Source: a virus
Lineage: Duplodnaviria; Heunggongvirae; Uroviricota; Caudoviricetes
Reading direction: 5' to 3' (one strand)
Virus record (IMG/VR): IMGVR_UViG_3300037467_000966
DNA length: 64,000 nt
In this document: in pieces, positions 1-64,000 of the stretch
How positions within the stretch are numbered: the stretch's first letter is position 1
How the letters are laid out: each line of letters opens with the position of its first letter
The notes under the pieces: generated by a model
Seen by the model: only the letters and a program-made list of their open reading frames with translations
Told to the model about the DNA's origin: nothing
Database searches by the model: none
Made by a program: the position numbers and the translations under genes

Positions 1-85
1 CCTATTCAAAAAGTATCGTCAATACAGTCCCTGAGAACTTTTTTGTCAACGATTACCGCTTGAATTTTCTCAACAAAATTTTCTC

Positions 86-3000
86 TTACTGAGGTGTAAG
101 AAGATGTTTGTTAACCCGTTTGGGAATAGTTATCTTCTTGACGATGATACTTCTTTCATCATATTGTGGGTTATACTTCGTGTAGCAAGTCAGCTTGACC
201 ACAAGGTCTTTCTTCAGCTGGTCTGCAACCGTAGCATATACATCAGGGAATAAGACCATGCGCTTATTGCCTTCTAATGTATCGACATTAATAAATGCCA
301 TTGTGTCACCTTTCTTAGTCGGCATCACTTTGAATGAAGTCAAGATGCCGCCCGTGTTGACGTTCTCGTAGTCGCCCAGGTAATCCCAATTCACTGGCTG
401 AGAAACATCGGAGAGAGGATTACCAGAGACATAAAGCCCCAGTAATTCCTTCTCTGCTTCCAGTCTAACCTTATCAGTGAATCCATTGATTTCGTCAGAC
501 AAGTCATCCTTATCTCCACGAATCATGTACAATTGCTGCAGGATGTCCATACGGTTCAATGCATCCTTGCCCAGCTCGTCCAGCGCACCAGACCTTGCTA
601 GGACTTGAATGCTCCGTTTGTTAAGCTGCTTTTTCGGAAGTGTTTCAACCAGGTTCTGCAGACTTGTATATGGTCTTGCTTCCATAATATTAGATATTAC
701 TGCTTCGCCTAGTCCTTTGATAGCTGCTAAACCGAAACGTATATCATTACCTTCAACGGTAAAACCTACACCTGATGTATTAATGTCAGGCGGCAGGATA
801 TTGATTCCCATTCGCTTACATTCATTGATGTAGTTAATAACCTTTTCTTCCTTGTCTGCACCAATGGTTAATAGAGCTGTCATGAACTCTATTGGATAGT
901 ACGTCTTGAAGAAGGCAGTCTGATACGCAATGAAGCTATAACAAGCCGCGTGGGACTTATTAAACGCGTAGCCTGCGAACGGACGGATGTCATCACATAT
1001 ACGCTTGGCAACGTGCTGTGGTGTGCCGTGTTCAATCATCTTTGCTTCCAGCTCCTCTAAAGCTGGCTCTAAGATTTCCTTCTTCTTCTTACCTACGGCT
1101 TTACGTAGTACGTCCGCTTCGCCTTTCGAGTATCCAGCCATCCGTTGGGACACTATCATAACCTGCTCTTGGTAAATCATGATACCGAAAGTCTCTTTGG
1201 TAATGGCATCATACTCTGGATGTAAAGCTGGAATGTCTTCTTGACCATTCGCACGACGCTGGTATTGCGGAATATAATCCATCGGGCCTGGACGATACAA
1301 TGCGTTTCCAGCTACCAGTGTGTTGAAGTCTACCTTGTTCATTCCTCTGAACATCTTCTTCATACCATCTGACTCAAACTGGAACACGCCGTCAGTCCAT
1401 CCGTCTTTAATGGTCTGGAATACTTTCGGGTCTGTAGGCTCTAAGCTATCTGGGTCAATGTCAACGCCGTGACGTTCCTTTACAAGGCGTCTGGCAATAT
1501 CAACAACCGATAAGTTCTTTAAACCTAAGAAGTCAAACTTAATGTATCCGATTGACTCTAACGTTGGCCCTTCATACTGGGTAACACGCTCACCGTTCTT
1601 ACCACGCATTAATGGAGCTGCCTTTGATACTGGGTCAGGCGTGATTAACATACCACAAGCATGGATAGATGCAGAACGCGGAAGCTTCTCTACCTTAGAG
1701 GCTAACTCAAACAGTTCAGGATACTGACTGATATACGGCTGTAAGTCCGCGACTTCTTCCATCGCATCTTCAATGGACATAACCTTTCCTTGATGAACAG
1801 GGATTAGCTTATTCATGTCATTGATAATGTTGTGGTCAATGCCTAGACCGCGGCCAATATCTTTGAATGCTGCTTTTGTGGATAAGGTAGTGAACGTACC
1901 AATCTGTGCTACTTGGTCGGCTCCGTACTTCTCTGTAACATAATCAATAACTTCATGTCGTCTGAGGTAGTCGAAGTCCGTATCAATATCTGGGAAGCCA
2001 GGTCGCTCTGGATTAATGAAACGCTCAAACAGCAAATCATATTTGATGGGGTCTAAGTTTGTAATATGAAGCAGGTAACAGACAAGAGAACCAGCACCAG
2101 AACCACGGCCTGGGCCTACTAATATCCCATTGTCTTTCGCATACTTAATATAATCCCAAACGATTAATAGATAAGCTGAAATGTTTTTCTTGGCAATAAT
2201 ATCAAGCTCATAGTTCATCCGTTCCTGGTACTCAACAATGTTGATATCTCTGTCCATTGCTAATTCAAATAAGGCTACGTTACATAGCTGTGCAATGTAG
2301 GTATCAAATGTATGTCCAGATGGAACATCAAACTTAGGGAACTTAATGTCGCCCAGTTCTAATTCCACATTACACTTCTGAGAAATCTGGTACGCATTCT
2401 CTAGTGCTTCATGTGGGATGCCAAAGTCGAGCATCTCTTGAGCACTCATGAAGTAACAATGCTCATACACAGAGATGTCTGAAGCGTCCTCACTGCGTCC
2501 AATTGTTGTTAAGGCAGCGTGAATAGGCTTCTCTTCTTTGCGTAGCATATGGGCGTCTGAAGTGGCTACAAGCGGGATGTTCATCTCGACTGACCATTGT
2601 CTCAGAACCTCATTGACCAATATTTGTTCAGGCATGTCTGACGGTTGAATCTCAAGATACAATTCATCAAAACATTTCTGATAGAAGCGAATCAGGTTCT
2701 TCGCTACTTTATACCTGCCTCTTTGAATCAACTGAGGAACTTCTCCGCCGAGACAAGCAGTTGTGGCAATAATTCCTTTGCCATATCTTTTAATCAGTTC
2801 ATAGTCTGCGCGAGGCTTACGATAGAAGCCCTCCAGCTGGGCACGACTGGTCAGTTCCAGTAAGTTCTCATAGCCTTCATTTGTTCTTGCAATCAGAAGC
2901 ATATGAGCCATATTTGGACGCCAGCCAGTTTGATTCTTTTTGTCAAACCAGAATCCAGGCTGCTTGTCGTACTCCTCTTTCTTCCATGTCCTGTGCGGTG

Positions 3001-3283
3001 TGAGATAAATCTCGTTACCCAGAATAGGTTTTAATCCAGCCTTCTTCGCCTTCGTATAGAATTCAATATGCCCATGACAAACACCATGGTCCGAAATACC
3101 TATTGAATCCATTCCGTATTCTTTGGCAAGCTCGATTAAGTCATCAATCCGACAGAATCCATCCAACAAACTCCATGGAGTATGAAGATGCAGATGCGTA
3201 AAACGTACCGTACTAAAAACATTGTACGGAATATTAGTGACTTCCTGTTTAGTATCAACAGCAAACGATAAATCGTGCGTCAC
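86..3283 (-). CDS. dnaE: DNA polymerase III alpha subunit, DnaE family (PHP domain, polymerase core, C-terminal OB fold)
   Basis: 1065-aa ORF. N-terminal PHP motif HLHLHTPWSLLDG...SDHG. Long collinear polymerase body and a C-terminal OB-like segment typical of DnaE. Confidence 0.9.
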   Translation of the reverse strand: MTHDLSFAVDTKQEVTNIPYNVFSTVRFTHLHLHTPWSLLDGFCRIDDLIELAKEYGMDSIGISDHGVCHGHIEFYTKAKKAGLKPILGNEIYLTPHRTWKKEEYDKQPGFWFDKKNQTGWRPNMAHMLLIARTNEGYENLLELTSRAQLEGFYRKPRADYELIKRYGKGIIATTACLGGEVPQLIQRGRYKVAKNLIRFYQKCFDELYLEIQPSDMPEQILVNEVLRQWSVEMNIPLVATSDAHMLRKEEKPIHAALTTIGRSEDASDISVYEHCYFMSAQEMLDFGIPHEALENAYQISQKCNVELELGDIKFPKFDVPSGHTFDTYIAQLCNVALFELAMDRDINIVEYQERMNYELDIIAKKNISAYLLIVWDYIKYAKDNGILVGPGRGSGAGSLVCYLLHITNLDPIKYDLLFERFINPERPGFPDIDTDFDYLRRHEVIDYVTEKYGADQVAQIGTFTTLSTKAAFKDIGRGLGIDHNIINDMNKLIPVHQGKVMSIEDAMEEVADLQPYISQYPELFELASKVEKLPRSASIHACGMLITPDPVSKAAPLMRGKNGERVTQYEGPTLESIGYIKFDFLGLKNLSVVDIARRLVKERHGVDIDPDSLEPTDPKVFQTIKDGWTDGVFQFESDGMKKMFRGMNKVDFNTLVAGNALYRPGPMDYIPQYQRRANGQEDIPALHPEYDAITKETFGIMIYQEQVMIVSQRMAGYSKGEADVLRKAVGKKKKEILEPALEELEAKMIEHGTPQHVAKRICDDIRPFAGYAFNKSHAACYSFIAYQTAFFKTYYPIEFMTALLTIGADKEEKVINYINECKRMGINILPPDINTSGVGFTVEGNDIRFGLAAIKGLGEAVISNIMEARPYTSLQNLVETLPKKQLNKRSIQVLARSGALDELGKDALNRMDILQQLYMIRGDKDDLSDEINGFTDKVRLEAEKELLGLYVSGNPLSDVSQPVNWDYLGDYENVNTGGILTSFKVMPTKKGDTMAFINVDTLEGNKRMVLFPDVYATVADQLKKDLVVKLTCYTKYNPQYDERSIIVKKITIPKRVNKHLLTPQ

Positions 3284-3410
3284 TTGACCACCAACTTTCC
3301 TGATTAAATTGTTTATGACATATATGATACACCCATAAATAGGGTGATGTCACCAAAAACTTTTGTGGAAATTACCCTCCACTTTCTACACGTATCCCTC
3401 TAATCGGTGT

Positions 3411-3450
3411 CCTAGCTAAAAATAAAAGAGCCACCCCGAAGAGTAGCTCT
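3411..3450 (-). terminator. Intrinsic terminator (hairpin with CGAAG loop plus U-run) after the OB-fold gene
   Basis: Inverted repeat agagccacc/ggtagctct around ccgaag. Followed on the transcribed strand by CUUUUAUUUUUAG. Confidence 0.5.
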
Positions 3451-3465
3451 GTGCATTCAAATTAA

Positions 3466-3855
3466 TTATGCTTCAGGCAGCAGAGCAATCTGGTATGATA
3501 GTACTCTCACTGTTTCTGTTTTATGTTTGTTGACGGTTATCTTCTTACCCTTCTTATCATCGTAAGAATGAGAAGTATCAAGACGGCCTACCTTGCCTTC
3601 AACAATGACAGCATCGTCTTTGTTTAACTCGCCGTTATTCTTCACATATAATTCATATGCTTTTGGAGACAAGACAACCTGTGTCTCTCCGATTCCATCG
3701 TCTAATGTGAGGTAAACACCTTCACCAAAATCTGTCATGTTCAGGATAGCTGTAACCTTACCGCCGACAGTCACGGTTTCTCCATGAGAATTTGCATTCA
3801 AAGATGCACTAAACTTTGTAACAAATGGCTTTAAACGTTGAACTAAATTTGTCAT
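3466..3855 (-). CDS. OB-fold nucleic-acid-binding protein (tRNA_anti-like OB), separate gene upstream of dnaE
   Basis: 129-aa ORF. The G-x-V-x-V-x-G-x-V segment (GETVTVGGKVTAIL...VIVEGKVG) resembles the DnaE/PolC OB domain. Confidence 0.5.
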   Translation of the reverse strand: MTNLVQRLKPFVTKFSASLNANSHGETVTVGGKVTAILNMTDFGEGVYLTLDDGIGETQVVLSPKAYELYVKNNGELNKDDAVIVEGKVGRLDTSHSYDDKKGKKITVNKHKTETVRVLSYQIALLPEA

Positions 3856-3920
3856 GGCAGAAGCCCTCCTGGTCTCTTTTATTAACGATAAGCTTTATAA
3901 GACAGAATTGCAAGAATAAT

Positions 3921-4637
3921 TTATCCTGCTTGAGCCTCCATGCTATCTAATAATTCATTGACCAGTTCATCTGCTTCCGCATTCTCTTCTCGTGGTACAT
4001 GAATGAGATTAATACTATCAAACTCTTCTAGTAATTCTAATGCACAATCACGTAATCGTATTAAGTGTGGCGCTTTTGTAGTAGAAATTCGGTTGACTTG
4101 TGTGACAACCATTCTTGAATCGCTAAAGACATCAATGTGTTTTGCATTTAAACCGTTCGCCAATAGGTATTCTAATGCTTCGATTAATGCAACATATTCA
4201 GCTGTATTGTTTGTAGCTTCTGCTTCTGCGATGTGTTTTTCTGGGTCTTCATGTTGGAGTCTTGGCAACTGAATGGATGAACCGAGATACTTCGCTCCCT
4301 TGTGTAATAGCTGACTATCTCCACGAACAATGTAGGATATGCCGCTTACATTCGGTCTGGTGGTATCGTTGTTCCCTCGTGCCGCGCCGTCCACATTCAC
4401 AACCAACCGTTGGTAGTTATACTTAGGCTCTAGTTTCTCTTTAATTTCTCTGATAAGTAAATCAGTATCATGTCCATCTTCCTTTAATTGTTCAATGAGC
4501 TTACGAAGCTCTTCATTCAATTCATATAGTTGTTGGAGCTTGATAATGTTTCCTTTAAATTTGTCCAGCTGGTAAATCTTCTCCATGTATACTCTAAGAA
4601 GTTCCACCGCCATGTTGTAAGATACTTTGTAATTCAT
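3921..4637 (-). CDS. rnhA: Ribonuclease H (RNase HI-like) with N-terminal coiled-coil extension
   Basis: NVDGAARGN...AEYVALIEALEYL...DSRMVVTQ...HVPREENAEADELVN matches the RNase H catalytic DEDD signature order. Confidence 0.8.
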   Translation of the reverse strand: MNYKVSYNMAVELLRVYMEKIYQLDKFKGNIIKLQQLYELNEELRKLIEQLKEDGHDTDLLIREIKEKLEPKYNYQRLVVNVDGAARGNNDTTRPNVSGISYIVRGDSQLLHKGAKYLGSSIQLPRLQHEDPEKHIAEAEATNNTAEYVALIEALEYLLANGLNAKHIDVFSDSRMVVTQVNRISTTKAPHLIRLRDCALELLEEFDSINLIHVPREENAEADELVNELLDSMEAQAG

Positions 4638-5425
4638 AAGATGTTTTCCCCTTTTTGATGTGTTTATTTATCACTATCTTTGCCTCCTTTTGTTTAACAA
4701 ATACAATGGGACTTCAGCTCAACTGAATACCTGCCACTCAGTTATTTCACGTATATACTCGTACTCGGTCTTCACTACTGAGGGAATGCGCCACCACTCG
4801 CCGTGGGATTACACGTCTTACATATACTTCGTCTACTAGCCACTGACTTTCATAGGGAATTTTAGGGGCGGACAGTGCCGTGACCCTTGGCTCTTCTATT
4901 GCTTGGGCGTCCCTTGCATGACATGAATTCGGTTTATCTAGCAGTACGAATTTTTTCGTGGCTGGCAACTAAGCCTCCATTAGCCGAAGCTAAAGCTAGG
5001 TACAGTCTAGAATGCCGCCTAGACCGCAGCCAGTAGTTCCCTACTTATCTTCCCCTTACTAGAGATTCCTAATATCTTATGTCAGAACACAGTATGAATT
5101 CTCATACCGTCAGCTCACATAAGATTAACTTAGATTTCGGATAGGCTGTCAGGTCACGCTCCTTCATTTATCTGCTGGTGCATCCCCCAGCTAGCACCTA
5201 CGCATCCTAATCTCTAAGTAAGACAAGAAGACTTCAGATATGTCGTCACGGATATTCTTCGGCCCACCGTGCTATCCCAGCCGATATATATGGGATTACT
5301 AAAAGTTCTTGGCATCTTCTTTATCTGGTGACGGGGTTAGTTTTTGGAAGGAGAATAAACCGTCATATCTCCTGGCTCTGGTCAACATTTTTTATTTAAG
5401 CGGGAAAGCTGCCAAACAAAACCCT

Positions 5426-5512
5426 TGGAGCTGCCAGGAGGATTCGAACCTCCGACCTCTCCCCGTCGATGTGGACTCTTGGGGGAGTATTCTACCGCTG
5501 AACTACAGCAGC
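5426..5512 (-). tRNA. tRNA-like gene with encoded CCA. Canonical acceptor, D and T arms, but a 19-nt anticodon loop (12-nt insertion). Anticodon possibly AAG if the insertion lies after position 37.
   Basis: Minus-strand read GCUGCUG-UA-GUUCAGCGGUAGAAU-A-CUCCC[19 nt]GGGAG-AGGUC-GGAGGUUCGAAUCCUCC-UGGCAGC-U-CCA. The 7-bp acceptor stem pairs (two GU), and the T loop UUCGAAU is canonical. Confidence 0.5.
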
Positions 5513-5619
5513 ATATAAAAGACACCCCGCGAAGGGTGCCCCAGTGAAAAAATTATTCTGCCTGCTCGTAGTATTTCTCTAGGATGTTTTGGATATCCAC
5601 ATATGGAAAACTTTCTGTG

Positions 5620-5823
5620 TTATACATTTGCATCATTCTCCTTTTTCTTTTTCTTTAATTTATGCAAACCGAAATCAACAAGCGCATGTAAACCAAACCC
5701 AAGAAGGAATAGTTTAATAAGCCCGAAGAATCCAGTGAAATTAAATCCAAGATTAATTAAAGCTGTTGCAATAATAACGTACAGGATAGCGGCAATAATG
5801 AATCGTAAGTTACGATGACTCAT
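5620..5823 (-). CDS. Small hydrophobic membrane protein
   Basis: 67-aa ORF with two predicted TM stretches and a lysine-rich C-terminus. Abuts the vWA gene stop. Confidence 0.4.
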   Translation of the reverse strand: MSHRNLRFIIAAILYVIIATALINLGFNFTGFFGLIKLFLLGFGLHALVDFGLHKLKKKKKENDANV

Positions 5824-6614
5824 TACAATACAACACCTTTTGATTTCGCTTGACGTAACCAGTTAGGGAATTCTTTTAATACGGCTTCGTAAAGCTTCTC
5901 GTCAGCAATTCCATTCACATCTGAAATCTTTGTGAAGTCAGCGTTGTCTAAGTAGCGGCCTGTTAAATCATCCAATGATTGCAGATAGTTGAATGACTCA
6001 TTGCCGATACCGATGAACTGCCAGAAGATACCCTGCTTAGCAGCCTCAGTAATCACACGAGTTGTTTCAGAACGGTCACCATTGTCACCATCTGTCATGA
6101 AGAATACCAGTGTAGGAATCTTAACAGGCTTTACATCTTCAGGCATAACCGTCTTGCTTACTACTTCTGTTACGGTCTTTGATTTTGCACCGAACAGTTT
6201 GCCAAGGAATCCAGCTTCCACTTCTTTTGTTACTTCTTCTTGAACAACTTGTGGAGTGATAGCTGTGCCGTACTTAGCAATAATTTGTTTCATTACTGGA
6301 GCATACTCCGTACCACCAGATGCACGAAGACCCTTCTTCTTTAAGAAGTCTTTGTGATTGCTTTCATTGGCAGAACCAATATATTCATAGCCATGATTGA
6401 AAGCATAGATGTCGATTGATTTGTTTGGGTCCATGTTCATTCCAACGCCGATGAAGCGGTCAGCTTGTTCTTGAACATTCCCTTTGTCAATTTCCCATCC
6501 CATAGAACCTGATTTGTCGATAGCGAATACGATGTTCGCTTGAAGACCAGCAAGCCCTAACTTCTCTAATACGATTGCAGATTTCTTTTTTAAATCAATT
6601 ACGTTACCCAACAT
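5823..6614 (-). CDS. von Willebrand factor A (vWA) domain protein, TerY-like
   Basis: MIDAS motif VFAIDKSGSMG followed by ...FFMTDGDNGD. Sits next to the TerC/TerD genes. Confidence 0.8.
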   Translation of the reverse strand: MLGNVIDLKKKSAIVLEKLGLAGLQANIVFAIDKSGSMGWEIDKGNVQEQADRFIGVGMNMDPNKSIDIYAFNHGYEYIGSANESNHKDFLKKKGLRASGGTEYAPVMKQIIAKYGTAITPQVVQEEVTKEVEAGFLGKLFGAKSKTVTEVVSKTVMPEDVKPVKIPTLVFFMTDGDNGDRSETTRVITEAAKQGIFWQFIGIGNESFNYLQSLDDLTGRYLDNADFTKISDVNGIADEKLYEAVLKEFPNWLRQAKSKGVVL

Positions 6615-6619
6615 GTTTC

Positions 6620-6660
6620 TCCCCCTAGAAATTAGTAAAGCGGCCCCGAAAGACCGCTTA
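6620..6660 (-). terminator. Intrinsic terminator-like hairpin after terC
   Basis: aagcgg-ccccgaaaga-ccgctt stem-loop, then an A/U-rich tail on the transcribed strand. Confidence 0.45.
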
Positions 6661-6730
6661 TTTAAAGAATCGTCTGATAGCTCTGATGGCTCTGTCTATA
6701 GATGTAATCATGCTGATAAGTTGTCTGATA

Positions 6731-7483
6731 TTACGCGGCAACATTTTTCTTGCTGCCCTTGTTCTTTAATGCGTGAACCACAAATGTTAATCCAAATGTG
6801 ATGATTAAAACAATAAAGAATAACCAGTCTGGAGCTTCATATGAAGTCCAGTGTTGACCGATAAGGTTACCTACTTCATGCAGTTCAGTTACAAACATCT
6901 TAACCGCAATCAAGAAGATAAGAACGAATGCTGTTCCTTCCATCTCTGGAACCTTATTGATAAGCTTAATGAATACACCTGCAACAGAACGCATCATTAA
7001 GATACCAAGGATACCACCAGCGATTAATACATAGAAGCTTTGAGATAAAGCAAATGCTGCTAAGATACTATCAACAGAGAAAGCAATGTCCATTAACTCA
7101 ACAGAGATAATTGTTGTAACGAATGGCGACAAGCCAAGCTTACCAAAGAATGCTTGAACCTTGTTTTCTTCGAACTCGTCATTGATACCATCGCCGTCTT
7201 CGTCTTTCTTCTTAGAGGCAAAATGCTTAATAGATAAATAAGCAAGGTATAAAGCACCAACTGTTTTGATGGCCCATAAGTATTCCCAATCAGCGATATA
7301 AGCCCAGCCGAAGATACATACAGCACGGAAGATAATCGCGCCCCACATACCATAGAAAAGTGCTTTCTTTTGCTGACTAAGTGGTAATCTCTTTGTCATT
7401 ACTGCAAGTACTAATGCATTGTCTGCGCTTAGCAAACCTTCAAGTACGACTAACGTAACTACTAGTCCAATGATTGATAACAA
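6731..7483 (-). CDS. terC: TerC-family integral membrane protein
   Basis: Multi-TM 250-aa ORF with the TerC signature LLSADNALVLAV near the N-terminus. Confidence 0.85.
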   Translation of the reverse strand: MLSIIGLVVTLVVLEGLLSADNALVLAVMTKRLPLSQQKKALFYGMWGAIIFRAVCIFGWAYIADWEYLWAIKTVGALYLAYLSIKHFASKKKDEDGDGINDEFEENKVQAFFGKLGLSPFVTTIISVELMDIAFSVDSILAAFALSQSFYVLIAGGILGILMMRSVAGVFIKLINKVPEMEGTAFVLIFLIAVKMFVTELHEVGNLIGQHWTSYEAPDWLFFIVLIITFGLTFVVHALKNKGSKKNVAA

Positions 7484-7634
7484 CTATTCCAACTCCCTAA
7501 TTAATATTTGTTTTTGATTTTGTCCACTACATGTTTTGCTGCTGCCTTCACATTATCGTGAAAGAAGTGACCTACCACATAACCAACCACGAATGTAAGA
7601 ATCGTCCCTGACATCTTCATTCCCCCTGTAGATA

Positions 7635-7672
7635 TAATATCTATATATAAGAAAGGGCCGAAGCCCTCTCGT
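7635..7672 (-). terminator. Intrinsic terminator after terD (RNA hairpin GAGAGGGC-UUCG-GCCCUUUC plus U/A-rich tail)
   Basis: gaaagggccgaagccctctc inverted repeat immediately downstream of the 7676 stop. Confidence 0.55.
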
Positions 7673-7675
7673 ATT

Positions 7676-8257
7676 TTAAGCGACTGTTAATCCATAATCT
7701 TTAACGAAACCAGCTAGGCCATTTGCATAACCAGCACCGATAGCGTTGAATTTCCATTCGCCGTTTACTTTATAAATCTCACAAACTGCTACTCCAGTTT
7801 CAATAGAGAAGTCCTCACCTAAATCAAAGCGAAGGATTTCTTCATTTGTGATTTGGTCATACACGCGGACATAAGCATTGGATACTTGTCCGAAGTTTTG
7901 AGAACGACGCTCTGCTTCATAGATAGTTACTACGAAAGCAAGCTTCTGAATGTAAGCAGGCATTACTGAAAGGTCAACTTTGATTGTCTCATCATCGCCC
8001 TCTGTGCCACCAGTCAACTCATCCCCTGAGTGCTCAACTGCACCAGAAGCATGACGTAGATTATTATAGAATATAAAGTCGCCTTCGTCACGAGTTTTAT
8101 TTAATTCATTAACCATGAATACTGAAACATCCAGGTCAAAGTCTGCTCCGCCAGCATACTTATTTGTATCCCAGCCTAATGCTACATTAATCTTTGAAAG
8201 GTTTGTTCCTTTCGTTAAATCAACACGTTGCCCTTTTTTTACCAACTCAACTGCCAT
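7676..8257 (-). CDS. terD: TerD-domain stress/tellurite-resistance family protein
   Basis: GWDTN...GADFDLDVSVF...GD..TGGTEGDDETIKVDL...FVVTIY.A...QNFGQVSNAYVRV..GEWKF.A.GAGYA.GLA is a near-textbook TerD. Confidence 0.9.
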   Translation of the reverse strand: MAVELVKKGQRVDLTKGTNLSKINVALGWDTNKYAGGADFDLDVSVFMVNELNKTRDEGDFIFYNNLRHASGAVEHSGDELTGGTEGDDETIKVDLSVMPAYIQKLAFVVTIYEAERRSQNFGQVSNAYVRVYDQITNEEILRFDLGEDFSIETGVAVCEIYKVNGEWKFNAIGAGYANGLAGFVKDYGLTVA

Positions 8258-8388
8258 GATTCATTTCCCCTTTTCATAAAAGTCTTTTACTTCCATCCAT
8301 GCTTTTTTATAACCATAGTCATGACCTAAACAAAAGCCACCAACGACTGCGATGGTGACTATGCCTAGCATCTTTAACACTTCAATCA

Positions 8389-9006
8389 TTAGTTGATTCC
8401 AGCTACATAAGCCTCAAGACCGCCGCCGTAACCAGCGCCAACAGCTTTGAATTTCCAATCTCCACTGTGCTCATAAAGCTCACCAATAACCACGCAAGTT
8501 TCAATTGAGAAGTCCTCTGATAAGTCATAACGAGCTACCACTTCACCAGTTCCATCATTGACTACTTGCACATACGCATTGTGTACTTGACCAAAGTTTT
8601 GGTTACGTGTTGCTGCATCATAGATAGTGATAGCAAAACGAACAAACTTTGCAGCGATAGGAAGCTTCGCTAAATCAATTGTTACTGTTTCATCAGGGCC
8701 AGTACCTTCACCAGTACGGTTATCCCCAGAGGATACCACGCTGCCCGTAGGGTCACTTGGATTATTGAAGAATACGAATGAGTTCTCAGATATGATTTTG
8801 CCTCCATCACCTAAGATTGCAGCAGATGCATCTAAGTCAAATGCAGAACCGTCATACTGATTAGCATCCCAACCTAATTCCACTTTGAATTTTGTTACTC
8901 CTGGTACTGATTTTGTAAGATTGATGTTACCGCCTTTTTGCAAATTAATCATTTTGTTATTCCTCCCAATTTTTCTTTTGATTTTTTCTTGAATATATTT
9001 TATCAC
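8389..9006 (-). CDS. terD: TerD-domain protein (second paralogue)
   Basis: LGWDANQYDGSAFDLDASAAIL...SGDNRTGEGTGPDETVTIDL...QNFGQVHNAYVQV...GDWKFKAVGAGYGGGL has very high similarity to canonical TerD. Confidence 0.9.
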   Translation of the reverse strand: MIKYIQEKIKRKIGRNNKMINLQKGGNINLTKSVPGVTKFKVELGWDANQYDGSAFDLDASAAILGDGGKIISENSFVFFNNPSDPTGSVVSSGDNRTGEGTGPDETVTIDLAKLPIAAKFVRFAITIYDAATRNQNFGQVHNAYVQVVNDGTGEVVARYDLSEDFSIETCVVIGELYEHSGDWKFKAVGAGYGGGLEAYVAGIN

Positions 9007-9081
9007 TGCTCTTCACTTGAGTCATAGGCTTGCGCTCCCAAGTGATTCGCGGTGGAGTTACCTTTGGCTTTTTCTTTTTCA

Positions 9082-9327
9082 TCATGATTCCTCCGCCTTT
9101 ATGCTAAATCTTGTTCTGCAAACAGGGCATTTAAATCCAGCACTGAATTCTTCGACTGGCTTTATCCTTGGAACATAATAGTTCTCAAGGATTCTTCGAA
9201 GAGCATTTAGTTCAAAGTTGTTCAACTTCTTCAATGTCTTCTCCTCAAAGAAATATACAATGCCTGGATTTGGCGGCGGAGCTAACTGCATAATTTCTGC
9301 GATGTGCTCATCCTGTCTTCTACCCAT
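9082..9327 (-). CDS. Small hypothetical protein with C-terminal CPVC zinc-ribbon-like motif
   Basis: 81-aa ORF containing FKCPVCRTRF. Confidence 0.4.
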   Translation of the reverse strand: MGRRQDEHIAEIMQLAPPPNPGIVYFFEEKTLKKLNNFELNALRRILENYYVPRIKPVEEFSAGFKCPVCRTRFSIKAEES

Positions 9328-9339
9328 TCAATCACTTCC

Positions 9340-9546
9340 TTACTCATCTAACTTAAATGGTTCCCATACCTTATCATCCCAGCTAGAGGATATGTTGCTC
9401 AGCTTTTCGCTGTCAAACTTCTGTCTGAAGTGTTCTTCCAACTGTTTAACCACGGCGGGATTTACAACAAAGCCACCCATGTTATGGTCAATCAGAAAGT
9501 TCTTCAGGATAATCTTGCGAATAATATCATACTCTTTATTCACCAT
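9340..9546 (-). CDS. Hypothetical protein
   Basis: 68-aa ORF collinear with its neighbours. Confidence 0.4.
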   Translation of the reverse strand: MVNKEYDIIRKIILKNFLIDHNMGGFVVNPAVVKQLEEHFRQKFDSEKLSNISSSWDDKVWEPFKLDE

Positions 9547-9785
9547 TCATCTGGCCTCCATCCTAAAACATGTACAACAAAATATCCAACAGGGAAAATT
9601 AAAACAAGAAAGCCAATAACGCAACTTGTTATAATGGGCTGTTGTTTAAAACCTGCAATAACAAGCATGACAACTGCAATTGCTAGAAGCAGGATTAATA
9701 GAATTTGTATACCTACCATGAAGTAAGTGCCCCAGCTTATCCAGGGAAACTTCTTTTTCTTTTCTTTGTTAAGATTGACTGCCAT
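9540..9785 (-). CDS. Small membrane protein (two TM helices)
   Basis: 81-aa ORF with hydrophobic core ...GTYFMVGIQILLILLLAIAVVMLVIAGF. Confidence 0.45.
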   Translation of the reverse strand: MAVNLNKEKKKKFPWISWGTYFMVGIQILLILLLAIAVVMLVIAGFKQQPIITSCVIGFLVLIFPVGYFVVHVLGWRPDEW

Positions 9786-9786
9786 A

Positions 9787-10047
9787 TCAATACTCCTTAC
9801 TTAGTAGCATTGCAGCGCCCTTATTGCTCTTTAAAGATTCGCTTAGGTACAATGGAGTAAACCCACGGTCAAAGGTTAGAATGCCTTCCCAACCTGCGTA
9901 CAAGCTGCCGTAGTTTTCTACAAGTCTAAAAGTTCCTTCGCATTTGTTTGGGGCCATACTAATTAACTCAAGCTTATGAAAGCTATACTCATATACCCAG
10001 CCAACTTTAAAACGATTGCCTTGTGAGTCACGTCTTTCTGGTGGCAT
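9787..10047 (-). CDS. KEW-tail family small protein (C-terminus ...AAMLLSKEY)
   Basis: First member, in transcription-terminal position, of a tandem array of small proteins sharing the C-terminal LL(S/D)KEW peptide. Confidence 0.55.
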   Translation of the reverse strand: MPPERRDSQGNRFKVGWVYEYSFHKLELISMAPNKCEGTFRLVENYGSLYAGWEGILTFDRGFTPLYLSESLKSNKGAAMLLSKEY

Positions 10048-10048
10048 G

Positions 10049-10342
10049 TTACCACTCCTTACTTAATAAATTAACGGCTTCTTTATTTGATTCAATAGCA
10101 ATTTCAACGGCGTCTTCTGCTGTTATACCTAGTCCTACTCCATTGCCCATAGGAACATTCATCCTACGTACAAACTCGGAGTAGTTATAATCATCAGGTT
10201 CCAAGCGGAGAACCTTCTCATTATCTTCACTAGGAATTACCCGATAGCCACCATTAGATTTCTTTTCTACATCAAAGACTTAACCTATCATTTTTTTATA
10301 CCACTTGCTAGTGGAAGAAATACTTTTAATTCGTACTTTCAT
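10049..10342 (-). pseudogene. KEW-tail family member interrupted by an in-frame TAA after codon 20 (nonsense pseudogene, or shorter product from an internal start)
   Basis: Minus-strand frame reads MKVRIKSISSTSKWYKKMIG*VFDVEKK...NKEAVNLLSKEW. The stop follows an A7 tract and the same frame continues to the family C-terminus. Confidence 0.5.
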
Positions 10343-10343
10343 C

Positions 10344-10652
10344 TTACCACTCCTTTGAAAGCAATCGCTTTGCTTCCATATTGTTTTTCGCTTGAGGAAA
10401 CATCAGGTCTTCTTCAGGATAAGAGTTCCTATAAGTTAGCGCATCCTGCGGCCAATCTTCTGGAGCCACTACGCGAATATCATACCACCATCCTGTCTTG
10501 AAATCACCGTCGTCCCAGAACACATCTAAGATTCTAGCTTGTGGTGTCTGCCAACTGCCGAGTTGCTTTATGTAATAAGCCTTTGGCTGTAGCGTAATGA
10601 TATCGCCTACCTTAAAGTTAGCCGTCTCCTTGCTCGGTCTATTTCTTGCCAT
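10344..10652 (-). CDS. KEW-tail family small protein (...EAKRLLSKEW)
   Basis: 102-aa ORF with the C-terminal family motif, tightly packed against its neighbours. Confidence 0.6.
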   Translation of the reverse strand: MARNRPSKETANFKVGDIITLQPKAYYIKQLGSWQTPQARILDVFWDDGDFKTGWWYDIRVVAPEDWPQDALTYRNSYPEEDLMFPQAKNNMEAKRLLSKEW

Positions 10653-10653
10653 C

Positions 10654-10959
10654 TCACCACTCCTTGCTTAAACGTTTTTTCGCTTCTTGATTTGTTACTG
10701 GAGGAGCTTCCGCCAACATCAAATCTATATCGCGATAATATAATTCATCTTGGGTTTCATCTTCCCAGAGGACAGAATATTGAAAGTGCTTAAAGTGTTT
10801 AGAATACTTTCCTTCTATCTCTCCTTGGTGACATCTACCCACAATGGTTCCGACAACAGCATATTCTTCTCCATTGTCACCTTCTCTTTTGTTTTGTTCG
10901 TACCACTCTGAATCATCTGTAAGTAGTACTTTCTCTCCTAATTCATACATACCTACCAC
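10654..10959 (-). CDS. KEW-tail family small protein (...EAKKRLSKEW)
   Basis: 101-aa ORF. The true start is probably ATG at 10948-10950 (MYELGEK...). Confidence 0.6.
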   Translation of the reverse strand: MVGMYELGEKVLLTDDSEWYEQNKREGDNGEEYAVVGTIVGRCHQGEIEGKYSKHFKHFQYSVLWEDETQDELYYRDIDLMLAEAPPVTNQEAKKRLSKEW

Positions 10960-11171
10960 TCCTTGTCCAATAGGGTAGAAGCCCCTTTGTTATTACTAGA
11001 TACAGGAGCTAAACATGATAGAAAAGAATGACATTCTACGCCATTGTCCCATTTAATACGAGGACTTTCTTTTCCTTCTCCTTCTATAATGGTTCCTGTC
11101 ATACCAACTGGAACATTATATCCTGGGTGTACATACTTAATTCGTTTGACTCTTTGACCTTTGTAATACAT
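10953..11171 (-). CDS. KEW-tail family small protein (...ASTLLDKEW)
   Basis: Start adjusted to the internal ATG (MYYKGQRVKR...) just after the upstream gene's stop. The longer track ORF overlaps its neighbour out of frame. Confidence 0.5.
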   Translation of the reverse strand: MYYKGQRVKRIKYVHPGYNVPVGMTGTIIEGEGKESPRIKWDNGVECHSFLSCLAPVSSNNKGASTLLDKEW

Positions 11172-11172
11172 T

Positions 11173-11445
11173 CTACCACTCCTTGTCCAGCAGCCTAGCA
11201 GCTTCCTTATTACTAGAAGAAGGAATAGAAATAATCCTATCTCCATATGGGTCTAGCCTGTGAGACACTACGCTGCCAAGCCAGCCGCATCCTTTTGGCT
11301 TTCTTACAATCGTTGCCATGTTAGCATGGTCATCCCAGGCCAAATCCCTTGGCAACTCAAAATCCATTCCAATTGCATCCATAGAAATAGATTTCCTTTT
11401 ATTCTGCCCTATGCGGATAATCGTTCCTTTTGGAAGCTTCTTCAT
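11173..11445 (-). CDS. KEW-tail family small protein (...EAARLLDKEW)
   Basis: 90-aa ORF, first gene of the tandem array. Confidence 0.6.
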   Translation of the reverse strand: MKKLPKGTIIRIGQNKRKSISMDAIGMDFELPRDLAWDDHANMATIVRKPKGCGWLGSVVSHRLDPYGDRIISIPSSSNKEAARLLDKEW

Positions 11446-12044
11446 ACCATCACTCCTTGAATAAAAAAAATTCTTTACCCAATAGAAAGTACAAACAAGA
11501 TAGGATTCGAATCAGCGTGTGCATGCCCCAGGTTAGCAGCTAAAGGAAACCATAGGTTCCTCCACTCATCTAATACCTATCATTGATAAGAGAACGTCAG
11601 ACCAGGCTGGTAATTTCTAGGCATGCATTTAACCCCACCTGTACCATGAGGTCACCTACAACGTCTTGGAATTCTCTTATGCGTACTCTCTATTCAGTAA
11701 AGAATTTAAAAAGCTCCTTGGGCAGGAAGAAAATAAGATACAATCATAGGCTTCAGTGCTTACCATCCGACAGTGGGACTCGAACCCACACGCCTCTCGG
11801 CGGACAGAGCTATCTCCGTCTGCGTCTGCCAATTTCGCCATGCCCGATGGGGCTTACTTGGCACCTATGATATGGAGAAGAACTTCGGATTGGTGTCTAT
11901 TGCAGACCCCAGAAGGAATCGAACCAGCTACTTTCCGCTTATAGGCGGCTGTTTTACCCAATAAACTATGCGGGCCTCCACTACACCGTAGTTCCTGGCA
12001 TTCTTCTCATTCTTATTCTCTACCTGCCCAAAGAGCAAGTAACC

Positions 12045-12602
12045 TTATTTACCTAGTATGTGTTCAACAATATCACTGACTCCGTGGAATCCGTAAATCA
12101 TTGTAACACCGTCAAGCTTTTCAAGCTCCTGATTCCAATGATGACTAGGAACCAGAACAGGTCGCCCTGTCTTAATCCAATCTACCACATTATGGATAGC
12201 ATCGTCAATTAAAATGTCCGCATTAATTAGGTCTTTCCTAGATGCCGTAATAAAATTCCTTTGTGGAATGAATGGAAGATTCTTTTGCAACCAGTTCCAC
12301 TTACCACCTACTGCGTTAGGAAAAGCAGACGTAACAATAATGACATCATAGTTTTCAGTAAGCTTCTTTAGTTCAGGAACAACATATTCATCAACCAGTT
12401 CCAGGCTTTCATAAGTCGCTGGGTCATTCAGATAAGATATTAAATCATAGTCAGGATGAAATACCTCATGTTTAAATGCCGCCATCTGTTCGTATTCTAA
12501 TTGATGGTCTGGGTGAAGAATATTGTGGTGTTCCATAATCCGTTTCATTAAATAAACAATTGTGTCGTCCATATCAACCGCGACGATTTTCTTTTTCTCC
12601 AT
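12045..12602 (-). CDS. 5'(3')-deoxyribonucleotidase (HAD superfamily, NT5C-like)
   Basis: N-terminal HAD motif I VAVDMDDTIV, with size and layout of dNMP nucleotidases. Confidence 0.8.
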   Translation of the reverse strand: MEKKKIVAVDMDDTIVYLMKRIMEHHNILHPDHQLEYEQMAAFKHEVFHPDYDLISYLNDPATYESLELVDEYVVPELKKLTENYDVIIVTSAFPNAVGGKWNWLQKNLPFIPQRNFITASRKDLINADILIDDAIHNVVDWIKTGRPVLVPSHHWNQELEKLDGVTMIYGFHGVSDIVEHILGK

Positions 12603-12645
12603 GTTAAGCCTCCCTGTAAATCTCTCTATCTATTGTACCAACTTA

Positions 12646-12990
12646 CTATTTTACATTCCATTCATATTTTTTCAAGAGGGATTTAGCCTCCGTATTCTTT
12701 TCAATGAATGGTTCGGCTTCATTCTTGCTAATCCACATCCACGGCCCTCTCTCATAACGCTCAGGCAAGTCGGAACTACGGTATGTTCGAATAATCTTAC
12801 CTACTCTTACATCGCCATCACTAATAAAAGTGCCAGTAGTTTCAACTCCTGTATGAACCAAGTACCAGCCGTACTTTGGGTCGCTGTCGTGTTCGTGTTC
12901 TTCAATGTAGACTTCTCGAATAGGATTCTGATTAAGGCTATCTCGAATATCACTGCTCCAATGATTCTGAACCTTTACGCGAACCTTCAT
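12646..12990 (-). CDS. KEW-tail-related small protein (...EAKSLLKKYEWNVK)
   Basis: 114-aa ORF. C-terminus is a variant of the family motif with a 3-aa extension. Confidence 0.5.
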   Translation of the reverse strand: MKVRVKVQNHWSSDIRDSLNQNPIREVYIEEHEHDSDPKYGWYLVHTGVETTGTFISDGDVRVGKIIRTYRSSDLPERYERGPWMWISKNEAEPFIEKNTEAKSLLKKYEWNVK

Positions 12991-13019
12991 GTTATCACCT
13001 CATAAAAAAAGACTACCGC

Positions 13020-13937
13020 TTACGCAGTAGCCTCCGTCTTTTTAGCAGGAACTTTCTTCGCTGGAGTCTTCTTTACTTCCACTTCAGCCTTTGGTTCTTC
13101 AACTGGTTCTGGTTTTAAGAAACGTGCCTTATTCAGCTTGGTATCAAAGCTCATCGTTTGTGCATTGAAGGTAACGGCATGAGTCTTTAATCCTTCACCC
13201 TGTCTTGCGTCAGCTGATAACACTGTATTGGCAAAACCTAATGCTAAGTTCGCTGCCGTTTGGTTCGTAAAGATGTTCTGAGGATTGCTCACGGCCCGCT
13301 CCGCACAACTCATTTCATGTGGAAGTTTATCTGTTGCCTCTAGAATCTCTGGATACATATCCGCTACGCTTGGAAGATTGAATAAGTGAGGAACCTTTTC
13401 GCCCTTCACAAAGTCACGTCCAGCATTGTAACCAACAACAACTTGACCAGCCCACTCTTCATTTCCCATGTCCAGCCAGAACATACCTTTTGTTTCCTTG
13501 AACACTTCATTCACAATCGCACGAGTCTTATTGTTATCCACCGCACCGACTACGAAAGGAACCAAGTTATGCCGATTAACAATTTGCTTTAACATCTTTG
13601 GCCCATCCAGATATTCTCCAATGATGGTTACCTCAACACCGAACGCACCGCCATAACGCATGCCCATGATTTCAGCTTTGTTATGACCAACATCTCTTGG
13701 CAAGAAGTTCTGACGTGTTAAGTTCTTATCCTCAACGCTGTCTGCATCAATGATAGTTACTGCATGCAATGCCTTGTTCTCCAGCTTAAGCATTCTGTTT
13801 TGAAGACTGATTTGACGAATTAATTGTGGAATAAAATAACCGCCGTTGCCGCCTGCTCCAATAATAATCCAATGCTTTGCCTTCTTTGCTTGTACATCCA
13901 AAGTATAAGTTGGTTCTAATGCCATTGATAAATCCAT
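13020..13937 (-). CDS. E1-like ubiquitin-activating enzyme (ThiF/MoeB fold)
   Basis: Rossmann motif WIIIGAGGNGGY, then IIDADSVEDKNLTRQNF...DVGHNKAEI (the E1/ThiF ATP-binding and arginine-finger region). K/P/E-rich C-terminal tail. Confidence 0.8.
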   Translation of the reverse strand: MDLSMALEPTYTLDVQAKKAKHWIIIGAGGNGGYFIPQLIRQISLQNRMLKLENKALHAVTIIDADSVEDKNLTRQNFLPRDVGHNKAEIMGMRYGGAFGVEVTIIGEYLDGPKMLKQIVNRHNLVPFVVGAVDNNKTRAIVNEVFKETKGMFWLDMGNEEWAGQVVVGYNAGRDFVKGEKVPHLFNLPSVADMYPEILEATDKLPHEMSCAERAVSNPQNIFTNQTAANLALGFANTVLSADARQGEGLKTHAVTFNAQTMSFDTKLNKARFLKPEPVEEPKAEVEVKKTPAKKVPAKKTEATA

Positions 13938-14007
13938 GATTAATTCCTCCTAGTTTTTGTTTTGTTCCTTAATTGAAGTAAGAGCAGCCAAAGACTGCCC
14001 TCTCTTC

Positions 14008-15294
14008 TTAATCTAAGAACCAATCATTACGTTCGCCATGAAGATGACCATAACCGCTGTTCTCAGTCATTGTATCACTCACAACGTAATCGTACCCAAG
14101 GTCAATCAGCTCTTGAACGATTTCCTTAACGGTCTCTTCCACTTCGCCAATTGATTTAGTGTCGTCTCCCAGATTTTTTTCCAGAAAAATTTCGACTTCT
14201 GTTCTCGGCTCGCTGCTTGCGCTTTTGCTCGCGCTGCTCCCGCTTAGTGATTCTTTTTTTTTAGAATCTAAGCCTTGTGCTTTCGCATTAGCTGCCACAA
14301 TATCATCCTTGTTCGCTCGTCCCCCTGGTGAGCCATGGTAGCCATAGCCGCCAGATGTCCCATACCCATAGTAGTCCCACTCGTCCCCCCACTTGTCGTA
14401 ACTGGGAGATGTCCCTGTCCCCGACTTTTTTGCGTGATAGTTGTAACCTCCGTAAGAACGAGAGTGTTGTCCCATCCAATCGTCTGGAGCTTCAACACGA
14501 GGCCATGGTCCTTTAAATGATTTGTGTTCTACTTTTTCTTCGACTACTGGTTCGAATCCTTCTACTGGTACAGTAGTTGTTACCAGTGTCTTGATTTCTA
14601 CTTGAGGAATATCAAACAGCAAAGCTGGGTCAATGTTTACGCGTGTGCCGCCACATACCCAACGGAATAAGAAGTTTGGTTCATCCTTGTCGATGTTGCC
14701 CCATACTCCGTAGAACTGAGTCATGTTTTCATTGGCATCATCTGTACCAGACCAGAACGCTCCCATCGTATGGTGGCTGTGCGTCTCACATAATGGTGTG
14801 CAATTCTCACGAAGATAATTCACCATCCCATCCTGATGGAACTCAGATAATGAACCAGAGTTCTTTTGCTGTGGACAATACACAATCAACTGTCCATCTT
14901 CAATAAGGCCCTTGATGTCTGTGCCATCTGTATACTTTGGTGGCAGCTCCACATTATCATGATTCCAGAAGAACAATGCGCTGGCTTCTGTCTTATCCTT
15001 CGTATGAACATCACGATAGAAAGTTAATACCATGATTAGATACTTCAAAGGAATCTTTGGAATCAATAACTCTGGACCTTCTTCCATTGATTCAAGACCT
15101 GGAATTGCTTTGTCCGCTGGGATATCTGAAAGCTTTACTTTGAATAAAGCAACAGGAGTCTTCACCACTCGGAAGACCCCGTTACGTGCAACAACGATAT
15201 TGGTTGGTTTATCATAAGCCTCAGCTGGTTGTGGACCGAAGTGCTTACCTACTAATTGACCTGCTAACATTGCGGTTAAATCTAAATTTGCCAT
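14008..15294 (-). CDS. JAB/MPN (JAMM) metallopeptidase with long low-complexity G/Y/S-rich C-terminal region
   Basis: Perfect JAMM motif E...HSHHTMGAFWSGTD (H-x-H-x7-S-x2-D). Confidence 0.75.
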   Translation of the reverse strand: MANLDLTAMLAGQLVGKHFGPQPAEAYDKPTNIVVARNGVFRVVKTPVALFKVKLSDIPADKAIPGLESMEEGPELLIPKIPLKYLIMVLTFYRDVHTKDKTEASALFFWNHDNVELPPKYTDGTDIKGLIEDGQLIVYCPQQKNSGSLSEFHQDGMVNYLRENCTPLCETHSHHTMGAFWSGTDDANENMTQFYGVWGNIDKDEPNFLFRWVCGGTRVNIDPALLFDIPQVEIKTLVTTTVPVEGFEPVVEEKVEHKSFKGPWPRVEAPDDWMGQHSRSYGGYNYHAKKSGTGTSPSYDKWGDEWDYYGYGTSGGYGYHGSPGGRANKDDIVAANAKAQGLDSKKKESLSGSSASKSASSEPRTEVEIFLEKNLGDDTKSIGEVEETVKEIVQELIDLGYDYVVSDTMTENSGYGHLHGERNDWFLD

Positions 15295-15336
15295 TTTAAA
15301 ATTCCTCCAATTGTTTTAGTTTTTTGTTTGATTATC

Positions 15337-16095
15337 TTAACGTAAATACTGTTCACCATGACGACGAATGGCATCGCCTAAACGAATTGCTGGCTGTAAA
15401 ATATCATTCTTGAATCGTGGTGTTTCCCCTTTTGCGTCTGCTTCTTTACAGATTCTGTCCATGTATTGCAGTAAGTGAATCGTTCTCTCACGTACAATAC
15501 GTTGACCGTTTACCGTATCTTCAAAGCGCTCAAACTTGCCGCCATCTAAATCATTATTAAATGGATTAGCGAAGAAGCGGTCTGGAACAGTCATGATGGA
15601 TTTAGAACCACCAAGCGCTGGGTAATCAGACTCAGAACCCCAGCATAGGTAACTATGATTAGAGTTCGCAAATGGGAATGTATACAATTGGTCATTCAAG
15701 CTAAGCACAGGTTGCTTAATCGCATATGCTACTCCGTGGCGATACCGACGCGTATCATTTGCTGGGTTGTGCAAAACATGAATAATCCAAACTGCTGCTG
15801 GTGCTACAATCTGAAACTCAGGGAACGCATTCTCCCCTGTCTCGCTTCTCATATCAAACTTGGCAATGTGCCTTGTCTCTGGAGTTGCGATAACATACTG
15901 TTCCATGTTATTAACCTTTGTATATTTTTGTACGCCAAAACCATAAGGAAGAAGCGGCGATTCAATCCGCTCACCTCTGGTTAGGACTTCTTGAATTGCT
16001 TGAACATTTGTATTTTTGATTGAGCGCTCTCCATTACGGATAACTTCAATCTGAATACTATCTGGATTTAAGTGAATACTTGTGCGGTTTTCCAT
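15337..16095 (-). CDS. Putative E2-like (UBC-fold) conjugating enzyme
   Basis: FPFANSNHSYLCWGSESDYPAL aligns with the UbcH5 active-site region [23 protein letters not shown] (NSN-x-S-x2-C followed by S-x-W/Y-x-PAL). Adjacent to JAB and E1. Confidence 0.45.
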   Translation of the reverse strand: MENRTSIHLNPDSIQIEVIRNGERSIKNTNVQAIQEVLTRGERIESPLLPYGFGVQKYTKVNNMEQYVIATPETRHIAKFDMRSETGENAFPEFQIVAPAAVWIIHVLHNPANDTRRYRHGVAYAIKQPVLSLNDQLYTFPFANSNHSYLCWGSESDYPALGGSKSIMTVPDRFFANPFNNDLDGGKFERFEDTVNGQRIVRERTIHLLQYMDRICKEADAKGETPRFKNDILQPAIRLGDAIRRHGEQYLR

Positions 16096-16107
16096 TTCAA
16101 TTCCTCC

Positions 16108-17811
16108 TTAGAATGGTAAATCTTCTTCGTAAGTGTACTCTTCAATTACATCAAATGGCAGATGGTAATCATGGATTGCAACCCTTGCTCCATTGCTTAT
16201 ACCAGCGTATACGCATGCAGCATCAAGCTCACGGAAACGTCTTACATCCCCGCCTTCACGAATAACTACATAGCGCTCTAGTGGAATCGCTCTGCCGTTC
16301 ACATAGATGCCAGGTGCTGTTGCCCGCGGTGGTTCTGCAGTTGGTTCAGCTTGTACAACTTCTTCCACCTGAGCATTTAATCGAGCAATCAACTCATCAA
16401 ATGGCGTCTGCGTTGGAACTTCTTCCACCACTGGTTGTGCTGGCTGAGCTTGCAACTGTTGACGAAGTTGTTCAGCTAAAGCATGACGGCGTTCAGCATT
16501 GGCTCTCGCTTCTGCTTCTATACGCTGACGTTCTTGCTCTTCCAACTCTTGGAGTCGCGCTTCTTCCTCTTGGCGTCTTATGCGCTCAGCTTCCTGACGA
16601 GCACGTTCTTGTTCCATCTCACGACGGATTTGCTCTTCACGCTGACGACGTTCTTCTTCTAAACGAAGTCTTTCTGCTTCTTGACGAGCACGCTCTTCTG
16701 CCTCTTCACGCTCCTTCTGAATACGCTCCTGCTCTAACCAAGGCTCAATCTCAGCCTCCGCCTCACGACGGATACGCTGAGTAACCTCTAGCAACTCAGT
16801 ATGTCCTTCTGGCAATAAGTGCTTCCAGAATTCCATATTAAATTCAGCATAGATGTAATCTTGGATAACGATTGGAGCAACACCATTACGGCTACGGTCA
16901 CCAGTCATATCAATGCTGGTAACTTTACCCCAACCTTGCAGCTCATAACCTTCTGGCTCTTGGTAACCATCGAATGGTGGCAATGCAATCCATCCTTCTT
17001 CTTCAGAACCTGATGGAGCCATAACCTTTACCTTGAGTCCTGTAGGCACCATTTCCGCCGCTGTAGGAGCGACAGCATATTCAGGAGCCTTACCATTCTC
17101 TCTTGCCCATTCAAGGAACTTGTGAGCAAATAAGCGGTCTGTTGCATCAGCTGATTCTTGAAGCTGAACCGCTGGCTTGAATAACTTCTCCATCACCCTG
17201 CGGCTATAATCTCGAAGCTCAGTGCGGATACGCTCTAATCGTTCTTGCTCACGGCGCTGAATCTCTGCTTCCATTAACCTTGTAACTTCACCATGGATTG
17301 CAGCTAGCGCAGAATCCTTACTGTACTCAGCATCAATCCAGTTAACAAAATCAACTAGGCCAGACTGAATGAATTGATAGATGCGATTGGTCTTGAACGG
17401 AATGTACAAGAATGTATTCCCGTTTCTTTCTTCGCGGCGAACCACATAACCAGATTGAAAAGAATTACGATTGTCTCTCATTCTCCTATAAAGCTGATTG
17501 TGGTTCTGCTCAAACCAAGACTTCCATTCAGGTTCACTATTATAGATTTCTCTTATCTTGTTAGCTTTCCTGTGGATGTGACTATCAAGACGTAGAGAAT
17601 AACTATGTTGGTTCTGTCTAATGCGACAGCCAGGGAACTTCTTCTTTAGATAAGCGAACACTAAATCTTTCACTATCTCTTCTTCCTGTGCTCCTGTTTG
17701 TGGAAGCGGCGGAAACTCTTCAATGTATTGCTTGTTGGCAAGTAGCCTAGAACTCATTACAAAGTTTAACTTGCTGACTAATGCGGTTGCATTAACTGTC
17801 ATGTCCCTCAC
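16108..17811 (-). CDS. Large hypothetical protein with long E/R/Q-rich coiled-coil segment
   Basis: 567-aa ORF inside the Ubl-E2-JAB-E1 operon. Candidate adaptor, E3 or target. Confidence 0.6.
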   Translation of the reverse strand: MRDMTVNATALVSKLNFVMSSRLLANKQYIEEFPPLPQTGAQEEEIVKDLVFAYLKKKFPGCRIRQNQHSYSLRLDSHIHRKANKIREIYNSEPEWKSWFEQNHNQLYRRMRDNRNSFQSGYVVRREERNGNTFLYIPFKTNRIYQFIQSGLVDFVNWIDAEYSKDSALAAIHGEVTRLMEAEIQRREQERLERIRTELRDYSRRVMEKLFKPAVQLQESADATDRLFAHKFLEWARENGKAPEYAVAPTAAEMVPTGLKVKVMAPSGSEEEGWIALPPFDGYQEPEGYELQGWGKVTSIDMTGDRSRNGVAPIVIQDYIYAEFNMEFWKHLLPEGHTELLEVTQRIRREAEAEIEPWLEQERIQKEREEAEERARQEAERLRLEEERRQREEQIRREMEQERARQEAERIRRQEEEARLQELEEQERQRIEAEARANAERRHALAEQLRQQLQAQPAQPVVEEVPTQTPFDELIARLNAQVEEVVQAEPTAEPPRATAPGIYVNGRAIPLERYVVIREGGDVRRFRELDAACVYAGISNGARVAIHDYHLPFDVIEEYTYEEDLPF

Positions 17812-17816
17812 CTCTC

Positions 17817-18368
17817 TTAAATAAAGTCAATAGATTCAACTGCTACTGTTCTTGCACGAGTTATTTGATTCACAAAGCCAACGACTTGTCTTTCTACTTC
17901 TGGCAAACGACGCTGTATCTGATGCTTAAAATCATTAAGTTGACTATCATTGTAACGACTAAAGTCCTGAACGGTTTGTGCATTGTTTATCGTTTCAATG
18001 ATTTGTCTTAGGTCAGATGTCAGCAAAAATCTTTCCCGTTCACCCTCAAGGTCATTACAAATCCTTGCGATGTCTGGTAAGAATCCATTTGCTTCCCAGT
18101 GGTCAGCAGGCTCTTCATTCCTTACTACTTCTACTTCCACTGCTGGTCTTGCCTGTACTGCTTCTTCTGGATTCACTTGTTCATTCCTCCTTAGTGATTC
18201 ACATCTTTGACAAACTCGATAATGTGAATAAGAATCTCTATCAACCGTTTGGTTGCTGAAGCCTTGACCGCAATACATTCTGTCGCCGCTTCTTCTAATA
18301 TGAAGAACTCGCGTTGTATTACTTGGAACATACTCAATCGTTGCTACCATCTCTACACTCCCTTTCAT
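17817..18368 (-). CDS. Hypothetical protein with N-terminal Cys cluster (C-x19-CxxC), possible zinc-binding module
   Basis: 183-aa ORF directly downstream of the hexa-repeat gene. Confidence 0.55.
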   Translation of the reverse strand: MKGSVEMVATIEYVPSNTTRVLHIRRSGDRMYCGQGFSNQTVDRDSYSHYRVCQRCESLRRNEQVNPEEAVQARPAVEVEVVRNEEPADHWEANGFLPDIARICNDLEGERERFLLTSDLRQIIETINNAQTVQDFSRYNDSQLNDFKHQIQRRLPEVERQVVGFVNQITRARTVAVESIDFI

Positions 18369-18428
18369 AAAAAAATAGAGGGCCGTGCATAAGCAAGCAG
18401 CCCTCTACCTTTTGTCATGGTATCCAGA

Positions 18429-19508
18429 TTAAGCTAATTTAATCACTAGCTTTGTGAAACGGGCACCTTTCGTACCAGCTTTCACGGTGAAACGAATCTC
18501 GTCGCCAACCACTTCGAATGTTGCATTCTTCAGTTCAGGGAAGATTTCGCTCATGGATGCCTGGATTTCTTCAGGCTTTAAGCTGTCGTCTTCCACGTTA
18601 AGGCGGTTAGAGCCGTATACAACGACTCTCGCACCTTTCGTACCAGCCTTAACAGTGAATCGGATTTCATCCCCAACAACTTCAAACGTTGCGTTTTTCA
18701 ACTCAGGAAAGATTTCAGACATGGAAGCCTGAATCTCTTCTGGTTTTAAGGAATCATCCTCAACATTTAAACGATTAGAACCATAAACAACTACGCGTGC
18801 CATACCTTTCGTCCCCGCTTTCACTGTGAATCGAATTTCATTTCCAACTACCTCGTAGGTAGCATTCTTCAACTCTGGAAAAATCTCAGACATAGATGCC
18901 TGGATTTCTGCTGGAGTCAAAGATGAGTCCTCTACATTCAGACGGTTTGAACCATACACAACAACTCTTGTCATACCTTTTGTACCTGCCTTTACTGTGA
19001 ATCGGATTTCGTTTCCTACTACTTCATACGTAGCATTTTTAAGCTCTGGGAAAATCTCGCTCATAGAAGCTTGAATCTCCGCTGGTGTTAAAGAAGAATC
19101 TTCAACATTCAAACGATTGGAGCCGTAAACAACCACGCGGGTCTGGCCTGAACCAGAACCCTTTGTGCCTGCTTTGACAGTGAAACGAATCTCATTGCCT
19201 ACGACTTCGAAAGTAGCGTTCTTAAGCTCAGGGAAAATCTCAGACATAGAAGCTTTGATTTCCTCTGGGCTTAAAGAATCATCCTCAACGTTTAAGCGGT
19301 TGGAACCGTATACCACAACGCGGGTAGCACCCTTCGTCCCAGCTTTAACTGTGAAGCGGATTTCGTTTCCAACGACTTCGTAAGTTGCATTCTTTAACTC
19401 AGGAAAAATTTCAGACATTGACGCTTGAATTTCTGCAGGTGTTAAAGAAGAATCCTCCACGTTAAGACGATTTGAACCATAAACCACTACTCTTGTTTGA
19501 TTAGACAT
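18429..19508 (-). CDS. Tandem hexa-repeat small-domain protein (6 x ~57 aa, each unit ending ...KAGTKG), candidate polyubiquitin-like precursor
   Basis: Six near-identical units (T)RVVVYGSNRLNVED(S/D)SL(T/K)P(A/E)EI(Q/K)ASMSEIFPELKNAT(Y/F)EVVG(N/D)EIRFTVKAGTKG. First gene of the operon that ends with E2-like, JAB and E1. Confidence 0.6.
   Translation of the reverse strand: MSNQTRVVVYGSNRLNVEDSSLTPAEIQASMSEIFPELKNATYEVVGNEIRFTVKAGTKGATRVVVYGSNRLNVEDDSLSPEEIKASMSEIFPELKNATFEVVGNEIRFTVKAGTKGSGSGQTRVVVYGSNRLNVEDSSLTPAEIQASMSEIFPELKNATYEVVGNEIRFTVKAGTKGMTRVVVYGSNRLNVEDSSLTPAEIQASMSEIFPELKNATYEVVGNEIRFTVKAGTKGMARVVVYGSNRLNVEDDSLKPEEIQASMSEIFPELKNATFEVVGDEIRFTVKAGTKGARVVVYGSNRLNVEDDSLKPEEIQASMSEIFPELKNATFEVVGDEIRFTVKAGTKGARFTKLVIKLA
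18462..19499 (-). repeat. Six tandem ~171-180 bp near-identical coding repeats
   Basis: DNA-level repetition is visible (e.g. gtgaaacgaatctcgtc/gccaac...cttcagttcaggg recurs with period ~171-180 bp). Confidence 0.85.
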
Positions 19509-19573
19509 ACCAACATTCCTCCATAGAATTAATATATTTTGGTGCCCCTCCTAACCTGTGCGGTTGTTCAGGA

Positions 19574-19614
19574 CATAAAAAAGACTAGGTAGGAACCCCT
19601 AAGAACCCACCTAG
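19574..19614 (-). terminator. Hairpin plus U-run upstream of the hexa-repeat gene (terminator or attenuator)
   Basis: ctaggtagg-N13-ccacctag inverted repeat followed by an A6 run on the plus strand (U6 on RNA). Confidence 0.4.
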
Positions 19615-19857
19615 TTAAAAGAATCGTCGCGATATCCCCATCGCTTCAGATTGCTGTCTTTCCAGCCGTCAAAAATATAGTCAAGTCAGATAAAGTTAGT
19701 CAGACCTTATCGACGGTGGGAAGCACGTTAGTCAGACGTACACCCTAGAATCCAAAAACAATAAGCAATGTTAACATTAAAACATAAAATCAGCTTTGAA
19801 GAAAAGTTCTAAAAGTTTGAGACCATTTAGAAACTGGTGAATCTGATTGTCGAAACC

Positions 19858-20037
19858 TTACAAACCCATTTTCTTGATTACTTGATTCTTCATCTTGCGT
19901 TTTACTCCATTGACTTTTGAGTTCAACTTCTTCTTGATGAACTTCTCAGGGTCGGCCTGCATCTCAAGGGCCGCGGCCATGGCGTTCAACTTCTTCGCCA
20001 TAGCACGCAACTCTTTCGGGTTGTTAGAGAACAACAT
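19858..20037 (-). CDS. Small basic protein (59 aa), translationally coupled (TAATG) to the upstream gene
   Basis: Minus-frame MLFSNNPKELRAMAKKLNAMAAALEMQADPEKFIKKKLNSKVNGVKRKMKNQVIKKMGL. Below the 60-aa track threshold. Confidence 0.4.
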   Translation of the reverse strand: MLFSNNPKELRAMAKKLNAMAAALEMQADPEKFIKKKLNSKVNGVKRKMKNQVIKKMGL

Positions 20038-21824
20038 TATTTGTTGCCCTTAACATCCTTAGCTTGTGCTTGTGGAGCTGCTGGGGCGCCTCCAAACAGA
20101 CCACCTTGACCATTGAATCCACCCATTAAAGCAAGAGTAGTTAGGTCAAGTTCGCCATCGCCAAGAGCTAGCATCATCATTGGATTGAAGTTGCCGCCGC
20201 CTTGTTGACCCATCATCATCAATGGAAGAAGCTTATCCTTAGAACCGCCATCTTTCATTGCAAGAAGCATCAATGGATTGAATCCTTGAGAAGCTACTCC
20301 ACCTTGTTGCATCAACATTAATGGTAGTAAGTCATCCATGTTATCGCCAAGAAGCATTAACATTGTTGGGTCGATTGCTCCACCCTGAGCACCACCAAAG
20401 CCGCCAGTAAGAGCCATGATTTTCACAAGCTCATCCTTGTTACCATCGCCAAGGGCAAGAAGTAAAGCTGGGTTGAATCCGCCTTGACCAGCAGCATCCA
20501 ATGTCTTAACAACAGTGTAGAATGCTTTACCAAAGATTGGGTTAGTAGTTGGTAGTACAGAACCATTAGCGTTCTTTTCAGGTACAACCACTTCTACATA
20601 ACCATCATTTACTTTAGTAACATACCCAAAATCAGCACCGTTTAATACAATGTCTCCAACTTTTACTTCATCAGCAGCAGTTGGTAATTTGAATGCAGGT
20701 ACATTGAAGTCAAGAGTTAATCCAGTTACATCAGTGATAGTGCGTGTTGCTGGTTCGAATGCCACAAAGTTTTGAGAGATACCTTTACGAAGTGCAAGAC
20801 CGCCAGTTGTGATTGAGAATGCAAATTTTCCTTCTACTTTACCAAATTGATTTTTGAATGCTCCGAATAAGTTTTTCATAGTTCCATTACCTCCGATTGT
20901 TTTGTTTGATTTTTGGTTTAATTTTGCGTTTAATTGAGCTTGTACATCAGCTTGCTGTTTTGCTTGTGCTAACTTTTGGTTTAATTGATTTTGAATATCC
21001 ACTTTCAACGCCTCCGCTTTTTGTTTTTGTTCGATTGCTGCCACACGATTGATAGCTTCATATGCTGCATCTTGTGCATCATACGCTACATCAGCAACAC
21101 TTTCGATTTCGTGAGCAACATCACTCACTCTGTCATCAAGGCTACCAATTTCATAACCAAGACTGTTTACTGCGCTTTGAAGACGACTTGCATCTTCTCG
21201 TACTTCGTTTGCCCTTTGCTTTGCAATTGCCGCATCAAGCCGTGCTTGGCTACCCACTTGCTGAGCAGATTGAGCACGAAGATTAGCTGTTAAAGAAGAT
21301 TGTTTTGCTTCTTCAACTTCCTTGCTGATGTTGTTCACGCCATCAAACATGCTGACATGTGAATAAGCATGAGAGTGAGCTAGGTTATAGTCGCCATAAA
21401 AAGATTCAGCACCACGGAAAGCGTAGTAATCGTCGTCCTCTTCCTCCTCTTCGTCATCCTCATCGTCCCAATCGTCATCTCCGTAGATATCATCTTCTGT
21501 ATAGCTAGAAGCTTGTTCTACTTGAGCGCGAAGAGAATCAGTTAACGACTGACCTTTCACTTGCGCCCGAAGCTGAGAAGTTAAATCATTCTTCTTTGTA
21601 TCAACCACGTTAACTAGATGATACTCAGCTCCTTCATATCCTTGAATCAGAGTGCCAATACCACGCTTCTGAGATTCAAAGATGCCAGCTGCTACTTGCT
21701 TACGAACAAGAACTTGATGTCCTGTATTCGTATCAATCTTGTAGTTGCTCCCTCCAATCGTAATAATTTCACCAACTGCGACATCAGATAGTTTTCTTAA
21801 ACCCACTGTGTCAACCTCCTTCAT
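20037..21824 (-). CDS. Large hypothetical protein: N-terminal domain, poly-acidic tract (DDDWDDEDDEEEEEDDD), coiled coil, C-terminal Met/Leu/Gly-rich repeats (FNPxLLLAxGDG...GG)
   Basis: 595-aa ORF with 3-4 degenerate C-terminal repeats. Confidence 0.7.
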   Translation of the reverse strand: MKEVDTVGLRKLSDVAVGEIITIGGSNYKIDTNTGHQVLVRKQVAAGIFESQKRGIGTLIQGYEGAEYHLVNVVDTKKNDLTSQLRAQVKGQSLTDSLRAQVEQASSYTEDDIYGDDDWDDEDDEEEEEDDDYYAFRGAESFYGDYNLAHSHAYSHVSMFDGVNNISKEVEEAKQSSLTANLRAQSAQQVGSQARLDAAIAKQRANEVREDASRLQSAVNSLGYEIGSLDDRVSDVAHEIESVADVAYDAQDAAYEAINRVAAIEQKQKAEALKVDIQNQLNQKLAQAKQQADVQAQLNAKLNQKSNKTIGGNGTMKNLFGAFKNQFGKVEGKFAFSITTGGLALRKGISQNFVAFEPATRTITDVTGLTLDFNVPAFKLPTAADEVKVGDIVLNGADFGYVTKVNDGYVEVVVPEKNANGSVLPTTNPIFGKAFYTVVKTLDAAGQGGFNPALLLALGDGNKDELVKIMALTGGFGGAQGGAIDPTMLMLLGDNMDDLLPLMLMQQGGVASQGFNPLMLLAMKDGGSKDKLLPLMMMGQQGGGNFNPMMMLALGDGELDLTTLALMGGFNGQGGLFGGAPAAPQAQAKDVKGNK

Positions 21825-22121
21825 AATAATGAATGTTTAAGCCAACCAACTCCCGAAGTTAGAGGGCTTATGACAGCCACTATAATAAATAAGAGCCAGA
21901 ACCTTTATCGGTCCCGACCCTTGTAAATGCATCGTGCAAGTATTTCTCCAATGACTTCAGCAACGATATTCCAAATGATATCTATCACTCTTTCATTCTT
22001 ATTTGATACTCCCATAGTATGCGAATCGGCTGGTCTTTATCCATCGTCATCCAGATTTCATCGTAATACTCTAGTTTCTCACCTAGTAATAACTTTTCCA
22101 TTGCTTCGCAAGGAGATAATA

Positions 22122-22976
22122 TCATTTAGTTAGCCTACTTGCCAAGATGGAAAATGTTTTTTCTTCACCAATGTTTTCTAAGTGTTGCCAGAACCATTCA
22201 GCTAAATCCTTACCAGTCATCTCACTTTCAAGGTCGCCTCCAAGTAGACCTTCAATGTTGTCCAGTTTCATAAGAATCATATCAATCTTACTAGGCGAAC
22301 GTCCTTCTCTTACGATTATCTCTGCGTTCTTATGATTCGCAAAGTATTCGCGTGTTGCTTTCTGAGCTGGCGTTTCCCCCTTCTGCTCTTCATGTTTAAG
22401 AAGTTTTAAATCTTCAGAGGTAGTAAGAATCAACTCGCTCTTCTCAGCAACTGGTTTTGATTTCTGTTCAGCCAGCTTTGCATTTAACTTATCCTGCAAT
22501 GTTTCAACCTTCGGCTCCTCCTTCTTCTGTTGAAGTTGAGCACGTAAGCTTGCAGCCAAATCAGGTTTCGGAAGTTCAGGAGCTGGTACATCGTGAATAG
22601 TTAACTGACCTTTCTCGACTTCTTCCTGGGCAACCGTTTCTGTTTCACATTCATTAATTTCTTTAATCAAATCCAATGAATACCGAGCAGGCCCAATGTT
22701 TAACACTGGATGACCGCCGCATAAATCAACCATACAAGAACTAACAACAGCCGAAGGAACATTATCTAATCCATCTCTTAATCCTGCCGCTCCATCCTGA
22801 GATGCAACGATGGCTTTGCCGAATCGAACTAAGATAAGACCTGGATGCTTCTTTACGAATGATTGAAGCTTACCTTCTAATTCCTCCATGGCTGGAATAA
22901 CAAATCTTTTCACCACATTTTCTTGCTCAAGTTCAACGAACATTCCTTCTGAACCTTTTGTTAAACTCAATCCCAT
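22122..22976 (-). CDS. Hypothetical protein (start adjusted to ATG with AAAGGAG RBS)
   Basis: The track ORF extends to 23036, but the internal ATG at 22976 has a strong SD 8 nt upstream and removes the out-of-frame overlap with the upstream gene. Confidence 0.6.
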   Translation of the reverse strand: MGLSLTKGSEGMFVELEQENVVKRFVIPAMEELEGKLQSFVKKHPGLILVRFGKAIVASQDGAAGLRDGLDNVPSAVVSSCMVDLCGGHPVLNIGPARYSLDLIKEINECETETVAQEEVEKGQLTIHDVPAPELPKPDLAASLRAQLQQKKEEPKVETLQDKLNAKLAEQKSKPVAEKSELILTTSEDLKLLKHEEQKGETPAQKATREYFANHKNAEIIVREGRSPSKIDMILMKLDNIEGLLGGDLESEMTGKDLAEWFWQHLENIGEEKTFSILASRLTK

Positions 22977-22989
22977 TTCATCATCTCCT

Positions 22990-23769
22990 TTAATATCCGC
23001 CTGGACTTTCTTCGCGGTGTCCTTGCCCACTGACAATCATGTTGTTTAACTTTCTAATATAATCACCCATTGTTTTGCATTCTTCCATGTGAGGAAATCC
23101 ACGGTTCTTCATTATCTTAAAGCATGTATCACCAACTTCATCTTCAACCATCTTTAAGCAATTACGAAGAAGAATATCTGTGCCCATTGGCTCCTTAACT
23201 GCTTCTTTTATTTCAGCATTCAATGGAGTATCAATGGTGAATCCATACTTGGCAGCGAACCGAATCGCCCGTGTTGCTAAGTTTGTTGTCATCCTGTCCG
23301 TTGTTTTTCTAATGATTCCTCTATCAAGGTCACGCCATGCATACTTCGGAGCATAGAAAAAACCATCTGACTTCAAACATATCTGATTAATACTAAAGTC
23401 AAAACGAACGGGAGCGAATGCCCACTCATCATCTGCATTAATCCAATGAACAGGTATTTCTGATTTCGTGAATGTGTAGGGGTCGCAATAGATGTCATGA
23501 GGAATCTCTGTTCCATCCTGCTGCCCAAGTGCTAACACTCCTGTCTTTTCTAAGATGTCTCTTGCATAAGGAACATCACGAATACAAACATCATAATCAT
23601 TCCAGTGCTTTCCCTTGTATAAATCCCTAGGAAACCCACCTGCAAATGACCATTGTGTTCCATGTTCCATTGCAACTGAATCCATTATATCCATGAATGT
23701 TTTCATGCCTGCATCAATCTGACCTTCATAAGGTCGTCTTTCGTATTCAACTTCAGTCGGGTGCATCAT
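22990..23769 (-). CDS. Hypothetical protein
   Basis: 259-aa ORF with coherent composition. Confidence 0.6.
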   Translation of the reverse strand: MMHPTEVEYERRPYEGQIDAGMKTFMDIMDSVAMEHGTQWSFAGGFPRDLYKGKHWNDYDVCIRDVPYARDILEKTGVLALGQQDGTEIPHDIYCDPYTFTKSEIPVHWINADDEWAFAPVRFDFSINQICLKSDGFFYAPKYAWRDLDRGIIRKTTDRMTTNLATRAIRFAAKYGFTIDTPLNAEIKEAVKEPMGTDILLRNCLKMVEDEVGDTCFKIMKNRGFPHMEECKTMGDYIRKLNNMIVSGQGHREESPGGY

Positions 23770-23995
23770 TTACCTCCTTTCATTAAACAAAACATCCAGC
23801 GTTCAGCATCATCGTTTCACGGCCCCGTGCTCGCGCAGTAGCCTGCCACTAGCTTAATAACTGGATGTGACATATAGATTTCAGATTAATCCTAAGACCT
23901 TCACCTAAAACGGTATGGCGGGAATCTCGCTTTTACTCGCTATGAGGACATTAATTACCAGCGTTGTCATCGCCGTAACCCTATTCTTAGGCAAC

Positions 23996-24151
23996 CTTAA
24001 TTTCTATTCATCTTAGACAGCACGATGTCAATCGTCACTGAAGTGTAGCTGCTCCCAAGAAGTCAACTCACTTAGGTAGTAAAAAATACTGGTTGGAGAT
24101 AACCTAAAAAACCTACCTACCATCATACTGTCTAAGACAAATAGAACCACA
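23996..24151. repeat. Inverted-repeat-flanked element, copy 1 (TIRs TTAATTTCTATTCATCTTAGACAG / CTGTCTAAGACAAATAGAACCA)
   Basis: ~22-bp imperfect terminal inverted repeats enclosing ~110 bp. Confidence 0.6.
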
Positions 24152-24316
24152 TCAACTTCGGACGGTGTACCATAATCCCCCTTCCTTCGATGTTGACCAC
24201 TCCTTGAATCAATCACGAAGGCGTAGGAAGTCCGCAGCCCATATTTAATCCTTGGCATTGATGTGGGATAAACAGATTTCAGTAGACCGCTTACGCTATT
24301 AGCGGGGTCCATGTGT

Positions 24317-24416
24317 CCTTAATTTCTATTCATCTGGGAAGATGCAAAGGCGGGGCCTACAATCGGGCATAATCCGCGGTCATATCATTGCATCCTCCAA
24401 GATAAATAGAACCATG
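24317..24416. repeat. Inverted-repeat-flanked element, copy 2 (TTAATTTCTATTCATCTGGGAAG / CTCCAAGATAAATAGAACCA)
   Basis: Same TIR family as copy 1, with different interior. Confidence 0.55.
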
Positions 24417-24563
24417 TGTAATTCAACGTCAACAGGCTGCCACGCTGCGTGACATTTAAACTTCGTCAAAGCTCCATCACCCTAGCTTAATATACACATG
24501 GTAATAAACAGATTTCAGAATCAATAGATGTGCAAGGCGGCTTAGAAGGCCGCGGCACTCATC

Positions 24564-24649
24564 TTAATTTCTATTTATCTTAGAAGGTACAACACATAAG
24601 TTGTGAGCTGGTCAAGCTCGTTATACCCTCTAGGATAAATAGAACCACA
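24564..24649. repeat. Inverted-repeat-flanked element, copy 3 (TTAATTTCTATTTATCTTAG / CTAGGATAAATAGAACCA)
   Basis: Same TIR family. Spacers between copies share TAAACAGATTTCAG. Confidence 0.55.
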
Positions 24650-24895
24650 TAGAGTTCAGTGTCGCGGTGTGAAGAGTTTGTTGGCTCGCTATGAGTTTCC
24701 ATCCCATCACTAACTTAATATCTATGTGGAACGCAAGAACTTCGGTTTCAAACAGGAATTGGTTTCCACTCACTAGTGCTGTCCACCCTAACCTTGGCAT
24801 TCTTACATCTTTGAAAATACGAAGCAGGGGAAAGGAACCGAAAAGGAAACCTGCCTCGTACCCTCAAAGACGAAAGAATATCTTTCGCCCGAAGC

Positions 24896-25288
24896 CTACC
24901 AGTCGTATTCAATACTACCAAACTTGATTTCAATCAATTGCTTGATGACCGCATCATACTTATCAAGTTTTAATCTCACTTGATTCTCTGTCATCTTGCC
25001 TTCCTCCAACTTACTTTCATAATAATATTTATTATCCAGTATGCTGTCGGCAATTCTTTCAAGGTCAAGAACCTCGCGTCGATTCAATTCAAATTCTTCT
25101 TTGATAAAAGAATACAATGGGTCTTTCACATCACCGATATAATCAAAGTGTTTCAACATCGCATCTGGAAGTTCCATTAGTTCTTCCAATGTTTGCGGAT
25201 TGTTAAACTTCCTTAAGAAAGCATCGACTCGTTTTAAGTCAATGCCTTCCTTCTTTGCAAACTCTCTTAATAATGAAATACCGTCCAC
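24896..25288 (-). CDS. Hypothetical protein
   Basis: 130-aa ORF. Confidence 0.55.
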   Translation of the reverse strand: MDGISLLREFAKKEGIDLKRVDAFLRKFNNPQTLEELMELPDAMLKHFDYIGDVKDPLYSFIKEEFELNRREVLDLERIADSILDNKYYYESKLEEGKMTENQVRLKLDKYDAVIKQLIEIKFGSIEYDW

Positions 25289-25296
25289 TTTATCAC

Positions 25297-25404
25297 CTAC
25301 TTGGGAATTTGATTCTTACCACTACGACACATTGGACATTTGTTTGTAATGATTTCACAATCATCATAATCAAAGCCGCAGTTGCCACATTCGATTTCTC
25401 TCAT
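25297..25404 (-). CDS. Mini zinc-ribbon protein (35 aa, CGNC...CPMC)
   Basis: Minus-frame MREIECGNCGFDYDDCEIITNKCPMCRSGKNQIPK. Below the track threshold. Confidence 0.35.
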   Translation of the reverse strand: MREIECGNCGFDYDDCEIITNKCPMCRSGKNQIPK

Positions 25405-25422
25405 TCGAATCACTAGCGTCAC

Positions 25423-25560
25423 CTACTTTGTATGTTTGGCTGGCTGAATCACTCCTAAGAATGTCCAGCCATTTGATTGCATCCATGCTAAGAATTCGTT
25501 CGTGAATGTTTCTTCATCAACCGTGACACCGACAGAGCCTTCAATATCAAACCAACCCAT
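25423..25560 (-). CDS. Small hypothetical protein (45 aa) starting right after the NAMPT stop
   Basis: Internal ATG of the 82-aa track ORF. The longer form would overlap the NAMPT 3' end out of frame. Confidence 0.3.
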   Translation of the reverse strand: MGWFDIEGSVGVTVDEETFTNEFLAWMQSNGWTFLGVIQPAKHTK

Positions 25561-25561
25561 C

Positions 25562-27091
25562 TTATTGGGCCGCCAATCTTTCACGAATTTCAGATAAGCT
25601 TTCTTCACGTTTGATTTCACCGTTCTCAAAGATAACTTCAAGAAGGTCAATGTTTGCAAAGTTTGCTTCATAAGTTTTCGTATCCAGATTATCAGTGGCT
25701 ACTAATTCACCACCGACTTTTACAACTGCCACTAATCCAGTTAATGATTTCTTTGTACCATCATCTGTCTTAGGGTCTTTCAATAAGAAGCGCTCTTCTC
25801 CATCCACTTCAGCAAAGGTTGCTTTCATCGCATGTGCAAATGTATCACGCGTTGTATACTGATAGGTAAAGCTTCCGATACCAAATACCACGTTTGTTGA
25901 AGCAAAGCCTTTTTCTTTTAACAAAGCACAAATCAAATCAGCTCTCTCTAGCGTAATAGAATCGCCGTAGATAGCTCCGATGTGAGGGTCTAATACTTTG
26001 TACCCTAAATCATTTACTGTGCCGCCAATGATGTCGTAGAGGCTCTCAATTAAACCTTTACGCACCAATTCTTCTTCTGCATTCGGGTCACCACAAAGAA
26101 TCTTAACTGGGTCACCACTGTCAGGACGAATAACCACGCGACCATCACGACCAAGGATTTCTTCTTTCAGCTTCGGTAAGTATTCACCAACCACTTTCCA
26201 GAAGTCCCAAGTATCAGATACTACGCTGAAGAAACCTGTTGGATACTTTTCAGTCATCAGTGATTTGAATAATTCATACTCATCTGTTTGACCGTATGCG
26301 CACATCACTGAATGTTCAGTCGCAGGTATTGAAGTTGCCACCAATTCTTTCTCGATGTTTGCATTGTAATAAGCTTCAAGATAATTGATAGCTGGGATTG
26401 TATCTGTACCAACAAAACTTAGTAAGTGACCAGCACCACTTGCTGCCGCCGCATCCTTGCCAGCCATACCGCGCATAGAGAAATCATGACCCTGGAATTC
26501 AACACCTGCTGTAGAACCTGTTGTTTCCATCGCATACGCATCAAGAATCTGACGGTACGTGTAAGCAATCGTTGCAGATGTTGTTGGCTGCCAAAGCTCA
26601 GCTGACATAATGGTTTCAAGATAATTTGTTACCCAGTAGAATTCATCCACTGTATTTTCGATGACCAACATTGGAACACGCATTGGAACCAACGTACCTT
26701 CTTTCACAGCTCTTACACGAACTGGAAGATAACCTAAATCATGAAGAGCTGCAATGTGCTCCGCATCGACCTTTGATGCTTCCATTAATGGGTCTGCAAC
26801 ACCCTGAACATTGCCAGGATTGATTAATGTAAAGTAGATAACACGTTGGTATTCAAATACCACTTCATCCTTTGGACGGCTAAAGAAATGCTCATTGAAG
26901 TAATCAACAAAGTATTTCTTGGTTAATCCTTGGAAGTTAAACGCTACAACTTTCTTTGCTTTCGGGAAGTACTTGTTGCCTCGTGCAATCCATGTGCTGA
27001 AAACCTTATTTGTTTTCTTTGGATACTGCTCACGGTGAGACACCTTGTAAAAATCACACAACAATGTAGCTGGAAAAATAGTTTTAGTCAT
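25562..27091 (-). CDS. nadV: Nicotinamide phosphoribosyltransferase family protein (NAMPT/NadV-like; could be the homologous nicotinamide-ADPR transferase)
   Basis: N-terminus LLCDFYKVSHREQYPKKTNKVFS parallels NAMPT [24 protein letters not shown]. Full-length 509 aa. Confidence 0.85.
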   Translation of the reverse strand: MTKTIFPATLLCDFYKVSHREQYPKKTNKVFSTWIARGNKYFPKAKKVVAFNFQGLTKKYFVDYFNEHFFSRPKDEVVFEYQRVIYFTLINPGNVQGVADPLMEASKVDAEHIAALHDLGYLPVRVRAVKEGTLVPMRVPMLVIENTVDEFYWVTNYLETIMSAELWQPTTSATIAYTYRQILDAYAMETTGSTAGVEFQGHDFSMRGMAGKDAAAASGAGHLLSFVGTDTIPAINYLEAYYNANIEKELVATSIPATEHSVMCAYGQTDEYELFKSLMTEKYPTGFFSVVSDTWDFWKVVGEYLPKLKEEILGRDGRVVIRPDSGDPVKILCGDPNAEEELVRKGLIESLYDIIGGTVNDLGYKVLDPHIGAIYGDSITLERADLICALLKEKGFASTNVVFGIGSFTYQYTTRDTFAHAMKATFAEVDGEERFLLKDPKTDDGTKKSLTGLVAVVKVGGELVATDNLDTKTYEANFANIDLLEVIFENGEIKREESLSEIRERLAAQ

Positions 27092-27512
27092 TATTTGTTT
27101 CCTCCCGTTTCAATTTAATATAACTGCTAGCTTGCTTTAATGAATAATAAGCTGACTCTAATCCTGCTCTGTCGTCCAGCAGGATGTTGTAATAAATCTT
27201 GCCGCCTTTAAACGGAAGACCTGGCATGTTTTCATTGACTGCGTCATAAGGAATATCCCATCTATCAAGATAATTCTTAATGAAATCATGTCGTTCTGGT
27301 TCACTTGTACTAAAGACAATCAAGTAACAGCCAAGCTTCTTGCACTCCCGAAGAAGTTCAATGACTTGGTCGTACTTGTTGCCTTCCTTGTGGTAGTCAT
27401 GAACCGTTCCATCAAAGTCATAAGCAACGATTAACTTCCCGTGCTGCTCCCACTCCTTAATTAAACGAAGGGTTGCAGCACCTGGCAATAGGTACGGGTC
27501 AGTCAAGAACAA
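27084..27512 (-). CDS. HAD-like phosphatase-fold protein (DxDGT motif)
   Basis: IVAYDFDGTVHDY motif I. 142 aa. Confidence 0.45.
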   Translation of the reverse strand: MFLTDPYLLPGAATLRLIKEWEQHGKLIVAYDFDGTVHDYHKEGNKYDQVIELLRECKKLGCYLIVFSTSEPERHDFIKNYLDRWDIPYDAVNENMPGLPFKGGKIYYNILLDDRAGLESAYYSLKQASSYIKLKREETNND

Positions 27513-28377
27513 TCAGCTCCTCGACATCCGTCACATCAATCTTATCTTTATATAGCTGATTTGCCCAATCATGTTGAGCTTGGTCAGATAAGATAGAGTT
27601 GGTTGTAAACACTTTGTTGATTGGACTTTCCGTAAATATTTTACCCTTGAAGATAGTGTCTTCTGCGTGAGCCACACAAAGATAGATTTCTTCAAAGCCA
27701 CGCTTCTTCAACTCATCAGCAGCCATGATAAACGTACCACCCTTACTGGATAAGTCATCAACGATAATCGCTTTCTTACCAATGCCTGGTGTAACCAAAT
27801 CAAGTTTCGTTATGTAACCTGTTTGGAAATCACGATGTTTCAAACCAACGATTGCTTGAAGGTCAAACATTTTCTCGTAACGTTTCTCCGCACCAGCATC
27901 AGGATAAACAAGGAAATCATTGTCGAAATCAAAATCAATTTCATTCATAACATAGTTCACTAAGAATTGATTTACCATTAATGGTTTTGAACGGTCAAGC
28001 AATGCACATGTTACATCTGAATGTGGTTCAATCACAAACACTTTATCGAAATAAAGGCTGTTAATAAAAGCAGAAACATATTTTAAAGTAAATACGCTGC
28101 CGCCTTCGCTTCTGTCCATGCGTGAATAAGGCATGTAATAAACAAGCAGATAACAAGGAACTGTTGCAATCAAGTCCATGTGATTCTTAACAAACATCAG
28201 CTTGATTAAATCCGCATCATCTTCGTACTTAAATGATAGGATATTTACCTGCTCCATATTTTGTTTGAAGAAATTGAGCGCTGGATGCTCCTCCGTTGCT
28301 TCAATTGTTGTAATCACATGTGTTTCGCCATTAGGAAATCTACCGAACGGAACTTCTTTGCCATTTAATAAAATCAT
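27499..28377 (-). CDS. Ribose-phosphate pyrophosphokinase (Prs) family protein, divergent. PRPP synthetase or ADPR-pyrophosphate synthetase-like
   Basis: YMPYSRMDR (Prs CFPYARQDK), VYPDAGAEKR (Prs SPDAGGAKR), and PRTase motif IIVDDLSSKGGT. Confidence 0.8.
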   Translation of the reverse strand: MILLNGKEVPFGRFPNGETHVITTIEATEEHPALNFFKQNMEQVNILSFKYEDDADLIKLMFVKNHMDLIATVPCYLLVYYMPYSRMDRSEGGSVFTLKYVSAFINSLYFDKVFVIEPHSDVTCALLDRSKPLMVNQFLVNYVMNEIDFDFDNDFLVYPDAGAEKRYEKMFDLQAIVGLKHRDFQTGYITKLDLVTPGIGKKAIIVDDLSSKGGTFIMAADELKKRGFEEIYLCVAHAEDTIFKGKIFTESPINKVFTTNSILSDQAQHDWANQLYKDKIDVTDVEELIVLD

Positions 28378-28613
28378 TTTGACTCCTCCACTTCTTCTTC
28401 TAATGGTTCACCGAATGCTGCCGATACAAGAATCGTATTGCTGTTGTCGTACTCCCAAACTTTCACGAATGGGTCAATGCCTTTTGGAGCCTTAAACTTA
28501 CGTGTTGTGCGTGGCGGGATGGGACTCATATCGCATTCAATCCCATGAATCGCTGTTGCTGGATGAATCACATACTCCTTGTTTGTATCATTGTAAAATA
28601 TCATATTATCCAC
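28374..28613 (-). CDS. Hypothetical protein
   Basis: 79-aa ORF. Confidence 0.5.
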   Translation of the reverse strand: MDNMIFYNDTNKEYVIHPATAIHGIECDMSPIPPRTTRKFKAPKGIDPFVKVWEYDNSNTILVSAAFGEPLEEEVEESK

Positions 28614-29341
28614 CCATCTAAAGTCGCATCAAAGATTAAATCTCTTAGCTTCTCCTGAAGCTGATTGTTTACTTCGACACGAATTTCTTTTGATTTGTAA
28701 ACATCTTTTAATTCTTGTGCTGCTGTTTCCCAATCCTTAATCAGCATTCTGATTTCATCAAATGTAAACTTACCACGTTTGATATCTATCATGAACTGGC
28801 GTTCTTCACCTTCATACCAGATAGCTTTCTTGTAGTCCGTAAAGCCATTTGCATGAAACTTAACCAGTACTTTGCAAAGATGAACAGCCAACATTGCTTT
28901 CTTTGGATTGTAAGCATGTCGTTCAATCAGTGCCCGTGTCTTCTCCGAAGTTGGATTCTGAAGGTCATTGATGTTCCGCTGAACCGTACCCATCGTAGCA
29001 CTGTAAAGATTGGAGAGATTCATATTGGCTATGTCATCTCTCATCGCAATGATTTCATCCATCTTCTGGCATCCGAATGTTTCAATGCCTGGGCTAAATA
29101 ATAAATCAAGATAAGCAGGATTCGCTTTGAACAATAAAGTCTCAAGCCGTCTTACATCCTGAACATCTTCATCCACTTCATCCGAAGTTGTTTGCTTTGC
29201 ATGCTTCTTGCCTTCATATAAATCATCAAAGGTTGGAAGAACAAAGTATTTCAAATCCACATCTGATTGTTCATCATTTAAATTACGCATATGACTGCCG
29301 CCATTTATCATAGCAACAACATGTCTGTCATGCTTCTTCAT
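28601..29341 (-). CDS. Predicted nucleotidyltransferase (Pol-beta superfamily fold)
   Basis: GGSHMRNLNDEQSDVDL fits the GS-x9-13-DxD NTase signature. Confidence 0.5.
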   Translation of the reverse strand: MKKHDRHVVAMINGGSHMRNLNDEQSDVDLKYFVLPTFDDLYEGKKHAKQTTSDEVDEDVQDVRRLETLLFKANPAYLDLLFSPGIETFGCQKMDEIIAMRDDIANMNLSNLYSATMGTVQRNINDLQNPTSEKTRALIERHAYNPKKAMLAVHLCKVLVKFHANGFTDYKKAIWYEGEERQFMIDIKRGKFTFDEIRMLIKDWETAAQELKDVYKSKEIRVEVNNQLQEKLRDLIFDATLDGWII

Positions 29342-29634
29342 CGAATCCCATCCTTATGTTTGACCTCATGATACTTATCACCTAAATGAAGCATATCTTC
29401 GACAGTGTCCGCAAGTTCCTTCATGATGATAGCTCTCACAACTCTTAGTGTTTCCCTTCTTACTGATTCTTCAACAGGGTTTTGTTTGATGCCAGCTAAT
29501 GCATTGGATGCCGATAGCCTGCGCTCCTGCTCTTCAAATTCATCAATCTTTGTAATAACATGATGAGCGAAGTGCGGTGTATCTTTAAATTGCAATGGTA
29601 GTGCATCTTTGATTTGCTTAATTTTTTCTAGCAT
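29338..29634 (-). CDS. Hypothetical protein
   Basis: 98-aa ORF. Confidence 0.5.
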   Translation of the reverse strand: MLEKIKQIKDALPLQFKDTPHFAHHVITKIDEFEEQERRLSASNALAGIKQNPVEESVRRETLRVVRAIIMKELADTVEDMLHLGDKYHEVKHKDGIR

Positions 29635-29646
29635 CCAATCATCCTC

Positions 29647-29901
29647 CTAAAGTGACTCTACTAATTTTGCAATGCATGTTGGGCAAATACCTGTCTTGCC
29701 ATGTAATTCATGAATAGCTACTACTGTACCGCATTCTGCACAACCTGGATTGTACTTGCGAAGAACAATGTTTTCCCCATCTTTAAAGAATTCCATTGCT
29801 TGGTCATCCTCGCAACCCATTGCTCTACGCATTTCTTTTGGTATTACGATACGTCCTAAGCTATCAATCTTTCTGATGATTCCTGTCGCTAACATTGCCA
29901 T
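29647..29901 (-). CDS. AbrB/SpoVT-family DNA-binding regulator with C-terminal Cys4 zinc ribbon
   Basis: GIIRKIDSLGRIVIPKEMRRAMG is the AbrB/MazE swapped-hairpin signature. C-terminus has CAECG...CPTC. Confidence 0.75.
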   Translation of the reverse strand: MAMLATGIIRKIDSLGRIVIPKEMRRAMGCEDDQAMEFFKDGENIVLRKYNPGCAECGTVVAIHELHGKTGICPTCIAKLVESL

Positions 29902-30049
29902 CTCTCCCTATGGTATCTATTTTAGTTTTATCTTCTACATAATCCTCACATACGGGGCAAATGATTTCTTCGCCCTCGTACATGACCTTTCGGGTATTAC
30001 TACAACAAGCACAATTAATCATTTGATTTTTCGAACCATTTTTTCTCAC
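29864..30049 (-). CDS. Small Cys-rich protein (CACC...CPVC)
   Basis: 61-aa ORF. Confidence 0.35.
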   Translation of the reverse strand: MRKNGSKNQMINCACCSNTRKVMYEGEEIICPVCEDYVEDKTKIDTIGRDGNVSDRNHQKD

Positions 30050-30227
30050 GAAGATTAACTAGCTTAACACCAGTATGATTTACACAATGCAAATCCCCAT
30101 TTGTAGCATTCTCAAAGAAAAGCTTATCAAGTTCACCTGCTGCTGCTAATAATGCTGCGCGTTCCACACTGATTTCTTTTAAAGTTGTCATTTGTTGTTT
30201 CCCCTTTTCAATGGTTTTAATAGCCAC
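30015..30227 (-). CDS. Small hypothetical protein
   Basis: 70-aa ORF. Confidence 0.35.
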   Translation of the reverse strand: MAIKTIEKGKQQMTTLKEISVERAALLAAAGELDKLFFENATNGDLHCVNHTGVKLVNLREKKWFEKSND

Positions 30228-30269
30228 TCTCCAATGGCTGTAACAATATCAATACACATAAAGATAAAA

Positions 30270-30674
30270 TCAATCATTTGTATTACCCTTGATTAATTCC
30301 ATGATATCTTTTAGTGCATAGTACTCAGGAGCAAAGACATGCATAATACCGTTTGCTAATACTACTAAATCAATAATCATCAAAGCTAACATAAGAAAAG
30401 AAATGAAATAGCCGAAGCCGCCATAATAGCCGCCTTTGAACTCTTCTTTTTCTCGCTTGAGAAAGTGTCTTGCAGCCCATAGAAACACAAACAATAACGG
30501 AACTGTTACTACCAGCTCCGCTACTCCATACATCATTTCTTTTTGAACAACCGCTATGTAAACATGCTCGGCTGCTACACCTAATTGTTTTGCTACTTCC
30601 TTAACGACATCACCAATTCTATCTGTTCTGTCCATCAGATAATTAATCAGCTTGTCCTGTGTTGCGTCTCTCAC
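30270..30674 (-). CDS. Membrane protein (3 TM)
   Basis: 134-aa ORF with hydrophobic segments. Confidence 0.5.
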   Translation of the reverse strand: MRDATQDKLINYLMDRTDRIGDVVKEVAKQLGVAAEHVYIAVVQKEMMYGVAELVVTVPLLFVFLWAARHFLKREKEEFKGGYYGGFGYFISFLMLALMIIDLVVLANGIMHVFAPEYYALKDIMELIKGNTND

Positions 30675-30686
30675 TTAACCACTCCC

Positions 30687-31082
30687 CTAAAATGGTATTC
30701 TAAAGCTATTAAACTTCTTAAACAATTCTTCTGCCCTTTTCTTTTGCTCATCGTACTCCCACATGTCACCTTGAAGAAGTTTGTTTTTAAAGATGGCATT
30801 ATTACCAACTGGCTGACAGTCTTTAATACGAACAGTAAAGATTTTAATATTATCTTGCACACGCCTAGTGCGATGAATATGATTGTGTTCCCTACCATAC
30901 CTCGCAATCATTTCTTCGGGTGTCATGCCATCGTGCGATAGGGTTCCAACACGAATTAAATGTTCGGCAGCATCTCCTTCTACATTAAAGTAAGCCATCC
31001 ATTTTGTCCCTGGCTTTGTGACCGCGTACTCCACATCATCAGGGTCTCTCATTTCAATAATATCACCTGCCCTAAATGTCAT
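30687..31082 (-). CDS. Hypothetical protein
   Basis: 131-aa ORF. The overlapping 30671-30907 frame is judged spurious. Confidence 0.55.
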   Translation of the reverse strand: MTFRAGDIIEMRDPDDVEYAVTKPGTKWMAYFNVEGDAAEHLIRVGTLSHDGMTPEEMIARYGREHNHIHRTRRVQDNIKIFTVRIKDCQPVGNNAIFKNKLLQGDMWEYDEQKKRAEELFKKFNSFRIPF

Positions 31083-31221
31083 AGCGACACCTCACTTTTT
31101 CCATATCCAAACTGCTATAAAAATAAGTACAATCATAAGTGCAACTGGGATACTGAAGAAATAAAAATATGCTTGTAATGTATCCCACATTGTTAACGTC
31201 TTGCCTTCATACATCTGCTAA

Positions 31222-31260
31222 CCCCCCAGAAAGCAGAAGGCCCCGAAGGGCCTACTCAGC
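31222..31260 (-). terminator. Hairpin (GGCCCCGAAGGGCC core) at the sigma-factor gene stop
   Basis: Extended stem agtaggccc/gggccttct around a UUCG loop on RNA. Weak U-tail. Confidence 0.45.
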
Positions 31261-32682
31261 TTCTACATTTAATGTGAATGTGATAGAACCGTTATTGCTT
31301 TCTTCAAGCATGCTAATCAGCTCTTTCATTTCAGCTACGAAATCTTCAGTTGGAACGTTCCCGCCCGAAGCATGATACTTAAATGTTAGAAGCTTTTGAA
31401 TCTTACCCATTGGTGATGTCTCTGTAGCAACGCTTTCAGCAGCCATCTCCTTGCGAACCTCTGCTTCAACTTCTGCACGAAGCTCGGCTTTGATTTCAGC
31501 CTTGAACTCTTCGATTGCTTCTGCCATATTCACAACAGGCTGTTCAGGCTTCTTGATTTCCACTTGCTCAACTTCATGTTTTACAACAGGCACTTGTTCT
31601 ACCAACCTTTCCTTGTCTTTTTCACCCATGAAAGCTGGATGATTAATCACTGGCGTTTCAACTGGTACTTCAATCTCCACCCGTTTCTTAGGTTCATTGA
31701 CCCATTTGTAATCGCCTTTCTCATATAAACGACGTAATCTGGTTAGACTACCTGTTGGGACACCTGTTTGTTTTGATATCTCTGCATAGGTATATTTACC
31801 TTCTGCCAACAACTGGACCGCTTTATCGGTGTCCCCGCTATGTTCACGAACCATGCCTGGATGATTAGTCATCTTTTCCTTCCGCACTTCTTTTGGACGG
31901 TGCTTCTGAGCATACGTTGCAATAGTGCTGTAAGGTACGCCTGTCTTTTCATTGATTTCTTTGTAAGACATCGTCGTTGTCTTTAACAAGTGAATAACTT
32001 CTTTCTTATTGGCTGGTGCAATTCCTCTAGCCATTTTCTCTTCATTCCTTTCTGCCTTAGCTTGATTAGACTCAATGGTCTTTTTTATTTTCTTCAATAT
32101 CTTTTTCTCTATCCTTGATATGTAGGACTGAGAGATATCGAGTGCCGCCGACACTTCCCGTTGTGTTTGATTTTGAAAGTAACGCATAAGAATAATATCT
32201 TTATCCCGTGGCGACAAGCCTTCCAATGCAGCTCGTACTTCAGCCATGGTATCGTTCCATTCAAACACTTCTGAGAAATGTTGGATGTTCTTATCAGGCG
32301 TGACATCCATCAAAGTTAATTCATGTCCATCTATATCCGTCGTTATCGGGCTGTCAATGGACGTTTCAGCTTTGATTTTCTTACCTTTCCGAAGGAACAT
32401 CAAGATTTCGTTGTCGATGCATCGTGAAGCGTATGTAGCAAACTTGACTTCCTTCTCTGTGTTAAAAGTATGAACAGCTTTAATCATACCGATTAATCCA
32501 ATACTAAACAAATCCTCTATGTCTAGTCCTGTGTTGTCATACTTTTTTGCAATATGCACTACCAACCTGAGATTACCTTCAATTACTTTCTCTTTAGCTT
32601 CCTCATCCCCCGCCTTGTATGCTCTAAGCAGCTCTAATGTTTCTGTAGGTTTTAGCGGTGGTGGCAAATCCATCATCGACAT
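31252..32682 (-). CDS. Phage-encoded sigma-70-family RNA polymerase sigma factor with long C-terminal extension carrying two HTH-like repeats
   Basis: Region 2 DLFSIGLIGMIKAVHTFNTEKEVKFATYASRCIDNEILMFLR. Region 4 TQREVSAALDISQSYISRIEKKILKK. Then repeats Y(K/A)EI(N/S)(E/K)(K/Q)TGVP... Confidence 0.85.
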   Translation of the reverse strand: MSMMDLPPPLKPTETLELLRAYKAGDEEAKEKVIEGNLRLVVHIAKKYDNTGLDIEDLFSIGLIGMIKAVHTFNTEKEVKFATYASRCIDNEILMFLRKGKKIKAETSIDSPITTDIDGHELTLMDVTPDKNIQHFSEVFEWNDTMAEVRAALEGLSPRDKDIILMRYFQNQTQREVSAALDISQSYISRIEKKILKKIKKTIESNQAKAERNEEKMARGIAPANKKEVIHLLKTTTMSYKEINEKTGVPYSTIATYAQKHRPKEVRKEKMTNHPGMVREHSGDTDKAVQLLAEGKYTYAEISKQTGVPTGSLTRLRRLYEKGDYKWVNEPKKRVEIEVPVETPVINHPAFMGEKDKERLVEQVPVVKHEVEQVEIKKPEQPVVNMAEAIEEFKAEIKAELRAEVEAEVRKEMAAESVATETSPMGKIQKLLTFKYHASGGNVPTEDFVAEMKELISMLEESNNGSITFTLNVEAE

Positions 32683-32783
32683 TGCTTCACCTCCATGGAA
32701 GATACCAGGTACAACAAAAGGAGGTAGTTGAAAACAAATCTGGTATCCTCTATGCAGGAGAAGCCCGAAGGCCTCCCGCTATT

Positions 32784-33338
32784 TTATTCTTCGATTACAA
32801 GCAACGTATGAACATAGCTAAGAATCTGTGCCTTAGCATGTGCTGTTAACTTGCAGTCACGCACCCATTTAGGAGCCTCATCTGAGCCGATGTTGCGTCC
32901 TCCGCCCATCTGCATATAGATATCACCCTCTGCAAAATCAGAGGCAAATATGCTGATGTTATCAATTGTAGCGGCATGTGTTTGAAGACGAACCTTACAA
33001 AGGATACCAGCCTTCACTTGATTTTCAGTTGGTTCAAAGATATCAATCATCTTAATGCCTAGTACTTCATTGCTTGACTCATCAGTAACAATAGATAAGT
33101 CGCCTTTACGGTTCAAGTACCAGAATGGTTTTGCACCGCTGCCAGTGGCACGACGAGTATTGTTATCAGCTTGGTCAAACGCAATACGTGGACTAACTTG
33201 CTTAGTTTCTTTCTTAGCTGCTGGAGCCTTAGTTGATTTACGAGTAGTTGTTTTTGTTGTCATTGTGACAACCTCCTTCGAATAGTTAATATATTTAAAA
33301 GACCCCATTGCTGGGGCCGCCTTACACATAAATTCCAA
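32784..33338 (-). CDS. K/T-rich N-terminus protein, paralogue of 46615-47175
   Basis: Shared architecture and shared C-terminus AQIL(S/R)YV(H/D)(T/S)LLV with the 46615 gene. Confidence 0.6.
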   Translation of the reverse strand: MEFMCKAAPAMGSFKYINYSKEVVTMTTKTTTRKSTKAPAAKKETKQVSPRIAFDQADNNTRRATGSGAKPFWYLNRKGDLSIVTDESSNEVLGIKMIDIFEPTENQVKAGILCKVRLQTHAATIDNISIFASDFAEGDIYMQMGGGRNIGSDEAPKWVRDCKLTAHAKAQILSYVHTLLVIEE

Positions 33339-33561
33339 TTGCTCTTCTTTGTCTTACTGGATTCAATACAAATTCACGGAGTATTAAGAATGCATCAATC
33401 ATCAAACATACCACTGACCATATCTTAAAGAACAATGGGATTGCTGCCCAAGTTACAATGGTCATCGTTGTTTCAATCAATAGACTGCATACCATCCATG
33501 TCTTCGCACCAATTGATGTTTTTCTTGCTGACACTATCTTCTTGGTATCCAACCATCTCAT
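33322..33561 (-). CDS. Small membrane protein, paralogue of 48507-48710
   Basis: SIGAKTWMVCSLLIETTMTIVTWAAIPLFFKIW vs SVGAKSWMVMSFLIESCMAFTMWSVIPWFFKLW. Confidence 0.5.
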   Translation of the reverse strand: MRWLDTKKIVSARKTSIGAKTWMVCSLLIETTMTIVTWAAIPLFFKIWSVVCLMIDAFLILREFVLNPVRQRRAIGIYV

Positions 33562-33564
33562 CTC

Positions 33565-33837
33565 CTATCTAATCGTGTCGGGGATTTTCCACCGAGTCAT
33601 GATTGGTATTGGATGCAAGATGTATGGAAATTCGACTACGAAAAATAAACCATGACAATCTGTACATAGATTCATTTCTGCAATCAAATGGGTTTCACGA
33701 GAATCAATCACATCAATCAGTTCGGGAGCCGCATAATTCTTACAGTGCGGACAACATGTATCATTTGACCAATAATGTTCTGATACAATTGCCACATCTA
33801 CTTCTTTATAGGCAACACCTGCCGTCATCTGAATCAC
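33565..33837 (-). CDS. Cys-rich small protein (CCPHC...CTDC), putative zinc finger
   Basis: 90-aa ORF. Confidence 0.45.
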   Translation of the reverse strand: MIQMTAGVAYKEVDVAIVSEHYWSNDTCCPHCKNYAAPELIDVIDSRETHLIAEMNLCTDCHGLFFVVEFPYILHPIPIMTRWKIPDTIR

Positions 33838-33840
33838 CTC

Positions 33841-34098
33841 CTAGCGAATATCATCTTTTGCTAATAGCACTTTAGCATCTTTGTTATTACCAAGATTCAT
33901 ACTGAATTGATAAACCTCACTGTCTTCTGGATGCTTTCCAAGAAAGACTACAGGCTGACCAATCGCGTTGCCTAATCGTGTTGCAACTTCCTTGCTCCAC
34001 CTCTCACCTCCACCAGTATAGAGACTGACAATTCCTTCTTTTCGCAATATTTCCTCAGCTTGCTTCCATTGTGACGGTAAATTTTTTCTATCTAGCAA
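33841..34098 (-). CDS. Hypothetical protein
   Basis: 85-aa ORF. Confidence 0.5.
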   Translation of the reverse strand: MLDRKNLPSQWKQAEEILRKEGIVSLYTGGGERWSKEVATRLGNAIGQPVVFLGKHPEDSEVYQFSMNLGNNKDAKVLLAKDDIR

Positions 34099-34431
34099 AT
34101 GGCCTCAACTCCTTTCGTACCAAGGGATAGAAAATTCACAGAATATTCATAATAAACTTTCTTCTTTTTCCGAGGTGTAATTTTCTCTAAAAACCTTTAT
34201 TAGTATATATAGAGTGACTTTTCTACGACGCATGATGTAGAGAGTTACATTCTACAGAAAATGGAAGAAAAGAAAAACCACCACCAAAAAGGTACAGCGT
34301 GCGTACAGAGTTAGCGTGGAGTGCGAAGCATGACCACGCAGAAACGATAGCGTACAATATATACTTTATAAGATGGGGGTCTAAGGGGGCTGGACCCTTG
34401 ACCCAGTATATCCATATGGGTAGTAATGTAC

Positions 34432-35181
34432 CTACACTGCACTCAAGCCATCATCATCTGTATCGGACAGTTCGTGCGCGTCCACCCAGTCAGCAGCTGC
34501 ATCATCTGGATTCCAATCAATCATTGCTGGTGCATCAGCCAAGTGAGCCGTTAACTGAGACTTGAATGAATCAGTCAGGCTTTGTACCTTTGCCTTCTTC
34601 TCTGCATCAATCTCTACTGTACGCTTAGCACGGGCTTCATACGCCGCCTTCTGACTGATATAAGTATCACGAAATTTCTTTGTTACTTCACATGATTCAT
34701 CATCCAATGGTAGTGCTACCCAATTCATTGGCTCTCTTGTTTCCTGATAACCAAAGATACTTGGACGACGTTTAAATGGATATGTTCCATGCAATTCATC
34801 GAGCAGTTCATGGATATATTTAAAGTCTTTGAATATCTGAGTCTGATTTATACCAACATATTCAGATACTTTCATTGTGAAATCCATATCTCCTGAATAA
34901 TAGATAGTGCCATTTACGAAATCAGCCACCGCATAAAACTTCTCAGGAGCCTCATCTTGCATCAATATGGCATCACCCTTATGAATGTCTACCTGCTTGC
35001 CTATCATCGCAGGATGGCCCGATAGAACCGTTACACCTACCAATGCCTTCAAGACGTTGTCTACGACAGCCATTGAGCCAACCAGTTCTTCATAACCCAG
35101 GCGCTTTGCATACTCATCACCAATGGTTACATATTGTACTTGTTTCATAGTTAAATCCTCCTTTTGGATACTTCTGTGCAT
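34432..35181 (-). CDS. Hypothetical protein
   Basis: 249-aa ORF. Confidence 0.6.
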   Translation of the reverse strand: MHRSIQKEDLTMKQVQYVTIGDEYAKRLGYEELVGSMAVVDNVLKALVGVTVLSGHPAMIGKQVDIHKGDAILMQDEAPEKFYAVADFVNGTIYYSGDMDFTMKVSEYVGINQTQIFKDFKYIHELLDELHGTYPFKRRPSIFGYQETREPMNWVALPLDDESCEVTKKFRDTYISQKAAYEARAKRTVEIDAEKKAKVQSLTDSFKSQLTAHLADAPAMIDWNPDDAAADWVDAHELSDTDDDGLSAV

Positions 35182-35336
35182 GATTCATCAATCCAACGCT
35201 TATCTTCTTCGCTGGCTTGAGTATAAGTTTTATTAATGAATGCTTCTCCTTCAGTAGATATCTTGCATCCACACATCAAAGCTAGCTCCATTAATCCGAT
35301 AGTAATAATATCAGCACCTGATTTCATATCCTTCAC
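35151..35336 (-). CDS. Small hypothetical protein
   Basis: 61-aa ORF. Confidence 0.35.
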   Translation of the reverse strand: MKDMKSGADIITIGLMELALMCGCKISTEGEAFINKTYTQASEEDKRWIDESCTEVSKRRI

Positions 35337-35395
35337 TCCTTAAATCAATGTTAGTAGAGAACCAACAACCATAACAACCATACCGATAGTACAAA

Positions 35396-35899
35396 TCATT
35401 GCGATGCAGAAACCAAAGATGTCGAAATCCAATTGTCTGACCCCCAGTATCCCGTAGGAATTTCTTTTCCTGCTGCTATCTTTGCCATGTCCTCCCTTCT
35501 CAACGCTTTTAGTTTGGATAACCGTTCTCTTAAACGCATTCCACGAGGATAGAATTCACTAAAGTCTTCCACATTATAGCCAATCTGCATGATTCCCTTA
35601 CCTATGATTAGTGGTGCTTTAATCAAACGTGGATTGCATTTGACATACAAATAAAGCTTAGATAATGGAAGTGACTCTACATCAATGCCGCGTGCCAACA
35701 ATTCCTTATAGACTTTGCCATTCTTAGCAATGATGTCGTCTGTTCCGTTCTCTGTGTAGCTTAGGATATCTTTCAGTTCCTCAAATGTTAACGGCTCTGT
35801 CCCCATATTGCGAACCTCAAATTCTTGCCCAACTGCCTGTAAATGAGCAACAGCTTTTCTAGATGACGGATTCGATGACAGTATAAAAACTCGAATCAT
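35396..35899 (-). CDS. Hypothetical protein
   Basis: 167-aa ORF. Confidence 0.6.
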   Translation of the reverse strand: MIRVFILSSNPSSRKAVAHLQAVGQEFEVRNMGTEPLTFEELKDILSYTENGTDDIIAKNGKVYKELLARGIDVESLPLSKLYLYVKCNPRLIKAPLIIGKGIMQIGYNVEDFSEFYPRGMRLRERLSKLKALRREDMAKIAAGKEIPTGYWGSDNWISTSLVSASQ

Positions 35900-35933
35900 T
35901 TCTCCATTCCTCCCCAGGAATCAAAAAAGACCC

Positions 35934-36215
35934 CTATTCAGGAGTCCTTTCATCAATTAATTTTTTACTTGCTTCTAATACATCTTTTGTAGAGGTGCCA
36001 AGGACATCCTTCTTCAAATTGTATATCTTCACATCACCCGACATTTCTCTGACATACTTTTCAAATTCCTTTTTGTCTTTGAACTTATCAGTATCAAACA
36101 TGCCAGGTCTTCTAACTTTAACACCACGTTCTACCGTAAAATCATCAAACTCTTTACTAGTCGGGCCTACGATTCCAGTGCCCGCAATATGACCACCCAA
36201 TGATGAACGTCTCAT
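35934..36215 (-). CDS. Hypothetical protein
   Basis: 93-aa ORF. Confidence 0.5.
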   Translation of the reverse strand: MRRSSLGGHIAGTGIVGPTSKEFDDFTVERGVKVRRPGMFDTDKFKDKKEFEKYVREMSGDVKIYNLKKDVLGTSTKDVLEASKKLIDERTPE

Positions 36216-36436
36216 TTGTATGCCTCCCTTATTTCGCGGTATTCATACATCATATTCTTACCATTTGGTGTAGCCCCTATGTAATGCTTCTCACCAATCC
36301 AGGTAATCTTTCCGTTATTCTCAGCAACAATGAACATGATGTCATGGATTTCGTCAATATCTTTGCATTCATAAGAACCATGACTAATGACTTGCCCAGG
36401 AAACTTAGCATGAACTTTGTACTGTGCAGCTTGCAT
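36212..36436 (-). CDS. Hypothetical protein
   Basis: 74-aa ORF. Confidence 0.5.
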   Translation of the reverse strand: MQAAQYKVHAKFPGQVISHGSYECKDIDEIHDIMFIVAENNGKITWIGEKHYIGATPNGKNMMYEYREIREAYK

Positions 36437-36437
36437 A

Positions 36438-36749
36438 TCACCACTCCTTATCTAACATTCGGGCTGCGGCCTTATTGCTGGTCTCACCCTTCTCAACTGG
36501 GACAGCGTGCCCTCGCTCAATCCAACAGCTAACATAGCTCTGACCATAACCTGTTCCGCCATTAGTATACTTTCTTCCTCTCATCTCTGAAAACTGCTGG
36601 TCATTATGCGGACTAGTTGCTAAATAGTAAGCGCTAAAGAACTGGTCTCCTGGGTCACATACTTCAAAGACTCTCCCTATGGCAGACCTCTTTTTATCAT
36701 ACCAGTGGCCGCTAAATCCATCTTCTATTATTTGAACGAACATTCTCAT
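36438..36749 (-). CDS. KEW-tail family small protein (...AAARMLDKEW), dispersed copy
   Basis: C-terminal family motif. Confidence 0.6.
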   Translation of the reverse strand: MRMFVQIIEDGFSGHWYDKKRSAIGRVFEVCDPGDQFFSAYYLATSPHNDQQFSEMRGRKYTNGGTGYGQSYVSCWIERGHAVPVEKGETSNKAAARMLDKEW

Positions 36750-36760
36750 CCCTCCACTTC

Positions 36761-36794
36761 ACACAAAAAAAGGAGAAGACCGAAGCCCTCTCCT
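36761..36794 (-). terminator. Intrinsic terminator (RNA GGAGAGGGC-UUCG-GUCUUCUCC then U7)
   Basis: Fully paired 9-bp stem with GU wobbles and UUCG tetraloop, followed by a U7 run. Confidence 0.7.
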
Positions 36795-36800
36795 AATTTA

Positions 36801-37919
36801 TTAATATGCTAATTTGTAGTTCACACCAGTATCATATTGTTGTTTGATAACAATACCACTTACTTGAACTTCTTCTGTTGGGTCTCCCTCTTCATCTGTT
36901 ACATTCACCGTGATAGCATCAGCAGGAACAGTCATTTGAGTTACCTCTTCGACAATCGTAGCTGGATTAAAGCTCAATGAGAAGTATTTGCCACTGCCCA
37001 TATAGCCATCCAATCGAATCTCTTCAGAGAATAAGTCTAAACGCTGACTCTTTAGGTCATGTGACTTACCATCAGAGAATACAACTTTTACATTGTAACG
37101 TTGGTCATCTGTATTCAAGATGTTCAGGTCACCAATAGCCTCCTTGAACGAATACCCTTCATTTAATTCAAACGCGATTGCACGTAGACTGTCGTAGTTA
37201 AGCTTCACACGATTTGCAAATGATACAACATGGTTGATTTCGCCATGATATTCTGGAGCAACCTTATCTCCTAAATACTCTTGAATCTCAGCAGATGATG
37301 GATAGTCAAAGCGAATGTGATAATGGAAGCGACCAGGGCGGCTCAACATGAACTCATTTACTCGATTCAAATCATTAACAGTGATAGCATACAATCTCTT
37401 CTGTTGAGATGTACCATCGAACAGACCCAATAGATTGTCTTGATTCTCAACATTAGGATTCTGTTGTTGATTACCGCCACCGCCAAATTGATGACCACGA
37501 TTAGAAGCAAACATCTTCTCGAATTCATCAAAGATAACTAAGCATTCTTGTTCAATCTCCTCAATGAAATCAGCAATGCCTGGGAATGCCTTCGTAACCA
37601 TGACAACTGGAATACCCTTCGCAACAACTGCTTCTGCAATCAATTGAACGAACATTGATTTACCCATGCCTTTTTTACCAGAAAGGATAATACCCATGCT
37701 ACGATTAAACTTCTCGTAAGATTTCAAAACTTTTGTAATCTTCTCAGCATGAGAGCCATAGATTTTCTCCTCAGTAGTTTCAAAGCTTGTTACCTCTGTC
37801 AAATAAAAGCCCATCATTGGATGGAACTCCACCTTGTATGTAGCTGCTGGAAGTTCGTTGTAAGTTTTAAGGTCATCACCATAAATTCTAAATGTTTTAC
37901 CAGTACCGACGATTTTCAT
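36801..37919 (-). CDS. P-loop NTPase (Walker A GKKGMGKS, Walker B LVIFDEFE)
   Basis: 372-aa ORF with central ATPase motifs. Confidence 0.7.
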   Translation of the reverse strand: MKIVGTGKTFRIYGDDLKTYNELPAATYKVEFHPMMGFYLTEVTSFETTEEKIYGSHAEKITKVLKSYEKFNRSMGIILSGKKGMGKSMFVQLIAEAVVAKGIPVVMVTKAFPGIADFIEEIEQECLVIFDEFEKMFASNRGHQFGGGGNQQQNPNVENQDNLLGLFDGTSQQKRLYAITVNDLNRVNEFMLSRPGRFHYHIRFDYPSSAEIQEYLGDKVAPEYHGEINHVVSFANRVKLNYDSLRAIAFELNEGYSFKEAIGDLNILNTDDQRYNVKVVFSDGKSHDLKSQRLDLFSEEIRLDGYMGSGKYFSLSFNPATIVEEVTQMTVPADAITVNVTDEEGDPTEEVQVSGIVIKQQYDTGVNYKLAY

Positions 37920-37941
37920 AATTAATTCCTCCAGTTTGTTT

Positions 37942-38148
37942 TTAATAGTTTTCTTCTTCCATCCATGTCTTCACTAACTCTAGCATTTCTTCATTGCTAT
38001 CAAACTCTGTTACATCCAACCAACTGTTGTTCACTCGAACTAAGAGCCAGTTCCAGCCCCATGCAACAATCACATGAGGGCCGTAACCATCTCGTCCGAA
38101 TCTTCCATCGCAGAAGCTTTCGATTTCCATGCCAACTTTTAGTTCCAT
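37942..38148 (-). CDS. Small hypothetical protein
   Basis: 68-aa ORF. Confidence 0.45.
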   Translation of the reverse strand: MELKVGMEIESFCDGRFGRDGYGPHVIVAWGWNWLLVRVNNSWLDVTEFDSNEEMLELVKTWMEEENY

Positions 38149-38151
38149 GAC

Positions 38152-40233
38152 TTAATCCCAACGGTCAATCTTCACAAGCTGAGTAGTGGCACCAGTTGTA
38201 ACTTTCAGTGTCACATTCCAGTCTTGGTCTTTATTGAATCCAATACCACATGCACTTGCTTCATCAGCACCTTCGATTGTCGCATTCGCCGCAAAGTGCT
38301 CAAGCGTTCTACGAATTTCACGAAGCTCTGAAATCAAATGCTCGTTGAAGAATCCACGGCCTGCACCTTCAGATGTATCCTTCACATCTTTCAATAAGAA
38401 GAATGTGTGGTTACCAGCTTCAGGAGCCTGCTTCTCACCCCAAAGATTTGGAGAAGTGGTAATACCCGTTACTTCAACGAATGTGTTTTGTCCAGCAGTC
38501 CAGCTTTCATCAGATGTGATAGCTGCATGACGAATGTGACTTACTTCACCGTTGACATAATCAAATTCAAATACATCAACTTGGTATCCAGTTGAGCCAG
38601 ATACGCCGTTGTAAGTGAATTTCTTGCCATTACGTAATGCAAGTTCGACTTTAAATGCCGTCTTACCAGTTCCACGCTCGCAGAAGTTATGAACATAGAA
38701 GCGATAACGTCCGTTAGGAGCGCCAGTTGCAAAGCGAATGTTTTCTACTGGATGTGGATTGCGATGACCACCGCCATTCATATCAATGTCAAGGTAACCG
38801 CCGCTTCGACGACCACGCTTGTCACTCCAGTAAATGTGTTCACCGTATGGTGTTTCACCATGCAAGTCTAAGTCAGTAAATCCTTCCCATGCTAGAGACA
38901 CACGAATGTCGTTATTTTCATAACGTCCGCCCGCTGCTTCAACACGCTCTTTGATTTCAGCATCCACACCACCATGATAATACCAGCTGAATGTGTTATC
39001 CCAACGCAACATGTTTGGTGCGCCTTCGACAGCAGCTGTAACCAATGCCATGAAGCGGTCAGGATTGTCAATCAATGCTTCAATCTTGTCAGCCGTAGGC
39101 AATACAGTTCTTTGGAACTTAGCCCATGTCATAACAGTTGATGGAAGATTGCTGACGTTTCCTTGCTTAGGCTTTGTATCCTTTGGAGTCAAATGACCGA
39201 ATACACCGCCTGTAGTTTTTGGTGCTGCAGCTTGCTCTACTGCCTTAGGCCACCAGAACATGGCTGGCACTTCTTCAATCTTTGCATAACGACGCTTTAA
39301 TGAGTCAGCACTTACAAGGCCAGCTTCTACAAACTTCGCAAAAATCTTTTCATCTTCACGAATCTTATTAGCTGTTGGAGCAGACTGAGCACGCATGAAT
39401 GTTGCTGGATTTAAACGCTGTGCTAATGCGCGACCAGCTTCAGCCAATGATGCGCCGCCATTGATATCATTCAATGTTTGACCAACGTTAGAGCTGTTAG
39501 ATGGAATGAATCCAGTTGGTGCGCCTACTGCTGCTAACCATAGGAAGTTTTCCTTCTGCTTACGGTCTGCAAATGTATCAAGCTTAACTAGCACATTGCG
39601 GAACCATTCAGCAGCTGGAACATAACGCTCACCACGGTAAACCGTTTCAGATTTTAATAAAGCAATAACAGATTCAACCGTTTCAACATTGTGCTGAGAA
39701 GACACACGACGTAGAACATTGTAGTCCTCACGCTTTGCAGCAGATACTTGATAAGCAGTACGAAGAACGCTACGGTTAGCCATTCCTTCTGGTAGACGAA
39801 CGTGAACGTGTGTCCACTCACCAGTCTTAGGAGTACCTAATACACGAGCATCAGGAATAAATACACCATCAACACGGGCATTTTGTACAGCTTGTTGCAT
39901 CGCTGCTACTGCTGGCCCGAAGAATGTTGGTACACTTGCAAAATCAAGAATAGCAGAGCGTTGGTTTCCATCAGCATCAATCGTTACAAGACCGCCATAA
40001 CGAGTCCAGAATTGACGGCAACCATGACAAGTATAATGCTGGCGTGTTCCCTCTTTGTGCTCTGGAAGGTTTGCCAAGTACAACTCGTACAACTCTTCTC
40101 TTGCAGTAGTCGTGAACAATTGCTTGCCGCCATCAATCATCTTATCGAAATGAGCCTGAACAGCAGCCTCAAATTGTGGGTAACCATCACGTACAGAATC
40201 CTCGTTAGTGTAAACATTGAATAAGTTAGTCAT
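38152..40233 (-). CDS. Large hypothetical protein (693 aa) downstream-coupled to the ATPase gene
   Basis: Long ORF with no motif recognisable by eye. Confidence 0.7.
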   Translation of the reverse strand: MTNLFNVYTNEDSVRDGYPQFEAAVQAHFDKMIDGGKQLFTTTAREELYELYLANLPEHKEGTRQHYTCHGCRQFWTRYGGLVTIDADGNQRSAILDFASVPTFFGPAVAAMQQAVQNARVDGVFIPDARVLGTPKTGEWTHVHVRLPEGMANRSVLRTAYQVSAAKREDYNVLRRVSSQHNVETVESVIALLKSETVYRGERYVPAAEWFRNVLVKLDTFADRKQKENFLWLAAVGAPTGFIPSNSSNVGQTLNDINGGASLAEAGRALAQRLNPATFMRAQSAPTANKIREDEKIFAKFVEAGLVSADSLKRRYAKIEEVPAMFWWPKAVEQAAAPKTTGGVFGHLTPKDTKPKQGNVSNLPSTVMTWAKFQRTVLPTADKIEALIDNPDRFMALVTAAVEGAPNMLRWDNTFSWYYHGGVDAEIKERVEAAGGRYENNDIRVSLAWEGFTDLDLHGETPYGEHIYWSDKRGRRSGGYLDIDMNGGGHRNPHPVENIRFATGAPNGRYRFYVHNFCERGTGKTAFKVELALRNGKKFTYNGVSGSTGYQVDVFEFDYVNGEVSHIRHAAITSDESWTAGQNTFVEVTGITTSPNLWGEKQAPEAGNHTFFLLKDVKDTSEGAGRGFFNEHLISELREIRRTLEHFAANATIEGADEASACGIGFNKDQDWNVTLKVTTGATTQLVKIDRWD

Positions 40234-40285
40234 TAAAATCGTCTCCTTTTTTACATCCGAATTTTTGTTAGCAAACCAATAACAA

Positions 40286-40480
40286 TTAGTTAATTACCCT
40301 TGCATTGATGTAATTCATAACAGTTGGTACGACTTCATCAATGAATTCTCTTGCATTTAAACCAGCAACATTGTTGTAAACATACCCTAAAGATTCACAT
40401 GTCTTGTCTCCTAATTTGCCTACGGCGCTGAGCGCAACGTCAGCCAAAATGAACATGACCGCGATGTCTTGCATCCTCAT
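40286..40480 (-). CDS. Small hypothetical protein
   Basis: 64-aa ORF. Confidence 0.4.
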   Translation of the reverse strand: MRMQDIAVMFILADVALSAVGKLGDKTCESLGYVYNNVAGLNAREFIDEVVPTVMNYINARVIN

Positions 40481-40481
40481 C

Positions 40482-40766
40482 TTATTTCCTCCTTAGATTC
40501 ATCGTATAATCCCTGGACTTATGAACACTACACATCCAGTTATCAACTTGTCGTTGCAAGTGAGAGCTTGTTTCAAACATGGCTATTAACTTACCCCATG
40601 CTAAATCAACTAAGCCATAACGATAGGATACTTTTTTCCCACTATCATCGACAATTTTAGTGAGATTAAGAGCAACAACCATGTACTGTCTGCCGCGCAT
40701 CATATCGTCAACAAATATTAAATCCCCTTCTCCTACTTCTGGATTTTCATTAATATGGACATCCAT
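40482..40766 (-). CDS. Hypothetical protein
   Basis: 94-aa ORF. Confidence 0.5.
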   Translation of the reverse strand: MDVHINENPEVGEGDLIFVDDMMRGRQYMVVALNLTKIVDDSGKKVSYRYGLVDLAWGKLIAMFETSSHLQRQVDNWMCSVHKSRDYTMNLRRK

Positions 40767-40770
40767 TATA

Positions 40771-41148
40771 TCAGCCTCCTACGTAAATTACATCAACAGC
40801 ATCTTTGTCATCTTCTTTAGCAGATGTATAAACATCGCTGCTGTAACGAGTATAATCAAATGCATCAACAAAATCACGACGCTCCAATACCATCTTGCGC
40901 TGTGAAGCATAAGCATTAACGGTAGCGTTACCCATCTCCATGCTGTTGTGAGTATGAGCCACGATTAAAGCATTGTCGGGCGCATCCTTAAATTTTTCTT
41001 TCATTTGTCCCCAAGTTAATTGACTAGCCATATTATCTACTCCTTCGCAAACCAGTATCGTAAAGCAAAATAAAGAATAACAATAGGTATAATAGCGGGC
41101 CAATAATGCCCTATAAAGTGAAGTTTCTGAAGCTCCAATTGCCACCAA
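40771..41148 (-). CDS. Hypothetical protein (true start may be the internal ATG near 41031)
   Basis: 125-aa ORF with an odd N-terminal segment. Confidence 0.4.
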   Translation of the reverse strand: MVAIGASETSLYRALLARYYTYCYSLFCFTILVCEGVDNMASQLTWGQMKEKFKDAPDNALIVAHTHNSMEMGNATVNAYASQRKMVLERRDFVDAFDYTRYSSDVYTSAKEDDKDAVDVIYVGG

Positions 41149-41167
41149 TCATGAAAGAAACTATTCA

Positions 41168-41632
41168 TCAAAGCTCATCCTCATTGCATACTGGAAAAGC
41201 TTGATAATCATCTCTAGTAGAGAACACTCTGCCATTCCAACAGATGTAGTTGTATTTAAGGTCCTTTGCTGTGTGTATACATTCCCGCCAGGATTTTGGC
41301 ATCATCCTCTTTGCGTCAAACACATCCCTCCAGCCATTTGGCTTTGGCTCTTCAATATATTCCATGAACTTATGAGAATATAAATCCAGAAATCCAAGCG
41401 AGATATCTTTCTCCCTGCCATCGGCTAGCCTGCCTATCATCCGATTCATCTGTGGATTACACCAGAAATAAAGAACAGGAGTCAGCCGAGTATTTGTACT
41501 TGACCAACATCCTGAATCAGGGTTGTTCCAATCTTCGTTGTACTTCAAACCATTTTCACTAACAGTCGTTACTTTCTTGCCAGATTTCAGCATCTCGTAA
41601 AGTTCGACTGACTTTTGCCCTATATTAATCAT
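41168..41632 (-). CDS. Hypothetical protein
   Basis: 154-aa ORF. Confidence 0.55.
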   Translation of the reverse strand: MINIGQKSVELYEMLKSGKKVTTVSENGLKYNEDWNNPDSGCWSSTNTRLTPVLYFWCNPQMNRMIGRLADGREKDISLGFLDLYSHKFMEYIEEPKPNGWRDVFDAKRMMPKSWRECIHTAKDLKYNYICWNGRVFSTRDDYQAFPVCNEDEL

Positions 41633-42882
41633 TTGCTCTCTCCTTTGATTTGTTTTATAAGAGCAGCCTGTCTCTTTCTTTTGTCATCCCACGCTTTCAT
41701 GCCTTCAAGTTCCTTATTACCTTTAACTTTAGAAATCTCATTAGCCCAGAATAGAAATGGCCCGTAATTAGAATGTCCTTCATGTAATCCATTCCGACCA
41801 CGAGCATCTGCTAATCCTAATTGAGCAAGACCTTCAACACCCAATGCACTTTTTCTAGCTCCTTCAATCATATCGACTTTCTTCACGTCCCTCATTTCAT
41901 GAACACGATGAAATCTCATATGATTAAGAACGCCAAAATGAGCGGCATTAAACCATTTTTTCGGAAGCTTCAAACGAATACATATTTCTTCTAGCGGTGC
42001 TACACCAGCTTCTTCATGACCATGATGCTTAGGCCACAACTCTTTAGGAGTACGAGCCTTACCAAAGTCATGACAAAGAGCAGTAAATCTCCTTTCAACT
42101 TGGTCTGTTAGCTTGCACATCTCAGACAAAACCTGCATCGTATGATTATACGCATCACCCTCTGGATGATGTTCAGGATGTTGCTCCACACCAATTAAGT
42201 CATAAACTTCTTTGAAGTGAACCTGTAGGCACTGCCCATTTTTCAGTACTTCAAAAAACTTTTCTGGGTGGTCAGACTCTAAAGCTTTTTCTAGTTCAAG
42301 ATAAACACGTTCAACCGATAATGACTTCATCTCCTCTTGTAGAGTTTCATCCTTCATCATTTCTAATGTATTCGGATGTACATCAAATCCTAATTGAGCA
42401 GCAAATCGTGCGGCCCGATAAACCCTTAATGGGTCTTCTTTAAACGCTTCTGTTGTTGCATTGATTATTTTATTCTTAATGTCTCTCTGACCGCTAAATG
42501 GGTCATAAAGCTCATCTCGAAGAATGTTATAAGCAATCGCATTCATTGTAAAATCACGACGAGATAAGTCTTCTTCAATCGTAATGTCGGGACTAGAATC
42601 TATTTCAAATCCTCTGTGTCCTTCGCCCACTTTCTTTTCTCTCCTAGCAAAAGCTACCTCACATATTTCTTCTCCGATTTCTAGAAGATATACATGAAAG
42701 CTAAGCCCAACAGAATAAGCACGAGGAAATAATCTTTCAAATTGTTCTCCTGTTAAACCAGTAACACAATAATCATTATCATGAACGGGAATGCCCAAGA
42801 TTTTATTACGGATGCTGCCACCCACACGGTAAGCAATACCCCCAGCTTCATGCACTGCATTAGCAAATTCCATTTCGTTCAT
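41629..42882 (-). CDS. cca: CCA-adding tRNA nucleotidyltransferase (class II NTase head plus HD domain)
   Basis: GGSIRNKILGIPVHDNDY (GG-x-VRD-x-LLG...DxD) and C-terminal HD motif CHDFGK. Confidence 0.85.
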   Translation of the reverse strand: MNEMEFANAVHEAGGIAYRVGGSIRNKILGIPVHDNDYCVTGLTGEQFERLFPRAYSVGLSFHVYLLEIGEEICEVAFARREKKVGEGHRGFEIDSSPDITIEEDLSRRDFTMNAIAYNILRDELYDPFSGQRDIKNKIINATTEAFKEDPLRVYRAARFAAQLGFDVHPNTLEMMKDETLQEEMKSLSVERVYLELEKALESDHPEKFFEVLKNGQCLQVHFKEVYDLIGVEQHPEHHPEGDAYNHTMQVLSEMCKLTDQVERRFTALCHDFGKARTPKELWPKHHGHEEAGVAPLEEICIRLKLPKKWFNAAHFGVLNHMRFHRVHEMRDVKKVDMIEGARKSALGVEGLAQLGLADARGRNGLHEGHSNYGPFLFWANEISKVKGNKELEGMKAWDDKRKRQAALIKQIKGESK

Positions 42883-42892
42883 CTAATCACTC

Positions 42893-43117
42893 CTAGTCAC
42901 ATAATAATTGAACAGCCTTTTTTAGTTCAGCCTTGTTAATATGAATAACGCGGCTTTCTGTTTCACCATAAGAGCCATATATATAAAGTTCAACAGAGTC
43001 TCTATAATGAGAAGACTCCTCTAAGGCAACGTTTGTTTGTATGCCATCGTGATTGCCAGTGCCATGGTCTTGTACTTCAACTTCAATTTTAATTTTTGCC
43101 ATCACGCTTCCCTCCAA
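42893..43117 (-). CDS. Small hypothetical protein
   Basis: 74-aa ORF. Confidence 0.45.
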   Translation of the reverse strand: MEGSVMAKIKIEVEVQDHGTGNHDGIQTNVALEESSHYRDSVELYIYGSYGETESRVIHINKAELKKAVQLLCD

Positions 43118-43284
43118 AATTTATTGCACGTTGGACAATAGAATTCATCAATGCTGCCCACATCTTCTGTAGCAGGCAAAGAACCTAGAACCACGATATT
43201 ATGAAAAGCATCTCGACAGATGCCTTCTTCAGCTTGAATAAAGCGACGGGTAGGATATTCCTTTTCTTCATTTGGATTTGTCAT
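43102..43284 (-). CDS. Small protein with CPTC motif
   Basis: 60-aa ORF. Confidence 0.4.
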   Translation of the reverse strand: MTNPNEEKEYPTRRFIQAEEGICRDAFHNIVVLGSLPATEDVGSIDEFYCPTCNKFWREA

Positions 43285-43466
43285 CAGAACGGCTCCTTAT
43301 AAGTTAGTACTAGCTTGCCATCAAATACAATCAGACTGATTGGTTCAATGTACGGGTTCCTATCAATAAAGCTTTCATATCCATGAGCAAATACGAACGT
43401 TTCAACTAACAGCTTTCTTGCTGGTGGCATTGACGGCTTCAACAGTTCTAACGGGTCCATTCTCAT
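43284..43466 (-). CDS. Small hypothetical protein
   Basis: 60-aa ORF. Confidence 0.35.
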   Translation of the reverse strand: MRMDPLELLKPSMPPARKLLVETFVFAHGYESFIDRNPYIEPISLIVFDGKLVLTYKEPF

Positions 43467-43551
43467 TCTCCTTTACGATAATTTTATTTAAGTATTGCTG
43501 GGTTAAATGCGATAATCCTTTTTCATTTACCTTTGTATTTATCTTCGGCAT
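43402..43551 (-). CDS. Small basic protein (internal start MPKINTK...). Overlaps the previous ORF, so one of the two may be spurious.
   Basis: 49-aa ORF. Confidence 0.25.
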   Translation of the reverse strand: MPKINTKVNEKGLSHLTQQYLNKIIVKENENGPVRTVEAVNATSKKAVS

Positions 43552-43659
43552 TGTGATTCTCCTCCTCCATTGGTGCTTCTTTAAACTGGTCAAAAATAAA
43601 AGTAGCAAAGTAAGCTATGCATGCGGCAATTAAATACCACCACCAATGTAAATGCATGA

Positions 43660-44271
43660 CTAGCCTCCAATCGGTTTAAAATACATCATCCAGCCAGCTA
43701 ATTCAAGCTGACGCTTAGCTTTCAAAAATATGTAGTCGAGATTCTCACCCAACTTAATTGTTCCATCTTCTTCAAGATGCTTACATGGAATCCATATATT
43801 CTGATTGGTTTGGAATCCGTCAGCGCTGCTGATAATCACATAGCGCTTAGCATTGTAGCCTTTATAACTTCTATCAATCAGTCGAATCGGAATGCCCTTG
43901 TAATTCTGAACATCAAAATTCAATCTTGCATCTCCTCCTTCTGATAACACATCACTAATCTTAGCGAAAACAAATTCACTAAATGGAACTTCACCAATTG
44001 CTTTCATCTTACGTGGTGACAGAGCAACCATATTGGCATCAAACATGATGTCCACAAAATAAAAAGTACGATTACGATAAGAAACTTTATCCCCAAATTT
44101 CATTACGATTTCCCCCTCTACATTGAACATGACGCAATGGTCATCATTACAAAAACAATTAGAAAAGCAATGCCAAGGCATCCCCATTCTCTGCCTGGTC
44201 CCCAGAAAATAAGATAACAAAGAAACAATAAGATAATCGTTGTAAGCAACATAAAATTCCCTCCCCTTCAC
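43660..44271 (-). CDS. Hypothetical protein (real start probably internal MKFGDK...)
   Basis: 203-aa track ORF. Confidence 0.5.
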   Translation of the reverse strand: MKGREFYVAYNDYLIVSLLSYFLGTRQRMGMPWHCFSNCFCNDDHCVMFNVEGEIVMKFGDKVSYRNRTFYFVDIMFDANMVALSPRKMKAIGEVPFSEFVFAKISDVLSEGGDARLNFDVQNYKGIPIRLIDRSYKGYNAKRYVIISSADGFQTNQNIWIPCKHLEEDGTIKLGENLDYIFLKAKRQLELAGWMMYFKPIGG

Positions 44272-44303
44272 ACAAAAAAAGGGCTGCCCCGAAGGACAAC
44301 CCT
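44271..44303 (-). terminator. Intrinsic terminator (RNA GGGUUGUCC-UUCG-GGGCAGCCC then U7)
   Basis: Immediately after the SPFH gene stop. Confidence 0.7.
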
Positions 44304-44310
44304 AGTTTAA

Positions 44311-45333
44311 TTATTTAGATGCTGGTAATTGAATCATTGGTGTGTTGCCACCTTGAACCTGAGGAACAGAACCATTCCATTTCTTAATCCAGTTATCTTG
44401 AATGATAGCAGGAGTTAATGATTGTTCCAGCTTAGCATTCGCCTTAGCTTGTGCATCAGCCTTGATTTGTACTTCTTTAGCAGCAGCTTGAGCCTGAATA
44501 ACTTGAACCTGAGCCTTGTTGTCGGCGTCAATCTTATCGTTAATCATCTCTTGCTCTTTGTTGCGTTGCTCACGCTTTAAGAACTCATTACGGTTCTGTG
44601 CATCAGCAATTTGCTGTAAGGATTTCAATGTTGTCTTATCAGGACGAACATCAGATAATGCGAAACTTTCAAGCATGATGCCATCTTTCGCTAGAATCTT
44701 AGCAAGTTCAGACTCCATTTCTTTTGTAGCCTTGTCACGTTGTTCAGCATACATTGCTAACACTCCGTAACGAGTAGAAACTTCCTGCATAACTGTTTTA
44801 ATCTGGGTCTTAATGTAGCTCTCTTCAATTTCTGGAGCCTCTTTACGACGGAACTTGGTAAAGATATGTGGAAGCTTATCATCTTCCATGTGGTAAGAAT
44901 AAACTACGTCAACATTCACTGACTTACCATCAGAAGTATTGATGTCGAAATCTTCATTCCCTGGAGAGTTCTTTGTTTCCTTCTTAGTAAGATAAACCGT
45001 TTCAGTTGATACAGGGTACTGCGTCACATCTACCCATGGTGCATGCCAGCGTAACCCTTGGTTAAGAACTTCTTTCTTTAAGCCGCCAGACAAACTGAAC
45101 TGGACGCCTTTGTATCCAGGTTGAATAATATCAGAGCTTTGACCAATAATCGTTCCAGCAATAATAGCAGCTACAACAAACCCACCAATTTTAACAGCTT
45201 TCTTCTTGTACTTTGTGTATAATTCTTTCTCTTCGATATTTAAGTTCATGCTTCTTTCACTCCTAGTTTGTTTTTGTTGTTGTATTCTATTTAAGCCCTC
45301 GTTTAACAAGCGCTGTAAATCCTTATCATCCAT
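44311..45333 (-). CDS. SPFH/band-7 (prohibitin/HflK-like) domain membrane protein with C-terminal coiled coil
   Basis: N-terminal TM, then YKGVQFSLSGGLKKEVLNQGLRWHAPWVDV..., typical of an SPFH domain start. Confidence 0.65.
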   Translation of the reverse strand: MDDKDLQRLLNEGLNRIQQQKQTRSERSMNLNIEEKELYTKYKKKAVKIGGFVVAAIIAGTIIGQSSDIIQPGYKGVQFSLSGGLKKEVLNQGLRWHAPWVDVTQYPVSTETVYLTKKETKNSPGNEDFDINTSDGKSVNVDVVYSYHMEDDKLPHIFTKFRRKEAPEIEESYIKTQIKTVMQEVSTRYGVLAMYAEQRDKATKEMESELAKILAKDGIMLESFALSDVRPDKTTLKSLQQIADAQNRNEFLKREQRNKEQEMINDKIDADNKAQVQVIQAQAAAKEVQIKADAQAKANAKLEQSLTPAIIQDNWIKKWNGSVPQVQGGNTPMIQLPASK

Positions 45334-45452
45334 TACTTAGTACCTCCGAAAAAGATTCGCCATAACTTAACAGCCCACTTCGCTAGAATCGGGCCGTAGA
45401 AAAATCCTGCGCCAATCATTGTAATAAGTACTAGCGCATAATACATTAACAT
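45333..45452 (-). CDS. Micro membrane protein (39 aa), TAATG-coupled to the SPFH gene
   Basis: Minus-frame MLMYYALVLITMIGAGFFYGPILAKWAVKLWRIFFGGTK. Confidence 0.35.
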   Translation of the reverse strand: MLMYYALVLITMIGAGFFYGPILAKWAVKLWRIFFGGTK

Positions 45453-45461
45453 ACAATCACC

Positions 45462-45605
45462 TCAATGCATCATGGTAAGTAGTGTAAAAAATCCACCTAC
45501 CAAGAAAACTAAAAGGAGGACAATGCCTCCTAAAACCATGCCCCATCTTTTGTCCAGAATTCCAATTACAAAACAGGCAAAGACTGCCAAAAATAATGCG
45601 TACAT
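45462..45605 (-). CDS. Micro membrane protein (47 aa)
   Basis: Minus-frame MYALFLAVFACFVIGILDKRWGMVLGGIVLLLVFLVGGFFTLLTMMH. Start abuts the upstream stop. Confidence 0.35.
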   Translation of the reverse strand: MYALFLAVFACFVIGILDKRWGMVLGGIVLLLVFLVGGFFTLLTMMH

Positions 45606-45863
45606 TTAAGCCTCCATTCCGTCATCAACTAGCACAATCTTGTAGCCATCGACGCGGTCAATTAATTTTCCATACCCATTAAACGATGTGAAGCCCATTT
45701 GTTCTGTCCAGAACTTCTGTGCCAGTACAACTGCTTCAAGTGCTGAATGAGCGGCGTATAATCTACCTTCATCAACGTGAACTCCTGCTTCAGGATGTAT
45801 TGCAATACCAACCACTTTATACAATTGCTTTGGTGATACCATATTCATTAGTTCGCTTGTCAT
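45606..45863 (-). CDS. Hypothetical protein
   Basis: 85-aa ORF. Confidence 0.5.
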   Translation of the reverse strand: MTSELMNMVSPKQLYKVVGIAIHPEAGVHVDEGRLYAAHSALEAVVLAQKFWTEQMGFTSFNGYGKLIDRVDGYKIVLVDDGMEA

Positions 45864-46124
45864 TTAAAATTCCCCCTGTAATAATCTTTTTGCTTCCCTA
45901 TTAGTTCGAGCAACCAACGATTTAAATCGTGATTCATCAATGCCAATTACATCTCCAGGGTCATGCCCTTTCGATACAGTAAACTCAGTAATTCTAACTG
46001 ACCATACATCGCTGTGTCGATGCTCTGTAACAATACCTCTGAAGATATAACTGTCATCATTTCTTGAGCGATGCTGGCTGTAAAAATTATATTCACGACC
46101 AATTTCTATCTCCACGACTACCAC
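45864..46124 (-). CDS. KEW-tail-related small protein (variant ...EAKRLLQGEF)
   Basis: 86-aa ORF. Confidence 0.5.
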   Translation of the reverse strand: MVVVEIEIGREYNFYSQHRSRNDDSYIFRGIVTEHRHSDVWSVRITEFTVSKGHDPGDVIGIDESRFKSLVARTNREAKRLLQGEF

Positions 46125-46516
46125 TCCTTCGACAGTAAACTTTTTGCTTGAGTATTCTTCTCGAAGACTGTCACTTCCTTCACATGGTCATGCGGAATAA
46201 ACGTGTACTTCCTCACATCTAATTCATCATGAGGCTTAAGAATACCTTCTACTTCAGGATGCATATAGTGAATCTTGTCATCACGCTCAATAGGAGAACC
46301 ATCGGTTTCATAGCCTTCCGTAGGGCGAATAATATACCATACAGAACCATTGCCATGATTTCCTTGCACCTTGACCAATACTTCTCGAATCTCTCCTTCT
46401 GGACCGCGTAATTCACTCGTTAATTTTACATGCATAAAACCACTCCTTCCGTCGTGCAACGGCGAATATCCCGCTCGGTTAAAAATATCCAAGTATAAAA
46501 AAGAGGACGCCGCCAT
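46118..46516 (-). CDS. KEW-tail family small protein (...QAKSLLSKEW)
   Basis: 132-aa ORF. Confidence 0.6.
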   Translation of the reverse strand: MAASSFLYLDIFNRAGYSPLHDGRSGFMHVKLTSELRGPEGEIREVLVKVQGNHGNGSVWYIIRPTEGYETDGSPIERDDKIHYMHPEVEGILKPHDELDVRKYTFIPHDHVKEVTVFEKNTQAKSLLSKEW

Positions 46517-46567
46517 ACCTATACTCTGTTGTTAAGGAAAGAGCACAACCAGAAACTCTCCCCTTAA

Positions 46568-46603
46568 CATAAAAAAAGGGACAGCTCTAAAAGAACCATC
46601 CCT
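46568..46603 (-). terminator. Intrinsic terminator (10-bp wobble-rich stem, then U7)
   Basis: gggacagctc...gaaccatccc on the plus strand, preceded by an A7 run. Confidence 0.55.
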
Positions 46604-46614
46604 TCCCTAACTTC

Positions 46615-47175
46615 CTATGCGTCAACCAATAGGCTGTCCACATAGCGTAGGATTTGCGCCTGAACCTTGCGGTCAAGAGTCAAATCACTAACGTACTGAG
46701 TCTGACCTTCACGCTCGTAGCTACGACGTTGCATACGAACATAAAGACTGTCGTCACGGTTAGACTCAACCACGGCAATACCTTTAACTTGACCAATAAT
46801 GGTTTCTAGCGTAATCGTCGCTACAGTACCATTGTTCCACTGTGCCTCACTAGGCTCGTATACCTTGATTTCACGAATACCCAACGCGTCGTTGAAAGAA
46901 TCCGCCGTTACACCTTCAGTCTCTGCTGAATCCTGAAGATACCACATACCATTACTAGATACAGCTTGGGCACCTAATCTACGCTTTGTAGCAGGACGCT
47001 CCTGAACCTTTGGTGCATTTGAACCAGTAGACTGGCGTGTAGATTTACGTGTAGTAGTTTTAGTTTCTGCCACTTGATTTTCCTCCTTCTTTGTTTCAAC
47101 CTGAGCTTTCGCTTGGATGTTTTCCTTAGCTGTAGATTTTCTTGCTGGAACCTTTACTGATACTTTTGTTGTCAT
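46615..47175 (-). CDS. K/T-rich N-terminus protein, paralogue of 32784-33338
   Basis: Shared C-terminus AQILRYVDSLLV. Confidence 0.6.
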   Translation of the reverse strand: MTTKVSVKVPARKSTAKENIQAKAQVETKKEENQVAETKTTTRKSTRQSTGSNAPKVQERPATKRRLGAQAVSSNGMWYLQDSAETEGVTADSFNDALGIREIKVYEPSEAQWNNGTVATITLETIIGQVKGIAVVESNRDDSLYVRMQRRSYEREGQTQYVSDLTLDRKVQAQILRYVDSLLVDA

Positions 47176-47261
47176 AATAAATTTCCTCCTATGCCTCTTT
47201 GGGCCAATTAATTTTATTCACACGGCGATTAGCAACATACAATAAACCTTACCCTTACCTT

Positions 47262-47447
47262 TTAACTCTCACCACCTTTAAATATCATCTTACCTACAAA
47301 CCACAAACAACCAATCACCACCAAGATAATCCCTAGTCCACCTAGAACGGGAACCAAGAATGCAACCACGGCGGGTAATACCGTAAAGCCTAAGAACAAA
47401 AAGCCACATATGAAAATCAGACTCCTTATCAGAGCCATATGTATCAC
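47262..47447 (-). CDS. Small membrane protein
   Basis: 61-aa hydrophobic ORF. Confidence 0.45.
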   Translation of the reverse strand: MIHMALIRSLIFICGFLFLGFTVLPAVVAFLVPVLGGLGIILVVIGCLWFVGKMIFKGGES

Positions 47448-47498
47448 TTCCTTTCACATGCGAAAAGGGAGACAGTACCAAGACCGCCTCCCCATATA

Positions 47499-48062
47499 TT
47501 AAGCTTCCTTATCAAATAACTTTCCTAGCGGACCTAAATCCATCTTGCCACCGCCAAGCTTTCCTAATAAATCACCCAGGCTAACCTCTTTAAGCTCTGG
47601 CTTTTCCCATGGTAACTTGCCACCCATCATATCTTTCAAATCCTTAGGCAGTTCGCCACCATTCTTTGCCTCCTCATGCTTCAAGAACGCCTTCAATAAC
47701 GGATTATCCTTTGGAATAGCCATGCCTTTACCATGAATAGGATGATTAACAGGAATAGCACCAGTCTTCTTCATAAGGTCATCCAGCATGCCTTGCATAA
47801 AATCCTTCTCATCCTGCTCATCAGCGGCGGACGCCATAGCCTCATCCAAATCTACTTCCATTACCTGACGTAGTTCAAATAGAATACCAGGAAGCTCCTT
47901 TAATACTTTCAAACCTTCCATTAAGTTATAATCAGAAACAGAAACCTCTAAGCCTTCAATAATAATACCATCAGCTAATTGTGGTACTGGAATCATCACT
48001 TTACCTAATTTAAAATTCATGTTCATGTCAACATACCTCCAAAGTTTTATAATAAATTTCAC
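47499..48062 (-). CDS. Hypothetical protein
   Basis: 187-aa ORF. Confidence 0.6.
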   Translation of the reverse strand: MKFIIKLWRYVDMNMNFKLGKVMIPVPQLADGIIIEGLEVSVSDYNLMEGLKVLKELPGILFELRQVMEVDLDEAMASAADEQDEKDFMQGMLDDLMKKTGAIPVNHPIHGKGMAIPKDNPLLKAFLKHEEAKNGGELPKDLKDMMGGKLPWEKPELKEVSLGDLLGKLGGGKMDLGPLGKLFDKEA

Positions 48063-48259
48063 ATGACTAAAGGGAGATACCAGCGCGGCACCTCCCTACT
48101 TTAACTTATATTCTATCACACTTTTACCTTCCATAGAAGCGAATAACATATCCTGCTTATGCGCACATCCAGCAAACGGGTCTTCCAATGTACCACATAG
48201 TAAACAACAAGCACTGCCTTCCATTTCATCAATGATTGGATGACTCTGCATTTCTCTCA

Positions 48260-48520
48260 TTATTCAACAACCTCCGTAAGGGAATACATTAAATCTAACA
48301 ACGGCTCGGATAAAACCTCCTCAATATAGCCGCGGTAAGGACTATCCAAATAATCAATCTCTAACGTAGGCTCTTCACCCTGAGAATCAACTATATGAAT
48401 CGTAGCCTCATCACCATCAGGAACAGTAACAGTAACGACGGCAACAACACCACTCTCAAATAAATCATCCGTAGGTTCCTCTACAACTAAATTAGCATTA
48501 CCAATACTAAACATATACAT
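48260..48520 (-). CDS. Acidic small protein
   Basis: 86-aa ORF. Confidence 0.5.
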   Translation of the reverse strand: MYMFSIGNANLVVEEPTDDLFESGVVAVVTVTVPDGDEATIHIVDSQGEEPTLEIDYLDSPYRGYIEEVLSEPLLDLMYSLTEVVE

Positions 48521-48710
48521 TCCTCCTACTAATCGGGTGCAGGATAAACTCCCTGCTTATTAAGAATAAATCTATCATCAAACAGAATACAGTCCATAGC
48601 TTAAAGAACCATGGTATAACAGACCACATAGTAAATGCCATACATGATTCAATCAAGAACGACATAACCATCCATGACTTAGCACCAACACTTACCGACT
48701 GTCTATCCAC
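48507..48710 (-). CDS. Small membrane protein, paralogue of 33322-33561
   Basis: See 33322 entry. Confidence 0.5.
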   Translation of the reverse strand: MDRQSVSVGAKSWMVMSFLIESCMAFTMWSVIPWFFKLWTVFCLMIDLFLISREFILHPISRRNVYV

Positions 48711-49174
48711 AACATCACCTCCTAATGGCGGGCGGGATTACCTTATGATTACAACATCACTATATAGTACAATAAGACATAGACAACTATATAGAGATAG
48801 ACCATATAGCATTACCCCATACAAGATAAGCTAATAGAACACCTAACCACATAGAAGTACCTATACCTAAACAAAACCATATAGCACATTTATTATAATT
48901 ATCCATACAACTTTCCTTTCATAGGTGTATTTTCCACTTTTACCTCTTATTATAGTACTTATGACTTTAGTCATTAGTCACCCATAATATAGGCACAAGG
49001 TACAAATAAATAAACATAACCTCTCAAACCCTTGGTACGCAAGGACTTTTTACTACCAGTACCCTCAAACATTCATTGTGTCTTACCTAGGCCCACTTTT
49101 AGTGTGTCCATTTGTTACCTTAAGGTTAAGTAAGTTACCATGACTTTATGACATCCAGAGAGAAAGGGAGTCAC

Positions 49175-49423
49175 CTACACGGCGCTCCCTATGCGTTCCT
49201 CTATATAGTCTCTGTCCATCTCCATCTCCATAGGATGGCTTATATAGTATTCCTCCAAGCGGCGGCGTATCTCCACTGGACCTTCTTCGGTATCACACTC
49301 TGGTAATACAGGGTCCTGTACTATATAGATATCATTGCCTATATAAGAGATGAATAGCCCGTCGGTGCCCAGTGTCATCCCTTCCTTTAATACATACATA
49401 CACTTATCAATAAACTCTTCCAT
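49175..49423 (-). CDS. Hypothetical protein inside the CTATATAG-rich spacer
   Basis: 82-aa ORF. Contains motif copies itself, so the call is uncertain. Confidence 0.4.
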   Translation of the reverse strand: MEEFIDKCMYVLKEGMTLGTDGLFISYIGNDIYIVQDPVLPECDTEEGPVEIRRRLEEYYISHPMEMEMDRDYIEERIGSAV

Positions 49424-49519
49424 TCTACCATTCCTCCTATATAGTACTACTTATGCCTATTAGCTAAATCATATAGCATTATGACACCACATATGAAAAA
49501 CAATGCCGCCACGTATAAC

Positions 49520-49612
49520 ACTCTATTCTATATAGTCTTCCTCTCCCTATATAGTTCCTGCTATATATACCATATACCTATATAGTACATGATACTCTCT
49601 ATATACATCCTA
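49520..49612. repeat. Array of CTATATAG-core repeats (5 copies, ~14-19 bp spacing)
   Basis: ctatatag at 49528, 49547, 49561, 49578 and 49597. Confidence 0.6.
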
Positions 49613-50059
49613 CCTATTAATTCAATTCAATTAATCAGGCGTAATACGCCCACCAGCGAAAGCCTCCTCTAAAGGGGTCCCCCCACAACTTCAACCAGCC
49701 GAAGGCGAATAGTCAGCCGAAGGCAGGTCCTCCTATATAGGGACTCCCACACCCTATTTGCATATGGCTCGCTCATCGCTCGCCATCGGGCTTGCACCTG
49801 CTACCGCAGGGTCCGATAAAGAACGGGGCCTCTATAGCTAAACGCTCCCCGCGTGCGTCGGCGCAACAAGTTCGAATCTTAAGGGTCCCCTTCCCATGCG
49901 TAAACTCCGTGACAGCTTCCCCCCATTCACTTGAACTTGTAACGCGCCTCCTACCAGTCAAGCTTGGCCTCGCTTCGCTCGGCGTATCGGGCGGGTATAT
50001 TCTCCAGCGTATATAGATAATGTATAAAACTAGCAGCCCATACAAGTAATCATCTCCCT

Positions 50060-50090
50060 ATATAGTAATAAAGGAGGCCGAAGCCCCCAT
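50060..50090 (-). terminator. Intrinsic terminator (RNA GGGGGC-UUCG-GCCUCC then U/A-rich)
   Basis: Immediately downstream of the 50099 stop. Confidence 0.5.
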
Positions 50091-50098
50091 GGTGACAA

Positions 50099-51319
50099 TT
50101 ACTCTGCTACAACTCCCCACATGTCAAGACCAGCATCATACTGAGCAATAGCCATGATTAATGCAAGAGTTTCACGAGGTACAACCAAGTTAGGAACAGT
50201 TTGGAATACCCAGTTGCCATCAAACTCCATATCCAAAGCGTGTGATACAGATACTTCAGCGTCAGCATGTTTCTTCTTGCAGCTTGTGCAGTATAGGTTA
50301 CCAGTGTTGCCTTTGAATTCTTTACCGCAAGTACAAGTAGCTTTCACATTGATTTCATTAGGTCTCCAGAAACCGAATGCAGGACGAAGGCCGTTCTTTG
50401 TATCCACCCATCCAATAGAAGTAGATGCAAGGTCAGAGCTAGAGTTAGCAGATGCATTCTTGATTGGGAACTCCAAGATGTTACCATTAGCTTTGATTTG
50501 GATTACCACAGTGATGTCTGGGTTGTTACGAGTACGAGACACTTCACTTGGGTCAACCAATACGATTTGCTCAATACCTAGTTCAGCATCAGACAATGTT
50601 TCAAGGATTCCTTCTAATCGGTTTAATACAGGGTATAGTTCAGCATTCAAGTACCAAGGGCCTTCAAACTTCTTGAATTCATTCTTGATTGATTCAGAGC
50701 GACCTAGACGACGACGACCTTCAGCAGCAGCAGGCTTAGTATTCTTTAGTACACGGCTAGTAGATTTACGGTTTGGTTTATTCATTTCAGTTTCCACCTT
50801 TTCATTAGTTGTAGTTTTAGTTTCTTTTACTTCAGCTTTCTTTTCTTCTTGTGTAGCAGCACCAGTATTTAAACGACGACGACCAGCAACCTTCTTTTCT
50901 TCTTGTTTCATTTCAACTTCCTCCTTAGTGTTTTCAACTTTGTTTGCATGTTTAGCCAAGAACTTTTGTGCAGCAGATGATTTAGCGATAGTAGCAGCTT
51001 TCTTTTCTTCAGGTGTAGATTCAACAGATACAGTGATTTCAGCAGTTTTAGTAGTTTTCATTAATTCCATCTCCTTAGTGTATGCTTGGTTTAGTACAGC
51101 AGCGATTGCATTAGCAACATTGATATCATCAGATACTACAGCGATGGACTTCTCTCCGCCGTTGATAGCTTCCATCACATACATATCAACAGCTTCTTCA
51201 AGTCCGTTCTTGCCCTCAGCAGTAAAGTTGTTAACAGTCATTTGGAAGTCTTCAACAAGAACATCAACACCAGCTTTAACATCTTCAGTAGTTGCTACGA
51301 ATTTTACAAATTTAGTCAT
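50099..51319 (-). CDS. Hypothetical abundant-looking protein: N-terminal domain, K/E-rich linker, C-terminal CxxC...CxxC zinc ribbon
   Basis: 406-aa ORF bracketed by terminators. CTCGKEFKGNTGNLYCTSCKK. Confidence 0.7.
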   Translation of the reverse strand: MTKFVKFVATTEDVKAGVDVLVEDFQMTVNNFTAEGKNGLEEAVDMYVMEAINGGEKSIAVVSDDINVANAIAAVLNQAYTKEMELMKTTKTAEITVSVESTPEEKKAATIAKSSAAQKFLAKHANKVENTKEEVEMKQEEKKVAGRRRLNTGAATQEEKKAEVKETKTTTNEKVETEMNKPNRKSTSRVLKNTKPAAAEGRRRLGRSESIKNEFKKFEGPWYLNAELYPVLNRLEGILETLSDAELGIEQIVLVDPSEVSRTRNNPDITVVIQIKANGNILEFPIKNASANSSSDLASTSIGWVDTKNGLRPAFGFWRPNEINVKATCTCGKEFKGNTGNLYCTSCKKKHADAEVSVSHALDMEFDGNWVFQTVPNLVVPRETLALIMAIAQYDAGLDMWGVVAE

Positions 51320-51354
51320 GATTAATTACCATCCTTATTATTAGTTATAGTTTT

Positions 51355-51392
51355 TTGGTTAAATAAATAAAGGGAAGCCCGAAGACTCCCCT
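51355..51392 (-). terminator. Intrinsic terminator (RNA GGGGAGUC-UUCG-GGCUUCCC then UUUAUUUAUUU)
   Basis: Textbook hairpin plus U-tract after the 837-aa gene. Confidence 0.75.
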
Positions 51393-51402
51393 GTGGTATT
51401 GC

Positions 51403-53916
51403 TTATAGTCCTAGAAGGTCAGCGATGTAGAACTTCACATCATCACAAACATTCAAGGCTTCTAGTGCAGCTTTAGGGTCAGCATCACGTTTCACATTGC
51501 TTACAAGAGAAGCATCGCGGCGAGAACCATCAGCAAACACATAGTAGTTGTTTGTTAATTCGATTTGAAGCATATGCTGTAATGCACCAGTAGCAAGCTC
51601 CACATCTTTAGCGTCATCACCAACAAGAACGAAACGTTGACCGCTTTCGATGACACGGTAGACATAGTCCATAGCCTTGTCATTCAAGTAACGAGTGAAC
51701 TCAGTTGGCATTAAATCTTTGTAACCCATACCATAACCGATTTCATCTTCACGGTCCATAGTCTCACCCATAACCCACTCCACTTTGATTTCTTCTAAGT
51801 GAGCTGGAGCTTCGATTACAGTCCCATCTTCTTGCTCTACTTCAAGAACCACATTAGTAGTATCGAAGAAGTATGGTGCGAATGCTGGAATCTTCTTAGA
51901 CTCTTCACGCTCTTGAGCACGAACGATGGCTTGAGCTAACCAGTACACAGCAAGGTCCCACTTATCGTTCTCAGCATCAGTTAAACCTTCAGGCTTGTTA
52001 TCAGCTAATTCGAAGATTGCTTCTGCTTGAGCTTCATCAAGTTTCCACATGTTGAATGCAGCAAAGAAGATTTGGTTGATTTTCTTCATTACATCATTGT
52101 GACGAACATCTTCTGGCATAGTTGGCGCAACAAATCCTTTATCTGAGTATTTGAATACGTGTGGTGCTCCGTATACAGTTAATCCAGCAGATTTAACACG
52201 AACAGCTAATGGCTTCTCAACTTCACCAGGGAACTTAGGCACCCATAGTTTCTTACCTTCTACTTCAACATATGTTTGAACGAATTGACGCTCAACTTGT
52301 GGAAGCTCTTTGTAGAATGGAGAAACATAATCAGACTTACCTTGCTCACGTAATGATGCACGTTCAGCTGCTACCTTACCTTCAGACTTAGGAGTGTTGC
52401 CATGGTAGTGAACACAATCTTCAGCCGCACCTCTTGTACCTTCAGCACGGAATTCAAACTTGTTGATTGCTTCACCTTTCATTAGGATTTGATTGTGACC
52501 AACATAACGGATTCTTCCTTCTGCATCACGATAGTCTGTTTTCTCGAATTGCTCAGCTTCGTTTAATGCAAGTGTTGCTTCAACATCCACAAACTTCTGA
52601 GAAAGACCACAAACAACGGACGGCAGGTTGCTACCCACTTGAGCCAATTCAAGGATGCTTAATGGATTCAACACAGAACGAGACTTTCTTGAAGTATCCA
52701 AATCACCGTTTACTTCATCACGTTGGAACAAACGTACACTGTGAGCACAAGTAGTACAAAGCTTATTGATGGCATGGATATTACGCACATCTTGTTGAGC
52801 AAACTCACCAGTGAACACTTGGATATACGCAGTTACCTGAGCATTGAACCAAGAGTTGTTATCAGCTACATACATAGACTCATCTTTGAAACGTGCATTC
52901 TTGCTGTTGATATAACGTACATCAGCAGTCTTGAATACAGGCCATGGGCGTCCACCATTCTTATCAGCATCAACTGGAAGGTTAACTCTTGGCTTACCGT
53001 CTTTACCTAATTTGATTGGTAGTACAATATAGCCTTTACCTTCAGCTGGTTTCATAGAGTTGTTACGTGGCTTAGTGAAGTCAGCATCATAAGCAACACG
53101 ATTACCTTCAGCATCATAGCCATTGAAGTCTAACCATTCAACCATACCCATGCGACCAGTGTTTGGATTTGGCAACTTACGGTTGAAGAACTTGATTTGC
53201 ATATAATCCTTAGGAATACGCACAGTTACTTCACCGATAATTGTTTGCTCCCACTTCTCACCATTCTTGTTCACACCTTCACTGTGACGAACATACTTAC
53301 GGCTACGAATCTCTTCACGAGTTGCTTCTGCTTTCTCAGCATAGAACCAGATGTTTTCCACACGCACACCAAAGTCACCAATGCTACGGAAGTATTCATT
53401 CTTAGAATTGTTCACGTTGTCCAGCATAGCTTGAATCTCATTTGACAATCCACCAGTATGAGATACGTTAAACTCATTGAATGCACCTTTCTCTAAGTGC
53501 TTAGAGTTGTTGATTGCCTTTTGATTACGGTAGTTTACTTGTTCTTGTTCAGTCATAGTTTGAACTTCCTCCTTTTGATTTGTTTCTGCCACTAGAGTCT
53601 CACTAGCAGCAGATAATTGACCAACTTCACCTTCAACTTCTACAGTTTCAGCAACAGGACCACGAAGAGATTCCATATCAGCCGCGAAATCTTCATCGTC
53701 AATATCCATTTCAAGAGCACGAGCGAAAAGGTTAATCTTAACTGCTTTAGTCATACGAGTAGTGTGAGCAACCATTAATGAATCAAGAGCTTCGTCAAGC
53801 ATAGCAACAGTTACATTACGTCCAAGACCAGTTACGAAAGCTTCGATTTCAGTAGCAGTTTTAACTCCAGCGTTGATTACCATTTCGATTACAGTTGCGA
53901 TAGTAGTGTTTGTCAT
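51403..53916 (-). CDS. Large hypothetical protein (837 aa), terminator-insulated
   Basis: Long clean ORF with an N-terminal segment similar in character to the 406-aa neighbour. Confidence 0.75.
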   Translation of the reverse strand: MTNTTIATVIEMVINAGVKTATEIEAFVTGLGRNVTVAMLDEALDSLMVAHTTRMTKAVKINLFARALEMDIDDEDFAADMESLRGPVAETVEVEGEVGQLSAASETLVAETNQKEEVQTMTEQEQVNYRNQKAINNSKHLEKGAFNEFNVSHTGGLSNEIQAMLDNVNNSKNEYFRSIGDFGVRVENIWFYAEKAEATREEIRSRKYVRHSEGVNKNGEKWEQTIIGEVTVRIPKDYMQIKFFNRKLPNPNTGRMGMVEWLDFNGYDAEGNRVAYDADFTKPRNNSMKPAEGKGYIVLPIKLGKDGKPRVNLPVDADKNGGRPWPVFKTADVRYINSKNARFKDESMYVADNNSWFNAQVTAYIQVFTGEFAQQDVRNIHAINKLCTTCAHSVRLFQRDEVNGDLDTSRKSRSVLNPLSILELAQVGSNLPSVVCGLSQKFVDVEATLALNEAEQFEKTDYRDAEGRIRYVGHNQILMKGEAINKFEFRAEGTRGAAEDCVHYHGNTPKSEGKVAAERASLREQGKSDYVSPFYKELPQVERQFVQTYVEVEGKKLWVPKFPGEVEKPLAVRVKSAGLTVYGAPHVFKYSDKGFVAPTMPEDVRHNDVMKKINQIFFAAFNMWKLDEAQAEAIFELADNKPEGLTDAENDKWDLAVYWLAQAIVRAQEREESKKIPAFAPYFFDTTNVVLEVEQEDGTVIEAPAHLEEIKVEWVMGETMDREDEIGYGMGYKDLMPTEFTRYLNDKAMDYVYRVIESGQRFVLVGDDAKDVELATGALQHMLQIELTNNYYVFADGSRRDASLVSNVKRDADPKAALEALNVCDDVKFYIADLLGL

Positions 53917-54027
53917 TTTAAATTATCCCCTTTTGATTGTTAGTTTTTTATGATGGCCTCTCACCCATCTGTGTCCTCACTGTTAAACCAACCATTGACT
54001 CTCCCGACAACGACAATTATTTATCTA

Positions 54028-54648
54028 TTAATCTGCTAGTGGTGCTTGGCGGCCTAACTTACGACGACCACCTTTAAGTGGAGCAGCAACACCTTCATCT
54101 TTCTTAGTCTCCATCTTCACCACGTTTTCTTCTTTCTTTGGTTCAGGCTGTTTAATCTCGATGATTTCTTCCTCTTCATCTTCTTCCACTTCACCAAATG
54201 GATTTGTACCGAATAACTTCTGAGCTAACATGCCCAACATCTGAGTTACCTCAGGATTCACAACAACATCAGCAACAGCTGCTACTTTCTTTGCCACTTC
54301 TTCATCTTTCTTAGCCTGAGCTTCCAAACGGTCATCCTCAAGGATAGCCTCAACGATTTCTTCATCAGTTGGAAGATTCACACCAGTAGCCTGAGCAATC
54401 ATTGAAATCTTAACTGCGTCAACACGTTGTTGCATTTCAACGTTATTCAAACGAGTGTTGAACTTGGCAGCAATACCATCAACTTTCTTATTAGTTGCAG
54501 GCATAACTCCTTTAACAGTAGAGCCAACAGTTGCAGCAGTAGACTTAGTAGTATCCCAAGCCTTGTTAGCGAATTGAGTTGTAGCTTCAACAGCAGCACC
54601 TCCGTTATTTCCTAGTGCTGATTTGAATTGTGATAATGTGAATGCCAT
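54028..54648 (-). CDS. Hypothetical protein (start adjusted to ATG with GAAAGGAG RBS)
   Basis: The track ORF extends 17 codons further upstream without an RBS. Confidence 0.6.
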   Translation of the reverse strand: MAFTLSQFKSALGNNGGAAVEATTQFANKAWDTTKSTAATVGSTVKGVMPATNKKVDGIAAKFNTRLNNVEMQQRVDAVKISMIAQATGVNLPTDEEIVEAILEDDRLEAQAKKDEEVAKKVAAVADVVVNPEVTQMLGMLAQKLFGTNPFGEVEEDEEEEIIEIKQPEPKKEENVVKMETKKDEGVAAPLKGGRRKLGRQAPLAD

Positions 54649-54761
54649 GATTATTTTCTCCTTTCGTCCCGCCCCTTTTTGGGCTGCCAGACGTACCAAT
54701 GACTAAGTGACAGGGATAGACAGATTTATCCCAACAACAATGACGGTCACCTCCTACGCCA

Positions 54762-54788
54762 TACAAAAAGGAGAGCCGAAGCTCCCCC
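54762..54788 (-). terminator. Intrinsic terminator (RNA GGGGAGC-UUCG-GCUCUCC then U5)
   Basis: ggagagccgaagctcccc preceded by caaaaa on the plus strand. Confidence 0.7.
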
Positions 54789-54793
54789 TGTCA

Positions 54794-55216
54794 TTACTTT
54801 ATGTCACCATAGGCCCATTTAGTTAACCAAGAGCCAAGGCCGCCAGCACCTTTCTTTGTAACCTTCTTAGTGGTATCAATTGCCTTAGCTGTCCTTTCAC
54901 CAAGACTCTGAGCTAAAGCACCACCACTCGTTTGCTTAGCCACTTGGTCAGCAGTCTTACCAGTACTAGCTTGGATAACAATATCTAAAACGTCATATGC
55001 ACTCATACCAGATGGGTCCATACCAACCTGCTTTACCATAGCGAATACAGACAATAGTTCTTTAACCTCTTTACGCTTCATAGCAGCACCAGCAATTTCT
55101 TCATCTAATGCATCAGGGTCAGCAATGATATCATTAAGAATAGTAATGCGTTTCATTAGTCTTTCCTCCGTGAAGCTTACAAACTCTGAACCTAGTAAAT
55201 TGATTTCTTTTGACAT
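54794..55216 (-). CDS. Hypothetical protein (start adjusted to ATG with GGAGG RBS)
   Basis: MSKEINLLGSEF... with GGAGG 7 nt upstream. Confidence 0.6.
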   Translation of the reverse strand: MSKEINLLGSEFVSFTEERLMKRITILNDIIADPDALDEEIAGAAMKRKEVKELLSVFAMVKQVGMDPSGMSAYDVLDIVIQASTGKTADQVAKQTSGGALAQSLGERTAKAIDTTKKVTKKGAGGLGSWLTKWAYGDIK

Positions 55217-55725
55217 GATTAATTCCTCCAATTTAAAATTTAGTAACATAATAAAGGGAACTGCGAATCGAGCAGGAAACAGAACAAACTCTCCCCGTCA
55301 TTTAAGAAACCCCGCGACGGGTGTTTCTAACTACGTTAGGCTCCCACCCCCTTTCGGTAGGTGAGTAAAAGACAGACGACCTGGGTACTTGCTGTTGATT
55401 GCTGTTGCTTCAGATGTTTGTACGTGTTGTTTCATGATAGTTTCCATCTCCATTGCTTGTGTTGCTTCCCCAGTAAACCCCCGCCAACCATTTCTCCTCT
55501 CCCTAGTGTAACTCTGTCTGTATACATCGAGGACAAACTTAGGCGGGCCTTGCACTTTTACCAACTCCTTTCATACTATGCTCAGGGACCCATACCACCC
55601 TGGCAATCTTACTAGCACCCTCCAACCAATGCATGCTGTTACCAACATGCCCCTCACCAGTTCTTCGGTAACTGGCTACTGTGCTTTAATTAATCCGTGG
55701 CAAATGCGACTAGATGACAACTTCC

Positions 55726-56190
55726 CTATCTCTGATAGTAATTTGGGGGAAGAGGTTTTACCTTTTTAGTACGTGCTGTTATATCATACATAGGTGCGTC
55801 ATCAAATAATCGAAAAGCTCTACGGACTAATGCAGCTGCATCCTTCTTGATGGCAACTGAGAATAACGGTCTAAGGCTAGACACTAAAGCTCGGATTTCC
55901 TTTAGGTCTTTACAATCTCTTTCCATCTTTGTGATAGCGTACTTAAACTCACCTGCACGGGCACATAAATCCATGAAGTATTCAGTTTTGATTTCTTCAT
56001 TACCCAATGCATTGATGCTTGTTTCGCGAACGACAAGACTGAAAGATTTTGTAGCAACGACTTTTCTGTACGTTTGCCCCTCAAACTGCACAACGCCCTC
56101 GATATTTACCAAGCCTTTATGGACTTCAATGTGGTAAGAGCGATTGTATTTCTCAAATTCCCATGTTAGCATTAATTGACGGTTCTCCAT
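55726..56190 (-). CDS. Hypothetical protein (start adjusted, GGAGG RBS)
   Basis: MENRQLMLTWEF.... Confidence 0.55.
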   Translation of the reverse strand: MENRQLMLTWEFEKYNRSYHIEVHKGLVNIEGVVQFEGQTYRKVVATKSFSLVVRETSINALGNEEIKTEYFMDLCARAGEFKYAITKMERDCKDLKEIRALVSSLRPLFSVAIKKDAAALVRRAFRLFDDAPMYDITARTKKVKPLPPNYYQR

Positions 56191-56644
56191 CCTTATTACC
56201 TCCAGTAATGATTTGAATGAAAATCGTATGTGCCAACCCATTGATGTGTGCTACAATATTGCTCTCTTTAACCACTCGATTAACATAGTGGCGGCGAGCA
56301 TTAATGCGTTCTTTAATGTTAACAGTATTACAAGGTGCATAGAAAGCTTCATGTTGCTCAACGATATTGTCAATTGCTTCAGAACCCAAGAAAGCTTCAT
56401 ATTTACGACCCATCTCCAATAGCTCTTGAATGTTCAAATCATGAGCGTCATTGGTCAAACCAAAGATGGCCGCATACCTTCTTGCTTCTTCAAAGTCTTC
56501 TAAATTGTGCAAAGTCTTTGGTGCTAAGTTGATGTGTTGATGTCCACAGTGTCCTGCTAGTCCATAGATAGCGATGCCCATAGTAACGGCAATTGATGCT
56601 AAAGCCAATAAGATGATTAATAGTGTTTCCATTGATAGTTTCAC
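56153..56644 (-). CDS. Membrane-anchored hypothetical protein (N-terminal TM)
   Basis: 163-aa ORF. Confidence 0.5.
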   Translation of the reverse strand: MKLSMETLLIILLALASIAVTMGIAIYGLAGHCGHQHINLAPKTLHNLEDFEEARRYAAIFGLTNDAHDLNIQELLEMGRKYEAFLGSEAIDNIVEQHEAFYAPCNTVNIKERINARRHYVNRVVKESNIVAHINGLAHTIFIQIITGGNKDGEPSINANMGI

Positions 56645-56666
56645 TCCTGTAAGTTTTGAATTATGA

Positions 56667-57047
56667 TTATTCTTCTTCTGATGCGGCTACTTCTTCTACC
56701 ACTTCCGCATCAATGATGTCTTGAGTAGATTTCCAAAGGTGTCTTTCTTGTAATGCGCGATTGTCTTTAAACAGACGAACCTTCTCTGCTTGCTCAGCTT
56801 CCCACTGTGCCTGAAGCTTGCGTTGTCTTTCAATTTCAGCCAGCTCATCTTTGAGTCTTTTCTTTTCCTCATTCCAAGCCAGGATAGCTGCATGGTTTTC
56901 TTCAATTAATTTGGCAATGTGCTGCTCGTGCTCAAGGCGTAATTTTGCCTGACGCTTTTCTTCGCGCTCCAGTCTAGTCTCAAGTTCAAATGCGTGAGCA
57001 ACAATACGTTTAACTTTTTCCCATAAACTGATTCTAGTTTTAGCCAT
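56667..57047 (-). CDS. Coiled-coil protein
   Basis: 126-aa ORF, E/K/R-rich. Confidence 0.55.
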   Translation of the reverse strand: MAKTRISLWEKVKRIVAHAFELETRLEREEKRQAKLRLEHEQHIAKLIEENHAAILAWNEEKKRLKDELAEIERQRKLQAQWEAEQAEKVRLFKDNRALQERHLWKSTQDIIDAEVVEEVAASEEE

Positions 57048-57064
57048 GATAGGTTCCTCCCTTA

Positions 57065-57283
57065 TTATAGTTCGAACATTGCAACAAGCCAGCAGTGTAA
57101 CTCATGAGCTTGCTCAGGCGTAATGACGCAGAATTGTACAGCTTGGGTAACGGCCCCGTAAAACTTAAATACAATAGAAAGAACTTCTTCAATAGAGAAG
57201 AAACTTTCAGCATTGCCAAGAAGTAAAACATCCTGAACGGCTTCGGTTAATTCAGCACGGATTGCTTCATCAATAGTCATCAT
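57065..57283 (-). CDS. Small hypothetical protein
   Basis: 72-aa ORF. Confidence 0.5.
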   Translation of the reverse strand: MMTIDEAIRAELTEAVQDVLLLGNAESFFSIEEVLSIVFKFYGAVTQAVQFCVITPEQAHELHCWLVAMFEL

Positions 57284-58623
57284 TATTCTGCATCTCCTGG
57301 GATGTCTAGAGTTTGACCTGCGTGAATCCAGTGACCTGCATCTGTTGCATTGCGAACATCGTCATGCATCAGTCTGTCTTTGTTAGCTTCCCAGATTCGA
57401 TGCCATTGATTACCGTCACCATAGACAGCAACAGCAATATCCCACAGTGTATCACCATCATGGACAATAGCAGTGTCCACTTGAACAGGGACAATGTCTT
57501 CATGACCATCGACAGAAACAGCATCAGAAGGCTCTGAAGGCTTGTTGTCAACAACAGGGGCTGGACTATTCTCCTTAGGCTTAGACTGCTCTGTGGCCTT
57601 GTGAGAAGCCTCAGGATGCACCTTAGGAGAAGGAGCTTTATCAACACCCATGTTAAACATAGAGACAACAGCAAACAGCACCATTAATGCACCAGCAGTA
57701 ATCAGCGCTTTAGGGCCAAACTTCTTAATCTTAGCCCAGATACTGCCGAAGAAGGCGGCAACTGCATCTTCAAAAGCAGGCTTTTCTTCTTTAGGCTCAT
57801 CTGTATTCATTTGAGCTTCGTACATTTCAATCTGAGCCATAACTACCGCACGCTTATTCTTGTAGTCAATTACCTCTGCAAGAATAGCATCAATATCCAT
57901 ACGGATATCTAGTGGGATATGTTGACCGTATTCATTGTGAGCATCCTCCGTCATGCTCTTTGATTTTGCAGATAGTTCATCTTCCTGAGCTTTAAGGAAC
58001 TTAAATTCTAGTCCAGCTTGAAGATAGGTCATGCCTGCAACCTTGATTATATAAGCAGCAAATAAATCTTTGTTAGCAACTGCCTCTAGAGCAACATGCT
58101 CCATTAAATAGCTATACTTAGCAAATACATCTTCTGGATTCACAATGTCACCAGTGTCCACAACACGACTAAGGTCAAAGTCATATTCAGACTCTTGCTG
58201 TTGTTGGTGAAAATAATCAAGAGCATCTTGGACTGGGCGCTCCTCCGCATTCTCAACACTGTAGCTTCCTACTGGTAAATCAATCACCGCATCATCCCCA
58301 GGAATAAAGCTATTGATTTCATTAACCAAATCACCTAGGTCAGAAGGGATTGTTAAATCAGCTTCAGAATGCACTGGAGGAGTATCGAAATTGTCATGAC
58401 GGTGCAATTGGCAAAGACCATCTTTCACAGCCACTTCTTCACACTTACGTCCATTAGGCCAAACATAAGAGCAGATAACTAAAACATTAGACTCTTCAAC
58501 AGCAGGACGGTGAGAAGCACAGAATCCGTTAACCAAACCAACAGTTTGCTTGCAGCGTTCTCCATTCTTCTTGATTGCTTCACAAGTTACTTTTCCACGA
58601 CGATTAGCCAAATTAATTACCAC
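57283..58623 (-). CDS. LysM-domain protein with N-terminal Cys-cluster (zinc-ribbon-like) and central TM segment
   Basis: C-terminal DGDTLWDIAVAVYGDGNQWHRIWEAN...GQTLDIP is a LysM motif. Confidence 0.7.
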   Translation of the reverse strand: MVINLANRRGKVTCEAIKKNGERCKQTVGLVNGFCASHRPAVEESNVLVICSYVWPNGRKCEEVAVKDGLCQLHRHDNFDTPPVHSEADLTIPSDLGDLVNEINSFIPGDDAVIDLPVGSYSVENAEERPVQDALDYFHQQQQESEYDFDLSRVVDTGDIVNPEDVFAKYSYLMEHVALEAVANKDLFAAYIIKVAGMTYLQAGLEFKFLKAQEDELSAKSKSMTEDAHNEYGQHIPLDIRMDIDAILAEVIDYKNKRAVVMAQIEMYEAQMNTDEPKEEKPAFEDAVAAFFGSIWAKIKKFGPKALITAGALMVLFAVVSMFNMGVDKAPSPKVHPEASHKATEQSKPKENSPAPVVDNKPSEPSDAVSVDGHEDIVPVQVDTAIVHDGDTLWDIAVAVYGDGNQWHRIWEANKDRLMHDDVRNATDAGHWIHAGQTLDIPGDAE

Positions 58624-58725
58624 CTTTTAATAGTATAGTTTTTACTCGCTGGACTTAGGGACGGACGACCTTACAATACAAGCTCCTTTCTGGACAGTTT
58701 AACGCCTTGTCCAGGGCGGGAGATA

Positions 58726-59655
58726 TTACTCCTGAGAGCTGTGCATGAATTCAAAGATGTTTACTACTTTAGGGTTAGACTCATGCTCTTGAACATCAGT
58801 ATCAAACTTCTTTAATTCCTTAAGCTGCTTATCAGTAGGAATATTGAATACAAATCTACCAGCTTCAACCTTCAGGAGCTTTTCCTCAATAAGAAAATTG
58901 TATTTCTCTACACGGCTTAGGATTGTTTGAATAACTTCAATCTCTTCACCGTATTCTTTCTCTTGCTTACAGATAAGCTCTTCAAAGCGTTTAACATTCT
59001 CCTCTTTGCGTAAATCAAAGTGAAGGTAACTACTAGCTGTAGCAATATCTTCATCTGCAAGGTAAATGTCCATAGCTCTAACTGAGCCATTCTCTTTACG
59101 CTCAATCACCATAGCCATACGAGGAGCCTTATCTGCCCATGCACCAGTCTTTGTTTCAATGCCGATAGTACAAGCATTGTAAGAGTAAATCGTGCCAAAT
59201 AGAGGAGATTTGACAGTCTTATAGTGGCGGCTTGCATTAAACTTCTCTTTACGAAGAATATATAGCTCCTTCTCAAGAGTAAGCAGACGTAAAGCTGTTT
59301 CTTCACTCATTTCAGCAGAGCGCTCAATAGCATCCCTTACTGATTCATAGCGAACACCATAAGCAGTAACGTATAGTACATTCAAGCTGTCAATCTTTGT
59401 CGTGATACGTGGAGCAGTTTCAGAGTCATAAGAGCCAGTGCCAAATTTACCAACAAGACGGTTCTTTTCCTCAGCGGACATTTCATCAGCAAGTTTCATT
59501 GCCTTAGCTTCAAGCTTTTCATAGAGAGACACAGGAGCAGCTTCAGACTTAGACTTCTTACCTTTCATGACCATAGCAACAATAACAGCAACCAACGCAG
59601 CAACAACAACAACAGATAAAATAATAGTAGCTTCAAACATTCTAGATTCCTCCAA
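58726..59655 (-). CDS. Membrane-anchored hypothetical protein
   Basis: 309-aa ORF with N-terminal TM. Confidence 0.6.
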   Translation of the reverse strand: MEESRMFEATIILSVVVVAALVAVIVAMVMKGKKSKSEAAPVSLYEKLEAKAMKLADEMSAEEKNRLVGKFGTGSYDSETAPRITTKIDSLNVLYVTAYGVRYESVRDAIERSAEMSEETALRLLTLEKELYILRKEKFNASRHYKTVKSPLFGTIYSYNACTIGIETKTGAWADKAPRMAMVIERKENGSVRAMDIYLADEDIATASSYLHFDLRKEENVKRFEELICKQEKEYGEEIEVIQTILSRVEKYNFLIEEKLLKVEAGRFVFNIPTDKQLKELKKFDTDVQEHESNPKVVNIFEFMHSSQE

Positions 59656-59669
59656 TGATAGTTTAATTT

Positions 59670-59702
59670 TATTTTAAAAGGAGAGGCCCGAAGACCCCTC
59701 CC
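59670..59702 (-). terminator. Intrinsic terminator (UUCG-loop hairpin then U4A4)
   Basis: ggagaggcccgaagacccctcc after the 59709 stop. Confidence 0.65.
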
Positions 59703-59708
59703 ATTGTT

Positions 59709-60209
59709 TTAAAGCAGATTTAATTCTTCTAAATATCTACGCATTTCAATGATGAATTGACGAGCATAGGCAATAGTAGGAGCATTGGTTTTATTATGAC
59801 GCACCACATACTCGAAAATCTTAAAGCCTTTAGCCATATAATCATAATCAGCAAATTCCTCACACTTATCAATTAAGCACATTGCTCTAAGGAATTCATG
59901 CTCCTTTTCCATATGACCAAGTACATCAATAAGACCCTGGTAATTGCTAAGAGTAATGAAACGATAAACTTCTTTAGCACCAGGAAGATTGACTCTGTAA
60001 ACAAAACCAGATGGAGACATGTCCTGCAGTAGTGCAGCAATTTCCTCAGCAGTAAGAATTTCTTTTGCTTCACCAGAGATTGATTTACCAGCAGCCTGCT
60101 CTTCCATAGCACGACGAATCATTTCACGCTCTTTCTTGAAAGTAGCCAAAACCTCAGAGTTACGCTTCTTGTTCTTCCCAAGTAAAAATTTCTTGATATC
60201 AATAATCAT
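59709..60209 (-). CDS. Hypothetical protein
   Basis: 166-aa ORF. Confidence 0.6.
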   Translation of the reverse strand: MIIDIKKFLLGKNKKRNSEVLATFKKEREMIRRAMEEQAAGKSISGEAKEILTAEEIAALLQDMSPSGFVYRVNLPGAKEVYRFITLSNYQGLIDVLGHMEKEHEFLRAMCLIDKCEEFADYDYMAKGFKIFEYVVRHNKTNAPTIAYARQFIIEMRRYLEELNLL

Positions 60210-60210
60210 G

Positions 60211-60579
60211 CTAGATTCCCTCCCGATTTTGTTTTTCTTGAATTTCTTTTTGTTCCATTAGATAGTCGTTCTCAAATGCAATAACACCTTTGGTTGGAAT
60301 GACAATACCAGCAATTAGCCAACCTTCTTTACTTGCCCTAACCTGAATGACTGTAAAACCAGCACGCTGAAGAGCTGCTTTAGCCGCAAACTGCAATCTA
60401 CCTCTTTCACTAAACAATTCCCAAGAAGCCAGTTTACTGATTTCATTAATCTTCTTGTACTCAAGGTCAATAAAGTAACGGTTTGTTTCTGAGTCATAGT
60501 TTAACTCGTAGTCAACTTCGCTTTGTCTCACCTCCTCTAATTGGTATATAAGGTGTTCTAGTGGGTTCATGATAGTCAT
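60211..60579 (-). CDS. Hypothetical protein
   Basis: 122-aa ORF. Confidence 0.55.
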   Translation of the reverse strand: MTIMNPLEHLIYQLEEVRQSEVDYELNYDSETNRYFIDLEYKKINEISKLASWELFSERGRLQFAAKAALQRAGFTVIQVRASKEGWLIAGIVIPTKGVIAFENDYLMEQKEIQEKQNREGI

Positions 60580-60635
60580 CTGAACTCCTCCTTTGGTTTA
60601 TTGTCCTTCATGGGAATGGCTACCCAATCCAGACA

Positions 60636-60668
60636 CGATAAAAAGAGAAGGCCCGAAAGCCTCCTCAT
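60636..60668 (-). terminator. Terminator-like hairpin (CCGAAAG loop) then U-run
   Basis: gagaagggcccgaaagcctcctc preceded by aaaaag. Confidence 0.45.
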
Positions 60669-60676
60669 AGGAATTA

Positions 60677-60859
60677 TTAACGGCAATCTTCGTGATAGCA
60701 CTCACTAGGAGTGATAGGCTGATTCCATTCTTTCTCAATATCCTTCTGAGACCTACCATCAAATGCGAATGGGTTGTTCATAGACACGATAATAAAAGCA
60801 ATTACACCTAATACAGTAACAACAATAGCCCATTTAATAACTTTCGCTAAATCTTTCAT
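60677..60859 (-). CDS. Small membrane protein
   Basis: 60-aa ORF with TM. Confidence 0.45.
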   Translation of the reverse strand: MKDLAKVIKWAIVVTVLGVIAFIIVSMNNPFAFDGRSQKDIEKEWNQPITPSECYHEDCR

Positions 60860-60860
60860 T

Positions 60861-61193
60861 TTACATTACCTCCAAAAATAGTTTATTTAAGTTTTCAATA
60901 GCTTCAATTAACTGACTGTTGTTTTCAGGGTGTAGCTGAGAGGCACCACCACTGGCAGGCGGCTCCTCATTCATTCCTTTATCTTCTGCCTCGTCTAAGA
61001 TGTCGATAATTAAGTAATCTGGGATGTTAGTTCTACTAAGCACGGCTTCACATTGTTCAATATACCAATGAACAGGAAAGCCAGGGTCAATCTTAAGGTT
61101 TTGTGCAATACAATGTGCAATAACGCTCTCGATGCCAATACGTGCAATCTGAATCTGTTTATCCTTTAGAGTTACTCTACCGACACGCTTCAT
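60861..61193 (-). CDS. Hypothetical protein (start adjusted to the internal ATG after the upstream stop)
   Basis: MKRVGRVTLKD.... The longer track form overlaps 61195-61554 out of frame. Confidence 0.5.
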   Translation of the reverse strand: MKRVGRVTLKDKQIQIARIGIESVIAHCIAQNLKIDPGFPVHWYIEQCEAVLSRTNIPDYLIIDILDEAEDKGMNEEPPASGGASQLHPENNSQLIEAIENLNKLFLEVM

Positions 61194-61194
61194 A

Positions 61195-61554
61195 TTAGTC
61201 CTCCAAGTCCCAGAGCCAATTCCAAACTTTCTTTGCATCACTGCGAAGAGTACGTTTAGACTCGCCCTTGTATCCATTATTAAGGTAAACAACTTTATCT
61301 GCAGGCTCTTCAATGATAGTCTCAACAGGCGCAGGCTTACGGTTCTTCATGAAGCTAGGAACATCAATAGATTCTTCCTTAATCATGCTTACACCATAAG
61401 TAACAGCAGGTTCACGACGAACAACAGGAGCAACAGCAGGCTTACTAACGTGCTTAGCAAATCCTTTACCTGAAGCATCCACAAAAGTCATAACGCCATT
61501 CTTAACTACACCTTTACCAACCATTCCTAAAACCTTTTCCATTATAGACTCCAC
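61195..61554 (-). CDS. Hypothetical protein
   Basis: 119-aa ORF. Confidence 0.55.
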   Translation of the reverse strand: MESIMEKVLGMVGKGVVKNGVMTFVDASGKGFAKHVSKPAVAPVVRREPAVTYGVSMIKEESIDVPSFMKNRKPAPVETIIEEPADKVVYLNNGYKGESKRTLRSDAKKVWNWLWDLED

Positions 61555-61571
61555 CTTTGCTAGTTTAGTTT

Positions 61572-61605
61572 TTTATATAAATAAAGAGAGGCCCGAAGAC
61601 CTCCC
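61572..61605 (-). terminator. Intrinsic terminator (RNA GAGGUC-UUCG-GGCCUC then UCUUUAUUUAU)
   Basis: gagaggcccgaagacctc after the 61613 stop. Confidence 0.65.
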
Positions 61606-61612
61606 ATTGTTT

Positions 61613-62491
61613 TTACTTATTGAAGTGTTCAGCAATAAATGCTTTCCAAACGCCCTTTTGACCAGGATACTTCTTAGTGTATTGCATGTAAGCACCCTGA
61701 CATACAGGATGGAACTTACGGAACTCATTAGTGTCATTAACATTAATCCCATTATCAATAGCAAATTCAACAATAGGGATAATGACATTTAAGAATCCAG
61801 CTTCATCACTAGGCACCTTAGACCAAGCCACAGAGTACCCACTTCTACCCTTATTAAGTGGAGTACAAATAGTGCTAAGAGTAAGCCTGCTGCTACCTTT
61901 CTTCTTAATAGTAGCTTTACGTTGTTTCTTAGCAGGCTTTTCAGTAACCTCAATAGCATCCAAAATAGTATTCACAGCTGTACTATGCTCTTCGATTACT
62001 TCTTCTAACTTGCCATGAGTAACAGGAACCATTGGAGTTAATTCAAATTCAACTGGAGCAGATTGCAGCTTAGCTAATTCAACTTGAAGCTCTAATTCTC
62101 TGATACGTAGTTCAGCCAATTTGATTTCCTCTGCACGCTTGTTGCTTTCTCTTGCATCTAATACCTCGTTTAACATTGCTTTAAATTGTTCCATCATCAT
62201 TTCCTCTACCTCTTTCTCTGCTTGTAATTTAGTATCTGCGATTAATTTATTGTAAAAGCTTTTGTTCATGAAACCCCAAACATCATCATCTGCATTTGCT
62301 ACGTTGTAATCTACAACTTCTTCAGTTTCAAAATTAGTAACACCAGTACGTTTCATTTTATCTTCTAGTGATTCTGTAGCTAGTTTCTTATCAGCTTGCT
62401 GCTTTAAATGATGACCTTCTGCTGCTAATTTACCTTTCTTGCTCATTCTTTTGCTAACTTCTTCGTATTTCTTTCCCCAATTTCTTGCCAT
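61613..62491 (-). CDS. Coiled-coil protein
   Basis: 292-aa ORF, charged and heptad-like. Confidence 0.6.
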   Translation of the reverse strand: MARNWGKKYEEVSKRMSKKGKLAAEGHHLKQQADKKLATESLEDKMKRTGVTNFETEEVVDYNVANADDDVWGFMNKSFYNKLIADTKLQAEKEVEEMMMEQFKAMLNEVLDARESNKRAEEIKLAELRIRELELQVELAKLQSAPVEFELTPMVPVTHGKLEEVIEEHSTAVNTILDAIEVTEKPAKKQRKATIKKKGSSRLTLSTICTPLNKGRSGYSVAWSKVPSDEAGFLNVIIPIVEFAIDNGINVNDTNEFRKFHPVCQGAYMQYTKKYPGQKGVWKAFIAEHFNK

Positions 62492-62523
62492 TCTAGTTTC
62501 CTCCTGCTAGTTAAAAGTATTTT

Positions 62524-62778
62524 TTATAAGAAAGATTTAACGGATTTCTTAACTTCAATTTCCGCTAAAGTCTTTTCCTTCTGGTACTGCGCTGTTTCTA
62601 GTAAGCCTTTAATCCAATCAATATCATTTTGATTAAATGTTTCAGGTGCTTTAATCATCATTGAATAAGTTTCTAAATAAGAATCAATGTTTGTGTTCCA
62701 AACCCTAAGTGCTGCGTTTAAAGATTGAATCTGTAAATCTACCATTTCAGCAGTTAAAATATCGAATTCTAAGTTCAT
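62524..62778 (-). CDS. Hypothetical protein
   Basis: 84-aa ORF. Confidence 0.5.
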   Translation of the reverse strand: MNLEFDILTAEMVDLQIQSLNAALRVWNTNIDSYLETYSMMIKAPETFNQNDIDWIKGLLETAQYQKEKTLAEIEVKKSVKSFL

Positions 62779-63011
62779 TAGTTTCTACCTCCATTGTTAA
62801 ATTCTCTCCAAGCTTCGTTTTGCACAAGGCGAAGTTTACGAGTAAATTCAGGTTTTTCGATGTGATTCAAGATGTCTTTCATTTCGGTAAGTTCGGCAGT
62901 AAGCTCTTCTTGTAAACGAAGGTTTCTGTTGCGAATGGCTTCTTCCAATAAACCGTGGTACATTTCAATGTCCTTTCTTAATAGGTTCGCAATGATAGTT
63001 AATTCTGACAT
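62778..63011 (-). CDS. Hypothetical protein
   Basis: 77-aa ORF. Confidence 0.5.
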   Translation of the reverse strand: MSELTIIANLLRKDIEMYHGLLEEAIRNRNLRLQEELTAELTEMKDILNHIEKPEFTRKLRLVQNEAWREFNNGGRN

Positions 63012-63115
63012 GTTTGTCCTCCAGGGTTAAAGTCCCACGACTATTAATTGGTGACCACAAGGGCCATGATATAAAGGGAACGGCGAATCACATATAGCCT
63101 AACTACCTGGCTATA

Positions 63116-63619
63116 TTAAGAATCCCCGTCCCAATTGAAATTAAAGGTAATGCTGCGAGGACTAGACGGGAGCTGAGTACGCTCGTATCTAGCAACCTCA
63201 TAAGACATGGCTTTAAGCATACTTTCATGAATGCTCATATCAAAGTGCCAGTTAATCTCTTCTTCCACATAGATGTCTTCACTTAAGCCATAGTAGTAAG
63301 TATCAATGTCAGTATCTACTTGACCAGCTTTATATCCTCTAGCTCGTGACCTTCCACCAAGCAAGTAATCATTAGGGTTTACTAGGAAACCATTTTCTGC
63401 AGGAATACGAATACGGCGGTGCTGGATAAAACCATTTGTGTTATTTGCATAAACAAGAGCAGTAGCATAAGATGTAGAAAACCAAGAAATACCTTCAAGA
63501 TTATCAGTATCAGAACCACGGAAGATATCGAAAACATACCAGCCTTCAGAATCAACAGTGTAAACAGGTTCAGTAGAAAGCATTAATTCAGCAGATGGTT
63601 TATCTAAAACTTTTAACAT
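63116..63619 (-). CDS. Hypothetical protein
   Basis: 167-aa ORF. Confidence 0.55.
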   Translation of the reverse strand: MLKVLDKPSAELMLSTEPVYTVDSEGWYVFDIFRGSDTDNLEGISWFSTSYATALVYANNTNGFIQHRRIRIPAENGFLVNPNDYLLGGRSRARGYKAGQVDTDIDTYYYGLSEDIYVEEEINWHFDMSIHESMLKAMSYEVARYERTQLPSSPRSITFNFNWDGDS

Positions 63620-63861
63620 TATAAAACTTCCTTTCCAATTAAAATATTTTGTTTGTACATTTCAGAATCAGCGGGCAATTCTACCCAAGAAATTAAACCT
63701 TCGATTTTTGATTCTTTTCTTTTTTCGAAATTAACTTGCTTGATTTTGCTTGAAGAATCTGAGTAGTAATCTTGGTACATTTTTTCAATGCGTTTTCTTA
63801 GAAGTTCGTTTTTCATTTTCTTTTCCTCTTTTCTAGTTGTAGGTTTTTTATGTAAACACAA
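63619..63861 (-). CDS. Hypothetical protein, first gene after the CCCC-TTATATAG array
   Basis: 80-aa ORF. Confidence 0.5.
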   Translation of the reverse strand: MCLHKKPTTRKEEKKMKNELLRKRIEKMYQDYYSDSSSKIKQVNFEKRKESKIEGLISWVELPADSEMYKQNILIGKEVL

Positions 63862-63961
63862 ATATAGGAGGCCCTATATAGGACCCCCCCCTTATATAGA
63901 CCCCCCTTATAGGAAGGCCCCTTATATAGCACCCCTTATATAGAGGCCCTACTATATAGCA
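63861..63961. repeat. Phased array of 6-7 CCCC-TTATATAG units (period 14-18 bp) directly upstream of the structural-type operon
   Basis: TATATAG at 63875, 63893, (TTATAGG 63907), 63923, 63937 and 63953, each preceded by a C-run. Confidence 0.7.
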
Positions 63962-64000
63962 CCCTTTGCTAGCTGCTTCTTGTAGTAGGCCACAGTAGCC

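Follow-up and report, generated by a model that had tools for sequence, protein, structure and literature searches.

Intrinsic (Rho-independent) terminators and attenuators are the closest described counterparts of the repeat array analyzed here, which lies near one end of a 64,000-nucleotide stretch of DNA (hereafter, the window) from a tailed phage. RNase III processing hairpins also occur between genes in phage early transcripts, as in T7 and the Bacillus phage SP82, and the PeSL cassettes of T4-type phages, each composed of a stem-loop and an early promoter, are repeated between small ORFs. Tandem short sites furthermore occur as the met-boxes of MetJ and the heptads of omega, which are bound by ribbon-helix-helix repressors, and as the iterons of the lambda origin, where repeated two-fold symmetric units lie beside an A+T-rich stretch.

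The array resembles an intrinsic terminator in having a G+C-rich sense-strand stem-loop after a stop codon with a T-rich tail, in keeping the position of the hairpin across lineages while the stem changes, and in a module layout that matches that of the surrounding gene string; it differs in that the hairpin is reiterated about seven times, has a TATATA rather than a UUCG loop, and is followed by an interrupted U-tract. Like the RNase III hairpins of T7 and SP82, it is predicted to form long imperfect intergenic RNA hairpins, although its helices are tandem copies of a short self-complementary word and the likeness is one of predicted fold only. As with PeSLs, a hairpin with a TATA-rich, promoter-like word recurs among small fast-changing ORFs, and copy number varies in close relatives. 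PeSLs, however, are scattered, one per gap, with a full sigma-70 promoter, whereas the copies of the array follow one another head to tail, uninterrupted by ORFs, and lack a -35 element. With the MetJ, omega and lambda sites the array shares consecutive two-fold symmetric short words and a ribbon-helix-helix (RHH_3) gene in its vicinity, but its period of 13-18 bp corresponds neither to contiguous 7-8 bp boxes nor to whole helical turns, and it lacks a recognizable overlapping promoter, conservation in relatives and an adjacent initiator gene.

Anatomy and genomic setting of the array

The features at the array are as follows, all on the minus strand, which is the sense strand of the surrounding genes.

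63952-64000, minus strand: 3' end of the upstream 55-aa ORF, which runs off the window (9502-9669 in contig L001)
63860-63964, minus strand: the whole repeat array (sequence reading; Tandem Repeats Finder periods 15 and 30)
63884-63891, minus strand: G8 tract, C8 on the plus strand (comparison of assemblies)
63866-63891, minus strand: terminal hairpin GGGGGG(G)TCC-TATATA-GGGCCTCC(T), unit 6 and the start of unit 7 (terminator scan, our own scan and alignment)
63826-63865, minus strand: T-rich tail, then box TATATTTGTGTTTACATAAAAAACCTACAACTAG (side-by-side reading of modules)
~63821-63831, minus strand: ribosome-binding site AAGAGGAAAAG of the 65-aa ORF (sequence reading)
63619-63816, minus strand: downstream 65-aa ORF (gene-called at 65 aa in L002, L004 and L005)

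An earlier sequence-only reading had noted a phased array of C-run units in this place, and both direct reading and Tandem Repeats Finder confirm the repeat, which on the sense strand consists of seven units of CTATATA(A/G) and a G-run spaced by 13-18 bp and on the plus strand appears as C-tracts, each followed by TTATATAG or a variant. The first C of the CTATA core lies at 63959, 63943, 63929, 63912, 63899, 63881 and 63867 in units 1-7, corresponding to spacings of 16, 14, 17, 13, 18 and 14 bp. Five of the seven units have the core CTATATA(A/G), with CTATAA in unit 4 and CTATATT in unit 7; G-runs of 3-8 bases follow units 1-6, and a T-rich tail follows unit 7. Tandem Repeats Finder reports 4-5 copies at period 15 and, with a higher score, 2.4 copies at period 30 (81% matches, score 84), so the array can also be described as ~3.5 copies of a two-unit repeat.

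The array core CTATATAG is an 8-bp palindrome found 12 times in the window against 0.87 expected, a ~14-fold over-representation that none of 100 shuffles reached. None of the 12 copies falls outside two places, the array and a second cluster (48760-50065) for which 10 are listed; likewise, of 20 sense-strand CTATATA words in the window, five are in the array and 12 in this one other 1.3-kb cluster. The longer word CCCTTATATAG of the sequence-only reading has four matches against 0.73 expected, a count reached in 2 of 100 shuffles, and its enrichment taken alone is poor evidence for a repeat. That reading had also named equal frequency of the motif in coding sequence as the mark of a compositional artifact. 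The enrichment of CTATATAG and its restriction to two places indicate a specific element instead.

Several observations fit an unstable repeat. The tract at 63884-63891 is G8 in the window but G7 in L001 and L002, which are other assemblies of the same phage, a difference that may represent true slippage or a homopolymer sequencing problem. In addition, three short contigs (L003-L005) begin within the array, L004 and L005 of them just downstream of the G8 tract, and one of the three was found in 8 samples.

All genes of the window are on the minus strand, and the window ends at 64000, 36 bases past the array, which accounts for the earlier impression that the array stands 5' of the first gene of an operon. 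This placement does not hold. A 147-kb metagenome contig, L001, present in JGI 3300038443 as Ga0395901_0000065, which by protein look-up carries the same sequence as the window, has same-strand genes extending ~1.8 kb further upstream of the array, up to a divergence region, and the stop codon TAG of the 55-aa ORF (63954-63952) lies inside array unit 1. The array is thus the filling of a ~145-bp spacer between the 55-aa and the 65-aa ORF, with ~35 nt between its last hairpin and the ribosome-binding site of the latter. Nor does anything show the downstream genes to be of structural type, as had been supposed: nine of the first ten proteins of this 13.7-kb gene string have no PHROG match, and the large terminase, which contains an intein, is encoded on the opposite strand beyond the divergence region and outside the window. 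The terminase module is ~7 kb from the array.

The gene content of the phage includes a DnaE-type polymerase (~60 kb from the array), a sigma-70-type factor, NAMPT and a CCA-adding enzyme. Among cultured phages it is closest to KLEB27-3, WH1 and Edson, which are large phages of Bacillus, with 59-66% amino-acid identity in terminase and polymerase. The sigma factor (31252-32682, minus strand, 476 aa) has extra helix-turn-helix domains past region 4, at about residues 287-323, and matches the sigma factor of Bacillus phage Goe8 best, at 33% identity. Proteins of the window are also found on a 526-kb contig besides the 147-kb one, and the cultured relatives measure 217-234 kb.

Terminator modules, related spacers and RNA folding

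The terminal hairpin of the array has 10 pairs, six of them G-C, and GGGGGGTCCTATATAGGGCCTCCT followed by ATATTTGTGT is the top terminator-like site in 4 kb by a consensus terminator scan. The locus therefore has the G+C-rich sense-strand stem-loop of an intrinsic terminator, with the stop codon of the preceding ORF inside unit 1. The usual terminators of this phage are strikingly uniform, with G+C stems of 6-10 bp and a UUCG tetraloop, and our own scan found at least 12 of them in the window:

61605, 60666, 54789, 51392, 50088, 44303, 36794, 7670, 6659, 3450 and others, minus strand: UUCG terminators

Those at 61605 and 51392 are followed by TTTAT..., a ATAAAAAAC-TA-AACTA box and a ribosome-binding site, and the box TATATTTGTGTTTACATAAAAAACCTACAACTAG located downstream of the array also follows both of them. 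The last array hairpin has the same layout of hairpin, tail and ATAAAAAAC-TA-AACTA box, and on this comparison the array appears to end in a copy of the standard intergenic module of the gene string, with the TATATA loop in place of the usual UUCG making its hairpin a special case. The tail TATATTTGTGTTT is accepted by a rule of five T in eight bases but is interrupted (UAUAUUUGUGUUU). Related lineages have better U-tracts, as in contig L020 (TTTTGTTTT), and the tract is nearly missing after the long hairpin of another relative, L129; the interruption here and the near absence in L129 make efficient termination doubtful.

Several UUCG terminators within the string from 63.8 to 50.1 kb are 40-50 nt from the next ribosome-binding site, which leaves no space for a standard promoter, and this string may rely on partial termination, anti-termination or RNA processing. 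Three tRNA-like genes (5426-5512 and 11764-11976, minus strand), of which the first directly follows a UUCG terminator, have odd or undetermined anticodon loops according to ARAGORN, and two of the three are confirmed as tRNA by Rfam.

Homologs of the neighboring proteins identified four further lineages with the same gene order, and the equivalent spacer was read in each.

Window, L001 and L002: seven-unit array
L129: degenerate array of 5-6 units (GCTCTATACAAGGG, CCTCTATATAAGTA, CCTCTGTATAAGGGGG and so on)
L127 and L128: one hairpin, GGGGGTCC-TACATA-GGGCCTC, then TTTATTTAT
L019-L024: one hairpin, GGTCC-CTTTAT-GGGGCC, then TTTTGTTTT
L013-L018: one hairpin with an unrelated 9-bp stem, then TTTAT

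In three of the five lineages, a single hairpin with a T-rich tail occupies the position of the array, and the array itself is therefore not conserved. The stems differ (L013 versus L127 versus L020), yet hairpin and T-rich tail are retained, and the tail with the box TATATTTGTGTTTACATAAAAAACCTACAACTAG is partly conserved in L020, L127, L129 and L013. In a multiple alignment that included L127, L020 and L129, the single hairpins align with the last full array unit, suggesting that the ancestral element was one terminator-like hairpin; judged from these alignments, the extra units would be expansions specific to two lineages, that of the window and that of L129.

The syntenic regions of the cultured phages KLEB27-3 and WH1 have no comparable tandem array. 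DNA comparison with the phage collection, for close as well as remote similarity, returned no match for the array region or the second cluster, and the neighboring 167-aa protein had none in viral and JGI metagenome collections, which seem to be without these samples. Scanning IMG/VR for three CTATATAG copies at most 30 bp apart gave 100 stretches on unrelated contigs, including giant viruses, one of which shares a protein with the window, the generic CCA-adding enzyme. A literature search for the motif and the nearest cultured phages yielded nothing usable.

Computed RNA folding of the array is biased to the sense strand. The 121-nt array of the window folds with -47 kcal/mol (z -2.9) as sense RNA and with -28.5 kcal/mol (z -1.9) as antisense RNA, and the corresponding values in a 171-nt context are -57.9 and -43.7 kcal/mol; for the L129 array they are -39.9 (z -4.8) and -29.5 kcal/mol. 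In L129, the sense RNA has one dominant hairpin of ~34 bp, making up 26% of the ensemble, whose pairing extends through the inter-unit spacers and uses G-U pairs; these are unavailable in antisense RNA or DNA, so that the predicted structure is specific to the sense strand. The array of the window has two predicted helices of ~17-20 bp and no dominant fold, its best structure accounting for 0.2-1.3% of the ensemble with many competitors. Double-stranded RNA of at least ~20 bp in an intergenic spacer, as expected of an RNase III-type site, is thus predicted in silico, with ~34 bp in L129 and two helices of ~17-20 bp in the window. Since good folding is a general property of tandem repeats with palindromes in them, the z-scores in part restate the repeat. 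A strand bias of this kind, which comes from G-U pairs, would be expected for a structure selected in the transcript, and the much better folding of the sense strand points to an element acting at the RNA level.

Our preferred explanation, to which we assign a probability of roughly 40%, is that the array is an intergenic terminator/RNA-hairpin element in which a self-complementary C-TATATA-G unit has been multiplied by tandem duplication. The ancestral spacer would have contained one G+C-stemmed hairpin with a T-rich tail, serving as an intrinsic terminator or attenuator between the first small genes of the string and the 65-aa gene with ~13.7 kb downstream of it. In the lineage of the window, the hairpin region would have been duplicated in tandem, presumably by slippage, to ~3.5 x 30 bp or 7 x 15 bp. 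The unit core C-UAUAUA-G, being self-complementary, could pair with itself and the G-runs with C/U-rich stretches through G-U pairs, such that two hairpins of ~17-20 bp, or a single longer one, would form in the sense transcript, with the terminator hairpin at the end. Likely effects would be reduced or insulated read-through into the downstream genes, and either a stable 3' end or a double-stranded RNA site for RNase III-type processing. If this explanation is correct, the locus would be a natural example of a terminator hairpin duplicated into a multi-hairpin element, with copy number varying between close relatives and G-run length between strains, and would bear on how large Bacillus-type phages tune expression in their rapidly changing early regions; in kind it would be unsurprising, a variant of known intergenic phage elements. 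It leaves the shared and conserved 8-mer at 48.76-50.07 kb without explanation.

The second cluster and the upstream control region

Two features define the second locus.

48760-50065, minus strand: second cluster of the 8-mer, with 10 CTATATAG plus variants and 12 CTATATA (motif counts)
49615-50009, minus strand: candidate non-coding RNA of ~395 nt, G+C-rich (also at L125 11285-11684 and L126 2354-2749)

The motif is all that relates this cluster to the array. The cluster is also present in the relatives L125 and L126, whose neighboring 406-aa protein is 77% identical, and its consensus, (T)A-CTATATAG-G.AGA, taken over 33 sites of three lineages, is directional and has sense-strand orientation throughout, with no -35 signal upstream of these 33 copies. 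Individual copies are located right after a UUCG terminator, before ribosome-binding sites, inside the candidate RNA and inside an 82-aa ORF. Three diverged lineages share, without a single difference, a 33-nt block, CAGGAACTATATAGGGAGAGGAAGACTATATAG (49560-49528), which contains two sites at a distance of 19 bp. Taken at the level of sequence, this pattern looks like specific recognition by a protein or a polymerase.

The 82-aa ORF (49175-49423, minus strand) encodes a protein conserved in L125 and L126 and contains four motif copies, each read as Tyr-Ile; copies within this ORF were gained and lost among the lineages. An unusually long antisense reading frame of 396 aa (50154-51344, plus strand) covers nearly all of the 406-aa gene (50099-51319) and is probably a by-product of codon composition. 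Contig L001 ends inside the cluster, at a point mapping to about position 49490 of the window. That the two clusters, ~14 kb apart, are the edges of a long terminal repeat of the SPO1 type was considered and rejected: several contigs run through the second cluster, one relative has the second cluster without the array, and the end of L001 at this place is not evidence for such a repeat.

The ~395-nt block is nearly identical across the three lineages, against 77% identity of the neighboring 406-aa protein. Its insertions and deletions fall in predicted loops, it contains two GCCUUCGGC hairpins, and its consensus fold of -87.6 kcal/mol includes six pairs with compensating changes; a terminator and an invariant TACTATATAGG lie on its 5' side. 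Rfam gave no match to the block at E-values up to 1, it is not called as a tmRNA, and blastn does not match it to known phages; an Rfam search of the whole second cluster at the same limit gave a chance snoRNA match only. We regard the block as a candidate for a so far undescribed phage RNA, large and structured.

A conserved non-coding control region is located upstream of the gene string, just past the end of the window.

L001 8410-8870: control region in the phage of the window
L127 7985-8286, L129 2810-3132, L020 4495-4805, L130 8060-8392 and KLEB27-3 215480-215800: control region in relatives

The region is composed, in this order, of a GAAC-N4-GTTC inverted repeat with variable spacer, which we take to resemble a Bacillus LexA box or SinR half-site, a C(T/C)TTATATAGAG element, a promoter-like TTTGCA-16-TAAAAT site, and a conserved leader of ~190 nt with two CCCACCCC boxes and a hairpin with compensating stem changes; partial conservation of the region extends even to KLEB27-3, a cultured phage. 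An array-like unit in opposite orientation, CTCTATATAAG, adjoins the inverted repeat and is intact in L001, L020, L130 and L129 but degenerate or absent in the remaining lineages. Just upstream of the control region is a 51-aa RHH_3 gene (L001 8261-8413), which is also present in the lineages in which this stretch was read, lineages without the array among them, and in KLEB27-3.

Alternative explanations

The second cluster bears most directly on the possibility of an operator-like DNA array, in which a dimeric phage protein would recognize CTATATAG, coat the seven sites to block or tune downstream transcription, and bind at 48.76-50.07 kb as well. The perfect palindromic core, enriched 14-fold in two clusters only, the occurrence of second-cluster sites in every context (after a terminator, in the candidate RNA, before a ribosome-binding site and in the 82-aa ORF), the identity of the 33-nt block with its two sites in three lineages, and the CTCTATATAAG unit kept intact beside the GAAC-N4-GTTC repeat in four lineages are all consistent with such a protein, for which the small RHH_3 protein encoded by a conserved gene ~1.3 kb upstream of the array, just beyond the window, is a candidate. 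We nevertheless consider it unlikely. The L125/L127 lineage retains the second cluster and would therefore retain the regulator, yet has one imperfect site, CTACATAG, at the position of the array; three of the seven array units (CTATATAA) are not palindromic; and adjacent sites, being 13-18 bp apart, face opposite sides of the helix. The directional flanks of the second cluster (A before, G.AGA after) are not what a symmetric operator predicts. In L129, complementarity continues through the inter-unit spacers. The AbrB-like protein proposed as a binder in the sequence-only reading was not found by sequence pattern or in a Pfam search of ten small ORFs, and a promoter scan predicted no sigma-70-like promoter in or beside the array that the sites could overlap or flank. 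The array being inside a run of genes and folding preferentially as sense RNA, the earlier idea of an operator at the head of an operon is not favored. The same directional consensus, (T)A-CTATATAG-G.AGA, without -35 and at 33 sites in three lineages, could instead denote phage-specific promoters of the T4 late or T7 type, each CTATATA(A/G)G starting transcription at its G-run to give a strong multi-start cluster; the motif is found right after terminators and right before ribosome-binding sites or start codons (e.g., CTATATAGGAGGAAGACAACATG) and the candidate RNA, and TATAGGGAGA has what we take to be a resemblance, and a resemblance only, to the start region of T7-class promoters. Promoters of this class would hardly be confined to two loci in 74 kb of genome and missing from ~30 other intergenic gaps, or occur four times within one 82-aa ORF, and a -10-type element directly adjoining GGAGG, as the motif does in places, would start transcription past the ribosome-binding site. 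The one transcription factor seen is of the sigma-70 type; having regions 2 and 4, it would be expected to require a -35, and a single-subunit RNA polymerase was not encountered in the sequence read, which is at most half of the genome. The units of the array are without the TA that precedes the core in the consensus, and units 13-18 bp apart could not be occupied simultaneously. On balance, we judge promoters improbable. In a broader version, which has a small chance of being right, CTATATAG would belong to a regulatory system peculiar to this phage group and be recognized either by a dimeric protein that binds DNA or RNA or by a modified, -35-independent polymerase. Such a system would jointly control the ~395-nt RNA (50009-49615) with the small genes surrounding it and also the beginning of the 13.7-kb string, and the array would serve it as a high-capacity landing pad or sink.

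Other alternatives concern the array alone. Its last hairpin may be the functional part, acting as a terminator, with the remaining units being recent slippage duplications without function. The absence of the array from three of five lineages, the ~80% self-identity of the 30-bp super-repeat, the G7/G8 difference and the contig breaks within the array would all agree with this, but expanded versions are present in two diverged lineages, the sequence of L129 has drifted while a near-perfect long hairpin was kept (z -4.8), suggesting structural selection, and the repeated core is an 8-mer conserved elsewhere; we find it rather improbable that the additional units are without function. Iterons of a replication origin or a packaging site, also put forward in the sequence-only reading, would suit a layout like that of the lambda origin and a position ~1.8 kb from the point of gene divergence and ~7 kb from the terminase module. 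They are very improbable in view of the single hairpin found in three of the five lineages, the lack of a comparable array in the syntenic regions of KLEB27-3 and WH1, the position of the array within a run of genes, and a last unit that matches the terminator modules of the string. Furthermore, no replication initiator or small terminase was recognized beside the array, where the neighboring ORFs have no recognizable domains, DnaE is ~60 kb away, and the cumulative GC skew is monotonic without a turn across the window, at the edge of which the array lies and in which all genes are on one strand. Hardly more probable is that the sense RNA or the non-template DNA strand forms a G-quadruplex that would cause a pause or block translation. 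With seven G-runs (3-8 bases each), all of them on one strand, the array is the highest G4Hunter peak of the whole window (2.2, in 25-nt windows), but the loops between the runs are 9-13 nt long, above the 7 nt allowed in canonical quadruplexes of at least four G-runs of at least three bases; L129 and the single-hairpin lineages have fewer G-runs, and hairpin pairing occupies the same G bases.

Whichever explanation applies to the array, the more valuable lead is that its palindrome marks a second conserved locus holding the ~395-nt block without Rfam match. A short cis-element common to the array and this block would be an experimental handle on regulation in a phage group that has no cultured close relative.

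Lastly, the window contains another tandem repeat at 18633-19484, with 4.9 copies of a 171-bp unit at 72% identity. It lies inside a 359-aa ORF (18429-19508), the product of which would thus be a protein with repeated domains of ~57 residues.
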